From Candidatus Heimdallarchaeota archaeon (GTDB lineage Archaea > Asgardarchaeota > Heimdallarchaeia > JABLTI01): DNA of 56,840 nt. Position 1 is the first letter of the stretch. Every line of letters starts with the position of its first letter. This document shows, piece after piece, positions 1-56,840 of the stretch. The stretch lies in assembly GCA_019056785.1 (NCBI GenBank), contig DXJV01000030.1, forward strand, positions 1 to 56,840. The letters run 5' to 3'. A program made the translations under genes and the position numbers. Below the pieces are notes generated by a model that was not told the origin of the DNA, made no database searches, and saw nothing but the letters and a program-made list of their open reading frames with translations.

Positions 1-841
<841 letters not shown>

Positions 842-1500
842 TGTTGATTCCTGTTCGTCTCATCTACGTTATTGGTCTTTTCGTCAGATTTTACATAAAC
901 AATAACAGGGTTTGTACGCCTTTTTTTTCAGTCGTAAAGGATTTTTCGGTTGTTTTCGCTAGAATTTTTGCTTGGGCTTTTTTTCCTTCCTTTCGGAATT
1001 CTTTTCAGCCTTTGCTCATTCGTTTGCTTTTTCACCTTACAACCTTTTCATGTTTTCTTCTGACGGGTAGTTTTCTGTGCGAGTTTTCCTTTGTTCAACC
1101 CCGAGCCTTTGCTTCTCGGGATCTCATCCTTTGCTTTTTCTCCTCGTTTTTTTCTGCATGTCCGCTTGCTTGGATGTTCTGACGGGTCATCCCTGGGCAT
1201 GTTGCCCTTTAGTCGCGTCAGGCCTTTTTGTTTACAAGCGTTTTCTCAGCATCTCTTTCCGAGGAAACTAATTTTTTATGGTGCAAGGTTTTCTTTTTAA
1301 ACTTTTGCTCTGATGAGCAAATCATTTTTCATTCTAATTGTTTTCTTTTTACACCTTGCATCTTACTTTGTTTTATGAGCTTTCTGGCCCTTTTAAAGTC
1401 TTTTGTTAAAATTAATATTACTCTTGCAAGCATAAATTTTTTTCGTTCTATTTTATTCTATTTGCCTTGTTTTTATGCTTTAAATCTAAAAATTGTAGAG
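842..1500 (-). promoter_or_regulatory. pre-rRNA 5' leader and probable rRNA promoter region
   Basis: Non-coding stretch directly upstream of 16S, A-rich on the transcribed strand. BRE/TATA-like elements on the minus strand near 1290-1306 (AAAAGTTTAAAAAG) and 1390-1404. Short hairpins present. Confidence 0.5.
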
Positions 1501-1911
1501 ACAAGGCTTTTTCTTTTCACATCAACTTAGAAGTTAAGAGATTTGTGCTGAAGACTTTACAAGCTATTTTCATCTAAAATTTATAACTAGACTTGCTGCA
1601 TAGTCATTTTCAATTATGTATATTTTGATGCGGATTTGTTTGAATCATTGTAAAAAGAAGGTATAATTTCAGTCTGATTGCATTTATGGGCTTTTAGAAG
1701 TGAGAAAACTTCATTAGCTCACTGAAAAGTCAGTAGAGTTTAGCATTGTTTGCAATCTAATTTTGGCTATCTGATTTATAATAATGTATTACTAACCTCT
1801 TTTTAAGCAAATAATGAGTAAAAATATGTAAGATTAAATTAAAAAATAACAAAGAGCCAATTATAATGAAAATTTTTATTAAAAAAAATAAGATTGTTTT
1901 TAGGGATATGT

Positions 1912-3273
1912 ATGTCTCAAAACAATCATTTGATTTCTAAACTCATTTTTATTTTAATAGTATTTAGTTTTTTTTTGAACTTGCTGAACGCACATGCGGT
2001 AGAAGAGGAATTTTTTGGACACCCTGGTGTCAATTGTTGCTGTCCTTCACAAGAAGATCTGGTTACAATAGAAACATTTCCACTTGATCTGGATAGATTA
2101 TTCTGGGTGGATAATTTAACGAAACAAAATGAGATAATGAACTATATCGGAAATGAAAGTGGCGGGTGGCTACTCTCTCCTTGGGGAGGTTTTTTCACTA
2201 GTGGCCATATCGAAGGAGCAGACAAGTGGTATTTTGAACCTCGTCGTCTTGTGTCCATTTATGCTCCCCATGATGGAATCCTTGAAGAGCTTAGAAACCC
2301 AAATGGCACAAGTGGAATAATGAATGGCTCAGAAGTGGTATACGATTGCTGTCTCACCATTAAAATTGGTGAAAAATGTTGCATAAGATTTGGACACATT
2401 GCTATTCTAAAAACGATATTTGACGAGATAGAAAGCAATGGGGGTTATTCTTTTTCAGAAGGTGAATTACTCGGCTACCCAACGTATTATGGCAATTACG
2501 AGGGTGGTACAGAAATGTATTATCTTTACAATTACGAAAGTATATGTCCTTTTCCGGCTCTTAGTCCATCATTGCAGTCAAAAGTTATGTCGTATTATAA
2601 TTTACAATATGAAAGGATGAAGTTAAGCGGGCGTTACCCACAAAGTAGAATCTGTACAAATACAAGTATTGACATAGAGAATTCTTATTGGGGTGTTTGG
2701 TCATATTATACTGGACCCTATAACTCGTATTATGAGGGATTAGAAGATTTTGGTTTTTATAAGATGAGTTTTTTAACGCTTTTCAGGCGGGAGTTTGCTA
2801 ACCCGGAAACCTATTGGCGAGATATCAATTACCCAGAACGTAACCTTACATCGGACATTCTAGGCATTTTCGGAGACAATATGGTAGCAGAAGATATTCC
2901 TGGATATACACCGCTTACTATAGGGCACATTCGGCAAATTGAAGGCGATCAAAGTCAAGGTATTTTGAATTTATCGCTATTCGGAGAGAGCCCAGATTAT
3001 CCTAAAGGTACAAGCTTTTACGCGCGATTTAGAGTTAATCCTAGAACTGAAGGCTTTATAGATGATCTACTAACATTTGAATCATTTGAGAACTTGTCAG
3101 CTGCTCAACAGGGATTTACAGCGAAAAACATCACCTATCAAAGAGTTCTCGTTGATTTCCAAACTAATAGTGAAGTAATCGCAATCAATCTGTTTCTGGT
3201 CGCCCCTCCAGGTTTATTGTTCATCCTAACGCTTGCCTTACTTAAAAAAAGAAGCAGTGAAAAAAGATGTTAA
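1912..3273 (+). CDS. secreted/membrane-anchored protein with peptidase M23 (LytM)-like fold, probably catalytically incomplete
   Basis: N-terminal signal peptide (..LLNAHA); HIEGAD, IYAPHDG, FGHI and GELLG motifs resemble M23 but the final HxH is absent; C-terminal TM helix plus KKR. ATG at 1912 preferred over TTG 1894. Confidence 0.6.
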   Translation: MSQNNHLISKLIFILIVFSFFLNLLNAHAVEEEFFGHPGVNCCCPSQEDLVTIETFPLDLDRLFWVDNLTKQNEIMNYIGNESGGWLLSPWGGFFTSGHIEGADKWYFEPRRLVSIYAPHDGILEELRNPNGTSGIMNGSEVVYDCCLTIKIGEKCCIRFGHIAILKTIFDEIESNGGYSFSEGELLGYPTYYGNYEGGTEMYYLYNYESICPFPALSPSLQSKVMSYYNLQYERMKLSGRYPQSRICTNTSIDIENSYWGVWSYYTGPYNSYYEGLEDFGFYKMSFLTLFRREFANPETYWRDINYPERNLTSDILGIFGDNMVAEDIPGYTPLTIGHIRQIEGDQSQGILNLSLFGESPDYPKGTSFYARFRVNPRTEGFIDDLLTFESFENLSAAQQGFTAKNITYQRVLVDFQTNSEVIAINLFLVAPPGLLFILTLALLKKRSSEKRC

Positions 3274-3348
3274 AATCATGTGAGTTTAGAAATCAATGAT
3301 GTGTTTCTTTTTTCTGCTTTTTTCTTTACCAAGTTTTCAAATCGTTTT

Positions 3349-3735
3349 TCATTTTCCCGGTAAGGTGATATTTTTACTGTTGCAAAAGATTGCTCCTATG
3401 GTTGTTATTGTCATTCCTATCATGACTAATAGCTCAAAGGTCACCATTGTTACAAATGTTTTATGCAAGGTTCCAGGTCTTACGTAGTAGATTATTATTG
3501 TTAAGGACCACGACAAGATCAATACCATCACTATTATTGATCCTACGATAGGAAGCAATTCACTACTACTTCCGGTTCTCTCTTTACTTTCTAGGTTTTG
3601 TGCTATTCTAAGCATCATAAGTCCCAACATAAATAGAATGAAAGATAGTAACCGTGTTCCTATTAATAAACCGCTAAGGACAGGCGTTGAAAGAGTTAGG
3701 TATGTTTCTGGGCATGCAAAGCGTATTGTTAACAT
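3349..3735 (-). pseudogene. 5'-truncated paralog of membrane protein 4098..4874
   Basis: Matches the C-terminal half of 4098..4874 (LLSFILFMLGL/LLTFILMMIGL; ELLPIVG/ELLVIVG; KTFVTMVTFE/KTFITMVTLE; TIGAI). N-terminal half is absent. Confidence 0.75.
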
Positions 3736-3962
3736 GATGATCTGGGTTATTCCAAGGATTAAATTTAGATAGATTGTTCTGGGCGGATAATTTAACGAAG
3801 CAAAATGAGATCATGTACTATATCAGAAATGAAAGTGGTGAGTGGCTTCTCTCTATATGAGGGGTTATTTCATCAGCAACCATATTGAAGGAGCAAATAA
3901 GTGGTATTTTGAACCCCGCCGTCTTGTAGCCATTTATGCTCCCCTTAATGGAACGCTGGATG
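3736..3962 (+). pseudogene. degenerate fragment copy of gene 1912..3273 (matches ~2052-2287)
   Basis: Near-identical DNA (GATAGATT.TTCTGGG.GGATAATTTAACGAA.CAAAATGAGAT; AAGTGGTATTTTGAACC.CG.CGTCTTGT), with TGG>TGA stop at ~3858 and a 1-nt deletion. Confidence 0.9.
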
Positions 3963-4097
3963 ATTTCTTTATTTTTTTTATTGGAGATTTGCCAGATAAT
4001 GTAAATAATCTCATTTTTTCCAGTCTTTTACTGAGTTATTAATAGAAAAAGCATTATCCCTCCCCTATATCTGAACAAATAGTTTGTCCTTCCTTCT

Positions 4098-4874
4098 TCA
4101 GCCTTTTGGATATTGCGGCTGTAATAAATGCCAATTATTGGTGTTGATAATCGCGCCTATTGTAACTAGTAGCATTCCTGCCAGACTAAGCATTTCCAAG
4201 GTTACCATGGTTATGAATGTTTTCTGAGGGGTAATTATAAAATAGAGTGTTGTCACTAATGCCCATAAAAAGAGTAGTCCCAGCACGTATATTGCTCCAA
4301 CAATTACAAGTAATTCATTACTACCATTTACATCCATTTTTTCTTGTCTTTGTACAATCGTTAAAACTAAAAGTCCAATCATCATAAGTATAAATGTGAG
4401 CAACACCTGAATTATGATCGTTGCGGCAATAAATTTATTGAACGCGGGTTTATTGAGTAAATCCTCAAGGTTAATTGTTGTTCCTATAACAATAGCTATA
4501 TTGAAGATCAAAGTTATAATTGTATTACTCAATATGATTATTCCTGTCGTTGTTAGGAGCTTTCCTCCCTTTTGCTGTGGATTTCCAAAGAACAAAAAGC
4601 TTGTTGCTAATAACGTTGCTCCAAAACCAGTTAGGGTTGATGCTACTACTACAAAGAGGTTTGTTGTTATTAACTTTGCTAATGGGAGTCCAGAGCTATA
4701 ATCAATTACCCAAGGGTATGTATATATCCTCGAAGCATAGCTTACGAGCCCCCGCAATAGATAAAAGAAGAAACCTACTGCCATCATTATTAGTGATGCT
4801 TGTATGATCCTCTTTTTTCTCTCCAACTCGCTCCGTAATAAAAAGTCAACATGTGACTGTTCAAACTCTTCCAT
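4098..4874 (-). CDS. multi-pass membrane protein, unknown function
   Basis: 258-aa ORF with about 6 hydrophobic helices; paralogous fragment at 3349..3735. Confidence 0.85.
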   Translation of the reverse strand: MEEFEQSHVDFLLRSELERKKRIIQASLIMMAVGFFFYLLRGLVSYASRIYTYPWVIDYSSGLPLAKLITTNLFVVVASTLTGFGATLLATSFLFFGNPQQKGGKLLTTTGIIILSNTIITLIFNIAIVIGTTINLEDLLNKPAFNKFIAATIIIQVLLTFILMMIGLLVLTIVQRQEKMDVNGSNELLVIVGAIYVLGLLFLWALVTTLYFIITPQKTFITMVTLEMLSLAGMLLVTIGAIINTNNWHLLQPQYPKG

Positions 4875-5359
4875 TTTTATTACCTAAAAAATATTTAATT
4901 TAATGGTGTATATATATAATTGCAATTCGACTATTCTTCCTTAAAGGGTTTTATTGCGCTCTTTATGGTGGCGCTAAACAAACGCGACGGCTACCATAAG
5001 TTTGCTAGACCATTAAAAGTGGATAACAATCAGGTCCTATTCGTTATCAGAAAAAGCCTCCCAGAGATAACTTCCTTCAAGTTGCTCTCTCTAATAAATT
5101 ACCTATAGCAACATAAGCAATTTATTTGGAAGTAGTAAATTCTTACTACATTTTGCACTATTTGCATACATATATTATTACTTAACTTCTATCTATGAAA
5201 CATTAATTCTCATTTAGATTTGATAATAATTTGGCAAGTGATTCTCTGTTTTTTATTAGAAAGTAATGTTATTCTGTTTAAATTACACATGGCCTACAAT
5301 TATTCTTGGAGGGCTAAGTGTGGGGTAGTAATATTGCAAAGACAAAATAGAAAAACGAA

Positions 5360-8302
5360 TCAATGTTGTTCAAATAATTGTATTGCTTTCTCTATTTTTT
5401 GTTCTTCAGAATTCATTTCTAATTCTATACATAATAATTTCAAGATATTTAACCATGTTAAATAAGTCGATCTTTTCTGTTTATCGAGATATGTTAATGT
5501 AAGTGATTGATAAATAGGAATTTTTTCTTTGAATTTTGAAGCTAAGATGATTTGATTATTAACTAAAATTGGATTGTTTAGTGTTACAAATCTGTTTTTA
5601 GGGACACTCTTCATTACGTTCAATGACAATAAAATTGAATCTATTACTTCTTTTAGTTTCTCTTTGGAATTCGATATAGATTTCAATTGCTTTGTTTTAT
5701 GATTATATAATTTAGATAAAACCACATCTATTACAAGTGTCTTCAAATTGAATTCTTTAAATGTCTCAATTTTATCAAACAATGTATCTAATACGCTATC
5801 TTTTTGTTGTTCATGCAAAATTTGTAGAGAAGGGGTCTTCTTTGTTGGTAATGGAGGAAAAACGGTTTTCAGTAAAACACCTGAATGCAAATCCCAACTT
5901 CTTAATGATCCTTGTGGTGTTTTAAAGTAGATTTCACCTTCAAAATTAACCCCAAATAACTTCATTTCCTTTCCTTTCTCTCTATCGAGTGTAAATATCA
6001 AAGAACCATCATTCGCGTTTAATATATCAGTATAGGAACTTGGATTATTGGCTATAATATAGCCGTCTTTGTGAACTACAAATTCACTATAATTTCTCTC
6101 TAAAGTAAACAGAATTTTTCCTTTAATGTCAGTTATAAATTGACTGTTTTTACTAATTACAAGCAAATTTTTGTTTGGTAATTTTAATAAATCTAATACA
6201 GGTTTACCCTCAAATGAAATTGTTTCAATACATTTTCCAGTTGTGATATTCCATATTTTTATGATTCCTTCATATGATATAGTTGCAATTAAATCGTCAT
6301 CTAATTCAAGTGCTTTTTTAACTAATTTTGTATGTCCGGTAAATGTTTGTTTGTAACTTTTAATTGAAAAATTTTCAATGTTGTTATCAAATAACCTAAA
6401 ATCACCATTAGCTAAGGCTACAAAAATTAAATTCTCATTTAAAGGCAGATAAGCAATTGATTTATCAGTTTGTGACATTAAATCACCAGAGGTCAATTCT
6501 AATATTTTGTGGAAATTTTTCTTCTGGGTTATTTCAGTAATTTTATTTCCTAACTCTTCATAAAGGATCAATCTTCGAGAATAAACAGCATATAGGAAAA
6601 AGGTATTTTCTTTAATAGGTATAATTTGAAATGTTTCTCGCCACCTATTTAAATCGACAACGCTATCAATTTGTTTTACAAGCTCACCTGTTTCTAGGGA
6701 ATAGATGTGATAGCTTTTTCTGTGCACCGTGGCAATAAATAGCAAATCATTTGGTATATATCTCACAAAAATGTCATTGAATCCACCATTAACTGGTATT
6801 TGATATCTATTAATTACTGACCAATCTTTCATAGACCATTTTATAATTCCATCTTGAGCCGTCGAGATTAATGTATTATTAGTTGAGAAAGCAAGTGATG
6901 TAATTCCTTTTTTATGACCTTTTAACGTTTGAAGAATTCTACCTGAATTTGGTGAGACAACAAATATATGATATTCCTTTACATTGTAACTAGAAGCTTG
7001 TGAAACGATAATTCTATTTAAATCATCTATTAGAAATGCTGAAAGATTAGTGCTACCTACAGTATAAGAATTTAAGAGAATATTATTTGGCGAATAAATT
7101 TCAATTTTATTTTTATTTATTTGTACAGTTCTACCATCAGATAATGGTTTAATTTTTCCACTATCGTTTATGATTTGTTTTCTATCTTGGAAAGCAGATG
7201 CAACGTTTGTTGCTAAATTTATACTAATAGTAATTTCTTTTAGACACTTGTAAGTTTTCAAATCCCAGAATTTTATTGTATTATTTGTGTATGAAATCAT
7301 TTTTCCCCCTGGAATCATTAAAAAATCTTTTATTCCTGAAGTATGAGCATCCCATTTAGCTAGGGCTTTTTTATTAATAGGATTCCATACGTATATTGAA
7401 CCATCAGAACCACCTGTAATTAACCTCCCATCAGAAAGAAATTCTAGTGCAGTAATACTTGTTTCTTGCTCACGCAGAATTTTTGCTTTTGATGTTCCAG
7501 TTCTATTATTGATACGGATTGTTTTATCAGCAGAACCCGTTGCAACTAATGTATCATTTGCATCAAAGGAGAGAATACATTCTTTATGCCCAAAGAAAGT
7601 CTTAATGTTTTGATTCTCTTGTTCTTCATAATTTTCAATAAGAAAAACCTCAGAACGACTTTTTCTTCTATATCCAAATGAAGTTTCTGTGTTGATTATT
7701 GCAGAACCATCATCATAAATTTTGAATCGAATAGCGTTTTCAATCCGTTTTTGAACTATTCTTGGTTTATTTGCTGATGAATGTTGATAGTTATCAAGTG
7801 GTTTGTAATATCTACTAATTTCCATTAATATTTCATTCTTTTCTAAATCATACTGAAACAAATTGGAGTCTGTCAACCCAATAATCCTTTCTCTAGGATC
7901 TAGTTTTAATTGTTGGATTCGTCTATTTCCATATGAAAATTCTTGTATTCTGACTCCTGTTTTTATATCAAAAACCACTATTTTCGGGGGATTGTTTGCA
8001 TATGAAGATGTACCTAAAGCTACAACTAATTTGTCATTTTTAAGAACCATTGAATTGATGTTTTGCATAGTAATAAACACACTAATTTGTTTTTTGGATT
8101 TTAAATCATAAATCCTAATTGTATTATCATTACAAGCAACCGCAATTTTATCATCAGTAAACAGGATTACTTCTTGAATTGCAAGTCTATGTGAAGTTCG
8201 TTGTTGCTTTTCAATTAAGAATAAAGGATCAGGTTTTGGCATTACAGAAATTTTATCATAAACACGCTCATTTTTTGAATTAGGTATTTCACTACGTGGC
8301 AT
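5360..8302 (-). CDS. WD40 repeat (multi beta-propeller) protein with helical C-terminus
   Basis: Repeated GH...W[DN] motifs (GHKECILSFD, GGSDGSIYVWN, TIKFWD, GHKKGITSL, GHTKLV..IIKIWN). ATG 8302 follows an AGGAGAAGG SD and avoids overlap with the vWA gene. Confidence 0.9.
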   Translation of the reverse strand: MPRSEIPNSKNERVYDKISVMPKPDPLFLIEKQQRTSHRLAIQEVILFTDDKIAVACNDNTIRIYDLKSKKQISVFITMQNINSMVLKNDKLVVALGTSSYANNPPKIVVFDIKTGVRIQEFSYGNRRIQQLKLDPRERIIGLTDSNLFQYDLEKNEILMEISRYYKPLDNYQHSSANKPRIVQKRIENAIRFKIYDDGSAIINTETSFGYRRKSRSEVFLIENYEEQENQNIKTFFGHKECILSFDANDTLVATGSADKTIRINNRTGTSKAKILREQETSITALEFLSDGRLITGGSDGSIYVWNPINKKALAKWDAHTSGIKDFLMIPGGKMISYTNNTIKFWDLKTYKCLKEITISINLATNVASAFQDRKQIINDSGKIKPLSDGRTVQINKNKIEIYSPNNILLNSYTVGSTNLSAFLIDDLNRIIVSQASSYNVKEYHIFVVSPNSGRILQTLKGHKKGITSLAFSTNNTLISTAQDGIIKWSMKDWSVINRYQIPVNGGFNDIFVRYIPNDLLFIATVHRKSYHIYSLETGELVKQIDSVVDLNRWRETFQIIPIKENTFFLYAVYSRRLILYEELGNKITEITQKKNFHKILELTSGDLMSQTDKSIAYLPLNENLIFVALANGDFRLFDNNIENFSIKSYKQTFTGHTKLVKKALELDDDLIATISYEGIIKIWNITTGKCIETISFEGKPVLDLLKLPNKNLLVISKNSQFITDIKGKILFTLERNYSEFVVHKDGYIIANNPSSYTDILNANDGSLIFTLDREKGKEMKLFGVNFEGEIYFKTPQGSLRSWDLHSGVLLKTVFPPLPTKKTPSLQILHEQQKDSVLDTLFDKIETFKEFNLKTLVIDVVLSKLYNHKTKQLKSISNSKEKLKEVIDSILLSLNVMKSVPKNRFVTLNNPILVNNQIILASKFKEKIPIYQSLTLTYLDKQKRSTYLTWLNILKLLCIELEMNSEEQKIEKAIQLFEQH

Positions 8303-8321
8303 TACAAAACCTTCTCCTATT

Positions 8322-10904
8322 TTATCTATTCGAAATAATTTTACAAACTGTATCAATGATTTCCTTTTCATTATGAATCTGAACAACATTCGCTTTGAAT
8401 GCTTTTTCCCATTGTTTTAGTTCCCAATTATTGATACTTACACCGGGAGCTATAAGATATGTTTTAGGCGATAATTTTTGTAACCCTTTGAAATCTTTGT
8501 GATTTCTAATATTATAAAAGAATTCAAAATCACTGGCAACTAAGAAATAGAGTTGCTCTTCATCTATCTTTTTGAATTGATCATAAGCCCAAGTTAAAGC
8601 TCTATTTATTACCGTTCCTCCCCTAGCTCTAATTTCGAGTAACTCATCTATTACTTTGTCAATTTCTGGTTTTTCGTCCATAACTTCAAGTAACACATGA
8701 GTATCGGATTCAAATAAAGCAATACCTATTTCTTGTTCTTTAAGTCTAGAAAGAAGCATTGTTATAAGAAATGAACAATATGCCAATCGTTCTTTTCCAG
8801 TCATAGAACCGGATATGTCTAGAAGAATTACTAGGGCAATCCTTCCTTTACGCTGATCATGAACGATAAAATCATCTGGAATTATCTGTTCTGAATTTTT
8901 GCCCATAGAAATAATATTTTCCAGTGTTTGTTCAATGTCTATTAAATCTAATTCATCCCCTTCTTTGAAGGGTCTAGTTTGACTAGAAGCCATTATACCA
9001 GATTCTGCTGATCCTAATTTCTTTCTAGCCATATCCATAGCTGTTGAAATGACAATTTTCCGCAGAATTTTCTTTAGCTTATCTCGCATAACACTTGGTA
9101 TATCATCTCTAAAAATAAACCATTGTCTTAGTATATCTTCACCGAACCCAGCACTTAGTGATGATAACAAAAAATCTTCAGCACCCATTTTTTGGGCTGT
9201 TTTTATTGCTAACGAGAGGTTTTCTGAAGCCAATGCACCAAGAGCAGGTCTATTTTTATGGCTTAGTGCTGTTTCATTTGACATTTGTACTTGATTTTGA
9301 GTTAGATTCAAACCTTGCAAAGAATTCTTGTATCCAAAAACATCCTTACTTTGGTTTCTAATTGATTTTAAGAATGATTCAAAATCAGTATAAAGCATCT
9401 CATTTAATTCGTCTACTGAACAGCCTATAGACTGCCCATATTCCATCATCATTTGCTCATTTAATTTAACACCTTGTCTAACGAGGGAAAAACCGGTATT
9501 TAGAAAACTTTGCTTTGAGTGAATTGAAGTCATCCATGCATTTGCAGCAGCATTCCGAATTTTGTCAAGTGAGCTAGTATAATATGGATTTTTAACTTTA
9601 GAAGAGATATCAGCTATATCATGGAATAATTCTTCAAATTTTCTAGGAATAGATTTTTCTTGTAATTTGGCTAATTGATTATTGCATGAATCAACAACAG
9701 CATTTTCTATTTCCTTACTATAAAATGGAATTGCTGGTAAAGCTTGGTATGAAATTTTATCTTTTACATCAGAAGAAGACAGCAGTTGCTTAATAAAATC
9801 TACTGAAAGTGATTGCCCAAGTTGATTTTCTAAAGATAAGATCATTTCCAATGGTTTGGTTAATGTAGAATCTTTACTTAAGATATCAAAAAGTTGTTCT
9901 TTGATTCTCTTACTTAGATAATTTGCATTTTTAATTAAATTATAAATCTCTGAGCTTGTTTTTGCATTTTTAGCTGCTTGTTCAATTAATTCCGTGTGTT
10001 TTTTCCATGATAATCTACCGGAATCATGTAGAGCTTTTGATACTATTGCAACTGATTCAGGATTTGTCTGCATCATCTGCTGAATTGATTTCTCAAATTC
10101 CTTCATCTGATTTAACGTATGTTCTGCAATTGTTTTTTCAATTTGATTCTTTGAATCCTTAAGAATCGCATCTGCAGTATTTGTGTAAGGTATGGCAGAT
10201 AACGCTGATGTTGGTATATTATTTATACTTGAAATTAGTTTTTGACCAACGTAGTCTTTCAATTCCTTAAGGTTCTGCAATTTCTTAATTAATATCTCAG
10301 TAGGATCCACTAAATAATCAACAAGAGCTTTATAGGGTTGTGTCCCACTTTTCCAGTTCGCTGTTGCATCAAAGAAGAAATCTAGCTCTGTTTTTTCTTT
10401 GGGGCCATCTGGATCTTCTGTATCACTCAATAATGACATTGATGAACCCATTTCTCCAAGAAAATCAACAACTCCATCTAATAATTCCTGAGAAATTGAA
10501 CCGGAATAAGCATTTTTTTGTGTTTCTTCTAAAATTTGGTCAATAATAGGTTGTTTGCGTATTGCTTTTTCAGAAGGGTCTTTTTTTGTAGATAAATCCA
10601 ATTCTATTTGTTTCATAGATAATTTAGGAAATAAAATATCCATAACAACACTACGAGCTATTTCTTGATCTTCTGGGGCAGTTGTAATTACGGCTGCTCT
10701 TAAGTAATCTTCTGGTGTGAGATTGGTAGTTGATTTTCTAAAACAAGTGGCTACTAGAAGTTTAGGTATTGCTAAAGCTTGTCTAGTACTCAAAGAATTT
10801 TGTAAATCATCTCGTTCCCTCATTTTTTCACAAAACAAAGACGAAAAGATTATTGGTGGAATTGACTTAAACAAGTCTTCAATGTTTATTTCATCCAATA
10901 CCAA
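8322..10904 (-). CDS. vWA domain protein (CoxE-like partner of MoxR) with long helical N-terminal region
   Basis: C-terminal MIDAS DISGSM, RGGT and ASD. Preceded by RPF..GD...IDIEQT, typical of MoxR-associated vWA proteins. Overlaps the MoxR stop. Confidence 0.9.
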   Translation of the reverse strand: MVLDEINIEDLFKSIPPIIFSSLFCEKMRERDDLQNSLSTRQALAIPKLLVATCFRKSTTNLTPEDYLRAAVITTAPEDQEIARSVVMDILFPKLSMKQIELDLSTKKDPSEKAIRKQPIIDQILEETQKNAYSGSISQELLDGVVDFLGEMGSSMSLLSDTEDPDGPKEKTELDFFFDATANWKSGTQPYKALVDYLVDPTEILIKKLQNLKELKDYVGQKLISSINNIPTSALSAIPYTNTADAILKDSKNQIEKTIAEHTLNQMKEFEKSIQQMMQTNPESVAIVSKALHDSGRLSWKKHTELIEQAAKNAKTSSEIYNLIKNANYLSKRIKEQLFDILSKDSTLTKPLEMILSLENQLGQSLSVDFIKQLLSSSDVKDKISYQALPAIPFYSKEIENAVVDSCNNQLAKLQEKSIPRKFEELFHDIADISSKVKNPYYTSSLDKIRNAAANAWMTSIHSKQSFLNTGFSLVRQGVKLNEQMMMEYGQSIGCSVDELNEMLYTDFESFLKSIRNQSKDVFGYKNSLQGLNLTQNQVQMSNETALSHKNRPALGALASENLSLAIKTAQKMGAEDFLLSSLSAGFGEDILRQWFIFRDDIPSVMRDKLKKILRKIVISTAMDMARKKLGSAESGIMASSQTRPFKEGDELDLIDIEQTLENIISMGKNSEQIIPDDFIVHDQRKGRIALVILLDISGSMTGKERLAYCSFLITMLLSRLKEQEIGIALFESDTHVLLEVMDEKPEIDKVIDELLEIRARGGTVINRALTWAYDQFKKIDEEQLYFLVASDFEFFYNIRNHKDFKGLQKLSPKTYLIAPGVSINNWELKQWEKAFKANVVQIHNEKEIIDTVCKIISNR

Positions 10905-11835
10905 GTACCTCTACACATATCTTCTTGATTATAATAGATGCATCTTGTCCAGGAATCACCTCAACTGATTGAGGGAGAACTAATTGAGCTATTTCAGCTA
11001 TCAGAGCATTACTTGCTCTTTGGGTTTTCTCTCTTTGCATACGTGCTGCAATTAACTTAGCAAATCCTATTGAAGTTCTTATGCTTGGTGGTTTTTCTAT
11101 TAAATCATGAGTTCGGCATTTAGTAATTATATCAAGTATAGAATCCAAAACATTCCTTTCTAAATCAGCTACTGTGCATTGAGTACGAACAATCTTTTCT
11201 TCTGTTTTTCGAGGCGGATATGTTAATGAGCACCAAACTTTAATCCTATCCTTAATTGCTCGAGGTAAACTTCTAGTTCCCTTTAATTCTGAAGGATTCA
11301 TAGCTGCAATGAAGAAGAAATCATCATGTACTTTTATCCAGGTTCGTAGTTGAGGGATGTATAATCGTTTTTCCTCAAGCGCATCGAGAAGTGAATTGAG
11401 TATGTATTCATCACCACGATTTATTTCATTTGCAAGAAAAACCGAACCTTCCAAACATGCTAAAGTAAATGGACCGGGGATAAATGATTTCGGTGAATAC
11501 CCTAATTTAAAAACAAGTGTTGGGTCAAATGACCCTATTAATGTAGATGGTCGTATTAAATCGGAAAACGTTACCCAATAGAAACCACGTTTCAAATCTT
11601 CCGCAACTTTACGGCATAGAGTTGTTTTTCCAACTCCAACGGGTCCAATTAAACCTGCATATAAACCAGCGTTATAAGCATCCATAATTCCTTCAAAGGC
11701 CATTTTGTATTGACCTTCTAATACTAAATCGATTTTTTCCGTTTCTTCTGAAGAAATAATTGATTCTTTGAATATCTTCAAAAATTCGCTATCTTCGATT
11801 GTTTTTTTGGTTGTCCCGGAAGGTTTCTTTGACAT
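10891..11835 (-). CDS. MoxR-family AAA+ ATPase
   Basis: Walker A GPVGVGKT, Walker B variant FLANEINR, sensor AAMNP, LPRAIKDR, PSIR. Confidence 0.93.
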   Translation of the reverse strand: MSKKPSGTTKKTIEDSEFLKIFKESIISSEETEKIDLVLEGQYKMAFEGIMDAYNAGLYAGLIGPVGVGKTTLCRKVAEDLKRGFYWVTFSDLIRPSTLIGSFDPTLVFKLGYSPKSFIPGPFTLACLEGSVFLANEINRGDEYILNSLLDALEEKRLYIPQLRTWIKVHDDFFFIAAMNPSELKGTRSLPRAIKDRIKVWCSLTYPPRKTEEKIVRTQCTVADLERNVLDSILDIITKCRTHDLIEKPPSIRTSIGFAKLIAARMQREKTQRASNALIAEIAQLVLPQSVEVIPGQDASIIIKKICVEVLGIG

Positions 11836-11850
11836 AATTCCTACCTCTTA

Positions 11851-12906
11851 TTATTTAGGCCCAACATATTTTATCACGTTAAGTTCGATCCCTATCTTTT
11901 TGAAGGCCAACTCTATTAGCGCAAATACTTCTTGTTCTATCCATTTTTTCCTTTCAGATATTTTTAGATTGTTAATTAACTTCTTGCCTAAAGTTGTCTC
12001 CCGTAATTGTGATATATCATATTGTTTCTTAGTTGCACCTTTAAAGATAACCGGAGCATTTCTTACTTCCTCTTGTCTTATTTGTAGTACTTTTTTGGCA
12101 AGATCTTTGTAATTTGATTCCATTAATAAGTCAAAATTAACTAAATCCGAACTATTTGTCTTCAGCCAATTTTCAATGTCTTTAACAAATAAATTTTCTA
12201 TAAGTGTAAGTTTCTCTTTTATTGTGATTTTTTTCCCAATAGCTGTTTTTATTTTCTTATAAGCAGTAGCACTTGTAACATATTCAGGGAAACTAAAGAA
12301 TAACTTTGGTAAAACGAGAGCTAGAATTTCATAAGCACTTAAATCATCTTTTAGAGAACAAATCTTCTCAAGACAAGCTTCACTAAAAAGAATGTCTAAA
12401 GTATCAATAATTGAATTATATATCTGCTGTTTTAAGTGGGGAAATAATAGATTCTCAGTGTTGAATTGAGAAATTTGAATCAAACTAGTTATTAGCTTTA
12501 TTAAATCATCTTTTTCAAAAACATCAGTTTTTGATAGTTTTTCTTTATTTCTAAAAAAGTCTCGAGCAATTTCAAGAAAATGCCTACTACGTCCCGGGTA
12601 ATCCCATGAAAGAATTTCTACATCAGGATTCTCCTTAATATACCTAATTAAGTCGAGAGGTTTGAATTTTTTAATTGGCATAATAACTTTACCAGAGTCA
12701 CAAACATAAATCGGTTCTTTTTCGCAAAGGATAATATCGCCGGGTAAGATATTATATGAAATTGGAGAATCTCGAGGGAAATAGTAAATAAATCCCGGTT
12801 CAAGCCATGATGTCCATTGAGTTTGAAATGAGCCAATAATACCTTGATATGGGTGTATTGAAAGATCTACTTCAACTATAATTTGTTCTGTCAAAGTGAC
12901 CCCCAC
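11851..12906 (-). CDS. hypothetical protein (MoxR-vWA operon)
   Basis: 351-aa ORF, co-oriented and tightly spaced with neighbours; no recognised motif. Confidence 0.8.
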   Translation of the reverse strand: MGVTLTEQIIVEVDLSIHPYQGIIGSFQTQWTSWLEPGFIYYFPRDSPISYNILPGDIILCEKEPIYVCDSGKVIMPIKKFKPLDLIRYIKENPDVEILSWDYPGRSRHFLEIARDFFRNKEKLSKTDVFEKDDLIKLITSLIQISQFNTENLLFPHLKQQIYNSIIDTLDILFSEACLEKICSLKDDLSAYEILALVLPKLFFSFPEYVTSATAYKKIKTAIGKKITIKEKLTLIENLFVKDIENWLKTNSSDLVNFDLLMESNYKDLAKKVLQIRQEEVRNAPVIFKGATKKQYDISQLRETTLGKKLINNLKISERKKWIEQEVFALIELAFKKIGIELNVIKYVGPK

Positions 12907-13619
12907 CTTTCAATTATTTCTGATGAAATTCCTAATAAATTTACTATTTTTTCTATATTAGGAATTACTTCCTTAAAGACAGGATAATAAAGAACTACAT
13001 CATTCCTTTGAATTCTTCTCCCAGATCCACTGCTTTTTGGTTTAATAGAAATCCTTTGAATTACCCATGCGGTTTTTGGGTCCAGTGAATAGAAAGGCAT
13101 CTTTACATTTACACGCCAATCTGACCCTCTTGCATAAGAATCTACAGAGAATCTTAAGCCTGCTTTATGTAAGTCGATTCCATGTTCTCTAATGAAATTT
13201 ATCAACCACTCACATTTCTTTTTCAAACCAATATCATAAGATAATCGTTCAATTGTCAGATATTTTTCAAGTAACTGATGAAGGCTTTCACTCCAATAAG
13301 CAACTTCTTCTAGTGGTAAAAGGAGCTTTGATAATTCATGTAATTGCACTTGTTCATCTATTGCTTTTCTAACCAAATCTAATTGCTTTTCAATGTCAAA
13401 GCCTTCTTTGGTTTCCGAATCAAAATAGTTTGAAGATGAGCAGGTATATCCCCAGGGTTGACGAGTGATATTAGAAATTTTAGCCGGAAAAGCAGTATCT
13501 CCTTGAGGACAAAGATGATTATTTAAACCAACATATACCCATTGTGTAATAGAACGACCTATGTCTCCCCATGGGTATGTACGGGCTATCCAAAAGTAAT
13601 ATACTCCTGATTTTAACAA
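12891..13619 (-). CDS. hypothetical protein (first gene of MoxR-vWA operon)
   Basis: 242-aa ORF overlapping the next gene; TATA-like TTTAAATAT upstream on the minus strand (~13661-13669). Confidence 0.78.
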   Translation of the reverse strand: MLKSGVYYFWIARTYPWGDIGRSITQWVYVGLNNHLCPQGDTAFPAKISNITRQPWGYTCSSSNYFDSETKEGFDIEKQLDLVRKAIDEQVQLHELSKLLLPLEEVAYWSESLHQLLEKYLTIERLSYDIGLKKKCEWLINFIREHGIDLHKAGLRFSVDSYARGSDWRVNVKMPFYSLDPKTAWVIQRISIKPKSSGSGRRIQRNDVVLYYPVFKEVIPNIEKIVNLLGISSEIIERWGSL

Positions 13620-13768
13620 ATCGTAAACCCCTTTGTTATCAGTAGTAAATGAATTTTGTTATATTTAAACTTTGTAGATAAAATTTCGCCAATAAGTGCA
13701 ATTGGTAATTTCGGCGATAAAGAACAGATCCTAATTTTAATAATTGTAAAAAATGTACTTGGGACATC

Positions 13769-14977
13769 TCAACCTTGTCTACCATTTTTCGCAAAAACTT
13801 GAACTATTCCCCTTGTCTTACAAAAAACAACAAAGTCTGCCATTTGATCCAAGCTAATGTTGAATTTATGAGCAACTGCTAAAATAGTTTTTACTCCATC
13901 AAACTCTTTGTAGGCTTTAACCATTTTATTAAAGAATTTTTGCTGGAACTCTCCTTCCAATATCTTGTAATTTTCAACAGAGATTAGTGCTTTTGGTGCT
14001 AAAGAGTCGGCTTTTATCATTAATTCTAACGCTGCCTTTAAGAGCGTATCTTTGTTTTTTCTCACCACACGTTCATCTAAAATTTGCAATGTCTTTTTCA
14101 TCGGTTCGTTTCCGAAATCAAGTCCAACATCTGCCATTGCATCTGTTAAACTGTCCATTTCTTCCACAATAGCATTTATTCTTGTCAAACCCAGCTGGGT
14201 TGGAAAAATGATCGAGCAGAAACGGAGATTCGTTGTTGAAACCACTATCGCTTGCCGGCCTTTCAAACTTACCATCGTGAAGCTTTGTTTTGTTTTTGGT
14301 ATGATGATACCTTCTGCATACATTGTCTTAACTTTTACCGCAATATCTGATGGAACAATTTTATTTGCTTCAATCCAATCAGGGAGAAATGAGCTGTTAA
14401 TCTTCTGCCCCTCAAAATCCACAAATAAAATACCAAACCAGTTTTCAAAAAGTTTCGCCACATTCTGCTGTTTTCCTTTAGAGAGGTCCTTAAAAACACT
14501 CTTTATCACTTTCGTTGTTTCCTTTTTCCCCGTGCCCTGAAATTCAAGGCAAACCTTGTCTATAAGTTTACTGAAATTGCTTGGCTTGCCATAAGCAGTT
14601 CTCACAGCAAACTTTAACATCTTAATAATTTCAGCCTGATAATCGGTATTTTCAACTAATGCAACTGCAACATCAATAAGTTCGGTTTCGTTTATTTTCC
14701 GGATGGTCCTTCCGACTAACAGTTCTTCTCCAGTTCTGGTTGTCACCTTATCTATTTGTCCATGAGAGATACCCGTATAAAACTCCCCTAAATGTGCCAG
14801 ATCTTTTAAAAACTCGAGATATTCAATTTTCCCAGGAGTGAGTTGGCAAATATAGGCTATCGGGCCAATAATAATATCAAAAGTCACAAGGAAAAGAGCT
14901 TTTATACCCATCTCTTTCAAAATGGGTTTTGAGAAAGTTGATAGTTCTAATTCCTTGTAATGTTCTTCGAGTGCCAT
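13769..14977 (-). CDS. longin/uDENN-like protein with C-terminal winged helix (NPRL2/folliculin-like)
   Basis: N-terminal IKALFLVTFDIIIGP (uDENN/NPR2-type F-x4-GP strand-turn); second longin-like segment (FGILFVDFEG); C-terminal FDGVKTILAVAHKFNISL...RGIV. ATG 14977 follows a GGTGA SD. Confidence 0.65.
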   Translation of the reverse strand: MALEEHYKELELSTFSKPILKEMGIKALFLVTFDIIIGPIAYICQLTPGKIEYLEFLKDLAHLGEFYTGISHGQIDKVTTRTGEELLVGRTIRKINETELIDVAVALVENTDYQAEIIKMLKFAVRTAYGKPSNFSKLIDKVCLEFQGTGKKETTKVIKSVFKDLSKGKQQNVAKLFENWFGILFVDFEGQKINSSFLPDWIEANKIVPSDIAVKVKTMYAEGIIIPKTKQSFTMVSLKGRQAIVVSTTNLRFCSIIFPTQLGLTRINAIVEEMDSLTDAMADVGLDFGNEPMKKTLQILDERVVRKNKDTLLKAALELMIKADSLAPKALISVENYKILEGEFQQKFFNKMVKAYKEFDGVKTILAVAHKFNISLDQMADFVVFCKTRGIVQVFAKNGRQG

Positions 14978-15557
14978 GGTACTCACCCTTTTTTTCTTAT
15001 TGGACAATTGCTCTTTTGCCCCTTTTTATGGCATCTGGTGATTTAGGACGATCTTCAGAGGTACAATCTATTGCCAATTTTTTCCCGCAAGTGCCTTTTT
15101 GACAAACAGCTTTTATTGCTTCTTACTGTTTTTAACTAAAGATATTTCGTAATTAAGTTTCTTAAAAGTTATTGTCAAGCATTTTTACTGGTTATTGTTA
15201 AGTAACTCTATGTGTGCTCTTTTTTTAGTCTTCTGGAAAGAACATCCGTATAACTTTGCTTTCAAATACCTTTAGCAAGTCTCCACAACAATATCAAGAT
15301 ATTGCTTGTGTTTTAATAGACTGTTTATTCTCTACTAAGGTACTCAGTATGAGGATGCCTAAATAATGCCACCTGTCGAACTCGAGTATTGGGCTAAGAA
15401 TTTACAGAGTTTACAATGATTATATCAAGAGCGACAACAATCAAAAAACATCATTTGTTAAGGAACGAAAGCAAGAAATGTCTCAGAATACTTTTGAGAC
15501 TATTTTTGAGGGATGAAAAAGCTTTTTTTAACTGGCCCTGTTTTTCACCAAAGTTTT

Positions 15558-17204
15558 TCATTGGATTAGTTGTTTAAGCTCTTTTAGAATGCTTTTACAG
15601 AGTTCTTTATCGAGTGTTTCTTTATCCGATCCATCGATAGCTATATCCTTTGCCTTCAGCGCTTTTGCAAGGATCATTTGTGCTTCATTCTCTGTTAATA
15701 ACAAACCCAATTCGAGAGATAATTTCTTCAAAACTCTTGCAGAGGCAAGAAGCTCGTCTGTTTCATCAAATAGCTCTTTTAGATAGAAATCACGTATTAA
15801 GAACCAAAGCTTTTTTTCTGGCAACTTCTTCATTTTTGCTCCGAGGGGTTCTTCTTCTACGGGCTTAAAGTCTAGAACACTTTTTCCTTGTAAGCTTGAG
15901 CTCTGCTTATGGCCTTTAGCCAGTTGTGTGGCGATGATTGTTTGGTAGGAGGGAGAGCCTTCAAGGACTTCGAGGACAATTTCATTGAGTAAAGAAAGAA
16001 CCTTCTCATCTACACTTGTCCCGGGAAATTCTTTTGCCCCAATGGGTGAAAGGCGGTACATCAATTGACTATCGAAACGTTTAATGATGCATTGTTCTTC
16101 CCGCATGTCTAATTGTAACAAAGTAGTTAGCCGTTTTAAGAAGCTCTTACCAAATAATGATGGTTTTTGGTGATTTGTAAGGAATGCCTTTCGGTAATCT
16201 TCATTAATTAAATCAGCAATGACTTCCGATCTTTTTTCTTTTGGAAGATCATCAAATGCCAAAAGTACTCGCACTAATTTGTCTGTTATTAGATCTTTTT
16301 CCTTTTGTTGAAAAACCTCTTCACTTCTGAGAGTATTCTTTGCATTTTTTTGCATTTCAGAGATAAGTTCTACTGTGTTATCAAGCAGGTTATATTCTAA
16401 CAAAATGAAGGCTTCTAGGACCAATTCAGAAGCAATTCGCCAGCTCATTTCTACCAAATCATGAGTGCAACACTGTAATTCCTCTTCAATTTGGTTATAT
16501 TGAATAATGGCTTTTCCCGCCCAACCATTTGCATCGAGAGCCATGATAATTTCTTTTAAAGAGGATATGTTAGCATAAAACCTATTACATAAGTCCTCTA
16601 CAATTTTGGGAGCTTTTTCCATAGCTTTCCCTTGTATTGAGCAGAGAAAACTTGCTGCAGCATCATAACAAGTTGCAGAGTGATGATCTTTTATCCAGAA
16701 AATCAACAACGGTTTAATAATATTCTCAATTAAAAATATGCGTTCAAGAATATAGAGTGCTGAGTCTTCTTTGCTGCCTTTTGAGTGACCAAATAATGAG
16801 CGGTCAAGAGCGAGTAGTTTTGATATTTTCAACCGTAACTTTTTCAGCAAATCAATGGTCAAATACTTTATCCAAAACCCTTCCTCTAATGAAAATCTCA
16901 GTAAAAAAGAAGGAATGTTAGGAAGCTCGAAATGTACTTTTTCTAAACGCTTTAATTCATAATTATAGAAATTGGCTGAAAATTTGCGATTAATATTATA
17001 ATCGAATTCCATAACAAAAATTGCTTGTGCGAGTTCTTTAGAAACTTTAAATTCCCTTATAATATCTGCCAATTCTTGCTCCGGAGCAATACTCATTCTT
17101 TCTAAGAGATAATCTTGAATTTGCTCTTTTTGTTTAGTGAGAAGAGCAATTGCTTCTTTTAAGGGCTCTTCTTGAATGAATTTCCCAACATCGAATTTAG
17201 ACAT
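15558..17204 (-). CDS. hypothetical alpha-helical protein
   Basis: ~548-aa E/L/K-rich ORF with no recognised motif; ATG 17204. Confidence 0.85.
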   Translation of the reverse strand: MSKFDVGKFIQEEPLKEAIALLTKQKEQIQDYLLERMSIAPEQELADIIREFKVSKELAQAIFVMEFDYNINRKFSANFYNYELKRLEKVHFELPNIPSFLLRFSLEEGFWIKYLTIDLLKKLRLKISKLLALDRSLFGHSKGSKEDSALYILERIFLIENIIKPLLIFWIKDHHSATCYDAAASFLCSIQGKAMEKAPKIVEDLCNRFYANISSLKEIIMALDANGWAGKAIIQYNQIEEELQCCTHDLVEMSWRIASELVLEAFILLEYNLLDNTVELISEMQKNAKNTLRSEEVFQQKEKDLITDKLVRVLLAFDDLPKEKRSEVIADLINEDYRKAFLTNHQKPSLFGKSFLKRLTTLLQLDMREEQCIIKRFDSQLMYRLSPIGAKEFPGTSVDEKVLSLLNEIVLEVLEGSPSYQTIIATQLAKGHKQSSSLQGKSVLDFKPVEEEPLGAKMKKLPEKKLWFLIRDFYLKELFDETDELLASARVLKKLSLELGLLLTENEAQMILAKALKAKDIAIDGSDKETLDKELCKSILKELKQLIQ

Positions 17205-17340
17205 CTCACAGGCAGGCTCCAATTTCTACTAGTTATAACATCATTCCAAGTTTTTAAAACAGCAATGGTATCGGCAAAAAAGAAAAAGAACTCTCTCTTT
17301 CAAAAAAAGGGGGAAAGACTCAATGAAAACAGCTGGAAAG

Positions 17341-17601
17341 TTATTTGCTTGGCTCAGAGTCCGGTTCTACTGTTGAAGAACTATCCTTATTTTTTGATTC
17401 GGCCTGCTGATTTTTACTAATGACCACAACTGAAAAGAAAAACAAACAACCAAGAAGGAACACACCGAAGACAACCCAAAGAGAAATTTCTACTAAAGCC
17501 AAAATAATTGCGGCAATCCAACTGAAAAGAAAGGCAACGATGAGAAAATCATATCCAATAGCAATTGCAATTTCCTTTGTATCTTCTTTTAATGTTGTCA
17601 T
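17341..17601 (-). CDS. small two-TM membrane protein
   Basis: MTTLKEDTKE followed by two hydrophobic helices and a polar tail. Confidence 0.7.
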   Translation of the reverse strand: MTTLKEDTKEIAIAIGYDFLIVAFLFSWIAAIILALVEISLWVVFGVFLLGCLFFFSVVVISKNQQAESKNKDSSSTVEPDSEPSK

Positions 17602-17731
17602 TTGCTTTTTCTCTCTATATTTTAGTAGTAATCTACAATTGTTAAACATTTATGCTTTTTTAGTCTTTGCCCAAAAACCATTTAAGGCTTTTTGAAAATA
17701 CAGCATTTTTTTTAGACAAAAATAAGACCCC

Positions 17732-19735
17732 TTAGCTTTCTCCTTGAGGAGCGAATTTTTGATAGGTTTTTTTATCTTTGGGCAAAGTGAAATAGAATGT
17801 TGAGCCCTTATTATTACCTTTGGATTCAGCCCAAACAGACCCACCATGAACTTCGACAATGCTTTTCACAACTGACAAACCTAAACCAGAGCCGGGGCTT
17901 TTTGGATTTACTTTGACATATTGATTGAAAATTCGTTTAAGATCTTTTTTCGCAATACCAATACCATTATCTTTAACTGCTATTTCCACAAAATTATCCT
18001 CTACGGATCGAGCGGAAATTTCAATCCGGCAATCGATGTCAGTAAATTTAATGGCATTCAATATCAGATTTTTAAATACCCTAACGATTTGCTCTTTGTC
18101 GCACCACACGTTCAATTTATCAGGAATGTTGAAATTAACTAAAAACCCTTTGTCAATCACAATAGAACCCACTGCTTCCATGGCAGCCATGGCAATCGCT
18201 TTGACTTTTTCTTTCTTGAAAGTGAGAGTAAAGCCTTGAGTCTCGAGAGTGGTATAATCCAAAATATCAATAATACTCTTTGAGACATTCTCCAAATTGT
18301 TTCGGAGGTATTCAATAGTTCCAAATAACTCTTCATTAAAGTCGCCCAATTCTCCGGAAAGAATTTGATCGATTAATTCTTTGGAGTTCTTTAATGGTTC
18401 GAGAAGATTCGAAGTGGTAATTTCGACAAAATGAGCGCGTTCTTTATTTAACTGCATCAGTTTCTTATTCAATTTCTCAAGTTTTCGATAAGATTGTTGG
18501 AGCTCTTCTTCTTGCAAGGCAATTGTTGTAACATCTTCGGCAAGAACTAAGATTTCATTAATCTTGCCTTCTTTTGTTGCCATGGGCACGACTTTCAAAC
18601 TGATGATAGAGAAGGGTTTTGGATTCTTGGCATTTATACGTTTGATTGATAAGCGATTAAGTGAAATGCTTTCGCCTTGTAAACCTTTACGAAAATGCTG
18701 AAGTAAACTTTTAGGGAAAACTAATGCCTTTTTCTCTTCCTCTTGTTGCAACACTTTGACGCCGAGAACTTCACTCCGTTTCTTATCGATCAGCATTTCC
18801 ACAAGGGGGTTCATACTGGTTAAGATGCCCTCATCATTGATTGTGAAAATCGCAATAGGGGAATAATTGATAATATTGTCCAATTCTTGACGTGTGCGCC
18901 TAAATTTCTCTTCGGGAACAAGTGCACTGAAGAGGGCAGAATGAAGTTTATAAACATCAGGAACAGAGGTAATCTTTTCATCGCCAATCACAATAGTCGG
19001 GAGAGAAAGAATCTCATATTTCTCTGCATATTCCGGTTCTTCCTCTATATCGATTTTTCGATAGGTAATCTTTCCCCCATAGGCAGAGAGCACTTCTTGC
19101 AACACTTCTTCTGCAGGGGCACAATAAACACAATCTTTTGAGGTGAAGAGGAAGATTTCAGCATGAATTTTTGTAGTCTCAGCGATAATCGAACCCAGTT
19201 GTTCGTACAACTCGAGTAGATTGTTATAAAGGGTTTGTAATTCATCATTCTTTTTTCTAAGCTCTCTTTCAACGAGTTTACGGTCACGAATGTCGGTAAT
19301 TAGTGCGTAGGTTCCAATTGTCTCCCCTTCCTTCCCAAGGATCGGCGTAGCGGTTATTAAAACCGGAATGGAGGTACCGAATTTCGTTTTAAGGGTCACT
19401 TCATATTGTGAGGTTCGCTTCTCTTTATATCGCGATTCAGTTTCTCTGATGACTTTTTGCCGATCCTCTTGAATGATAATCGTTAGTGAATCTTTTCCGA
19501 TGAGCTCTTCAGGCTCATATCTGAGGAGTTTAGCTATATTACGGTTAATATAGGCAATTCTACGATTCATGTCAGTTGCTATTATTCCATCGGCCATAAC
19601 TTCTATAACTGTTTTATACCAATTACTGTCTCGGAGCACCTGTAATAAATTCTCAGGGATAGCATAATCCTTTTCTTCGTCAGTGGCTCTCCCACCTTTT
19701 GCAGTAAAATTCAACGTTGAATAACCTCGACACAA
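17732..19735 (-). CDS. PAS-thioredoxin-PAS sensor histidine-kinase-like protein (H-box His absent)
   Basis: PAS (DGIIATD..YIN..EELIGK), thioredoxin (FTSKDCVYCAP..LSLPTI), second PAS, DHp-like helix, and HATPase N/G1/G2 boxes (NLILNAIKF, DNGIGI, GSGLGL). Start codon uncertain. Confidence 0.9.
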   Translation of the reverse strand: MCRGYSTLNFTAKGGRATDEEKDYAIPENLLQVLRDSNWYKTVIEVMADGIIATDMNRRIAYINRNIAKLLRYEPEELIGKDSLTIIIQEDRQKVIRETESRYKEKRTSQYEVTLKTKFGTSIPVLITATPILGKEGETIGTYALITDIRDRKLVERELRKKNDELQTLYNNLLELYEQLGSIIAETTKIHAEIFLFTSKDCVYCAPAEEVLQEVLSAYGGKITYRKIDIEEEPEYAEKYEILSLPTIVIGDEKITSVPDVYKLHSALFSALVPEEKFRRTRQELDNIINYSPIAIFTINDEGILTSMNPLVEMLIDKKRSEVLGVKVLQQEEEKKALVFPKSLLQHFRKGLQGESISLNRLSIKRINAKNPKPFSIISLKVVPMATKEGKINEILVLAEDVTTIALQEEELQQSYRKLEKLNKKLMQLNKERAHFVEITTSNLLEPLKNSKELIDQILSGELGDFNEELFGTIEYLRNNLENVSKSIIDILDYTTLETQGFTLTFKKEKVKAIAMAAMEAVGSIVIDKGFLVNFNIPDKLNVWCDKEQIVRVFKNLILNAIKFTDIDCRIEISARSVEDNFVEIAVKDNGIGIAKKDLKRIFNQYVKVNPKSPGSGLGLSVVKSIVEVHGGSVWAESKGNNKGSTFYFTLPKDKKTYQKFAPQGES

Positions 19736-19842
19736 ATCATATTAGGTTAGTTCTATTGGAAGAGTTTCCTTTACCAAAAAATAAATCTTATGATAAAGGA
19801 AGTTTCATAGCATTTTTCTTTTTAGCAAATGTTAAGCCATTG

Positions 19843-21471
19843 TTAAGCCATTTTTTCATCCAAATGATCAGAGTCAATTAACGCCTGGCCTCTCTTAGCA
19901 AGATTACCCCACCCACCCCCACCAGGAGTTTCAATTACAATACTTTCTCCTGCTGCCAGAGTGATAGTTGTCTTCCCATCGATTGTAACTTCTTTTCCAG
20001 CGAGAGTGACCTTGTAATAACGACCCTTTAAACCAGGAAGGCCCCCTTCTAAACCCCACGGAGCAGTTTTCTGGCGCTCACCCAACACACTCACAATCAC
20101 AGGAACTTTTGCTTTAAATTTACGAACAATTCCCAAACCACCACGAAACTGCCCCTTTCCTCCACTATTTTCTCGGAGAGAATATTCTTCAACAATTAGG
20201 GGATATCGTACTTCTATTTCCTCAATTGGGGTATTCATTGTATTTGTCATATGAGTATGAATGCCATCCACTCCATCTTTTATCGGTCGACCTCCGGAGC
20301 CACCGCCAATAGTTTCATAAAAAGTAAAAGGTGAATTAGTTGATGTTAACCCACCAATAATTAGATTGTTCATTGTTCCTTGTGATGCTGCAGGAATTCT
20401 TTCTGGAACAATTTTTGCGAAAGCCCTTAGAAGCACATCGACTATGCGTTGCGAAGTTTCAACATTACCACCCACAACGGCTGCAGGGGGGCATGCATTT
20501 AAAAGCGACCCTTCAGGAGCAGTAACAGTCAGATGCCGATATAAACCGTCGTTTGCAGGGATAGTAGGGTCCGTTATTGCTCGAACTACAAAATATGCCG
20601 CTGAGAGAGTAACAGCAAAAGGACAATTAACAGCCCCAGCAACTTGTGCTGCTGTTCCTGTAAAGTCAAAATGGAAATGATTCTTACGCAAAGAGAGCTT
20701 GATCTTAAGAGGAATTTTTTTCGAGCGAATACCATCTCCATCCAAATAATCAATTGCTGAGCTGTTTTTTTGTGGAAAATTTTTAATTGCAGATAGAAAG
20801 CGCCGCTCTGAATAATCAAGGATTTCATCAATAGCTTGGAAAAATGTTTTAACGCCTTTGTTCTTGACAATTTCTACAAGCCGTTTTTCCCCCGTCCAGT
20901 TTGCAGAGAGTTGAGCCAGAAGGTCACCTTTCCGAATTTGTGGGGTTCTGGAGTTAGTCATAATTAATGCCATAATGTCTTTGTTGATAACGCCTTTTGA
21001 TACAAACTTTATCGGAGGGATTCTCAGTCCTTCCTGGAAAATGTCTGTTGCATTTCCAGCCATTGAACCGGGAGCAATGCCACCAATATCATTATGATGA
21101 GCCCGACTTACAGAAAAACCAACAAGCGTCTCCTGATAAAAAACAGGAGTTATAATGGTGATGTCTGGAAGATGAGTCCCACCAAGATAAGGATCGTTGA
21201 CAATAAAAGAGTCGCCGGCGAATATTTCCCCTTCAAAATGCTCCATCACTCTTTTCACTACTAGAGGCATTGCTCCAAGATGTACTGGGATATGTTCAGC
21301 TTGGGCGATCATGCGACCCGTTCCATCAAAGAGTGAACAGCTGTGGTCCATACGCTCTTTAATGTTAGCACTATATGCTGCATTACGAAGTATAATGCCC
21401 ATTTCTTCGGCAATGTATTCTAACCCACCACGAATGACTTCGCGCGTAATCAAATCAATTTTCGCAACCAT
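19843..21471 (-). CDS. hydantoinase B / 5-oxoprolinase subunit
   Basis: SANIKERMDHSC, HIPVHLG, NDPYLGGTHLPD, ETPGGGGWG; TAATG coupling to subunit A. Confidence 0.95.
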   Translation of the reverse strand: MVAKIDLITREVIRGGLEYIAEEMGIILRNAAYSANIKERMDHSCSLFDGTGRMIAQAEHIPVHLGAMPLVVKRVMEHFEGEIFAGDSFIVNDPYLGGTHLPDITIITPVFYQETLVGFSVSRAHHNDIGGIAPGSMAGNATDIFQEGLRIPPIKFVSKGVINKDIMALIMTNSRTPQIRKGDLLAQLSANWTGEKRLVEIVKNKGVKTFFQAIDEILDYSERRFLSAIKNFPQKNSSAIDYLDGDGIRSKKIPLKIKLSLRKNHFHFDFTGTAAQVAGAVNCPFAVTLSAAYFVVRAITDPTIPANDGLYRHLTVTAPEGSLLNACPPAAVVGGNVETSQRIVDVLLRAFAKIVPERIPAASQGTMNNLIIGGLTSTNSPFTFYETIGGGSGGRPIKDGVDGIHTHMTNTMNTPIEEIEVRYPLIVEEYSLRENSGGKGQFRGGLGIVRKFKAKVPVIVSVLGERQKTAPWGLEGGLPGLKGRYYKVTLAGKEVTIDGKTTITLAAGESIVIETPGGGGWGNLAKRGQALIDSDHLDEKMA

Positions 21472-23597
21472 TATTTCCACTCTCTTGTTAACTTAAGAAT
21501 TCCTTGTTTTTCAACCTCAACATGCCAAGATGGCTCGATGATCGTTGTCGAATCATATTGTTCTATAACAGCCGGACCGGTAAAACGGTTTCCAGCTAGC
21601 AACTTAGTCCTCAAATAAACCGGTGTTTCAACGAATCCCCCGTCTGCTTCAAAATACACTCGCCGTGTTTCAAGAAGCGCTTCTGATGGAGGTGTTTTTG
21701 TCCCAACAGCGATTTTCTTTAATGTTGGCTTTTGGATTATTCCGAGGCTATTAGAACGGATGTTGACAATTTCTACCGGCTCATTCTCAAGGATATAATG
21801 ATAAAGGCTTTTATGTTTTGTATTAAAGAGAGCAGTTATTCTTTCAATCGCCTTCGGATCAGCCAATGAGAGTGATGTTATCGGTATTTGCAACTCAAAA
21901 CCTTGCCCTTGATAGCGGGCTTCGATAAATCGTTGATGAATAATTGTTTCCTCGGTAAAGCCTTCAGCTTTAAGGAGTGCTGCCCCTTTTTCTTCAAGTG
22001 AAAGGAAAGCTTCTTCTAACAAGGCTCTATCTACATCCGTGTTTTTTAAGCGGATGGACTTTACAAACGAATGTTTGGCATCAGTATACAAGAGTCCCAT
22101 CGCTGAAAACAGTCCTGGAGTAGAGGGAATAAAAATAGTCTTAATCTGCAGAGCTGAAGCTAAGGCACAAGCATGAAGTGGCCCTGCCCCACCAAAGGCA
22201 AGCAATGAGAAATCACGTGGGTCAAGTCCACGTTCAACAGTAACAATGCGTAAAATTTTGCTCATATTATTATTAGCTATTTTGATGATGCCAAAAGCAC
22301 TCTCTGTGACTCCTAAACCTAAAGGTTTGCATATTTTTTCGACGAGGGATTTTTCAGCCAAACCCGGATAGATCTTAAATGTTTGATTCAACAATCCTTT
22401 GGGATTTAAACGTCCCAATAAGAGATTAGCATCCGTTATCGTTGGTTCCTCTCCCCCTTGCCCATAACAAACCGGTCCTGGTTCAGAACCCGCACTGATT
22501 GGCCCCACTTGTAAAGCACCACCAGCATCTATCCAAGCAATGGAACCACCACCAGAGGAAATCTCAGCGAGATCTATAAATGGAAAGCGAACTGGGTAAC
22601 CACTTCCTTTTGTTATCCTTCCAGCGTGAACCTCACCACCCACTTCATACTCGCTCGTTAATGAAATGATTTTATTGACAATCGTGCCTGCTTTGGCTGT
22701 AGTCCCTCCCATGTCGAATGATAAGACGGCGTCTAGGTCCAAACTTTTCGCAAAATAACTTGCAGCTACAACACCAGCAGAAGGCCCACTTTCGATGATG
22801 CTCACAGGGATTCGTTGAACAACATCAGAACGCCCTACACCACCATTGCTTTGCATGATATAAAGAGGAACTTGAATCCCTAGTTGTGCAATGGCTTCCG
22901 ATAAAATTCGCAGGTACTTTGAGACAAAGGGCATTAACAGAGCATTAATAACTGTTGTACTTGTTCGTTCAAATTCACGATGTTCAGGTGAAACCTCAAA
23001 ACTAGCAGAAATAAAAAGTTGAGGGTTCTGCTCCTCTAAAAACTCTTTTATCTTTTTTTCGTGTACATTTGATTTGTAAGAATGTAAAAGCGTAATTGCA
23101 ACACTTTCGATCTTTTCATCACGAATTTTTTTTTCAATGACATGCAAATCAGACAACTTAAGAGGAGTAAGAATTTCTCCTGTTGAAGCAAGACGTTCGG
23201 ACACTTCAAAGCGGTAGCGTCTCGGGATGATTGGCTTCGGACGGTCAAAAAAAAGGTTATACAGCTCTGAGCGTCTTTGCCGACCAATTTCAAGAACATC
23301 ACGAAAACCCTTAGTAGTAATGAGAGCCGTTTTCGGAAGAGTTAAATGCATCTGCCCAAGGAAGGCATTAGTTGCTATGGTGGTGGCGTGATAGAGACGC
23401 TCAATGGTTTTGCGCCGGCTCGCTGGGAGTTCTCTTTCAAGGTATTGCAAGAAAGCCTTTTCCGGTGCTCTTGTTGTGGTTGCAACTTTGCTGATGTTAA
23501 TGATTTCACCAGTAGAAATATCTTGTATGAGAATGTCGGTAAATGTTCCACCAATATCGATTGCAACTGCCAAACGGTTCACAGTAATCATCTTCAC
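21471..23597 (-). CDS. hydantoinase A / 5-oxoprolinase subunit
   Basis: IDIGGTFTD, ESGPSAG, DMGGTT, SAGSEPGP.CYG, FGGAGPLH. Confidence 0.95.
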   Translation of the reverse strand: MKMITVNRLAVAIDIGGTFTDILIQDISTGEIINISKVATTTRAPEKAFLQYLERELPASRRKTIERLYHATTIATNAFLGQMHLTLPKTALITTKGFRDVLEIGRQRRSELYNLFFDRPKPIIPRRYRFEVSERLASTGEILTPLKLSDLHVIEKKIRDEKIESVAITLLHSYKSNVHEKKIKEFLEEQNPQLFISASFEVSPEHREFERTSTTVINALLMPFVSKYLRILSEAIAQLGIQVPLYIMQSNGGVGRSDVVQRIPVSIIESGPSAGVVAASYFAKSLDLDAVLSFDMGGTTAKAGTIVNKIISLTSEYEVGGEVHAGRITKGSGYPVRFPFIDLAEISSGGGSIAWIDAGGALQVGPISAGSEPGPVCYGQGGEEPTITDANLLLGRLNPKGLLNQTFKIYPGLAEKSLVEKICKPLGLGVTESAFGIIKIANNNMSKILRIVTVERGLDPRDFSLLAFGGAGPLHACALASALQIKTIFIPSTPGLFSAMGLLYTDAKHSFVKSIRLKNTDVDRALLEEAFLSLEEKGAALLKAEGFTEETIIHQRFIEARYQGQGFELQIPITSLSLADPKAIERITALFNTKHKSLYHYILENEPVEIVNIRSNSLGIIQKPTLKKIAVGTKTPPSEALLETRRVYFEADGGFVETPVYLRTKLLAGNRFTGPAVIEQYDSTTIIEPSWHVEVEKQGILKLTREWK

Positions 23598-23768
23598 ACT
23601 GCTGCTAAGTGAGGGAATAGATCAAAATCTTTCAACCACACTTATTCGAGCTTTAAATATTGTTTGTTTTTACTTAAAGTCTTTATAGCACAACAATTTT
23701 TTTTAAAAGTTTAGCTTAGTATAATCTTGGAAACCCTTATTTGTCTTTCCCAATTGTTGGTGAAATAA

Positions 23769-24656
23769 ATGAAAAAAGAAATATTAGAACTTATTAAAGC
23801 AAGAAAAGTTTTTTTCGATGGAGCGATGGGAACAGAATTATTGGACAGAGGACTTATTCTAGGTGATTCAGCAGAGCGCTTTTCAACCTATTTTGCTGAT
23901 ATAATCAAAGATATTCACAAAGCTTACTTCGATGTTGGAGTAGATGTAATTCATACCAATACTTATGGCGCAACAAAAATTAGCCTAGGAAAAAAGATGG
24001 AAGGAAAAATCGCTCTCGTCAATCTTCGACAAGTAGAACTCGCCCGAGAAGTGTGCCCTAAAAATGGCTACGTGGCTGGAAATATCGGACCAAATGCAGC
24101 TTTGCTTGAGAGAGATGGTGGCGAATATACATTGCAAATGTTTCAAGAAGCGTTCGAGGAACAAATAGATGCTCTCATTAAAGGAGGTGTCGACCTTTTT
24201 AGTATTGAAACAATGTACTATCTCGATGAAGCCAAGCTTGCTGTAAAATTGATCAAAGAAAAATGCAACTTATCTGTAGCAGTATCAATGACTTTTGACA
24301 AAGGAGTGGAAGGTTATCGAACACCGGTGGACAATAAAACTGTGCAAGAATGTATCCCTGAACTCGAGAAGGCAGGAGCAGATATTGTTGGTTGTGGTTG
24401 TACACTTGGAAGCTACGAAATGATTAATCTAGCCAAGGAAATCAAAAAAATTGCTACTAAGCCAGTATTGGTACAACCAACCGCTGGAGCACCGTTAAAC
24501 ATAGGTGGAAAGAACCTCTATCCTATTACCCCTGAACGCTTTGCCCGGGATATGCTGGAAATGCACAACCTCGGTGTTGAGGCTTTAGGGGGTTGTTGCG
24601 GAACCACTCCGAAACACATTGAAAAAATGATAACCACTATTAAAGCGAAAAAGTAA
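23769..24656 (+). CDS. homocysteine S-methyltransferase family protein (stand-alone MetH N-terminal-like domain)
   Basis: FDGAMGT, TNTYGA, IETM, GCGC and the GGCCGTTP Zn-binding motif. Confidence 0.92.
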   Translation: MKKEILELIKARKVFFDGAMGTELLDRGLILGDSAERFSTYFADIIKDIHKAYFDVGVDVIHTNTYGATKISLGKKMEGKIALVNLRQVELAREVCPKNGYVAGNIGPNAALLERDGGEYTLQMFQEAFEEQIDALIKGGVDLFSIETMYYLDEAKLAVKLIKEKCNLSVAVSMTFDKGVEGYRTPVDNKTVQECIPELEKAGADIVGCGCTLGSYEMINLAKEIKKIATKPVLVQPTAGAPLNIGGKNLYPITPERFARDMLEMHNLGVEALGGCCGTTPKHIEKMITTIKAKK

Positions 24657-24833
24657 AGTATGAATTTTTATGGGACTTTTTTTCATCCCATCTTTTTTCT
24701 GATTTTTTTTTCAGAGTGGAAAATTTCAACAACTCTTTATTCTGAATGAAATGATGCATTCTTCTTGATATTATAAGGCATAATAGTTAATAATTCTGTG
24801 AACTTAAAGTACTTAAAACTACGAGGTAATAGT

Positions 24834-25604
24834 ATGACATACGATAAATCATTAATAGATGAGCTTGGTAAACATCATTATGCGAGATGTATCTGTAAAG
24901 AAGATTTTGATGTTTCAACCGTTTTTATCGGTTTTCCAGGTATGGGGCTAGCTGGAGCCATTGCTGTCCAGCATATGGTTGAAAAATTGGAATTAGAAAC
25001 AATTGGTTTTGTTGAAGGGATAGTTATTCCTCCAATTGCAGTGTTCTTAGATGGCTTTTTACGGCATCCCTATCGCATCATGGGAAAAAAGGGCCTTGAT
25101 GTTGCCTTTTTCATAGGCGAAAGTGCTGTGAATGCAGATGGCGCCTATCATATCGCCGAAGCAATTATGAATTGGGCAGAAAAACACGGAGCAAAAGAGA
25201 TCATTATTCTTGATGGGTTTGCTTATCTGAACAAAGATGATGAAGGAGAAGTCTATCTTGTTGCGGAACCTGAAATTAAAGAGAAGGTTCAGAAATTGGG
25301 TATTCCCCCTCTAAAAAGTGGCTATATAAAAGGCTTCCCTGGCGTCATGCTAAATAAATCTATGACAAGTGCCATTGATGGGTTCGCTTTTCTTGTTGGA
25401 ACACGCCCGGATCTTCCCGATCCTGGAGGGGCCGCAGCTTTAATACAAAAAGTAAATTCCTATAAAAAACTGAATGTCAATGTTGATACCCTAATTGAGC
25501 AATCGGAATCTATCAAGAAAAAACTCCAAGAACTCGCCGCTCAGACACAAGAGCTTTCTGCACCAACTCGGGACCTCTCGCGAAAAAGAACATTCTACAC
25601 CTAA
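24834..25604 (+). CDS. PAC2-family proteasome assembly chaperone
   Basis: GFPGMGLAGAIA, PDPGGAAALI, C-terminal coiled coil and aromatic tail (TFYT); GAGGT SD before ATG 24834. Confidence 0.9.
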   Translation: MTYDKSLIDELGKHHYARCICKEDFDVSTVFIGFPGMGLAGAIAVQHMVEKLELETIGFVEGIVIPPIAVFLDGFLRHPYRIMGKKGLDVAFFIGESAVNADGAYHIAEAIMNWAEKHGAKEIIILDGFAYLNKDDEGEVYLVAEPEIKEKVQKLGIPPLKSGYIKGFPGVMLNKSMTSAIDGFAFLVGTRPDLPDPGGAAALIQKVNSYKKLNVNVDTLIEQSESIKKKLQELAAQTQELSAPTRDLSRKRTFYT

Positions 25605-25705
25605 CCTTTTTCTCCCCTTTTTTTATTTTGCTGTAGGGCTTTTCTGCATATCAAGCATAAGATAATTTAAGTATAAAAAGGAGAATACATGTTGGAAGTG
25701 AAATA

Positions 25706-26302
25706 ATGTCAGTGGAGATTCTTTCCTTTTGTATGGAAGCGTTGCGCCTAAAACGAATGCTTCGGAATGGGTGGGTTTTTTCCGGTGTTGCAGCTGCTGA
25801 AGTTGAAAGCGTAGCGGATCACAGTTATATGGTTTCTTTACTTGCAATGTTAATAGCCCTTCATGAACAAGAGAAAGAAAAGAAAATTGACCTTGAGAAA
25901 GTTCTCATAATGGCTTTAATTCACGACCTTTCTGAGAGCGTTTCTCAAGACATTGACCGCCGTATAGCAAAGTTTGCTCCAGAGGAATTTACTGCGTTTA
26001 AGAAAAAATTAGATAAGCAAGCATTAGCTTTTCTGCTCGAAAAATTATCACCAGGAATGCAAACAAAACTTTCAGCAATTTTTGAAGACTATCAACAACA
26101 GCAAAGTCCAGAAGCACGCATTGTTTCCGAAGCAGACCGCTTAGAAACAATTTTCCAATTAAAAGAATATATAATGCTTGGAAAGCAAAGGGAGAATTTT
26201 AGTGAATTTTACGCTAATTTTAAAGAAGAAAAAGAAAAATTTCAAAATCCACTCGTTAAAGAACTTGCGCGGTTATTATTACAAGAGGAGACAGAAAAGT
26301 AA
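25706..26302 (+). CDS. HD-domain 5'-deoxynucleotidase (YfbR/HDDC2-like)
   Basis: LKR..RNGW, ESVADHS, ALIHDLSE, ADRLE. Confidence 0.92.
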   Translation: MSVEILSFCMEALRLKRMLRNGWVFSGVAAAEVESVADHSYMVSLLAMLIALHEQEKEKKIDLEKVLIMALIHDLSESVSQDIDRRIAKFAPEEFTAFKKKLDKQALAFLLEKLSPGMQTKLSAIFEDYQQQQSPEARIVSEADRLETIFQLKEYIMLGKQRENFSEFYANFKEEKEKFQNPLVKELARLLLQEETEK

Positions 26303-27054
26303 TGGTAGATGATTCATACAATAATAGTCGCTATGCGCGCCTAATACCTTTATCTAATGTTGGGAAAGAAGGACTGAAAAGAATCCGAAAAGCACGAGTA
26401 GTTGTTGTTGGTTGCGGAGGGTTGGGTTCTGTGACTGCTGTCCAGCTTACATCTCTTGGCGTTGGCTTTCTCCGAATTGTCGATGGTGATGTTGTTGAGA
26501 TATCCAATCTACAACGACAAACTCTCTATCGCGAGGAAGATATTGGAAAACCCAAAGCAGATGTTGCTGAAGCATTCTTGAAAAAATTGAACCCAGACAT
26601 TCAAATTGAGAAGGTTGGGGAGTATCTTTCTGAAGAAAATATCGAGAAGATCACTTCTGAAGTGGATTTCATTATAGATGCGGTTGATAATTTCAAGACG
26701 CGCTATTTACTTAATCGTATTGCCATAGAAAAAGACATTCCCTTTATCTTTGGCTCGGTGAGTGCCTATAGTGGAAATGTAATGACAATACAACGAGGGA
26801 GCGTTTGTTTAGAATGTCTTTTTGGTCAGGATTTTGATGAAATCCTTACAGATACCACTTGCACAGGTGTTCATCCTGCGATTATCAACATTATTGGGAG
26901 TATTCAGATCTCTGAAGCAACGAAAATAATGTTGGGAGAAACCCCATCTCTTCTTAATAAATTGCAATTTTGCGACATCCGAACAATGGATTTCGAAGCA
27001 TTGTCTTTAAAACCGAATCACAGTTGCTTCTGTAGAAAATATGTGAAGAAATGA
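26302..27054 (+). CDS. ThiF/MoeB/UbaA-family E1-like adenylyltransferase
   Basis: VVGCGGLGS, DVVEISNLQRQ, DNFKTR, Zn ligands CLEC..CFC, candidate catalytic Cys in TTCTGV; TAATG-coupled to the HD gene. Confidence 0.93.
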   Translation: MVDDSYNNSRYARLIPLSNVGKEGLKRIRKARVVVVGCGGLGSVTAVQLTSLGVGFLRIVDGDVVEISNLQRQTLYREEDIGKPKADVAEAFLKKLNPDIQIEKVGEYLSEENIEKITSEVDFIIDAVDNFKTRYLLNRIAIEKDIPFIFGSVSAYSGNVMTIQRGSVCLECLFGQDFDEILTDTTCTGVHPAIINIIGSIQISEATKIMLGETPSLLNKLQFCDIRTMDFEALSLKPNHSCFCRKYVKK

Positions 27055-27097
27055 AAGGGGGAGAGGGAACTATTTCCCTCAAAAATCAAGGCTAAGA

Positions 27098-27316
27098 TTA
27101 AAAAAGCACACTCATTCTCGTGAGGAAGAGGAAAATAGCTGCGCCAAGAAAAATCGAGGTAGCAATTGCGCGGGCAATGGACCCCCGAAACGTTCTGTCA
27201 GGATCAGCTTCTTGATAAAGTATTAACCAAACCAATGCTAAAAGGCCAAGAATAAGAAAGATAATCCCAAATGCGAGTAATCCTTTAGGACCGAGGAACG
27301 CCTTGAAATTTTCCAT
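27098..27316 (-). CDS. small two-TM membrane protein
   Basis: 72-aa ORF with two hydrophobic helices, AGGTG SD, co-oriented downstream of 27410..29656. Confidence 0.75.
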   Translation of the reverse strand: MENFKAFLGPKGLLAFGIIFLILGLLALVWLILYQEADPDRTFRGSIARAIATSIFLGAAIFLFLTRMSVLF

Positions 27317-27409
27317 GAGTTTTACACCTACAGTTGGAAATTATTAGATAATATTAAAATCTTTCTAGAATGTTAAGAAAAAAAAGAAAGAGTTACTTGG
27401 GTATGTTTT

Positions 27410-29656
27410 TTACTTTAAAGTAAACTTCCGTCGAGTAGTTTTCTTGTTAGGTTTAAATCCAAATGCTAAGCCAATGGTAAGTGAAATGAAAAGAATAAAT
27501 AAGCCAAGCTCAACTCCCAAAAAGGCATTCGCAAGTCCGGCGTTGCCAACCTTTGTTGCGATGATAGTATTAAGATTTAACACATATGCAAGAACACCGA
27601 AAATGCCTGTGAAAAGGCCAAGAATGCCAAAGAAAGTCATCCAGAAAGGACTAATTACCTTTGAAATGATATTAAGATTGATGAGGTTTTTCTTACCAGC
27701 CCACAAACCTATTTTTCCTGAGATTTTTCCTCGTTTAACCAGCGGGGTGACATTAAATTCTATTTTAGTGTCTGTTTTTCCATCAAACTCCAACAACTCT
27801 TCATTTGGAGTGACATAACAACCAGGGAGACGTGGCGCAAGACGCAATTCGAGAGATGAGAGCTCCTCTATAGTCCGTTTTGGCAACGTAATTATTAAGG
27901 GGTAAATCTTCTGAGGGTACATCCGTTCATAATAATCAATTGAAATTGTTATTTGTGGTGGCTGTGACACTGTCTGTTCTTCTTCAATAATAGCTGCTTG
28001 AAGTGTTTTCAGCTCTTCTTGTTTTTGTTGTAGCCGTTCATCCAAACTTAACACTTCAGAAGGAGCAGGTGGAGGAGTTGTGACAACAGGCTGCTCAGCA
28101 ATTGCCTGAACCTCTTCAGCAGGAGCTTCTACCTCCTGCCTTTCTATGGGAGCAATTTCTTCTTCCAAAGGCTCTTCTTGGAGAGAAGTTTCTAAAACAG
28201 GTTGTAAACTTAGCTTTTCTTCTCGTTCTGCCGTTTCTTCTACTGGTTCCTTTGCTTCTTCTTCTTCCTCCTGGATATAAGGAATGGTATAAGAAGCTTC
28301 TTCAGGTGCGGAAGCTTCTTGAACAAACTCTTCTTGAGTCTCGAGTTCTTTCAGAGGTATTATCCTTTCAGTTTCATCAACCTCAGGTAAATCGTATGAA
28401 GAGATCATTGCTTCTTCAGTTTCTTTCTCAATAGTGGAAAGTTTGCCTTCTAGTTGTTTCATTTCGTCTTCAAAAGTTAAAACTTCTTGAGTTTCTGCCG
28501 CTTCAGCAAACTCTTCTGCTGGTTCTTCTACTTCAGGGGGTTGCTCAGCTTCGAATGGTTCTAAAGGCCCTTTCCGGAGTTCGCTTTCCTCCTCTTCTTC
28601 AGCCATAATCCCTCTAAATACTTCTGCTATTGTTGTTTTATCAACAACTCGCGGTTCAATGGGTTTTTCTGTCAGTTCTTCTAAAGGTGGAATGGATTCA
28701 TATTCCTCTTCTGATTTTCCTTCTTCAAAAAGATCTGTTTTTTTCACTTCATCTTCAATTGATATTTCATCCATTAACTGTTCAATATCCTCAGTGGGCT
28801 TTTCTTCAATAGTACTGCTAACCTCACTTTCACTCGTTGAGATCGTTTCTTTTTCCCAAGGATATTTAGCTTTTATGTCCTCAGTTGGCGCGATGGCTTT
28901 TGTAAGAAATTCTTCGGAACCCTCCACTTGTGCTTCTGTACTCAAAACTTCCTCCTTTCGAGGTTCCTCTTCTAAACGGTCTATATAATTTTGAGTTATT
29001 TGATCCACTTCCGACTCCTCTAAGGGAGAAGCATCAATGAGTTCTTTTGCAACCTCGATTATATCCGAGCCATCTAATTTTGGCGGATAAACCATTTCAT
29101 CCTTCAATGGGCTTTCCGATTTAACTGCTTCTTCGACTGGTTTGGAGCGAACAGGTTCAACATATACATCACCACTTTCACGGCTGACAATCTTATAGTA
29201 GTTTCCCCAAGAATTCAGAACAAAAGCAGTTGGAAGGTTAAAAACTTCATAGTCCATTACTTGCCCGTCTTGCCGCTCAATGCCTACCTCTCGCGTCTTT
29301 AATTCAAGGCTTTTACAAGCAGTTCGATAAGTGGCTGCAAAAGGAATAGATTCCGGAACTTCCAAGTCAACGATGTAATTACCATAATTAAATGTGACAA
29401 AACTCGCTTCGCCAGCATAAAATTCTGTGCCATATTTTTGGACTAAATAATCTACAGCAGAATAATGGTTTTCAAGGATAATAACTTCCCCTTGTAAATT
29501 GATAATTGCCACAACTTTTGGTTGGACCTTCAAAGTTGTTTCAAGTTCATCTAATAGCTGGATTAACAATGTTCCGCGTGGGACCTTAAAGGTAAAGTCG
29601 ATAACCTCGGAATCTATTAATACTTTAAAATTGATTGTATGATTATATCCGCTCAC
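27410..29656 (-). CDS. membrane-anchored protein: two tandem UFM1-like beta-grasp domains, acidic linker, coiled coil, Ig-like domain, 2 TM
   Basis: Domain 2 LEVPESIPFAA..VGIERQDG..VLNSWG..KIVSRE and domain 1 INFKV..KVP..KVQPKVVAIINLQG..QKYGTEF resemble UFM1. Long E/P-rich linker; C-terminal TM hairpin. Confidence 0.7.
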   Translation of the reverse strand: MSGYNHTINFKVLIDSEVIDFTFKVPRGTLLIQLLDELETTLKVQPKVVAIINLQGEVIILENHYSAVDYLVQKYGTEFYAGEASFVTFNYGNYIVDLEVPESIPFAATYRTACKSLELKTREVGIERQDGQVMDYEVFNLPTAFVLNSWGNYYKIVSRESGDVYVEPVRSKPVEEAVKSESPLKDEMVYPPKLDGSDIIEVAKELIDASPLEESEVDQITQNYIDRLEEEPRKEEVLSTEAQVEGSEEFLTKAIAPTEDIKAKYPWEKETISTSESEVSSTIEEKPTEDIEQLMDEISIEDEVKKTDLFEEGKSEEEYESIPPLEELTEKPIEPRVVDKTTIAEVFRGIMAEEEEESELRKGPLEPFEAEQPPEVEEPAEEFAEAAETQEVLTFEDEMKQLEGKLSTIEKETEEAMISSYDLPEVDETERIIPLKELETQEEFVQEASAPEEASYTIPYIQEEEEEAKEPVEETAEREEKLSLQPVLETSLQEEPLEEEIAPIERQEVEAPAEEVQAIAEQPVVTTPPPAPSEVLSLDERLQQKQEELKTLQAAIIEEEQTVSQPPQITISIDYYERMYPQKIYPLIITLPKRTIEELSSLELRLAPRLPGCYVTPNEELLEFDGKTDTKIEFNVTPLVKRGKISGKIGLWAGKKNLINLNIISKVISPFWMTFFGILGLFTGIFGVLAYVLNLNTIIATKVGNAGLANAFLGVELGLFILFISLTIGLAFGFKPNKKTTRRKFTLK

Positions 29657-29788
29657 ATCAAACCCTCGAGGTTCTTTATATTAATAATAACATTTCATAT
29701 GTTAGAATCTTTCGCAATAGAATACTTTAATTAACTATAGATATTTTAATTTTTTAGTTAAGATTAGCAGAAGAGGTTTACATTGCTC

Positions 29789-31459
29789 ATGGCAGAACCC
29801 ATTTCTTTGACGAAAAATGGCAATAAAGGTTTACGAGAAAAAATTAATAACAAAATACAAAACTTGCGTGAAGTCATTGCCGAGAAACCACGCCTAAGCG
29901 ATTTTTTCCAACGCCTTCCTTTATTAGCCATTCTAATCATTGCATTATTTATCCGAGTATTCGCTGCTAGAGCAGCTGAAGGGTTTGTCCATCCAGACGA
30001 AGTTTTTCAATCATTAGAAATGATTCATTACCGCCTTTTTGGGCAGTTTGGTTCAGGTGAAACGATTCCTTGGGAGTTCAATGAGAACTATGACTTTGGT
30101 GGCGCAAGGTCGTGGTTTTTCGTCATGTTTCTTGCCACATTCTACAAATTTTTGATGGCTCTTGGAGTGACTGACAATTTAAGCTTGATTTTTGCAACGC
30201 GGCTTTTTTTGGCATTATGTTCTCTCATAACCGTTTTTGTGGCCTATTTATTCGGGCGTGACATTTTCAATAAAAAAGTTGGGCTAATTGCTGCTTTTTT
30301 GTGCGCTATCTGGTGGTTTTTCCCTTTTTGGGGCAGCAGGACAATGACCGATTCTCTTGCATCCGATCTTCAATTTGTTTCCATCTACCTGACCTATAAA
30401 GCAACAAAAGAGAACAACACACTAACTAAAAGCCTTCAAAGCTTTTTTGCAGGCATCGCTTTGGGCTTTGCATTTATGTTGCGATTTCCTTCTGGACTTT
30501 TAGGCTTCCCCCTCCTTGCTTTTCTCATCACAGCAATGATCCGTGAGTTTAAAAAACGAAAAGAAGAAAAAACAGCTACTGAAAATAAAAAGACTGCAAA
30601 GGGGGTTTTTTATGTTGTTCTTCCTGTTCTTTGCTTTCTCGGAGCAACAACACTTATGATTATTGTTCAAGGTCTCCTCGATCTTTTCACTTGGGGGAAC
30701 TTCTTACAAGCACCAATCAATTTCTTTATGTACAACATTGTTGAGGGGAATAGCGCCATTCATGGAGTTGCACCCTGGTACAGCTATTTCGTTGGTTTTT
30801 ATACAGATTTTGCAAATGGCTACATTCTCTTATTTGTTTTGTTTCTAGTCATAGGTTTAAGCTTCAAAGAACAACAATGGGCGAAAATTGTCTTCGGGGC
30901 AGTCTTTTTATTTTGGTTGGTAATCTTCACAGCAATTGCACACAAAGAGTTTCGTTTCATTTTTATTTTATTGCCTTTTAGCATGATCTTTGTAGCAAAT
31001 GGCATTCTGAAATTTGCTGAAAATTTTAAAAAAACCTCTACCAAACGGTTTAGTTTAACTTTTATATTGATTCTCTTCTGTATAGCGTCTTCTATGATGG
31101 CGTTCTACCACCAAAAATACGCATGGAAGGCAAACTCCGGGATTTGCAATGCTATGTATTGGGTAGGGAAGCAAGAGGATGCACAAAGAGTGATTGTCTT
31201 TGAGATGGTTTGGTATACCGGTGGTTATGCTTATCTTGATAAGAATATCTCTTGTCTTTTTGTTAGGATAAGCTCTTCTTCTATCCCTAAGTATACTTAT
31301 AATTCAACAACACTAAGAAATCTCTATAGCCTTAATGGAACCTATGCACTTGTTCGCGAACCAGAGTTGTTTTTGGTTCAAGAACTTTTGTTGTCATTTA
31401 ATATGACTCAAGTAGCAATTGTCGGGCAATTACCAAATGTCTATGTCTTCAAACAGTGA
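29789..31459 (+). CDS. GT22 Alg9/PIG-B-like lipid-linked mannosyltransferase
   Basis: HPDEVFQSLE..H, PWEF, HKEFRFI motifs; about 10-11 TM helices. Confidence 0.85.
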   Translation: MAEPISLTKNGNKGLREKINNKIQNLREVIAEKPRLSDFFQRLPLLAILIIALFIRVFAARAAEGFVHPDEVFQSLEMIHYRLFGQFGSGETIPWEFNENYDFGGARSWFFVMFLATFYKFLMALGVTDNLSLIFATRLFLALCSLITVFVAYLFGRDIFNKKVGLIAAFLCAIWWFFPFWGSRTMTDSLASDLQFVSIYLTYKATKENNTLTKSLQSFFAGIALGFAFMLRFPSGLLGFPLLAFLITAMIREFKKRKEEKTATENKKTAKGVFYVVLPVLCFLGATTLMIIVQGLLDLFTWGNFLQAPINFFMYNIVEGNSAIHGVAPWYSYFVGFYTDFANGYILLFVLFLVIGLSFKEQQWAKIVFGAVFLFWLVIFTAIAHKEFRFIFILLPFSMIFVANGILKFAENFKKTSTKRFSLTFILILFCIASSMMAFYHQKYAWKANSGICNAMYWVGKQEDAQRVIVFEMVWYTGGYAYLDKNISCLFVRISSSSIPKYTYNSTTLRNLYSLNGTYALVREPELFLVQELLLSFNMTQVAIVGQLPNVYVFKQ

Positions 31460-31477
31460 AAAAAGTGAAAGAACACA

Positions 31478-32857
31478 CTAGTTCATCGGTTTAAGGGGGT
31501 ATTCTTGTTTGTATTGTGGTACATGAGTCCAAATTTTCAAGGTATTTCTAATATTTGCCGCGAAAGTTAATGACTGCTGTGCTTCTCCATGGACAACAAA
31601 AATCTTTCGTGGTTTTTGTTTTATGCGAACGATATGATTTTTTAATTCCAGCTTATCAGCATGGGCACTAAAGCCACGAACCATTTTAATCTTCGCTCGG
31701 ACAGGGATTTTCTTATTATAAATTTCCACTTCTTTAGCGCCATCAACAATTTCACGCCCAAGGGTCCCTTTTGCTTGGAAACCAACAAAAAGGACAATCG
31801 ATTTCCGATTAGGCAAGTCGTTTAAAAGGTGGTCAAGTATTCTGCCACCGTTACACATTCCAGAACCGGCGAAAACGATGCATGTTTCCCAGCCGGTAAG
31901 AATGGCTCGAGACTCTCGATGGGTTTTTGAATAGTGTAACTCCTGGAAGCGAAGAGGATTGTCACCAGAACGCAACAGCTCAACAGTTTCTTTATCGAAA
32001 CATTCTGGATGCTTGAGATAGATCTCTGTGGCATCTATTGCCATTGGAGAGTCAATATAAACAGGAGTTTTTTGAATAATGTCTTTTTCGAAGAGCTCAT
32101 TCAAGAAATAAATCAAAGTTTGTGTCCGACCAAGAGCAAAAGATGGAATAACTAATTTCCCGCCTTCACGAGTGACAAACTTGGCAAAATCACCAAGGGT
32201 CTTAGTTGCATGCTCCATTGGGGGATGTATACGATCACCATATGTCGATTCAGTTATCAAATAATGAGCTTTTTCGATTGGTTCTGGATTTTTAATGAGT
32301 GGTTGATCATTTTGCCCAAGATCCCCTGTGAAAGCAACCACAGTGCCATCAATGTCAAGAATTGGTTGCGCAGAACCTAAAATGTGCCCTGCATCTAAAA
32401 ATTTTAAAGAAACTTGCTTTTCGAGAAATTCTTCACGATGATAAGGGATTGTTTCAAATCGTTTGAGAGCATTGTAAACATCCTCTTCATCATAAAGAGG
32501 TTCAATATACCGGCCTTTTGACTTACGTTGTTCTTTTGCAGCCTCTTCTTTTGAGATTTTAACGGCGTCTAACAATAAGATTTTTGCAAGAGCCTTCGTA
32601 GCAGGAGTACAATATACTGTGCCATCGAAACCTTGGTCAAATAAAAGGGGGATCCTTCCAGAATGGTCGATGTGAGCATGTGACAAAACAACCACATCAA
32701 TATCTCTGGGGTCAAAAGAAAAATTCCTGTTGTAATGATGGGGGATTCCTTGAATCATCCCACAATCTAAAAGAATTCGTTTGTCATTTATCGTTAATAT
32801 ATGGGCGCTTCCAGTAGTTCGCCCGACTGCTCCATGAAAGGCAATTTTTATATTCAC
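31478..32857 (-). CDS. MBL-fold beta-CASP ribonuclease
   Basis: SHAHIDHSG, AGHILGS, TGDLG, ESTYG, FALGRTQ, FSAHAD, VHGE. Confidence 0.95.
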   Translation of the reverse strand: MNIKIAFHGAVGRTTGSAHILTINDKRILLDCGMIQGIPHHYNRNFSFDPRDIDVVVLSHAHIDHSGRIPLLFDQGFDGTVYCTPATKALAKILLLDAVKISKEEAAKEQRKSKGRYIEPLYDEEDVYNALKRFETIPYHREEFLEKQVSLKFLDAGHILGSAQPILDIDGTVVAFTGDLGQNDQPLIKNPEPIEKAHYLITESTYGDRIHPPMEHATKTLGDFAKFVTREGGKLVIPSFALGRTQTLIYFLNELFEKDIIQKTPVYIDSPMAIDATEIYLKHPECFDKETVELLRSGDNPLRFQELHYSKTHRESRAILTGWETCIVFAGSGMCNGGRILDHLLNDLPNRKSIVLFVGFQAKGTLGREIVDGAKEVEIYNKKIPVRAKIKMVRGFSAHADKLELKNHIVRIKQKPRKIFVVHGEAQQSLTFAANIRNTLKIWTHVPQYKQEYPLKPMN

Positions 32858-33087
32858 AAGAAGTTCTCCTACTGCTTTATTAATAATATTGAATGTTTCT
32901 TACATAAAATTCTACTGTTCCTACCAAAAGAAATGTTTTTGCAATATAAGAGAAATTTATAATTAAGTAAAAGAGTCAATAATACAATTTATTGCAAAGT
33001 CTGAAGGTTAAAGGCTAGTTGAAAAAGGGCAACAGAACATTAACAATATAAGAATGTTGCAATGCAGAGAAAAGTGTGGATTAAACA

Positions 33088-36000
33088 ATGTTTGAAAAAA
33101 TCGAAAAAGCTCGACAGGTGCTTGCTTCAGGTTCAACCAAAGCAGCAATCGAAGAATATTTCCAAATAATCGATTTGCTTCTAAAAAAGAAAAATAACGA
33201 AGAAGCAGCACGATTGTTACAAGAGCTAATTGCTAATATTTTGGGGGAAGAAAACAAAAGAAACATCTATCTTTTGGCAGAACAACTAATTAAAAGGCTT
33301 TCAACTTTTAAACTAAAAGATTTCCAGAAATCTGTTGTGAAATTTGACGAATTTCTTTCAAAAACCAAGAGCCTTTACCGGACAGCAGATGAATCGTTTG
33401 ATAAATCTGCAATTATAGCAGAAGCCCAAGCGGTCTTTTATAAAAACCACAAAATGGATGGAACAGTTTTCCTCCTCGAAGCCGCAAATGACTTGAAAGA
33501 ACAAATTATCAAAATTTATAGTAAACCACGAGTCCGTGAGGAAGAAGAGAAAGAAGCAAAGGAACATTTAAAACATGCAATCGAACTTTTTCAACAATTA
33601 GAGCAACAAGAGGTTATTGCTGAGCTCTTTGAGACCATAGTAGCTAAGCAGTTGGAAAATAAGAATGTAGAAAAAGCCGAGAAAATTTTGGACATGGCAA
33701 TCGACTATCTTATGGACTTAAAGGGTGAAGAAACGACTATAACTGCTTTCGCAGAAATAATCATGCAAGTATATGTTTCACTTATCGAGTTTAAAATCCA
33801 GGATATCCTTAATCCGGAAATGCCCATTAGCAAATTTGAGGCCATTAAATTTGAAAATAATGTTGCGACAAGGTTTATCAAACATGCAAAGGAGATTTGC
33901 TTAAAAAAGAAGGCCAAAAAAGTAATTCTAATTTTGGCAAAAGAGCTCTCACTCATAGGTTTGGCACTCTTTGAAAAGGGGCAGGAGCAATATGCTTTGG
34001 CATATTTTGAGGAAGCAAAAAACTACTATTTGGAAGTTAATGATGTAGATAAAACAATAGATTTTGGTAAAAATGTTACCTCTTTAGGCCTACAACTCTT
34101 CTCAAAAGAACAGTACCCTATGGGAAGAGACTATTTGTATATTGCTATAGAAATCGCTAAAAAAATTGATCGTTCTTTTGAAATCGAAATCTATCAAAAA
34201 GAAGCTGCACTCTATCTCAAATATCGGAAATATCAACTTGCTTATGAAGCTTACCGAAAAGTAATCGAGCCATTACAAGCTCTACCTGAAAGCGAGTTGC
34301 GAATTGAGATTCCACGAGAAATACGTCAATTAGGAAAAGAGCGATTTGATAAGAATGATTTCCACTATGCAGAGCTCTTTTACCGTTTGTCAGCAGAATT
34401 CTTTGCGGCATTCAATCAGTTAGAACTTGCTGCAGACACTTTAGATGCTTCATGGCCACCTATGTTCAAAGTAAGACAATTACAAACAGGCATTGATTTA
34501 GCAAGAAAAGCTGCAACAGCATATATTGAAGCAGATAATGCTGAGGCTGCGGCGGACGTTTACTTCAAGCTTGGACAAGAATTGCTAAAAGAAGGGCATT
34601 ATGATATTGCACTGGAACAACTTCGCCTTGCTGCCCAGACAATTCCCGAGTATTTACGCGAAGAGAAATTTAAACCATTAGTTAAAGTAACAACTTCCTT
34701 TACTGAACAATGTTTGAAGAGTGGCGATATTATTAACGCACGTGAGTTATGGAGCGCTGCCTGCGAATTCAACGAGACTCTTGCAAGATCACTAATAAAA
34801 CGAGACATTGAGAGCGTCGTAGAAACAATTGAGGACCATATAAAAAATGTACGAAAATTTGACAACGAAGAGCTGAATGAAATTACGATTGATTCTGCTC
34901 AAAAGAGTGCACAAGTTCTCTCAGAAGCAAAAGACTATGAGCGTGCAGCTAAAATCCTCGTTAGTTTTGCCGCGGACTTTCTCCGGAAAAATAAAGTTGA
35001 TTATGCAAATACATTATTTGAGCAAGGAGCCTCTGAATTTATTAAAGCTAACCTTCCACGGGAGGCTGCTCGCGTACTCTCGACCCTAGCACGCTATCAT
35101 TGTGAGCATCAAGACCATGAGAAGTGTCTTTATTATTATCGTAAAGCATCTATTGAAAGTGAAGAGCTCCCTGAGAAAGAGATACTTGATTTCCTAGGCG
35201 ATCATTGTTATGAATCCTATGTCTCTTTACTTGAGAGAGGGGCAAGTGATGAAATTATCAAAAAAGGTTTTCAATTAGCAATAGAAATAAAACTTGCAAG
35301 CAGTAAGGAAGCAGCTGGCTATTTGAGTCACACCATTGCTCAAAAGTTCTTTGAAAGAAATAAGACAGAAAAAGCACTTATCTATTATCAAAAGGCAATT
35401 CAATTTTTCTTGGAAAGCGACAAGCAAAAAGCAGTAATTGTGGGAGCTGAAGCAATTGAAAGAGGGCGCAAAGCCTTTCAAAATAACATGATCCTTGAAG
35501 CTGAGAAATTAATTAAAGAAGGCATTCTTGCCCTGGAAAACGGTGGGCAAGTTAAACAAGCAGCCCAAACAGCACGAATTGAAGGGGAGAAATTTCTTAC
35601 AACTGCTTATCCAGACCTTGGCTTGAATTTTCTTAATCTTGCGAACCAAAACTATAAGCAATTAAAAGATTTGCAAAATGCAGCGGAAATACATAAAACT
35701 AAGGGACAATTCTATTTCAAAAAGTACAATTTTAATGAGAGTAAAATAGAATTTGAGCACGCCGGAACAATCTATTTAGAAACGAAAAACACAAACGCCC
35801 TGAAAAAATTGATTTTAGAGCTGCAAGAACTCGCAACTAAATTTATCCTCGCAAAGGAATTACCAAATGAGGTTATTGGAGAGCAAGAAAAGCAAGGTAA
35901 AGAGTTCATAAAACTTGCTATTGATTTTGCAGAGAAAATTAAAGACTTGGAATTAAGTAAAGAAATTAAATATACTAACTGGCAATTATTTGCAAAGAAA

Positions 36001-39000
36001 GCGATGCATGAAAGTGCTTATGAATTCCTGCAAGAAACCTTCACAAATTATGAAAAATTAAAAGATCTAAAAGCAATCAGCCTTTTAGCGCAAGAGGTTG
36101 CTAAGTTCGCTACAAAGCTTATTCAACAAGAAAATCTTGCTCACGCTACTAAATACCTTAATATTGTTCTCGATAAGCTGAATGAAACCGCAAAATTCAA
36201 AGAAGCTGCTGGTATTTGCTTGGAAGCAAGCGAGACTTTCCTTAAGAAGAACAATAATGAAGTGGCGGTATCATGGGGGTTACGAGCAACAGACATTATG
36301 TTAAAAGCAGATTTAGAGAAGGAAGCAATTCAATTTCTAAAAGAATTAGTGGAACAACTTATGATTCGTAATAGCATTGAAAATGCCATTCTTTGCTATG
36401 GAAAAATCGCTAAAATTTATGAACAAAGCAATCGTTTAAAAGAAGTAGAGGACATTGCTCTGGAAGTCATGGCTTTTGGGAAAGCGAATATGGTTAACAA
36501 CAATCCCGAAGCAGGACTTAGGCTCTGGGAAGTAGCTTTAACCATTGGTGCTATTGTCGGAGAAGAATTCACAGGACGACTTTGTGAAATCGAAGGACAA
36601 ACATTTTATGAAATTAAACAATTTGACAAGTCTATCGAACTATTCAAAGAGAGCTATATGCTATTCAAACGCACAAAAAAACTCAGCCGGCTAATTAATC
36701 TCGGGACTGTTATCTTCCAGATTGCCAAAGACCTTCAAAAGGAAAACAACTTTGATATTGCTTTCAAATACATTCCTCTTGGCTTCGAATCCCTTATAGC
36801 TGGCAAAGATGTTTTACTTGCAACAGAAAATATGTTTGGCCATGCAAAAAATTATATCGAAGTTAATAAAGATAAAGAAGGGTTTCATCTCATCAATACC
36901 ACTATTGATACACTCTTTTCTATTGGTGATGTTGTTGCTGGCGTAGAACATTGTTTTGTTGGTGCGGCGCTTCTTGTTTCTTATGGAAAGAATACCGAAG
37001 GAAGCCGACTTATCGATAAGGGGATGGAAAAAGTAACGCAAATTACGGACGAGGCAGCTATAAAACACCTGGCAACGGTTTGCCGGAATCAAGGCATCAT
37101 TCTTCGTGAGAATGAAAAATTAGAAGCGTCACATATTATGCTTGCTTCAGGGATAGGCATTCTTCGAACGATAAACGATCTTATCGGCATTGGAATGATA
37201 AGCATTGAACTAGGGCGAACATTAATTCAACGAAATGAGATGAATGCTGCAGTCGAAGCATTTCGCAATGGTGTCCAACTTATGGCTCAAGGCAATTTGA
37301 AGAAAGAAGCAGTTGCTGTAATTAATGAACTTATTACTCTTGGCAGAAAAGAAATTGATAATAAGAATATCACAACTGGTGTTCCCCTCGTCGACCTTTC
37401 AGGCGAATTGTTCATTTTGCTTGGGTACCCCGAAAGGATTATGGTAATCTCTGAGATTTTCATCAATCTCGGTGGCAAGATGTTGGCAGAAAGGAATTAT
37501 GAAATCGCTGCGCTCTATTTCTCAAAAGCTATGGAATTTGCTATGAAAGCCAACTTACGCGATTATCTTCCCAAAGTGGGTAACCGGTGTATTGATTTCG
37601 GTTTCAAACTTGTCAAAGAAGAAGACCCAATTCTTGGCATTCAATTCATGAACGCCGGAGCGGACCTCATTAGTCAATTCGAACAAAAACCCGAAAAAGC
37701 CGGCAGAGCAATGGTGAACTTCATTGAAGCCATCAATCAAATTTTAACAATAGAATATGCTCAAAGTTATGAAGATGAGAGCGATTACCTCGAGTTAATT
37801 GAGCAATTTGTTGGTTCTGCGATTAAATTCTTTACACAAATAAGTGCAGCTAAATCACTCGAGAAATTAGCTAAAAACCTTATTGCCTATGGAAAGAGTA
37901 TCATTCAAATAAAGCAACCTGGTTTTGTCCGGCGGATTTTTGAGCCCGCATTACGCGCTGCAGAAAATGCCCAAAACACAAAACTACAAATCGAAATTGC
38001 CCACATATATTTGGAGCATGTAAACTATCTCATTGAGACAAACAATTTACGATATCTTGAGACAACCGTGAATCAAGCAATGAACATCTATCTTTCTGTG
38101 AATGACATGAAGGAAATTCGAAAATTCATTGGAGTCACAGTAACAAATGGACGAGAGCTTTGTCTCAATCCTGCCACGCGAGAATACGGGATCAAAGTAA
38201 TTAATATGTTGATCGGTATAACAGAAAAACTCGCTAACCAAGAACTCTATCCCGTTATTCTTCTTCCCATCATTTTCCTAAATCAGGTAGCATTGGAGGA
38301 GGAAAATCTTGAAATAGTGATTTTTGCCCGGCAAAATGTTCTCAGACTTTTAAACTCGATCTTGGAAGCAAATTATTCCTTGGCTATTTTAGGAAACTTA
38401 AGCTTGTCCAATATGATTTTTGAGTGGTATCAAATTGCTGAAACGCTCTTGCAAAAACAAGAAACATTCGATCAAGCGATTAATGTTATTAACCAGACCC
38501 TTCAACTCGCAGTAATAACCCAGCAAGTTGAATTGGGCAATGCTGTTATTGAAAAGGTTTTGGAAACATTAGAATCGATGGTTCGAAGAAGAACAAAAGG
38601 CTTGGAGCTTCTCTATGAAATTCTAGCTATTGGTTCAAATGGCCTTGGACAAGTTCAACAAGTCGTAAACCTTGGGAGAAGATGCTTCGAATTAGGAAAA
38701 GAAGCCGCTCAGAAGAGGCATTTAAAAGAATCAATTGATTATCTTAAAGCAGCAGGAAGGATATTTGCCCTTTGTAAAAATGAAGCTTTTATTGCAAAAG
38801 TAGCAATTGCTTGTGCAACTTTTGGAGACCAGCGATTAAAAGAGAGGAATATCAAAGAAGGATTATACTATTATTCTGCCGCATTGGAGAATTATGAGCT
38901 CTCGGAAGATGAACGAAGCATTAAAATCATTGCAAGTACGATTGAGAAACTCTTTGAAAGTACCCCCACACAAGATGGTTATTTATGCTTCCTTATTCCC

Positions 39001-40014
39001 GGCATGGTTTATGCAAATCGCAATGAAACCAAACAAGCCCAAACACTAGCAGGGAAAGCTCTTCAAAGTGTAGATTCAATGCTCAAATCTCGAAAGAAAG
39101 AACTTGTTTACGATTCGATTCCTTATCTCTTTGCTGCAACAGACATCTATAATCAACTTGACGACCTTGAAAAAGAAATGAACATTTATGATGAGTTTAT
39201 GTTCAAGTATCTAACAGCCGTTAATGATATGAAGATTATTGAACTCTTCCTTGATTTACTCGTACGAACATTAATGCGCAAATTACAGAAATGGGACTTT
39301 CAAGCAATTGATGAGCTCTTCGAGAAAATTACCGATCAACGCGTCTTGAAGTCTAAAAATTATCAAGCTATTTTTGAGACAATAAACGCGTTAAAAACAG
39401 GTGATATAATTTTTGCTCAGGATCTTGCTACAAAAGTGAATGTGAAATTTGAACGTAGCATTCGAGACTTTGTTGATTCTTATAGAGAACAAATAAAGAA
39501 AGACATTTTCCAAACCGGAAAACTAAGTATTCACACCTACATGAAAGAACAGCCCATTGCACCTCTTGTGAATGTTCTTATTCATGATTTGTATGCCAGG
39601 AAAGAAATCGAAGGAAAGTACTTCCCCATTGGCCTATTTGTCTCGAGCGAGCAACTAAATAGTATCTTTGAATTCCTTGATGCTAAACTATCAGAAACCG
39701 GAAAGGCAACTATTGCAGAGGTTGCCCAGAACACTGCTTTAACCAACAATGAAGCATTGAATGTCATTCGATTGGAATACCTCCCACAAAAGTTCCAAGC
39801 ACGATTAAATGAGGATCAAACAGTACTCTATACTTATCTCCAATTACGAAACGAAGTTAAACAGCTTGCTTTAAGTTATCAAGAAATAGGCAATATTGAT
39901 ATTAACAAAATCTCACAGCAATTAAAATTCCCACCTGAAACAATCAAAAGGGAAATCGAATATTTGATTTTAGAGGGAATGATAAACCCACGACTTGTAG
40001 GTAGAACGGTATAA
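33088..40014 (+). CDS. giant SNAP/TPR-like alpha-solenoid with C-terminal PCI/UFL1-like winged-helix repeats
   Basis: 2308 aa of helical repeats (AA..F..AA..Y type). Last ~170 aa carry three WH-like units (GKLSI.., GKATIAEVA.., GNIDINKISQQL..LILEGMI). Confidence 0.8.
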   Translation: MFEKIEKARQVLASGSTKAAIEEYFQIIDLLLKKKNNEEAARLLQELIANILGEENKRNIYLLAEQLIKRLSTFKLKDFQKSVVKFDEFLSKTKSLYRTADESFDKSAIIAEAQAVFYKNHKMDGTVFLLEAANDLKEQIIKIYSKPRVREEEEKEAKEHLKHAIELFQQLEQQEVIAELFETIVAKQLENKNVEKAEKILDMAIDYLMDLKGEETTITAFAEIIMQVYVSLIEFKIQDILNPEMPISKFEAIKFENNVATRFIKHAKEICLKKKAKKVILILAKELSLIGLALFEKGQEQYALAYFEEAKNYYLEVNDVDKTIDFGKNVTSLGLQLFSKEQYPMGRDYLYIAIEIAKKIDRSFEIEIYQKEAALYLKYRKYQLAYEAYRKVIEPLQALPESELRIEIPREIRQLGKERFDKNDFHYAELFYRLSAEFFAAFNQLELAADTLDASWPPMFKVRQLQTGIDLARKAATAYIEADNAEAAADVYFKLGQELLKEGHYDIALEQLRLAAQTIPEYLREEKFKPLVKVTTSFTEQCLKSGDIINARELWSAACEFNETLARSLIKRDIESVVETIEDHIKNVRKFDNEELNEITIDSAQKSAQVLSEAKDYERAAKILVSFAADFLRKNKVDYANTLFEQGASEFIKANLPREAARVLSTLARYHCEHQDHEKCLYYYRKASIESEELPEKEILDFLGDHCYESYVSLLERGASDEIIKKGFQLAIEIKLASSKEAAGYLSHTIAQKFFERNKTEKALIYYQKAIQFFLESDKQKAVIVGAEAIERGRKAFQNNMILEAEKLIKEGILALENGGQVKQAAQTARIEGEKFLTTAYPDLGLNFLNLANQNYKQLKDLQNAAEIHKTKGQFYFKKYNFNESKIEFEHAGTIYLETKNTNALKKLILELQELATKFILAKELPNEVIGEQEKQGKEFIKLAIDFAEKIKDLELSKEIKYTNWQLFAKKAMHESAYEFLQETFTNYEKLKDLKAISLLAQEVAKFATKLIQQENLAHATKYLNIVLDKLNETAKFKEAAGICLEASETFLKKNNNEVAVSWGLRATDIMLKADLEKEAIQFLKELVEQLMIRNSIENAILCYGKIAKIYEQSNRLKEVEDIALEVMAFGKANMVNNNPEAGLRLWEVALTIGAIVGEEFTGRLCEIEGQTFYEIKQFDKSIELFKESYMLFKRTKKLSRLINLGTVIFQIAKDLQKENNFDIAFKYIPLGFESLIAGKDVLLATENMFGHAKNYIEVNKDKEGFHLINTTIDTLFSIGDVVAGVEHCFVGAALLVSYGKNTEGSRLIDKGMEKVTQITDEAAIKHLATVCRNQGIILRENEKLEASHIMLASGIGILRTINDLIGIGMISIELGRTLIQRNEMNAAVEAFRNGVQLMAQGNLKKEAVAVINELITLGRKEIDNKNITTGVPLVDLSGELFILLGYPERIMVISEIFINLGGKMLAERNYEIAALYFSKAMEFAMKANLRDYLPKVGNRCIDFGFKLVKEEDPILGIQFMNAGADLISQFEQKPEKAGRAMVNFIEAINQILTIEYAQSYEDESDYLELIEQFVGSAIKFFTQISAAKSLEKLAKNLIAYGKSIIQIKQPGFVRRIFEPALRAAENAQNTKLQIEIAHIYLEHVNYLIETNNLRYLETTVNQAMNIYLSVNDMKEIRKFIGVTVTNGRELCLNPATREYGIKVINMLIGITEKLANQELYPVILLPIIFLNQVALEEENLEIVIFARQNVLRLLNSILEANYSLAILGNLSLSNMIFEWYQIAETLLQKQETFDQAINVINQTLQLAVITQQVELGNAVIEKVLETLESMVRRRTKGLELLYEILAIGSNGLGQVQQVVNLGRRCFELGKEAAQKRHLKESIDYLKAAGRIFALCKNEAFIAKVAIACATFGDQRLKERNIKEGLYYYSAALENYELSEDERSIKIIASTIEKLFESTPTQDGYLCFLIPGMVYANRNETKQAQTLAGKALQSVDSMLKSRKKELVYDSIPYLFAATDIYNQLDDLEKEMNIYDEFMFKYLTAVNDMKIIELFLDLLVRTLMRKLQKWDFQAIDELFEKITDQRVLKSKNYQAIFETINALKTGDIIFAQDLATKVNVKFERSIRDFVDSYREQIKKDIFQTGKLSIHTYMKEQPIAPLVNVLIHDLYARKEIEGKYFPIGLFVSSEQLNSIFEFLDAKLSETGKATIAEVAQNTALTNNEALNVIRLEYLPQKFQARLNEDQTVLYTYLQLRNEVKQLALSYQEIGNIDINKISQQLKFPPETIKREIEYLILEGMINPRLVGRTV

Positions 40015-40042
40015 GTCGTAAAAAGTGTCCTTGCACCATCAG

Positions 40043-41134
40043 TTAAACGTTGGATGTTTTTCGTGCGCCTTGAAAATCTATGTTGCACTGTAAAGCTTTT
40101 CCTCCTGCACGCTCAATTGCCTTGGCTACTGCCGCTTCTTTTCCAGGAGCAAATGCAACAATACAACCACCCAAACCAGCTCCAGTTAATTTTGCACCCA
40201 ATGCCCCGGCAGTCAACGCTTCCTTTACTAAGAGATCGAGTTTGGGAATAGAGACCCCTAAATATTCGGCCAATATAGTGTGCTGCTCTGTTAAGGCACG
40301 CCCTAAAAACTCGAGGTCATGATTTTTTTGTTTTTGAAGTTCTTTTATTGCTTGCTTCGTTATCTCGCGAATTTTCAAGATGCCATAGAGTTTTTGTCGT
40401 TCTATAGCTGTTAGTTGTTTGTTTTCTAAATGTTCAAAATTAAGCGTACGATATGATTGGACTTCCGGTGCGAGTTTTTTTAATCCCATTTGTAATTGTT
40501 GCTTTAAAAGTGTTAAGGGATTGTTCGCCTTTCGTCTAAGTTTGGAGTCACCTATCACCAAACCAGGAAAGTCAAACGCGAATTTGGTGAGAGAATAAGG
40601 CGGTTCTGAACAGTCTAAGGCAAAAATGCCCCCAAGAGAAGCAGCATATTGGTCCATTATTCCACAATTAATTTTTAAGAGATCATGTTCCGCAAGAAAG
40701 CACACATTGGCTATTTCTCGCTTAGTTAGGGATAATTCCAACTCGTAATTTAATGCTGTAAGCCAAGCGACGAGAAGGGCCGCAGAAGAGGATAAACCCG
40801 AACCGATAGGGATGTCGCTCTGAACGGTAACATCGAACCCAGGAAGCTTAGAGACCATTCCTTTTTGAAAAAGTGCAAGGATAATAGCGCGAAAGTAATC
40901 GAACTCATTATTTGCAAGAGTGATCTTGTTGTTTGGTAAAATGACATCTTTCTTATCAAGCTCTCGTGAATACAAGGAAATTTTATCACCATCTGTCTTT
41001 CTCATAGCAATTTGTGTTTGTAAACTAATTGCCGCGGGGACAACAGTGAGGTGGAGATAGTCTTGATGCTCGCCATAGAGACAGATGCGCCCTGGGGCAA
41101 CATAGCGATGCCACGAGCCGGTTTTTGGTTCCAC
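40043..41134 (-). CDS. GHMP kinase, galactokinase-like
   Basis: APGRICLYGEHQDY, PIGSGLSSSAA, CGIMDQ, GAKLTGAGLGGC. Confidence 0.92.
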   Translation of the reverse strand: MEPKTGSWHRYVAPGRICLYGEHQDYLHLTVVPAAISLQTQIAMRKTDGDKISLYSRELDKKDVILPNNKITLANNEFDYFRAIILALFQKGMVSKLPGFDVTVQSDIPIGSGLSSSAALLVAWLTALNYELELSLTKREIANVCFLAEHDLLKINCGIMDQYAASLGGIFALDCSEPPYSLTKFAFDFPGLVIGDSKLRRKANNPLTLLKQQLQMGLKKLAPEVQSYRTLNFEHLENKQLTAIERQKLYGILKIREITKQAIKELQKQKNHDLEFLGRALTEQHTILAEYLGVSIPKLDLLVKEALTAGALGAKLTGAGLGGCIVAFAPGKEAAVAKAIERAGGKALQCNIDFQGARKTSNV

Positions 41135-41309
41135 GATTATTCACACAAAGATTGACTTTTTTTCTCAAAATAAAATTATTGGCATTGTTTTCAAGAACGA
41201 AAACCCAGTCTTTTGCTTCAAGGGTATTATTTATTTAGCTATTCGAGATAAACATTAGTAGCTAGTTACTCTTGGTTATTGTATAATATTAAATAGGAGA
41301 TTTGAACAT

Positions 41310-41726
41310 ATGCTCGAACATGCGATCATTTTCTCGAAAGAATCCCAAAGTATCATTCTTACTTCTCTCTATGGTGAAGTCGATCCCAAAGCTGATGCTT
41401 TTAAAGATTCACTTGAGAAAATTCGGGAAATTGCAGTAAAACTCGAGAAAGGAGTCTTTAAGCTTGATCTTGCAAATAATGGGAAAACAATGATTGTCGC
41501 GATAAAGAATTTATCGATAGCCATTACTTTTAACAAGATAGCAAAAGAAGAGGTAATGAATTTTTGGGAAAGCGTGGCACTCGAAATTTTAAAGAGTTTT
41601 GATAAAATTTATGTCACAAAAGATCCTGCAAAAATTCTTGCCTTCAAAGATACCATGGATGAAATTATCCAATGGAATTTAAAAGAACAGTCCCCAATTG
41701 ACAAAATGAAAGAGGCATTCTGGTGA
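41310..41726 (+). CDS. small longin-like domain protein
   Basis: 138 aa with a b-b-a-b-b-b-a-a pattern (HAIIFSKES..IILTSLY..; EILKSFDKIY..FKDTMDEII); AGGAGA SD. Confidence 0.6.
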   Translation: MLEHAIIFSKESQSIILTSLYGEVDPKADAFKDSLEKIREIAVKLEKGVFKLDLANNGKTMIVAIKNLSIAITFNKIAKEEVMNFWESVALEILKSFDKIYVTKDPAKILAFKDTMDEIIQWNLKEQSPIDKMKEAFW

Positions 41727-41747
41727 AAAGGAAGGTGTACTACTAAA

Positions 41748-42563
41748 ATGGCTGAACTTGATATACCAACTATCCCAAACTTGCAATCATTAATAATGAT
41801 GGCCATTACGGCTTTTTCGGTATCAATAATTGTGATATTACTCTTTATCAAATATTTCCAAAGAAAAAGACTGCCGGCATTAACCCTTGCATTTACGTTC
41901 TTAATGTGGGATTTTGCTAGCCTGATAGTATTTATTTTTGGATTAATTCATTATTTAAACTATTCAACTCCACAAGTTGGAGTAATTCAGTATGCTCGCT
42001 ATGGGATCAACCTTGGCTATGCATTTTCTGCCCTAAGCAATGCATTAATGGTGCTCTTTGTTTCACAAATTTATAGTCAAGCACCAATCTTTCGCAAAAC
42101 AAAAAAGATTATCCCCATTGTGAATGGCTTATTGAATGGAGTTACGATTGGTTTTGTTGTAGACTCAATTATGCAGAGTTTTGTATTTACCGATGTGGTT
42201 TCTTACCTAAATCCTGCCTACTCTTTAAATCAGATCATTTACCATCTTGTTCTGACCTTCTTCTCATTCACTTTATTACTTAGCTTGAGTGCACGACAAC
42301 GAAGAAAAGCAACATTTCGCTGGGAAAAAGCAGGATTCAGCTTCATAGTTTATTCGGCGATTGCAGGTATTTTAGTGTATGTTTTCCTAGCATTAGATGA
42401 ATTAGCACAAACATTCATCCCACTCTTTAATGAGGGGTACACAATTTTCAATATAATTGGCTGGGCTTTTGGGATTTTACTCTGTATTTTAGCCTATTTT
42501 GGTTATGTGATGCCAAAATGGTTAAGAGACCGGTACAAAGAAAAAACTTTGGAGGTAAAATAA
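41748..42563 (+). CDS. seven-TM membrane protein (paralog 1)
   Basis: Seven hydrophobic helices ending AYFGYVMPKW; clear paralog of the next gene. Confidence 0.85.
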   Translation: MAELDIPTIPNLQSLIMMAITAFSVSIIVILLFIKYFQRKRLPALTLAFTFLMWDFASLIVFIFGLIHYLNYSTPQVGVIQYARYGINLGYAFSALSNALMVLFVSQIYSQAPIFRKTKKIIPIVNGLLNGVTIGFVVDSIMQSFVFTDVVSYLNPAYSLNQIIYHLVLTFFSFTLLLSLSARQRRKATFRWEKAGFSFIVYSAIAGILVYVFLALDELAQTFIPLFNEGYTIFNIIGWAFGILLCILAYFGYVMPKWLRDRYKEKTLEVK

Positions 42564-42564
42564 G

Positions 42565-43305
42565 ATGTCATTATACTTACCAGCAGCAATAGTAGAAACA
42601 TTTGTGTTCTTCTTTGCAACTTTCATTGTAATTATGCTCTTTAAGAAATATCGAGAACGGCGAAAGCCGGCAGCATTAGCATTAGCAACTGCCTTTACCT
42701 TCTGGGAGATAGCAATCATTTGTTTAATGGTTATGAGATACGTTACTTATGTAGCAGTTGACTTGCATCTGATCGATGATTCAATTAATTACGCCGGAAT
42801 AGGCATTAATCTTGGATATCTCTTTTCAGCGGTGAGCAACGTTTTAATTTTAACATTTGTAGCAATTGTTTTTTCACAATCGCCATTTTTCCGTTCGACA
42901 GGAATGTTCCTCCCCTTCAGCTTTGGGATATTAAATGGTGTAACTGTTGGCTTGCTCATTTCAAATCTTATCCGAAATCCTCTCACTCCAGAATACAGCA
43001 TGACAATCACTCTCTATCATGTTATGCTAACTTTTGTTTCATTCAGTGCTTTGATCATTTTCACTGTAAAACCACTTCGACAGGCAACATTTAAATGGGA
43101 AAAAGTTGGTTTCCGGTTTATCATTGGCTCAGGCGTTGTAGGCATTCTGATTTACGTGTCATTTGCAGTGGACAATATCATCCCAATCGATTATTCGGCA
43201 TTCTTCTACTTGGCATATGCCTTTGCAATTCTGATGCTAATATTTGCTTACATCGGCTATGTTATGCCCAATTTCATTCGAAAACGTTTACAAGAACCCA
43301 TGTAA
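42565..43305 (+). CDS. seven-TM membrane protein (paralog 2)
   Basis: Seven helices; shares PA..LA.[AT]F..W, GINLGY.FSA.SN, LNGVT.G, YH..LTF, ATF.WEK.GF and AY.GYVMP with paralog 1. Confidence 0.85.
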   Translation: MSLYLPAAIVETFVFFFATFIVIMLFKKYRERRKPAALALATAFTFWEIAIICLMVMRYVTYVAVDLHLIDDSINYAGIGINLGYLFSAVSNVLILTFVAIVFSQSPFFRSTGMFLPFSFGILNGVTVGLLISNLIRNPLTPEYSMTITLYHVMLTFVSFSALIIFTVKPLRQATFKWEKVGFRFIIGSGVVGILIYVSFAVDNIIPIDYSAFFYLAYAFAILMLIFAYIGYVMPNFIRKRLQEPM

Positions 43306-43327
43306 GGAAAAGAGCAATTTCTAAGAG

Positions 43328-43915
43328 TTAATTGCTGTTTTCCATTTCTTCTTTTACTTTTTCAAGTACTTTATTTGGCAGTAAATTTTCCTCGAGATTT
43401 GCAAGAATTTCTTGTAAAGTTTTCCCACGTTCAAGTTCTTCCTGAACATATGTATATGAGAATTCAAAGTATTCCCATGGATAAACAAGCCAATCTGTCG
43501 TTTCTAAAACATAAAAATCAGGTTTTATTGCGGACTTCGGCTTATAGTGAAGTGTTGCTGTTTTCAATGCCACAGGCTTTTTTCTCAATAAATACTCTTT
43601 AATGAAAGCTAAACTTGCGCCGGTATCAGCAACATCATCAATAACGAGAACTCTTTTCTTTGCCACATTTTCTATTAAATCTTGAGTGATACGCGGTTGT
43701 TTTGCTCGAGTGTTTATTCCTTTGTAAAATTCTACACCGATCACTCGAAGCATAGAAAGCCGAAGCATATCACTTAAAAATCTCCCAACAACCAAGCCGC
43801 CACGCGAGATGCAAATTAAAATATCTGGCGAAAACTTTGATTCATCTATTTTCTTCGCTAACTTTAAACAGTCATCCCAGATTTGTTCGAGTGTAAGCAC
43901 TTGGAATGCTACCAT
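43328..43915 (-). CDS. purine phosphoribosyltransferase (archaeal xanthine/guanine PRT-like)
   Basis: ISRGG, VLVIDDVADTGAS, WLVYPWE. Confidence 0.92.
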   Translation of the reverse strand: MVAFQVLTLEQIWDDCLKLAKKIDESKFSPDILICISRGGLVVGRFLSDMLRLSMLRVIGVEFYKGINTRAKQPRITQDLIENVAKKRVLVIDDVADTGASLAFIKEYLLRKKPVALKTATLHYKPKSAIKPDFYVLETTDWLVYPWEYFEFSYTYVQEELERGKTLQEILANLEENLLPNKVLEKVKEEMENSN

Positions 43916-44044
43916 TAATCATTCTATCCTTTTTTCTTATCATGAATGATAGTACCTAAGTTTATTTTACTTTTGGCACTTCTAAAACAGATTGCAATAA
44001 TTTTAAATCATTTTATCTATTTATTTGTTTAAGGGTGCCTAAGC

Positions 44045-44650
44045 TTGCAGATTGTGGATGATCATCAAGTTATTGTTTCATCAGTAAGATTACTTAAACC
44101 TCTCTCCTCCAAGCAAGTTACAACCATTATTTCAAATTTGACTCAAGAGCAAAAGCACCAAGAACCAGTGACCGTACTTTTGCTTCTCGATAAAGATGCT
44201 GTTGCCGGTATGCTTCATCTTAAAGCATGTATTCATTTTGCTTTACGCTCCTTTACCCAGCAAACAAACATTGCGAAAAAAATCGATGCTGAAATTATGT
44301 TGTATTTGGCCGGCGTTAGACAGATAAACAAAGCAATTCTTTTAGTAGGCATTTCTGAAAAAACCCACGAGTTATTATTAGTTCAGCTTTTAGCTAAAAC
44401 CCTGCGTAAAAAAGACAGCACACCCACCTTTGACTTTGGACAATTCCTAACGGCACTCAAGATTCCTTTTGAAAATTACCAAAACAATATTGATAATTTT
44501 CACCCTCAAGATTATACCCGTTTATTAGCAATCCATCATCTGGATGATGCATTGATAGATCTGTTTTCACCTCAAACTGCTAACGAGCGAAAAGTTACAA
44601 TTGAAAAATTGGTTGTTGAAAAATCAGCGCTGTTGGAATTACAAAAATAA
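44045..44650 (+). CDS. cgi121: KEOPS complex subunit Cgi121
   Basis: HL...I.FALRSF..NIAK.IDAEIMLYLAGVRQINKAI..VG; C-terminal VVEKSALL. Confidence 0.85.
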   Translation: MQIVDDHQVIVSSVRLLKPLSSKQVTTIISNLTQEQKHQEPVTVLLLLDKDAVAGMLHLKACIHFALRSFTQQTNIAKKIDAEIMLYLAGVRQINKAILLVGISEKTHELLLVQLLAKTLRKKDSTPTFDFGQFLTALKIPFENYQNNIDNFHPQDYTRLLAIHHLDDALIDLFSPQTANERKVTIEKLVVEKSALLELQK

Positions 44651-44653
44651 CAC

Positions 44654-45238
44654 TTATTGTTCTGCAAAAGTAAAAACAGGGTTTTCATTGTAAACACCAA
44701 CTCCACACCATTCACCAATTATTTCTACGACAAGATACCATTTTGGATGCTGTAATGAAACTTTACCTTTCGGAGCTTTTGGATGAGAAGCTATAGTATT
44801 AATAAGTTCATTTCGTGCGATGGTTGTGTGTCGCTTATTTAAGCTGATACGCCAAGTATCACTTTCAGGTATTAACTCCATTTTCGGGACAAGTGCTTGG
44901 ATTATCTCTTCAGGATCGCTTTTAACGATCTGCTCAATTGCTGTTGCTCGTCGGCAATATTTGAATTGGAAAACTTTTGTTTTTATTGTTTCGTCGACTT
45001 TTTTCAGGGTGGTAATTGGTTCTTCAGTAATTACCACAAGGAAGAGACCCCGTATTGGCAATTGAAAAACTTCAACAGGAGTTATCCGGCAATATTTTAT
45101 CAACACATGCCAAAATTCACTCATCGCATCTTGCTCTTTTGAAGAGTCACAACCAACCAATAAAAAGTTTCCAGGTTGTGAGACAATTTCGTTGAAATTC
45201 AAGTTAATCAACTCGTAAAATCTTGTTCTTGATTCCAA
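44654..45238 (-). CDS. THUMP domain protein (Tan1-like)
   Basis: NFLLVGC..EQDA.SE, TWRISLNKRH, VSLQHPKWYLVVEIIGEWCGV. Confidence 0.85.
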   Translation of the reverse strand: MESRTRFYELINLNFNEIVSQPGNFLLVGCDSSKEQDAMSEFWHVLIKYCRITPVEVFQLPIRGLFLVVITEEPITTLKKVDETIKTKVFQFKYCRRATAIEQIVKSDPEEIIQALVPKMELIPESDTWRISLNKRHTTIARNELINTIASHPKAPKGKVSLQHPKWYLVVEIIGEWCGVGVYNENPVFTFAEQ

Positions 45239-45311
45239 TTCAAGAAAGTATATTTTTATATTTATAAGTTTATTACCTCTATCATTATAGGATAAGGATG
45301 CGTATAGAATA

Positions 45312-46541
45312 ATGTCTCAAGAAAAGCAAGAGCAAAAGCCAACAGAAAAAAAAACATCCCGGAAAGAAACCATTAAAGAAGTTATCGAAATTGCATTGTT
45401 TTTAGGTTTGGCAATTTTACTTGTCTTTAGTTTTAATTGGATTTTAGCTGCAGCCCTTCATACTGACACGCCCCTTGTGGTGGTAACAAGTGAATCTATG
45501 GAACCAACGTACTATGGCTCAAACCGAGGGAATTTTGGAGGAACAAATGATATCAGAAAAGATATGTTAATTGTTCGAGGGGTTGCACCTTCTGAAATAA
45601 AAGCAGGTGACACCATTGTCTTCTATCGGCAAAATCTAACTGATCCGACAGAACTAGATTATGAAAGTGAGCCCATCGTTCATCGTGTCAATCGAGTGTA
45701 TCAAGATAATGTTACAGGTGAGTATTGGTTTACTACAAAAGGTGACAATCCCGACACAAATGATGAATTTGTAACGGGTGGGGGGATTAATGAATTAACT
45801 ATCCATCAAAGTCGAGTGATTGGAAAAGTTGTTGGAAGAATTCCTTATCTTGGAGGGATTATCAGTTATTTCAAAACACCCACCGGCAGGATAGTGCTTT
45901 TTGTTATTATCGGGGTGATTTTACTAGGAACATGGGTTTTTAGCTCTTTTGGTGGGAAGAAAGAAAAAGAGAAAGATATTTTCAGTGAAGAGGAGGAAGA
46001 GGAAAAAGATAAGAGCTTGGAAGAAAAAGCATCTGCTGAAGATAAAACATTTTACGACCGCTTGAAAAGCTTCTATCGAAAGACAGCCAAGCATAAAAAC
46101 ATCCTTATTCCAGCCTTAATTCTTACAATAATTGTCTTCATTCCTATTGTTGACACCCTTGCAGCTGATTGGAATGCCCCCTTTGGTATTGAAAATGTTG
46201 TCTTTGATGGCGCTAAACAATACACACTTCATGATGCTGATTATCTCTTTCTTTTTGCAGATGTCTATTTGAGCTGCCCAGGCCACTGGCATCAACAGCT
46301 CAGATTCTTTGAGCTCCAAATTTCAAACACCACTACCGGTGAAATCTTAGGCGCTAATAATTGGTCTGTCGTCTACAATTTTGAGGGAACAAAGAGAGTT
46401 AGCTCAGGCGCATGGATTGATCCGGCAGATGTGACAATTGGTGAGAATTACACTATTACTGTCACCGCTTTTCTGAGCACAAAATTCGGTAAAACTTGGA
46501 CAGATGTTTTTACCACGACATTCCTCCTTGTGTTGAGATAG
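45312..46541 (+). CDS. signal peptidase I, Sec11/S26B type, with C-terminal extension
   Basis: VVTSESMEP (Ser), PIVHRV (His), TKGDN, GRIPYLG; extra TM and beta-rich domain after the core. Confidence 0.9.
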   Translation: MSQEKQEQKPTEKKTSRKETIKEVIEIALFLGLAILLVFSFNWILAAALHTDTPLVVVTSESMEPTYYGSNRGNFGGTNDIRKDMLIVRGVAPSEIKAGDTIVFYRQNLTDPTELDYESEPIVHRVNRVYQDNVTGEYWFTTKGDNPDTNDEFVTGGGINELTIHQSRVIGKVVGRIPYLGGIISYFKTPTGRIVLFVIIGVILLGTWVFSSFGGKKEKEKDIFSEEEEEEKDKSLEEKASAEDKTFYDRLKSFYRKTAKHKNILIPALILTIIVFIPIVDTLAADWNAPFGIENVVFDGAKQYTLHDADYLFLFADVYLSCPGHWHQQLRFFELQISNTTTGEILGANNWSVVYNFEGTKRVSSGAWIDPADVTIGENYTITVTAFLSTKFGKTWTDVFTTTFLLVLR

Positions 46542-47357
46542 ATGACGAAAAAAAAAGATTTGGAAGAGAAATACCAGCAATTACAAGAATTACTACTCTC
46601 TTTCGGGAAAGTCATAGTGGCTTTTTCGGGGGGAGTAGATAGCACTTTTTTAACTGTTGTAGCTCATCGTCTTTTAGGCAAGAATGCTATAGCAATAACC
46701 ATTGCTTCTCCATTAATCCCCTCTGAGGAATTGGCCCAAGCAAAAAACCTCGCTAAAAAAATCGGCATTTCACATAAGATCATTACCAAAGATATTGACG
46801 ATCATTTCAAGTGGTTCGAAACTAACCCGCCAAATCGGTGCTATCTTTGTAAAAAATCTTCACTACAATTAATCATCAATTATTGTAAGGAGAATAAGTA
46901 TGAAGGAGTAATTATTGAGGGCTCCAATTTTAGCGACCTAGATGATTACCGGCCAGGAATGAAAGCCGTTCAAGAGCTCCAGGGAAGAAGCCCCTTGCTA
47001 GAAGTGGGGTTAACAAAAAAAGAAATTCGAGTATTAGCAAAAGAAAATGGCATTCCAGTCTGGGACAAACCTTCATCCCCTTGTCTTGCCACCCGATTCC
47101 CTTTCGGAGAAAAGATTACTCAGGAAAAATTGGCTGCCGTTTTCCAAGGGGAGGAGTACTTAAAATCCTTAGGCTTCAAGCAAGTTCGCCTCCGCATGCA
47201 TGGGCAACTTGCTAGAATAGAGGTAGATAAAAAGCAAATACGAGAGTTAGCTATAAAAGCCCCTGCAGTTTCAGAGAAATTAAAAGTGCTGGGATTTAAA
47301 TTTATAACAATAGATTTAGAAGGATATAAAAGAGGCTCTATGAATATAAGCGATTAG
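46542..47357 (+). CDS. larE: ATP-dependent sulfur insertase LarE
   Basis: AFSGGVDS PP-loop, RCYLCK, DDYRPG, KPSSPCLATR, QVRLR.HG. Confidence 0.93.
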   Translation: MTKKKDLEEKYQQLQELLLSFGKVIVAFSGGVDSTFLTVVAHRLLGKNAIAITIASPLIPSEELAQAKNLAKKIGISHKIITKDIDDHFKWFETNPPNRCYLCKKSSLQLIINYCKENKYEGVIIEGSNFSDLDDYRPGMKAVQELQGRSPLLEVGLTKKEIRVLAKENGIPVWDKPSSPCLATRFPFGEKITQEKLAAVFQGEEYLKSLGFKQVRLRMHGQLARIEVDKKQIRELAIKAPAVSEKLKVLGFKFITIDLEGYKRGSMNISD

Positions 47358-47393
47358 AAAAAAAGCTAAAAAAGAGCTTTTGAGGCCCCCTAA

Positions 47394-48170
47394 ATGGATG
47401 AACATTATCTAAAAGAACTACTCTTAAGGTTTAAAGAGGGCAGACTAACACTTGAAAAGGTCTTGCAACAATTGAAGGACCTCCCCTTCGAGGACCTTGG
47501 TTACGCAAAGATTGACCACCATAGAGCACTTCGAAAAGGTTTCCCGGAAGTTGTTTATTGCCCTGGAAAAACAATAGAACAAATCAAAACCATCTTTTCT
47601 TCTTTAAATGAAAAGAACAAAAACATCCTCCTTACACGAGCTTCTAAGAGCATCTATACCGAACTTAAAAAAATCGACCCTCAATTACAATTTAATGCCC
47701 AAGCAAAAATAATCTATATCGAAAAGAAACCACGAATAAAAGTTGGGAAGGTATTAATCATCTGTGGCGGTACAGCAGATATCCCTATTGCCGAAGAAGC
47801 TGCTCTAACTGCGGAATTAATGGGTGCAAATGTTGAACGTATTTTTGATGTTGGAGTTGCTGGCATTCATCGTTTGTTGAATTATAAAGAACAGATCTTT
47901 GAAGCAAATGTTATCGTTGCCATTGCAGGGATGGAAGGCGCGCTTGCTTCCGTTATCGCCGGCTTGGCAGCATGCCCGATTATTGCCATTCCCACCTCTG
48001 TTGGCTATGGCGCGAACTTCCACGGAATTTCGGCTTTATTAACAATGCTCAATAGTTGTGCTCCGAATGTTGCAGTTGTAAATATAGATAATGGTTTTGG
48101 AGGGGGTTTAATGGCAGCATTAATTAACAAGCAACGAGAACAACTAATAGAAAAACAGAAAAAAGAATGA
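47394..48170 (+). CDS. larB: nickel-pincer cofactor biosynthesis carboxylase LarB
   Basis: IDHHR..RKGFPEVV, GTADIP.AEEA, DVGVAGIHRL, PTSVGYG, VNIDNGFG. Confidence 0.95.
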   Translation: MDEHYLKELLLRFKEGRLTLEKVLQQLKDLPFEDLGYAKIDHHRALRKGFPEVVYCPGKTIEQIKTIFSSLNEKNKNILLTRASKSIYTELKKIDPQLQFNAQAKIIYIEKKPRIKVGKVLIICGGTADIPIAEEAALTAELMGANVERIFDVGVAGIHRLLNYKEQIFEANVIVAIAGMEGALASVIAGLAACPIIAIPTSVGYGANFHGISALLTMLNSCAPNVAVVNIDNGFGGGLMAALINKQREQLIEKQKKE

Positions 48171-48248
48171 TTGTTAATTTGAAATTGTTTATATTGGAAA
48201 AGAAATTATTATAATGTAGAATTAAAACAATTGATAGGTGTTACTAAA

Positions 48249-48482
48249 ATGATAATCAGGGTTGTATCAGCCATCGGCGGCGGAGTAATAGATGTCGAAG
48301 TAAAACCAAACGCAACAGTCTCTGAATTGAAAAGAGAGATCTCACGCCAGAAGCGAATTCCTGCAAGTGCAGTTATTGTTGTGTATCGAGGTAGACAATT
48401 AGATGATAATGAAACTTTTGAAGAGGTAGGTTTAACGGACTATGAGAAGGTCTATTTGATCGCTCGCACTGAAGGTGGATGA
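48249..48482 (+). CDS. ubiquitin-like protein with C-terminal diglycine
   Basis: 77 aa beta-grasp pattern (TVSELKREI..IP..VYRGRQLDDNET) ending RTEGG; AGGTG SD before ATG 48249. Confidence 0.9.
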   Translation: MIIRVVSAIGGGVIDVEVKPNATVSELKREISRQKRIPASAVIVVYRGRQLDDNETFEEVGLTDYEKVYLIARTEGG

Positions 48483-48660
48483 ACCACCTCTAATTTTTTC
48501 CTTTCTCTTCCTGTAATTACTTTTCTACACATTTTATAATGAGTGCAGTTCAAATCAATGACTCAGATAAGAAAAAATGCACCTTTTTTTTCTATTTCTA
48601 TCACTTATGCCGTAAAAGCAACTTTTTAATTGTTTCTTGAGAAAAAAAGGTTAAACTATA

Positions 48661-49803
48661 ATGGTGATAGATTTGTTTGCAAAAGTCAAGAAATTATGGA
48701 GAAGACGAAAGGCAATTTCACCCGTAATTGCAACCATTTTGCTCATTGCGTTGACTGTTACTGCTGCTGCGATTGTTTACTTTGTTGTTGTACCTTTACT
48801 CAGAGGTAAAGGTGAGCTTGTGATCTTTGGCTATGAACTTGAAGACACCGATGCAACCTATTATGCGGATAAAATCACAACAGACATTCAAAATATTGGC
48901 ACTGCAGAAGTTACCATTTCAAGTGTTTCCATCACGAAAGATGGCGAGGCAATATCCTGGGCATTAGCAGAAGAAACATATGTTATTGGTAGTAGTGAAC
49001 GCCGAGATATTGTCTTTGAAGCAGCAAGTGCAGCTGATGAACTCGGATCTGGAGAGCTGATCTATGTAACACTTGCTTATGACAATGGTAAGGAAATTAG
49101 TTTTGAATTCAAGGTTCCAGGAAAATTCAGCCGTTTCGTTTTACTTTACGAAGAGGATTTTGAAAGTGGCCTACCATCCGGTTGGACACACACTTTGTTC
49201 TATATCCACGGAGGAGGGTATCACAACCTTTCTGATTGGGTTCTTGCAGAAGAGTCCGGAAATCATTATTGGCATTGTACAAGCAATGACTGTCAATTTA
49301 TTATTTTAGAGGATCCGCTTCGAAACTTTGCGAGTGTGAATATCTCCTACGACCTTAGAACAAATGATGATGATGCCAATGGAATTATCTTCCGATACGA
49401 CGATTCAGGTGAATATGCAAAATTCTACATTGTCTGGTACACTCGCGACCATCCAAGCCCGAGAAATGGACCCTTTACTGGGGAAACAGACTATTTCGAT
49501 TGGGCAACAGCAAGCGACCAGATTCAACCTGATAAAATAACTGTTCACTATGTTGAAGAAGATGCTGATGGCTGGAATTGGTACAAGATAGCTGAAGTTG
49601 ATTGGAATCGAGTTAATAATCGATGGTACTCATGGCGTGTTATTGCTGATGGGGCAAATATGGGACTTTATATTGACAATTCTGACACACCCACTCTCGA
49701 GTGGACTGATGGGCGCATTTCTACCGGTTATGTTGGATTAATTAGTTTTGCCAATGCCAACTCACATTACGACAACATTTATGCTTGGGTTACAGAAAGC
49801 TAA
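48661..49803 (+). CDS. archaeal type IV pilin-like protein with C-terminal ConA/thrombospondin-C-like lectin domain
   Basis: Class III signal RRRKA/ISPVIATILLIA; QNIGT pilin motif; Trp/Asp-rich beta domain with DDDANGIIFRY and GYVGL..YDNI. Confidence 0.82.
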   Translation: MVIDLFAKVKKLWRRRKAISPVIATILLIALTVTAAAIVYFVVVPLLRGKGELVIFGYELEDTDATYYADKITTDIQNIGTAEVTISSVSITKDGEAISWALAEETYVIGSSERRDIVFEAASAADELGSGELIYVTLAYDNGKEISFEFKVPGKFSRFVLLYEEDFESGLPSGWTHTLFYIHGGGYHNLSDWVLAEESGNHYWHCTSNDCQFIILEDPLRNFASVNISYDLRTNDDDANGIIFRYDDSGEYAKFYIVWYTRDHPSPRNGPFTGETDYFDWATASDQIQPDKITVHYVEEDADGWNWYKIAEVDWNRVNNRWYSWRVIADGANMGLYIDNSDTPTLEWTDGRISTGYVGLISFANANSHYDNIYAWVTES

Positions 49804-49888
49804 CCCAAAGCTAACTTTTTCTTTTTACCTTTTCTCCAAAAGGTTTTAGAATAGCTTTTTTAGACTTTCTACGTGGAGATTGTAGAAA

Positions 49889-50827
49889 ATGCTGCAAACA
49901 AAGCTCGGTGTGATTCAATTAGAAAATCCTTTTATTCTTGCTTCGGGAGTGTTGGGGGTTAATGCTGCATTAATGCTTCGTATAGCAAATGCAGGTGCCG
50001 GAGCTATAACAACAAAGTCAATTGGGCTAGAACCTCGCGAGGGCTATAATAATCCAACAGTTGTTGAATTAGGAGGAGGGAATATTCTTAACGCTATGGG
50101 ACTACCCAACCCCGGCAGTAAAGATTTTGTGGAGGAGATCAAGGAATTCAAAAAGCAATCTGTAAAACCAATTTTTGCCAGCATATTTGGAAAGGATTGC
50201 CAAGAATTTTGTGAAGTTGCTAGAATTATCAATAAAGCACAACCATCCGCTTTTGAATTAAATATCTCCTGCCCTCATGGTGGAAAATATGGAGCTATCA
50301 TTGGGCAAGACAGTGCTCTTGTCGAAGAGATCACTCGAGAAGTAAAGCAAATCACTAAGAAACCTGTTTTTGTTAAGATTTCTCCAAATCTCACCGACTT
50401 GAGTGTTCCAGCAGAGGCAGCCTTAGCTGGAGGAGCAGATGGCATTGTTCTTATTAATACACTTCGAGCGATGGCAATTGATATCACTTATCGAATGCCT
50501 ATTTTAGCCAATAAATTTGGCGGGCTTTCTGGGCCGTGTATTAAACCTGTTGCTTTGAAATGCGTTTTCGATTTGTATGCTAAATTCGGGAAAAAAGTGC
50601 CAATTATTGGAGTAGGGGGGATTTCTTCGTGGCAAGATGTTATTGAGTTCTTTCTTGCAGGAGCATCAGCAGTACAAATTGGCACAGCATTAGCTTATTA
50701 TGGTAATGTAGAACAGATAAATCTCTTTTCTGATTTTGCAGAGAAGATAAAGACTTACTTGAAGCAAGAAGGTTTTACATCCATAACTGAATTAATAGGA
50801 TTGGCACATGAAAACTCGGAGATGTAA
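49889..50827 (+). CDS. pyrD: dihydroorotate dehydrogenase B, catalytic subunit
   Basis: NAMGLPNPG, ELNISCPH, KISPN, INT, GGLSG, IGVGGI. Confidence 0.96.
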   Translation: MLQTKLGVIQLENPFILASGVLGVNAALMLRIANAGAGAITTKSIGLEPREGYNNPTVVELGGGNILNAMGLPNPGSKDFVEEIKEFKKQSVKPIFASIFGKDCQEFCEVARIINKAQPSAFELNISCPHGGKYGAIIGQDSALVEEITREVKQITKKPVFVKISPNLTDLSVPAEAALAGGADGIVLINTLRAMAIDITYRMPILANKFGGLSGPCIKPVALKCVFDLYAKFGKKVPIIGVGGISSWQDVIEFFLAGASAVQIGTALAYYGNVEQINLFSDFAEKIKTYLKQEGFTSITELIGLAHENSEM

Positions 50828-50830
50828 AAA

Positions 50831-51685
50831 ATGACTGTCACAAAGTATGGTAAATTAACAGTTGTTCCTATTGAGAAAATTGTTATGGAAACACCAGCAT
50901 CTGCAACAACGCCGGTAAAATCTATTGTCGTAAAAATTCCAGAAATGGCCCAAAAAGCCCTCCCCGGGCAATTTGTCATGCTATGGTTATTGGGTAATGA
51001 TGAAAAACCCATGGGAATTGCTTCTTCTGATCCAATAAATGGCAAGTTAACCTTTGCCATCGCAAGAATAGGCAAAACCACGAAAGCACTTCATCAATTG
51101 AAAGAGGGGGCATTAATTGGTGTTCGAGGCCCTTATGGAAAGAGCTTTAGTTTAAAGGGGAAAAGAATTGCCATTATTGGAGGAGGGACAGGAATTGCCC
51201 CAACGAAATTTCTCGCAGAAAAAGCGATAGAAGAAGGACTCGAGGTCACTCTGGTTCATGGTGCAAAGTCCAAAAAGGAACTTGCTTTTCGCTCTTATTT
51301 TGAAGCATTAGCCCAAAAGAAGTCGCTTTTTCACTATTTTCCAACCACAGATGATGGCAGTTATGGTTTTAAGGGCTTCGCAACAGATGGTTTGCAACAT
51401 CTCTACCAGAACAACCCTAATTGGGATTATTTATACACTTGCGGTCCTGAACGAATGATGTATAAAGTATTTCAGTTAGCAACAACTTGGAGTCTCCCCT
51501 TAGAAGCCAGTCTTGCAGACAGATATTTCAAATGTGCCATTGGTCTTTGTGGGCAATGTTCACTTGACCCGCTTGGGATCAGGCTTTGTATTGAAGGACC
51601 AGTTCTTCCGAAAGAAACTTTAGCAAAATTAACTGATTTCGGGAAATACGGCCGAGATAAATATGGGAAAAAATATCCTTTGTAA
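50831..51685 (+). CDS. pyrK: dihydroorotate dehydrogenase electron transfer subunit
   Basis: PGQFVM, RGPYG, GGGTGIAP, CGPE, CAIGLCGQC..C.EGP [2Fe-2S] motif. Confidence 0.95.
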   Translation: MTVTKYGKLTVVPIEKIVMETPASATTPVKSIVVKIPEMAQKALPGQFVMLWLLGNDEKPMGIASSDPINGKLTFAIARIGKTTKALHQLKEGALIGVRGPYGKSFSLKGKRIAIIGGGTGIAPTKFLAEKAIEEGLEVTLVHGAKSKKELAFRSYFEALAQKKSLFHYFPTTDDGSYGFKGFATDGLQHLYQNNPNWDYLYTCGPERMMYKVFQLATTWSLPLEASLADRYFKCAIGLCGQCSLDPLGIRLCIEGPVLPKETLAKLTDFGKYGRDKYGKKYPL

Positions 51686-51741
51686 GAGAAAAAAAAGAAA
51701 AAATGCAAGAAAGCAGTTTAGGCGATTAGCTTTGCCTTGAA

Positions 51742-53646
51742 TTACTTCTCATCTTCATCTTCAACTTCATACTCGACATCAACAATGTGTTCTTCTTCGG
51801 GTTTTGCTTTTGTTCCAGGAGGTGTGAATGTTGGACCACCGGCTCCACCCTGAGCAAATTGGCTGGGATCAAATCCTGCAGCGCCAGCTTGGCCACCGGC
51901 TTGCTGATAAAGTTTTGCAGAAAGCTTCTGCACCTCCTCCAACAAAGCATCTTTCTTCTTCCGAATGTCGTCATAGTTATCAGTTGTGAGAGCTTGTTTC
52001 AATTCCTCTTGTAATGACTTGATGGGCTTCACATCATCTTCCGAGAATTTATCTTTGTTATCTTTGAGCAATTTATCGACAGTATAGACGAGCTGGTCAG
52101 CATCATTTTTCAGTTGCACTTGTTCAAGCCGTTTCTTGTCCTCCTCTTCGTATTTTCTCGCGTCTTCAACCATTCGTTCGATGTCTTTCTCTGTAATGCC
52201 TGTTGGCGAGGTTACTGTTATCTCTTGTTCGTTTCCGGTTCCAAGATCTTTTGCCCGCACATGTACAATACCATCTACATCTATATCGAATGTGACCTCT
52301 ATTTTTGGCACGCCTCGAGGAGCAGGGGGAATGCCAACGAGTTGAAAACGTCCCAAGGTTGTATTATCTTTTGCAAACTTTCGCTCGCCTTGTAAGACAT
52401 GGATTTCAACAGAAGGCTGATTGTCTGTTGCTGTCGAGTAAATCTTACTTTTGCTTGTAGGAATAGTTGTATTTCGTTCCACTAATGGGTCAAAAATTCC
52501 TCCAAGTGTTTCGATGCCGAGCGTCAAAGGAGTGACGTCTAACAAAAGAACATCTTTCACATCGCCTTTTATGACTCCAGCCTGTACAGCAGCACCAATG
52601 GCGACACATTCATCGGGATTAATTCCTTTATAGATTTTCGATTCACCAAACATCTTACTGATGGCTTCTCGTACTGCAGGCATCCGAGTCGCGCCACCGA
52701 CAAGAAGAACTTTGTCAATATCTTTTGGCTCTTTTTTCGCGTCTCTTAAGGCTTGTTTGGTTGGTCCCATGCACTTTTCTACCAAATCTTCGGTCATACG
52801 CTGGAATTGCACACGCGTTAATTCGTAGTTGATGTTTTTCGGTTGGCCATCTTTGCCAACAGTAATATAAGGAATATCAACAAAAGCTCTTTGCTTGGTA
52901 GAAAGCTCGATTTTTGCTTTCTCGGAAGCTTCTTTTATTCGTTGCATTGCCGTTTTATCTTTACTAAGGTCGATTCCTTCCCCTTTTTTAAATTTATCAA
53001 CAACCCAATTCATGATCCGCTCATCGAAGTCGTCTCCCCCCAGATAATTATTACCACTGGTGGCTTTAACTTCAAACATGGAATCACCATCAACATTATA
53101 GGTTTCAAGAATAGAGACATCAAATGTCCCACCACCAAGATCAAAGACCAAGACGGTTTCTTCCCTATCCTTTCCAACACCATAAGCCAGGCAAGCCGCT
53201 GTGGGTTCATTAATAATTCGAAGAACTTCTAAGCCGGCAATTTTCCCGGCATCTTTTGTTGCCTGTCTTTGGCTATCTGTAAAGTATGCCGGACAAGTAA
53301 TTACTGCCTGTTTAATTTCTTCTCCCAAAAAGTCCTCAGCATCTTTCTTCAATTTTCGTAGAATCATCGCTGAGATCTCTTGGGGCGTGTATTCTTTCTT
53401 ATCGATTTTCACTTTATAGGTGGTGCCCATCTTTCTTTTTATCGAACGAATTGTTCGCTCAGGTTTTGAGATCGCTTGTCGTTTAGCAATCTCACCTACA
53501 ATGATTTCACCATCTTCTGTAATAGTCACAACAGAAGGAGTGATTCTGCCGCCCTCGGCATTTGTTATGATGGTTGGTGTACCACCTTCCATATATGCTA
53601 TCGCAGAATTTGTTGTTCCTAAATCAATTCCAACAACTTTTGCCAT
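51742..53646 (-). CDS. dnaK: molecular chaperone DnaK (Hsp70)
   Basis: [52 protein letters not shown]. Confidence 0.99.
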
Positions 53647-53695
53647 GTTTCTTCACCTTCTTTTTGTTTTTGGAAGAATAATCATCACTATTTTT

Positions 53696-54457
53696 CTATG
53701 TTTCATTTTGTTCTTGGCTGCTTTCTGGAGCAGTTTCAGCAGAAACCATGATTTTTGCAGCACGCAATACACGGTCATTAAGCATATATCCTCGTTCTAT
53801 TGTTTTTACAACCTTATCTGGTTCGAAACGACCAGAACGGTCTGTCACGATTGCTTCATGAAAGCGCGGGTCGAATTTCTCGCCTTCCACAGGATTAATG
53901 ATCTTTACACCCTCATCTTCGAGAATGCGGCTCAATTTCTGATAAATGATCGTTAATCCCTCTAAAGGCACGGTATCATGATTGTTTTTCTGAGCAAATT
54001 TAATCGCCCGGTCAATATCTTCAATGGGTTCGAAGATTTTGGAGATGATCTTTTCAGAAGAGAATCGAACATTTGTTTCTGCTTGTTTTTGAGCTCTCTT
54101 TTTATAGTTTTCAAAGTCTGCCTTGAATCTTTGAAGCAGTGCCAGATAGTCATCTCGTTCTTTCTCAGCGTTTTTTACAGCCTCTAATAATTGAGCGTTT
54201 TGTTCAATAATGTCTTTGAATTTGAAGTCTTTCGCTTTCTTGTCGAACTTTGTAATTAATTCTTTGAGCTCTTTGCGTTCTTCCACTTTTGCCAGCGTTT
54301 CTTCCACAACTGCCAATAGTTTTTCCTGTTGCTTTTGTACTTCATCGCTCTCTCCTTTCGTAGGAGGTTCTGTAACAGCTTCTTTTTCTTTATTCTCTTT
54401 ATTGTTTGCTTTTGTCAATGCTTTTTCTCCTGCTTTTTTTCTTCCCATCGTTTCCAC
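53696..54457 (-). CDS. grpE: nucleotide exchange factor GrpE
   Basis: ADFENYKKR, FDPRFHEA, GYMLNDRVLRAA; directly upstream of dnaK. Start may be ATG 54448. Confidence 0.96.
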   Translation of the reverse strand: METMGRKKAGEKALTKANNKENKEKEAVTEPPTKGESDEVQKQQEKLLAVVEETLAKVEERKELKELITKFDKKAKDFKFKDIIEQNAQLLEAVKNAEKERDDYLALLQRFKADFENYKKRAQKQAETNVRFSSEKIISKIFEPIEDIDRAIKFAQKNNHDTVPLEGLTIIYQKLSRILEDEGVKIINPVEGEKFDPRFHEAIVTDRSGRFEPDKVVKTIERGYMLNDRVLRAAKIMVSAETAPESSQEQNET

Positions 54458-54688
54458 AACCGTTTTTTAATTTTATCTTTCACGAGGAAATAAAAGCTTA
54501 AACACTCTTTTTAATAGCCAAATTTCTTTTGGTAAAATAAATGTTTTAAATATTACTATTTATGTGAATAATTATCCTCTCAGTGAGCAATTCTGAAAAA
54601 AACAATTAAGAATTCAGGAAAGGATAACTCCAAGTAGAGGGAAACCAAAGAGTGACATAGTAAAAATCGAATTTTAGATTCACAGCAT

Positions 54689-55666
54689 TTAAGCTAACTT
54701 TGGCATGTCCTCAGACGAGAATTTGTATTTTGACGCAATTATCTCTAAGGCTTTCTTTGTGAAATATTCAAGATCGTTTAAAGAGGCGTATAAACCAAAA
54801 TTTACGTGACCGTGTTCATCAAATACACAAAGGAAATATCCTGCTGTGTCTGTTTCCGTTGCCAAAGAGTTTTTTTCAGCAGACACAAAAAGTATTGGTT
54901 CTTGTTTTCCTTGCTCGTAAAGAAAAAGAACAAATTCATATTGAATGCGACCCGAAGTAATAATATCTCCAACAACGATTGCCTCATAAGAACCAAATTT
55001 TAAGGTTTTTTTCGAAGTAGCACTTACAATTTTTGGAATGTAAAGATTGATGCCTAACAGTTGGTAAAGTAATTGAAGTAAAATTGTGGAGAAAGGGTTG
55101 AAATCCAGCGCTTTTCTCAAGACATATTCAGCTTCTGCTGTTTTTTTGTTTTCACTTAATAATAATGCCAAATTGTATGCAGTGCGAGATTGAGAAGGAT
55201 CAATATTAAACGATGTTCGATAAGCATTTATTGCTTCCTCTTTGGCACCAAGTTCATAATAAACTCTTCTAAGATAATTCAAAGCAACGGAGTCTTGAGG
55301 ATTAATTTTAAGGAGCTCTTCAAAGACTTCTTTTGCACCTTGAAGATCATTTCGCTGCCCAAGTAAGAGACCCAAATTAAACCAGGCATTAATGAAATCT
55401 GGTCGAATTTTGATAGCTTCGCGATAAGCTTGTTCGGCTTCAACAAGATCCTTTTTACCACTTAATGCCAAGGCAAGTTGAAACCAACTAAAAGAATTCT
55501 TAGGTGCAAGTTCAAGAGCTTTTCTTGCTGCCTTTTCTGCTTCAACAAAATTCTTTCTTCGTAAGAAAAAACTACCCAGATCAATCCATGAATCCAAATC
55601 CTCCGGGTTTTCCTTAACACGATTCTTAAGAATCTCTCCTGTATCTGTATTTTGACTCAATTTCAC
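54689..55666 (-). CDS. TPR repeat protein with C-terminal alpha/beta domain
   Basis: About 5 TPRs (W..LG..A..A...AL.L.P) followed by a beta-rich domain. Confidence 0.88.
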   Translation of the reverse strand: MKLSQNTDTGEILKNRVKENPEDLDSWIDLGSFFLRRKNFVEAEKAARKALELAPKNSFSWFQLALALSGKKDLVEAEQAYREAIKIRPDFINAWFNLGLLLGQRNDLQGAKEVFEELLKINPQDSVALNYLRRVYYELGAKEEAINAYRTSFNIDPSQSRTAYNLALLLSENKKTAEAEYVLRKALDFNPFSTILLQLLYQLLGINLYIPKIVSATSKKTLKFGSYEAIVVGDIITSGRIQYEFVLFLYEQGKQEPILFVSAEKNSLATETDTAGYFLCVFDEHGHVNFGLYASLNDLEYFTKKALEIIASKYKFSSEDMPKLA

Positions 55667-56098
55667 TGCACTACCTTTTATTTATCCGTTCAATATTGTT
55701 TCTTAAAGATATTTATTCAACCCTATTACGATTTAGTAGATAAAGACATGAGATGTTCAAGTAGTTCTTGGAGAAAAAGCAACCAATTGTTATTGAGAAT
55801 TCACCTGTTTTTTATCCTTCCTTCTTTTTGTATTCATCAGCTAATGTTGCTTTTCGTTTCTTTTTGATATAGTTAACTATTACCCACAAATACCTTAGGC
55901 ATTTCAATCCCAACAGATAATTTGACTTTGTTAATAGTATACTCTATATATCTCAGTCAAAAGTTTGCAAATTAGTGAGAAGAAACCTTATTAAGTCACA
56001 ATTAACTTTAAATAGTTAGCTTCTTATGCCAGAGGTTGCAAGCACTACTTCTTGGTGTAAGAAGAAGAACAATATCAATGTGTGTATGGCGAGATCTG

Positions 56099-56840
56099 AT
56101 GGGAGTAAGCTATAGATATGCCAAGAATGTTGCTAAAACCGGCACGAAACTCTTGATAGGGTTATTGGTTTTTGACACTGCCTATACTTTAATTCGCTAT
56201 ATTCTCTACAAAGTGAAATATCATAACGTTCTACCGGAACAATATCTCATCATTGAGCGGATAATCACGAACACTATTTTTACGGTGTTCATAGGTGTTC
56301 TTGCTGCAGGGATGCTCATGTTAGGTTTGTATTATTTCAAGGTATCAAAATGGGGTTTCATTGCTGCAACCACACTTGTGGTTGAGATTGGAATTAAGAT
56401 TGCCTTTATTTTTTACCAATTCAGTCTCCTTTTAATTGGAACGAATCAAGCTTTTATTGAGCAAATCACCGAAATTTTTCAATTGTCAACAGCACTCTTA
56501 TTCATTTTTACTTTTATATTAAATGACTTTTTCCAACGAAAACTCAAAAAACGTGTTGCTATTGGCTATGGAAAAAGCATGCTTCCGTATGTCTATGGTC
56601 TTTTCGCTCTAATTTATCCTATCACTAACATTCTTAACCTTCTGGAAATCGACTACCTAACGAAACCTGTAGGATTCGCGTTTATGCATCTTTTTTCTTA
56701 CTTTGCAGCTATCTTAGGGATCATCCTCTTCTTTGACCTCTTACGACGTTTCGACCATTTCCAAACACTTCCTGAACAAAGCGAGGAAGAAATAATTGAA
56801 TTAAAAGTCATTCGTGAGGTACGAGAAGAACGAAAAACAG
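56099..56840 (+). CDS. multi-pass membrane protein, partial (runs off window end)
   Basis: Frame spot-translated at both ends (MGVSYRYAKNVAK.. at 56099; ..QSEEEIIELKVIREVREERKT at the end, same frame) with several hydrophobic helices. Absent from the ORF track, consistent with no stop inside the window. Confidence 0.75.
   Translation, partial: MGVSYRYAKNVAKTGTKLLIGLLVFDTAYTLIRYILYKVKYHNVLPEQYLIIERIITNTIFTVFIGVLAAGMLMLGLYYFKVSKWGFIAATTLVVEIGIKIAFIFYQFSLLLIGTNQAFIEQITEIFQLSTALLFIFTFILNDFFQRKLKKRVAIGYGKSMLPYVYGLFALIYPITNILNLLEIDYLTKPVGFAFMHLFSYFAAILGIILFFDLLRRFDHFQTLPEQSEEEIIELKVIREVREERKT

Follow-up and report, generated by a model that had tools for sequence, protein, structure and literature searches.

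Background

UFL1 and DDRGK1 are reported to predate UFM1 and to have originated in Asgard archaea. The UFL1-DDRGK1 (UFBP1) assembly (PDB 8b9x, 8ohd, 8qfc, 9gy4, 8c0d; Pfam PF09743, PF09756) contains consecutive winged helices (WHs) with long first helices, partial WHs are present in both proteins, and in UFL1 the array is N-terminal. The PCI subunits of the proteasome lid, CSN and eIF3 (Rpn6, CSN2, CSN4) carry a TPR-like repeat leading directly into a WH; they are 400–500 aa long, have a single WH and carry a bundle helix at the C-terminus, and they assemble with other PCI/MPN subunits by means of their WH sheets and a helical bundle. Alpha- and gamma-SNAP and Sec17 (PF14938; PDB 2ifu, 9nly) are helical-repeat proteins of about 290 aa whose C-terminal helical bundle engages NSF/Sec18 and SNARE bundles. 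IFT139/TTC21B, Ski3/TTC37 and Ctr9 have an unbroken run of helical hairpins exceeding 1,000 residues and act as platforms in multi-protein complexes. Asgard archaea also encode multi-WH proteins of 260–790 aa with E3_UFM1_ligase, DDRGK and PCI annotations, some of them fused to a Vps28 C-domain (Liu et al. 2020 preprint, 10.1101/2020.10.19.343400; PMC10936438). Makarova et al. 2024 (PMC10936438) report Asgard proteins in which Vps28-C occurs together with TPR and HTH/PCI domains.

The window analysed here, a stretch of 56,840 nucleotides from a Candidatus Heimdallarchaeota archaeon (contig DXJV01000030.1), encodes a 2,308-aa protein, hereafter the giant. With UFL1-DDRGK1, the best structural match of its tail, it shares the consecutive WHs and long first helices, and its terminal WH is likewise incomplete. 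However, the giant's array is C-terminal, following a solenoid of 2,118 residues, the UFC1-binding helix and the UFL1 C-terminal domain are missing, and sequence identity is 12–17%. As in the PCI subunits the repeat runs straight into the WHs, yet the solenoid is about five times longer, there are three WHs, and a lid-like partner set is not known for the giant. The repeat type is common to the SNAPs, but the giant ends in three WHs and contains nothing suggestive of SNARE or NSF binding. The long-hairpin proteins resemble the giant in their hairpins but lack a WH tail and have no detectable sequence relation to it, and the Asgard multi-WH proteins lack its solenoid. A search of the literature at hand found no description of the giant family, and the architecture is, as a preliminary description of the locus had suggested, not known from eukaryotes.

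The gene and its genomic setting

The giant is encoded by a single unbroken open reading frame with an ATG start and 2308 codons plus stop (Table 1). There is no stop codon across these 6.9 kb, and no second ORF of at least 100 aa covers the same stretch. Nineteen more homologues of near-equal length (2306–2308 aa in most genomes), with tail identities of 52–82%, indicate that the gene is real; a spurious ORF was rejected on the basis of full-length conservation in 11 other genomes. Upstream lies a divergent beta-CASP gene across a gap of 230 nt, and downstream a convergent GHMP kinase gene across a gap of 28 nt. Comparison by tblastn showed that five further genomes of the same GTDB family share, in colinear order, the 30 kb around the gene. 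Because this entire region is syntenic within the family, gene context is uninformative and cannot single out a partner.

Table 1. Features of the giant and of two neighbouring genes in the window
Feature	Residues or length	Position	Strand	Basis or remark
Whole giant gene	2,308 aa	33088..40014	+	monocistronic; ORF analysis and homologue lengths
Alpha-solenoid	1-2118	33088..39441	+	Pfam TPR_12/TPR_2/SNAP; AF2 901-2100; Foldseek; weak internal repeat signals
SNAP/TPR_2-matching stretch	425-824	34360..35559	+	Pfam
Conserved block	1050-1550	36235..37737	+	orthologue conservation
Winged helix 1	2119-2186	39442..39645	+	AF2; PCI-like unit with preceding helices
Winged helix 2	2187-2249	39646..39834	+	AF2; segment aligning with human UFL1; net charge -4
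Winged helix 3	2250-2308	39835..40011	+	AF2; conservation
Membrane protein with two fused UFM1-like domains at tip	748 aa	27410-29656	-	3.4 kb upstream of giant
ThiF-type E1	250 aa	26302-27054

A solenoid of about 2,100 residues

Ahead of the WHs the giant consists of roughly 50 TPR/SNAP-like helical hairpins, which recur about every 40 residues. The preliminary description had proposed more than 2000 aa of SNAP/TPR repeats, and both the Pfam matches and the all-helical AF2 model agree with it. The SNAP/TPR_2-matching stretch reached 34.7 bits against TPR_2 (cut-off 27) and, when scanned alone, 34 bits against SNAP (cut-off 25; profile positions 59–142 of 282); the SNAP match is absent from the whole-protein scan and is precomputed on several homologues. 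The AF2 model of residues 901–2100 (pLDDT 88.5) has about 58 helices of 17–20 residues joined by 3-residue turns and no domain other than helical repeats, with a pTM of 0.48 that leaves the long-range shape uncertain. The best Foldseek matches of this part were IFT139 of IFT-A, Ski3 and Ctr9, at a TM of about 0.1, a value which for IFT139 and Ski3 denotes a common repeat type only. The last solenoid repeats superpose on gamma-SNAP 2ifu (Z 12.0), Sec17 (Z 11.7) and Rpn6 (Z 11.4). ESM Atlas returned PCI, TPR and SNAP clusters with scores of at most 0.84, which serve as leads only.

Self-comparison of 160-residue blocks with hhalign gave scattered repeat signals of up to 93% and no large internal duplication. 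No catalytic or enzyme domain was seen by Pfam in any 400-aa segment, nor was a transmembrane segment or signal peptide seen in the solenoid. The most conserved block among orthologues (mean 0.76–0.88 per 50-residue bin) lies at residues 1050–1550 and contains a GLRLWE motif whose G, L, W and E do not vary in either the giant or the twin described below. This block is a candidate partner-binding core.

The winged-helix tail and its relation to UFL1 and PCI proteins

Three consecutive WHs are seen in the AF2 model covering the final 309 residues (pLDDT 90). The preliminary description had placed WHs in the last 170 or so residues; winged helices are indeed modelled there, as part of a somewhat longer array of three that takes up the last 190. 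All three C-terminal peptides that it quoted are present in the translation, and the human UFL1 string that it gave for comparison occurs in PDB chain 8b9x, where it can be aligned with the quoted segment. The third WH is the best-conserved portion of the tail and is incomplete: its helix 3 is followed by a short conserved tail, INPRLVGR, at which the protein ends, and the full wing hairpin is missing. Net charges of the three are +2, -4 and +1, and those of orthologues are mostly negative. Such neutral-to-acidic WHs carry no nucleic-acid signature. A transcription regulator was rejected, given the acidic WHs and the solenoid of 2,100 aa.

The tail was compared with UFL1/DDRGK1 arrays and PCI proteins. 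Scanned alone, it matches Pfam E3_UFM1_ligase (PF09743) at 25.1 bits (cut-off 23.2; E 1.7e-5), at positions 109–227 of 272 only, and the next match is PCI (PF01399) at 14.7 bits, below its cut-off of 22 (E 0.037). Foldseek searches of the PDB with the tail model placed UFL1 or UFL1-DDRGK1 at ranks 1–5 (E 8.8e-6 to 3.9e-4, prob 1.00), followed by CSN, the proteasome lid, SelB and Vps25. In the comparison with UFL1, VIA-align gave Z 10.8 over 178 residues against 8b9x_B and also Z 9.7 with 199 residues aligned, and for PCI proteins it gave Z 11.4 with Rpn6 (model residues 7–144) and Z 9.3 with CSN2 8h38_B (7–189). The tail thus prefers UFL1, DDRGK1 and PCI proteins over generic HTH regulators, as the preliminary description had expected, and its comparison of the solenoid-plus-WH layout with PCI proteins is borne out by the AF2 model and these superpositions.

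E3_UFM1_ligase scored 21.8 bits on a 400-aa segment of the giant and was matched at E<=0.01 by only 3 of the 20 family tails (PCI by 2 of 20, best E 0.0024); within this genome the same model also scored ScpB (13 bits) and a small, unrelated WH protein (24.9 bits). A phmmer search of the PDB with the tail reached 8b9x at E 0.086 only, and hmmsearch of the PDB with a mixed orthologue and twin tail profile found no UFL1, returning only chance matches to cytochrome b562. UFL1 profile positions 1–108 are unmatched by the tail, and with the match limited to 109–227 the tail lacks UFL1's UFC1-binding helix and the partial WH with which UFL1 pairs with DDRGK1. Among 12 family genomes (64–92% complete) UFC1 had no match above cut-off and free UFM1 was not found, the Ufm1 matches being sub-threshold and inside a membrane protein.

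The likeness of the tail is that of one WH-array class and not orthology with UFL1. Neither an E3-like adaptor nor a bridge between the PCI and UFL1 families, as originally suggested, is supported, given the partial profile match, the few matching tails, the C-terminal array, a family profile that finds no UFL1 in the PDB, the 12 genomes in which UFC1 and free UFM1 were not found, and a protein in which no catalytic domain was seen. Most likely the giant is a lineage-specific scaffold rather than a UFM1 ligase.

Outside the family, the nearest relatives of the tail among 1.84 billion proteins are multi-WH proteins with PCI, DDRGK and E3_UFM1_ligase matches (E 9e-5 to 4e-4), which hhalign aligned with the tail over 159 columns (prob 83%, E 9e-6). 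The sole taxon-labelled one belongs to Promethearchaeota (Asgard phylum), and one of these relatives has a VPS28 C-domain.

Distribution of the giant and its twin

Full-length matches occur in a single GTDB family of Heimdallarchaeia (f1), where all 11 other genomes carry one; a search of the 71 remaining genomes of the class returned none, and about 290 further genomes of the phylum gave no match to the tail. Each family genome also has a twin gene of about 2,304 aa, 18–19% identical to the giant and colinear with it end to end. This restriction to one family and the presence of a twin in each of its genomes are new here. In the genome analysed the twin is a 2303-aa protein (contig C44:40612-47523), which matches the giant by BLASTP (E 5e-41, 19% identity) and by hhalign over 2202 columns, end to end (prob 100, E 1.4e-66). 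Seven twins of 2302–2306 aa align in 2306 columns.

The twin equals the giant in length and in its layout of solenoid and three WHs; its tail has no Pfam match and its first WH is basic. Its genomic context differs from that of the giant, with a 717-aa FG-GAP beta-propeller gene immediately preceding it on the same strand, an adjacency kept in six other genomes. Matches of the propeller to BBS2/BBS7 are below cut-offs. A complex prediction with the two C-terminal 309-residue tails, run without controls, gave an ipSAE of 0.00–0.01, which speaks neither for nor against binding.

Possible functions

The reading we favour, and consider reasonably probable, is that the giant is a non-enzymatic cytoplasmic mega-scaffold that arose within one Heimdallarchaeia family and whose WH tail docks onto proteins. 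Long binding surfaces for partner proteins would be provided by the solenoid, chiefly by its conserved core. The neutral-to-acidic tail would attach the giant to a further protein or complex, a role that WH arrays have in PCI complexes, ESCRT-II and UFL1-DDRGK1. That the twins are nearly indel-free at so low an identity suggests that they may work together in an assembly whose geometry is constrained; we infer their joint action only from their equal length and their co-occurrence in a single group of related genomes. The term scaffold is used partly because no recognised activity was seen, and the conserved core could hold an unrecognised one.

An adaptor of a UFM1-like system, resembling UFL1/DDRGK1, is unlikely. 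Here the nearby membrane protein, with its two fused UFM1-like domains, would be the binding partner of the tail, giving a scaffold tethered to the membrane, either without covalent conjugation or with an unrecognised E2, and the ThiF-type E1 may be involved. Besides the structural ranking of the UFL1/DDRGK1 array, a passage of Picchianti et al. speaks for it. The 748-aa neighbour has sub-threshold Ufm1 matches in five family genomes, its own full-length matches are also confined to the family (10 of 11), and the ThiF gene belongs to that syntenic block as well. However, UFC1 was not found in 12 genomes and the Ufm1 matches stay below cut-off, the parts of UFL1 that bind UFC1 and DDRGK1 (profile 1–108) are unmatched, and the family-wide synteny is uninformative. 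The giant and membrane-protein genes are moreover on different strands with two unrelated genes between them (glycosyltransferase, beta-CASP), and a 250-aa ThiF is a common housekeeping type.

Equally improbable is a coat- or train-like membrane-traffic scaffold, in which the solenoid would partner beta-propellers, as in IFT-A, the BBSome and coatomer, and the WH tail would lead to ESCRT-like machinery. The IFT139 and Ski3 matches of residues 901–2100, the conserved propeller-twin pair, the VPS28 C-domain in an outside relative and the reported domain combinations of Asgard Vps28-C proteins (PMC10936438) are in keeping with it, but the TM values are about 0.1, the BBS matches are below cut-offs, and no propeller gene adjoins that of the giant itself, one-family synteny being weak evidence. 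A more speculative proposal, to which we give quite low odds, is that the docking principle of UFL1-DDRGK1 exists in the twin giants in a form that precedes UFM1, the incomplete-WH tails of the twins completing each other or clamping the fixed tandem UFM1-like head of the neighbouring membrane protein, which is equally lineage-restricted. If it were true, the pair would build a membrane-anchored mega-scaffold recognising a ubiquitin-fold domain without conjugation, and would be a living example of the role of a UFL1/DDRGK1-type WH array before UFMylation. Very improbable is a nucleic-acid-binding tail, with RNA as the ligand as for SelB or DNA as for wHTH regulators, on a solenoid platform for ribosomes, mRNA or chromatin: SelB arrays and many single wHTH regulators are among the structural matches and UFL1 acts on the 60S ribosome (titles of PDB 8ohd and 8qfc), but orthologue WHs are neutral to acidic, and UFL1 and PCI outrank the SelB and regulator matches, each of which covers only one or two WHs.

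Significance

The giant places a WH array of the UFL1/DDRGK1-PCI type at the end of a solenoid far longer than in any PCI protein. With UFC1 and free UFM1 not found in the host genomes, the giant is a natural case of UFM1-independent use of such an array. The weight of these points is limited because the giant is confined to one Heimdall-group family and its scaffold function is a proposed one. Equal-length, colinear twins at less than 20% identity are unusual and suggest that this close relative of eukaryotes has a large assembly of constrained geometry. The giant speaks more to Asgard inventiveness with eukaryote-like parts than to the direct ancestry of a eukaryotic machine.

Gene and homologues

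The interval described as encoding a very large helical-repeat protein contains one ATG-started open reading frame (ORF) of 2,308 codons in an ORF scan of the window, and this is the sole ORF of at least 100 aa across the interval on either strand. Every C-terminal peptide quoted in the preliminary description is found in its translation, and the human UFL1 string given there is present in PDB chain 8b9x and is aligned by HMMER to the quoted segment. A further 19 homologues of near-equal length, mostly 2,306-2,308 aa, share 52-82% identity in the tail, the C-terminal end that carries the winged helices (WH). All of those named in their source are annotated as hypothetical or 'TPR repeat protein', and their source MAGs carry the labels Heimdallarchaeota or Asgard group, in one case Bathyarchaeia. 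The gene is genuine, and ORF, peptides, models and homologues together confirm the long frame, the helical repeats and the WH tail. The window corresponds to contig C18 in a 2.87 Mb MAG of 82.5% completeness; a partial 16S rRNA gene lies at its edge.

Coordinates of the giant gene and other features in contig C18 and in contigs C41, C44 and C78 of the same genome (L002, L003 and L026 are coordinate handles for stretches of the latter)
Feature	Location	Strand	Description
16S rRNA gene, partial	window 1-841	-	5' 832 positions of archaeal gene, ended by contig edge; 736 bits
PAC2, HD and ThiF genes	window 24798-27054	+	PAC2-family (proteasome assembly chaperone 2-like), HD phosphohydrolase and 250-aa ThiF-type E1-like genes, consecutive
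Membrane protein	window 27410-29656	-	748 aa; no Pfam match at E<=0.1
Giant	window 33088-40014	+	2308 aa; solenoid and three WHs
Gene trio	window 41310-43305	+	138, 271 and 246 aa, tightly packed; no Pfam match at E<=0.1
WH-repeat protein	C41, L002:1066-1917	+	283 aa
ScpB	C78, L003:1393-2235	+	tandem WH
FG-GAP protein	C44, L026:2323-4476	+	717 aa; directly upstream of the twin
Twin (paralogue of giant)	C44:40612-47523 (L026:4613-11521)	+	2,303 aa

Anatomy of the solenoid and winged helices

A Pfam scan of the whole protein returned weak TPR matches only. When scanned by 400-residue pieces, residues 425-824 reach SNAP (34 bits, cut-off 25) and TPR_2 (34.7 bits), weaker TPR matches continue as far as roughly residue 1,500, and from there on the C-terminus alone is matched. 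No recognisable enzyme domain was found in the giant. Segment-wise AlphaFold2 modelling, which had been proposed, was run on residues 901-2100 and on the last 309 residues, and produced an all-helical solenoid ending in three WHs. The former model (25 sequences, mean pLDDT 88.5, pTM 0.48) has about 58 helices of 17-20 residues with 3-residue turns between them; hairpins repeating every ~40 residues thereby make up one unbroken solenoid that no other domain interrupts. Its Foldseek matches are the long eukaryotic TPR platforms IFT139, Ski3 and Ctr9 (TM ~0.1), a likeness that shows a common repeat type and no more. The latter model (20 sequences, pLDDT 90, pTM 0.75) places five more hairpins before WHs at residues 2119-2186, 2187-2249 and 2250-2308. 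Directly after helix 3 the third WH ends in a short, strongly conserved INPRLVGR tail, and therefore lacks a full wing. Conservation among orthologues is highest at residues 250-650, 1050-1550 and the last WH.

Relation of the tail to UFL1, DDRGK1 and PCI proteins

The tail had been likened to the UFL1, DDRGK1 and PCI families. It does favour these over generic HTH proteins in Pfam, Foldseek and VIA-align comparisons and in a tail-profile search of representative proteins. With Pfam, the last 224 residues match E3_UFM1_ligase (E 1.7e-5, 25.1 bits, cut-off 23.2; profile positions 109-227 of 272), with PCI, RuvB_C, RPA_C and Cullin_Nedd8 as weak runners-up. Foldseek comparison of the tail model with the PDB placed UFL1 or a UFL1-DDRGK1 chimera at ranks 1-5 (entries 8b9x, 8ohd, 8qfc and 9gy4; E 8.8e-6 to 3.9e-4), followed by CSN subunits, SelB, proteasome lid subunits and an Odinarchaeota Vps25. 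VIA-align superposed model residues 124-306 on 8b9x_B (Z 10.8, 178 residues aligned) and the tail on UFL1 of 9gy4 (Z 9.7, 199 aligned). The final repeats of the solenoid, either alone or including WH1, can be superposed on gamma-SNAP (Z 12.0), Sec17 (Z 11.7), Rpn6 (Z 11.4) and CSN2 (Z 9.3, over model residues 7-189). Searched against 1.84 billion representative proteins, the tail profile matched just 14 at E<=1e-3. Ten belong to the giant family itself, one is a generic HTH-repeat protein, and three are proteins of 259-787 aa with PCI, DDRGK and E3_UFM1_ligase matches, among them one carrying a VPS28 C-domain and another found in a Promethearchaeota MAG; the 787-aa protein aligns with the tail in hhalign (E 9e-6, 159 columns).

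The likeness has limits. At E<=0.01 the E3_UFM1_ligase model finds only 3 of 20 family tails and the PCI model matches two, and a giant-family profile search of PDB sequences did not find UFL1. The E3_UFM1_ligase model also gives 24.9 bits on the WH-repeat protein of contig C41 and 13 bits on ScpB, the latter showing that it cross-reacts with other WH arrays. The UFL1 N-terminal UFC1-binding helix and partial WH, its E3-making parts, are unmatched in the giant, and the WH array is C-terminal in the giant whereas in UFL1 it lies at the opposite end. None of 12 genomes of f1, the GTDB family of Heimdallarchaeia considered here, gave a UFC1 match above cut-off or a free UFM1; the Ufm1 model gives sub-threshold matches only, and these fall within homologues of the membrane protein encoded nearby. 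We thus retain the UFL1/DDRGK/PCI-type WH tail on a SNAP/TPR solenoid from the original interpretation and find no support for its 'E3-like' role. With its partial profile match, the unmatched UFC1-binding parts and the array at the other end, the giant was rejected as a UFL1 orthologue. E3_UFM1_ligase-type domains have already been noted in Asgard archaea (10.1101/2020.10.19.343400; 10.1101/2021.04.02.438162), which places the tail in a class of WH arrays known from these organisms. An Asgard origin of UFL1 and DDRGK1 has been proposed, with UFM1, UFC1 and UFSP2 confined to eukaryotes (PMC10183829).

The 283-aa WH-repeat protein of contig C41 scores 24.9 bits with E3_UFM1_ligase (profile positions 192-258) and also has weak matches to PCI and DDRGK. 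Next to its gene lies one for a P1-like protein of the ribosomal stalk, with an acidic tail (EEEEE...GLSSLFG). The WH-repeat protein may be the small Asgard protein of UFL1/DDRGK1 type to which the literature refers, and could be a candidate partner for WH-WH docking.

Distribution and genomic neighbourhood

Across 301 genomes of the phylum the tail search gave matches in f1 only (10/10), and across all 83 genomes of the class the whole-protein profile gave full-length matches in f1 only (11/11); outside f1 the latter returned weak TPR-region matches in proteins that are nearly all much shorter. Among the genomes searched, the giant is restricted to one Heimdall-group family.

The gene is monocistronic. 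Its neighbours encode a homocysteine methyltransferase, PAC2, an HD hydrolase, ThiF, the membrane protein, an Alg9-like glycosyltransferase, a beta-CASP nuclease, a GHMP kinase, three proteins without Pfam matches, a phosphoribosyltransferase, CGI-121 and a THUMP protein. Gene order across this entire stretch is colinear in five other f1 genomes, and synteny therefore cannot single out a partner. The order of the trio at 41310-43305 is kept in all related genomes checked.

The membrane protein has N-terminal sub-threshold Ufm1 matches (18-20 bits) in five related genomes, and full-length matches in f1 only (10 of 11 genomes). This co-restriction would fit a link with the giant, but since related genomes have most of their genes in common it counts as weak evidence. 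That the two proteins form a UFM1-like, non-covalent docking system is improbable.

A colinear paralogue

The twin shares 18-19% identity with the giant. BLASTP aligns the pair over residues 798-2259 (19%, E 5e-41), and profile-profile comparison extends this colinearly from residue 1 to the end (probability 100, E 1.4e-66, 2,202 columns). Every tail-positive genome with enough assembly holds such a second match (~20% identity) in a frame of ~2,310 aa. An alignment of seven twins (2,302-2,306 aa) spans 2,306 columns, and most orthologues of the giant measure 2,306-2,308 aa. Because length and register are kept so tightly at below 20% identity, the comparison argues for a strong geometric constraint on the pair. 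A Pfam scan of the twin tail gave no match, and the twin WH1 is basic.

The FG-GAP protein encoded before the twin has weak BBS2/BBS7 beta-propeller matches (below cut-off) and a zinc-ribbon hint. This adjacency is kept in six other f1 genomes, seven in all, and would speak for a coat- or train-like role of the giant together with beta-propellers. A propeller encoded beside so large a solenoid is reminiscent of the logic of coats or of IFT/BBSome assemblies; we consider such a role unlikely. Binding of nucleic acid or the ribosome by the giant likewise has little probability; the giant is acidic (pI 5.6) with neutral to acidic WH domains.

Proposed role

Layout, fold classes, twin and narrow distribution of the giant are established. 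We propose that it would act as a cytoplasmic scaffold whose solenoid may bind partner proteins and whose WH tail may dock onto a protein partner, probably jointly with the twin. No published description of this architecture was found in the literature searched. The giant is a new architectural variant made from known parts, a SNAP/TPR solenoid joined to a PCI/UFL1-type WH array.
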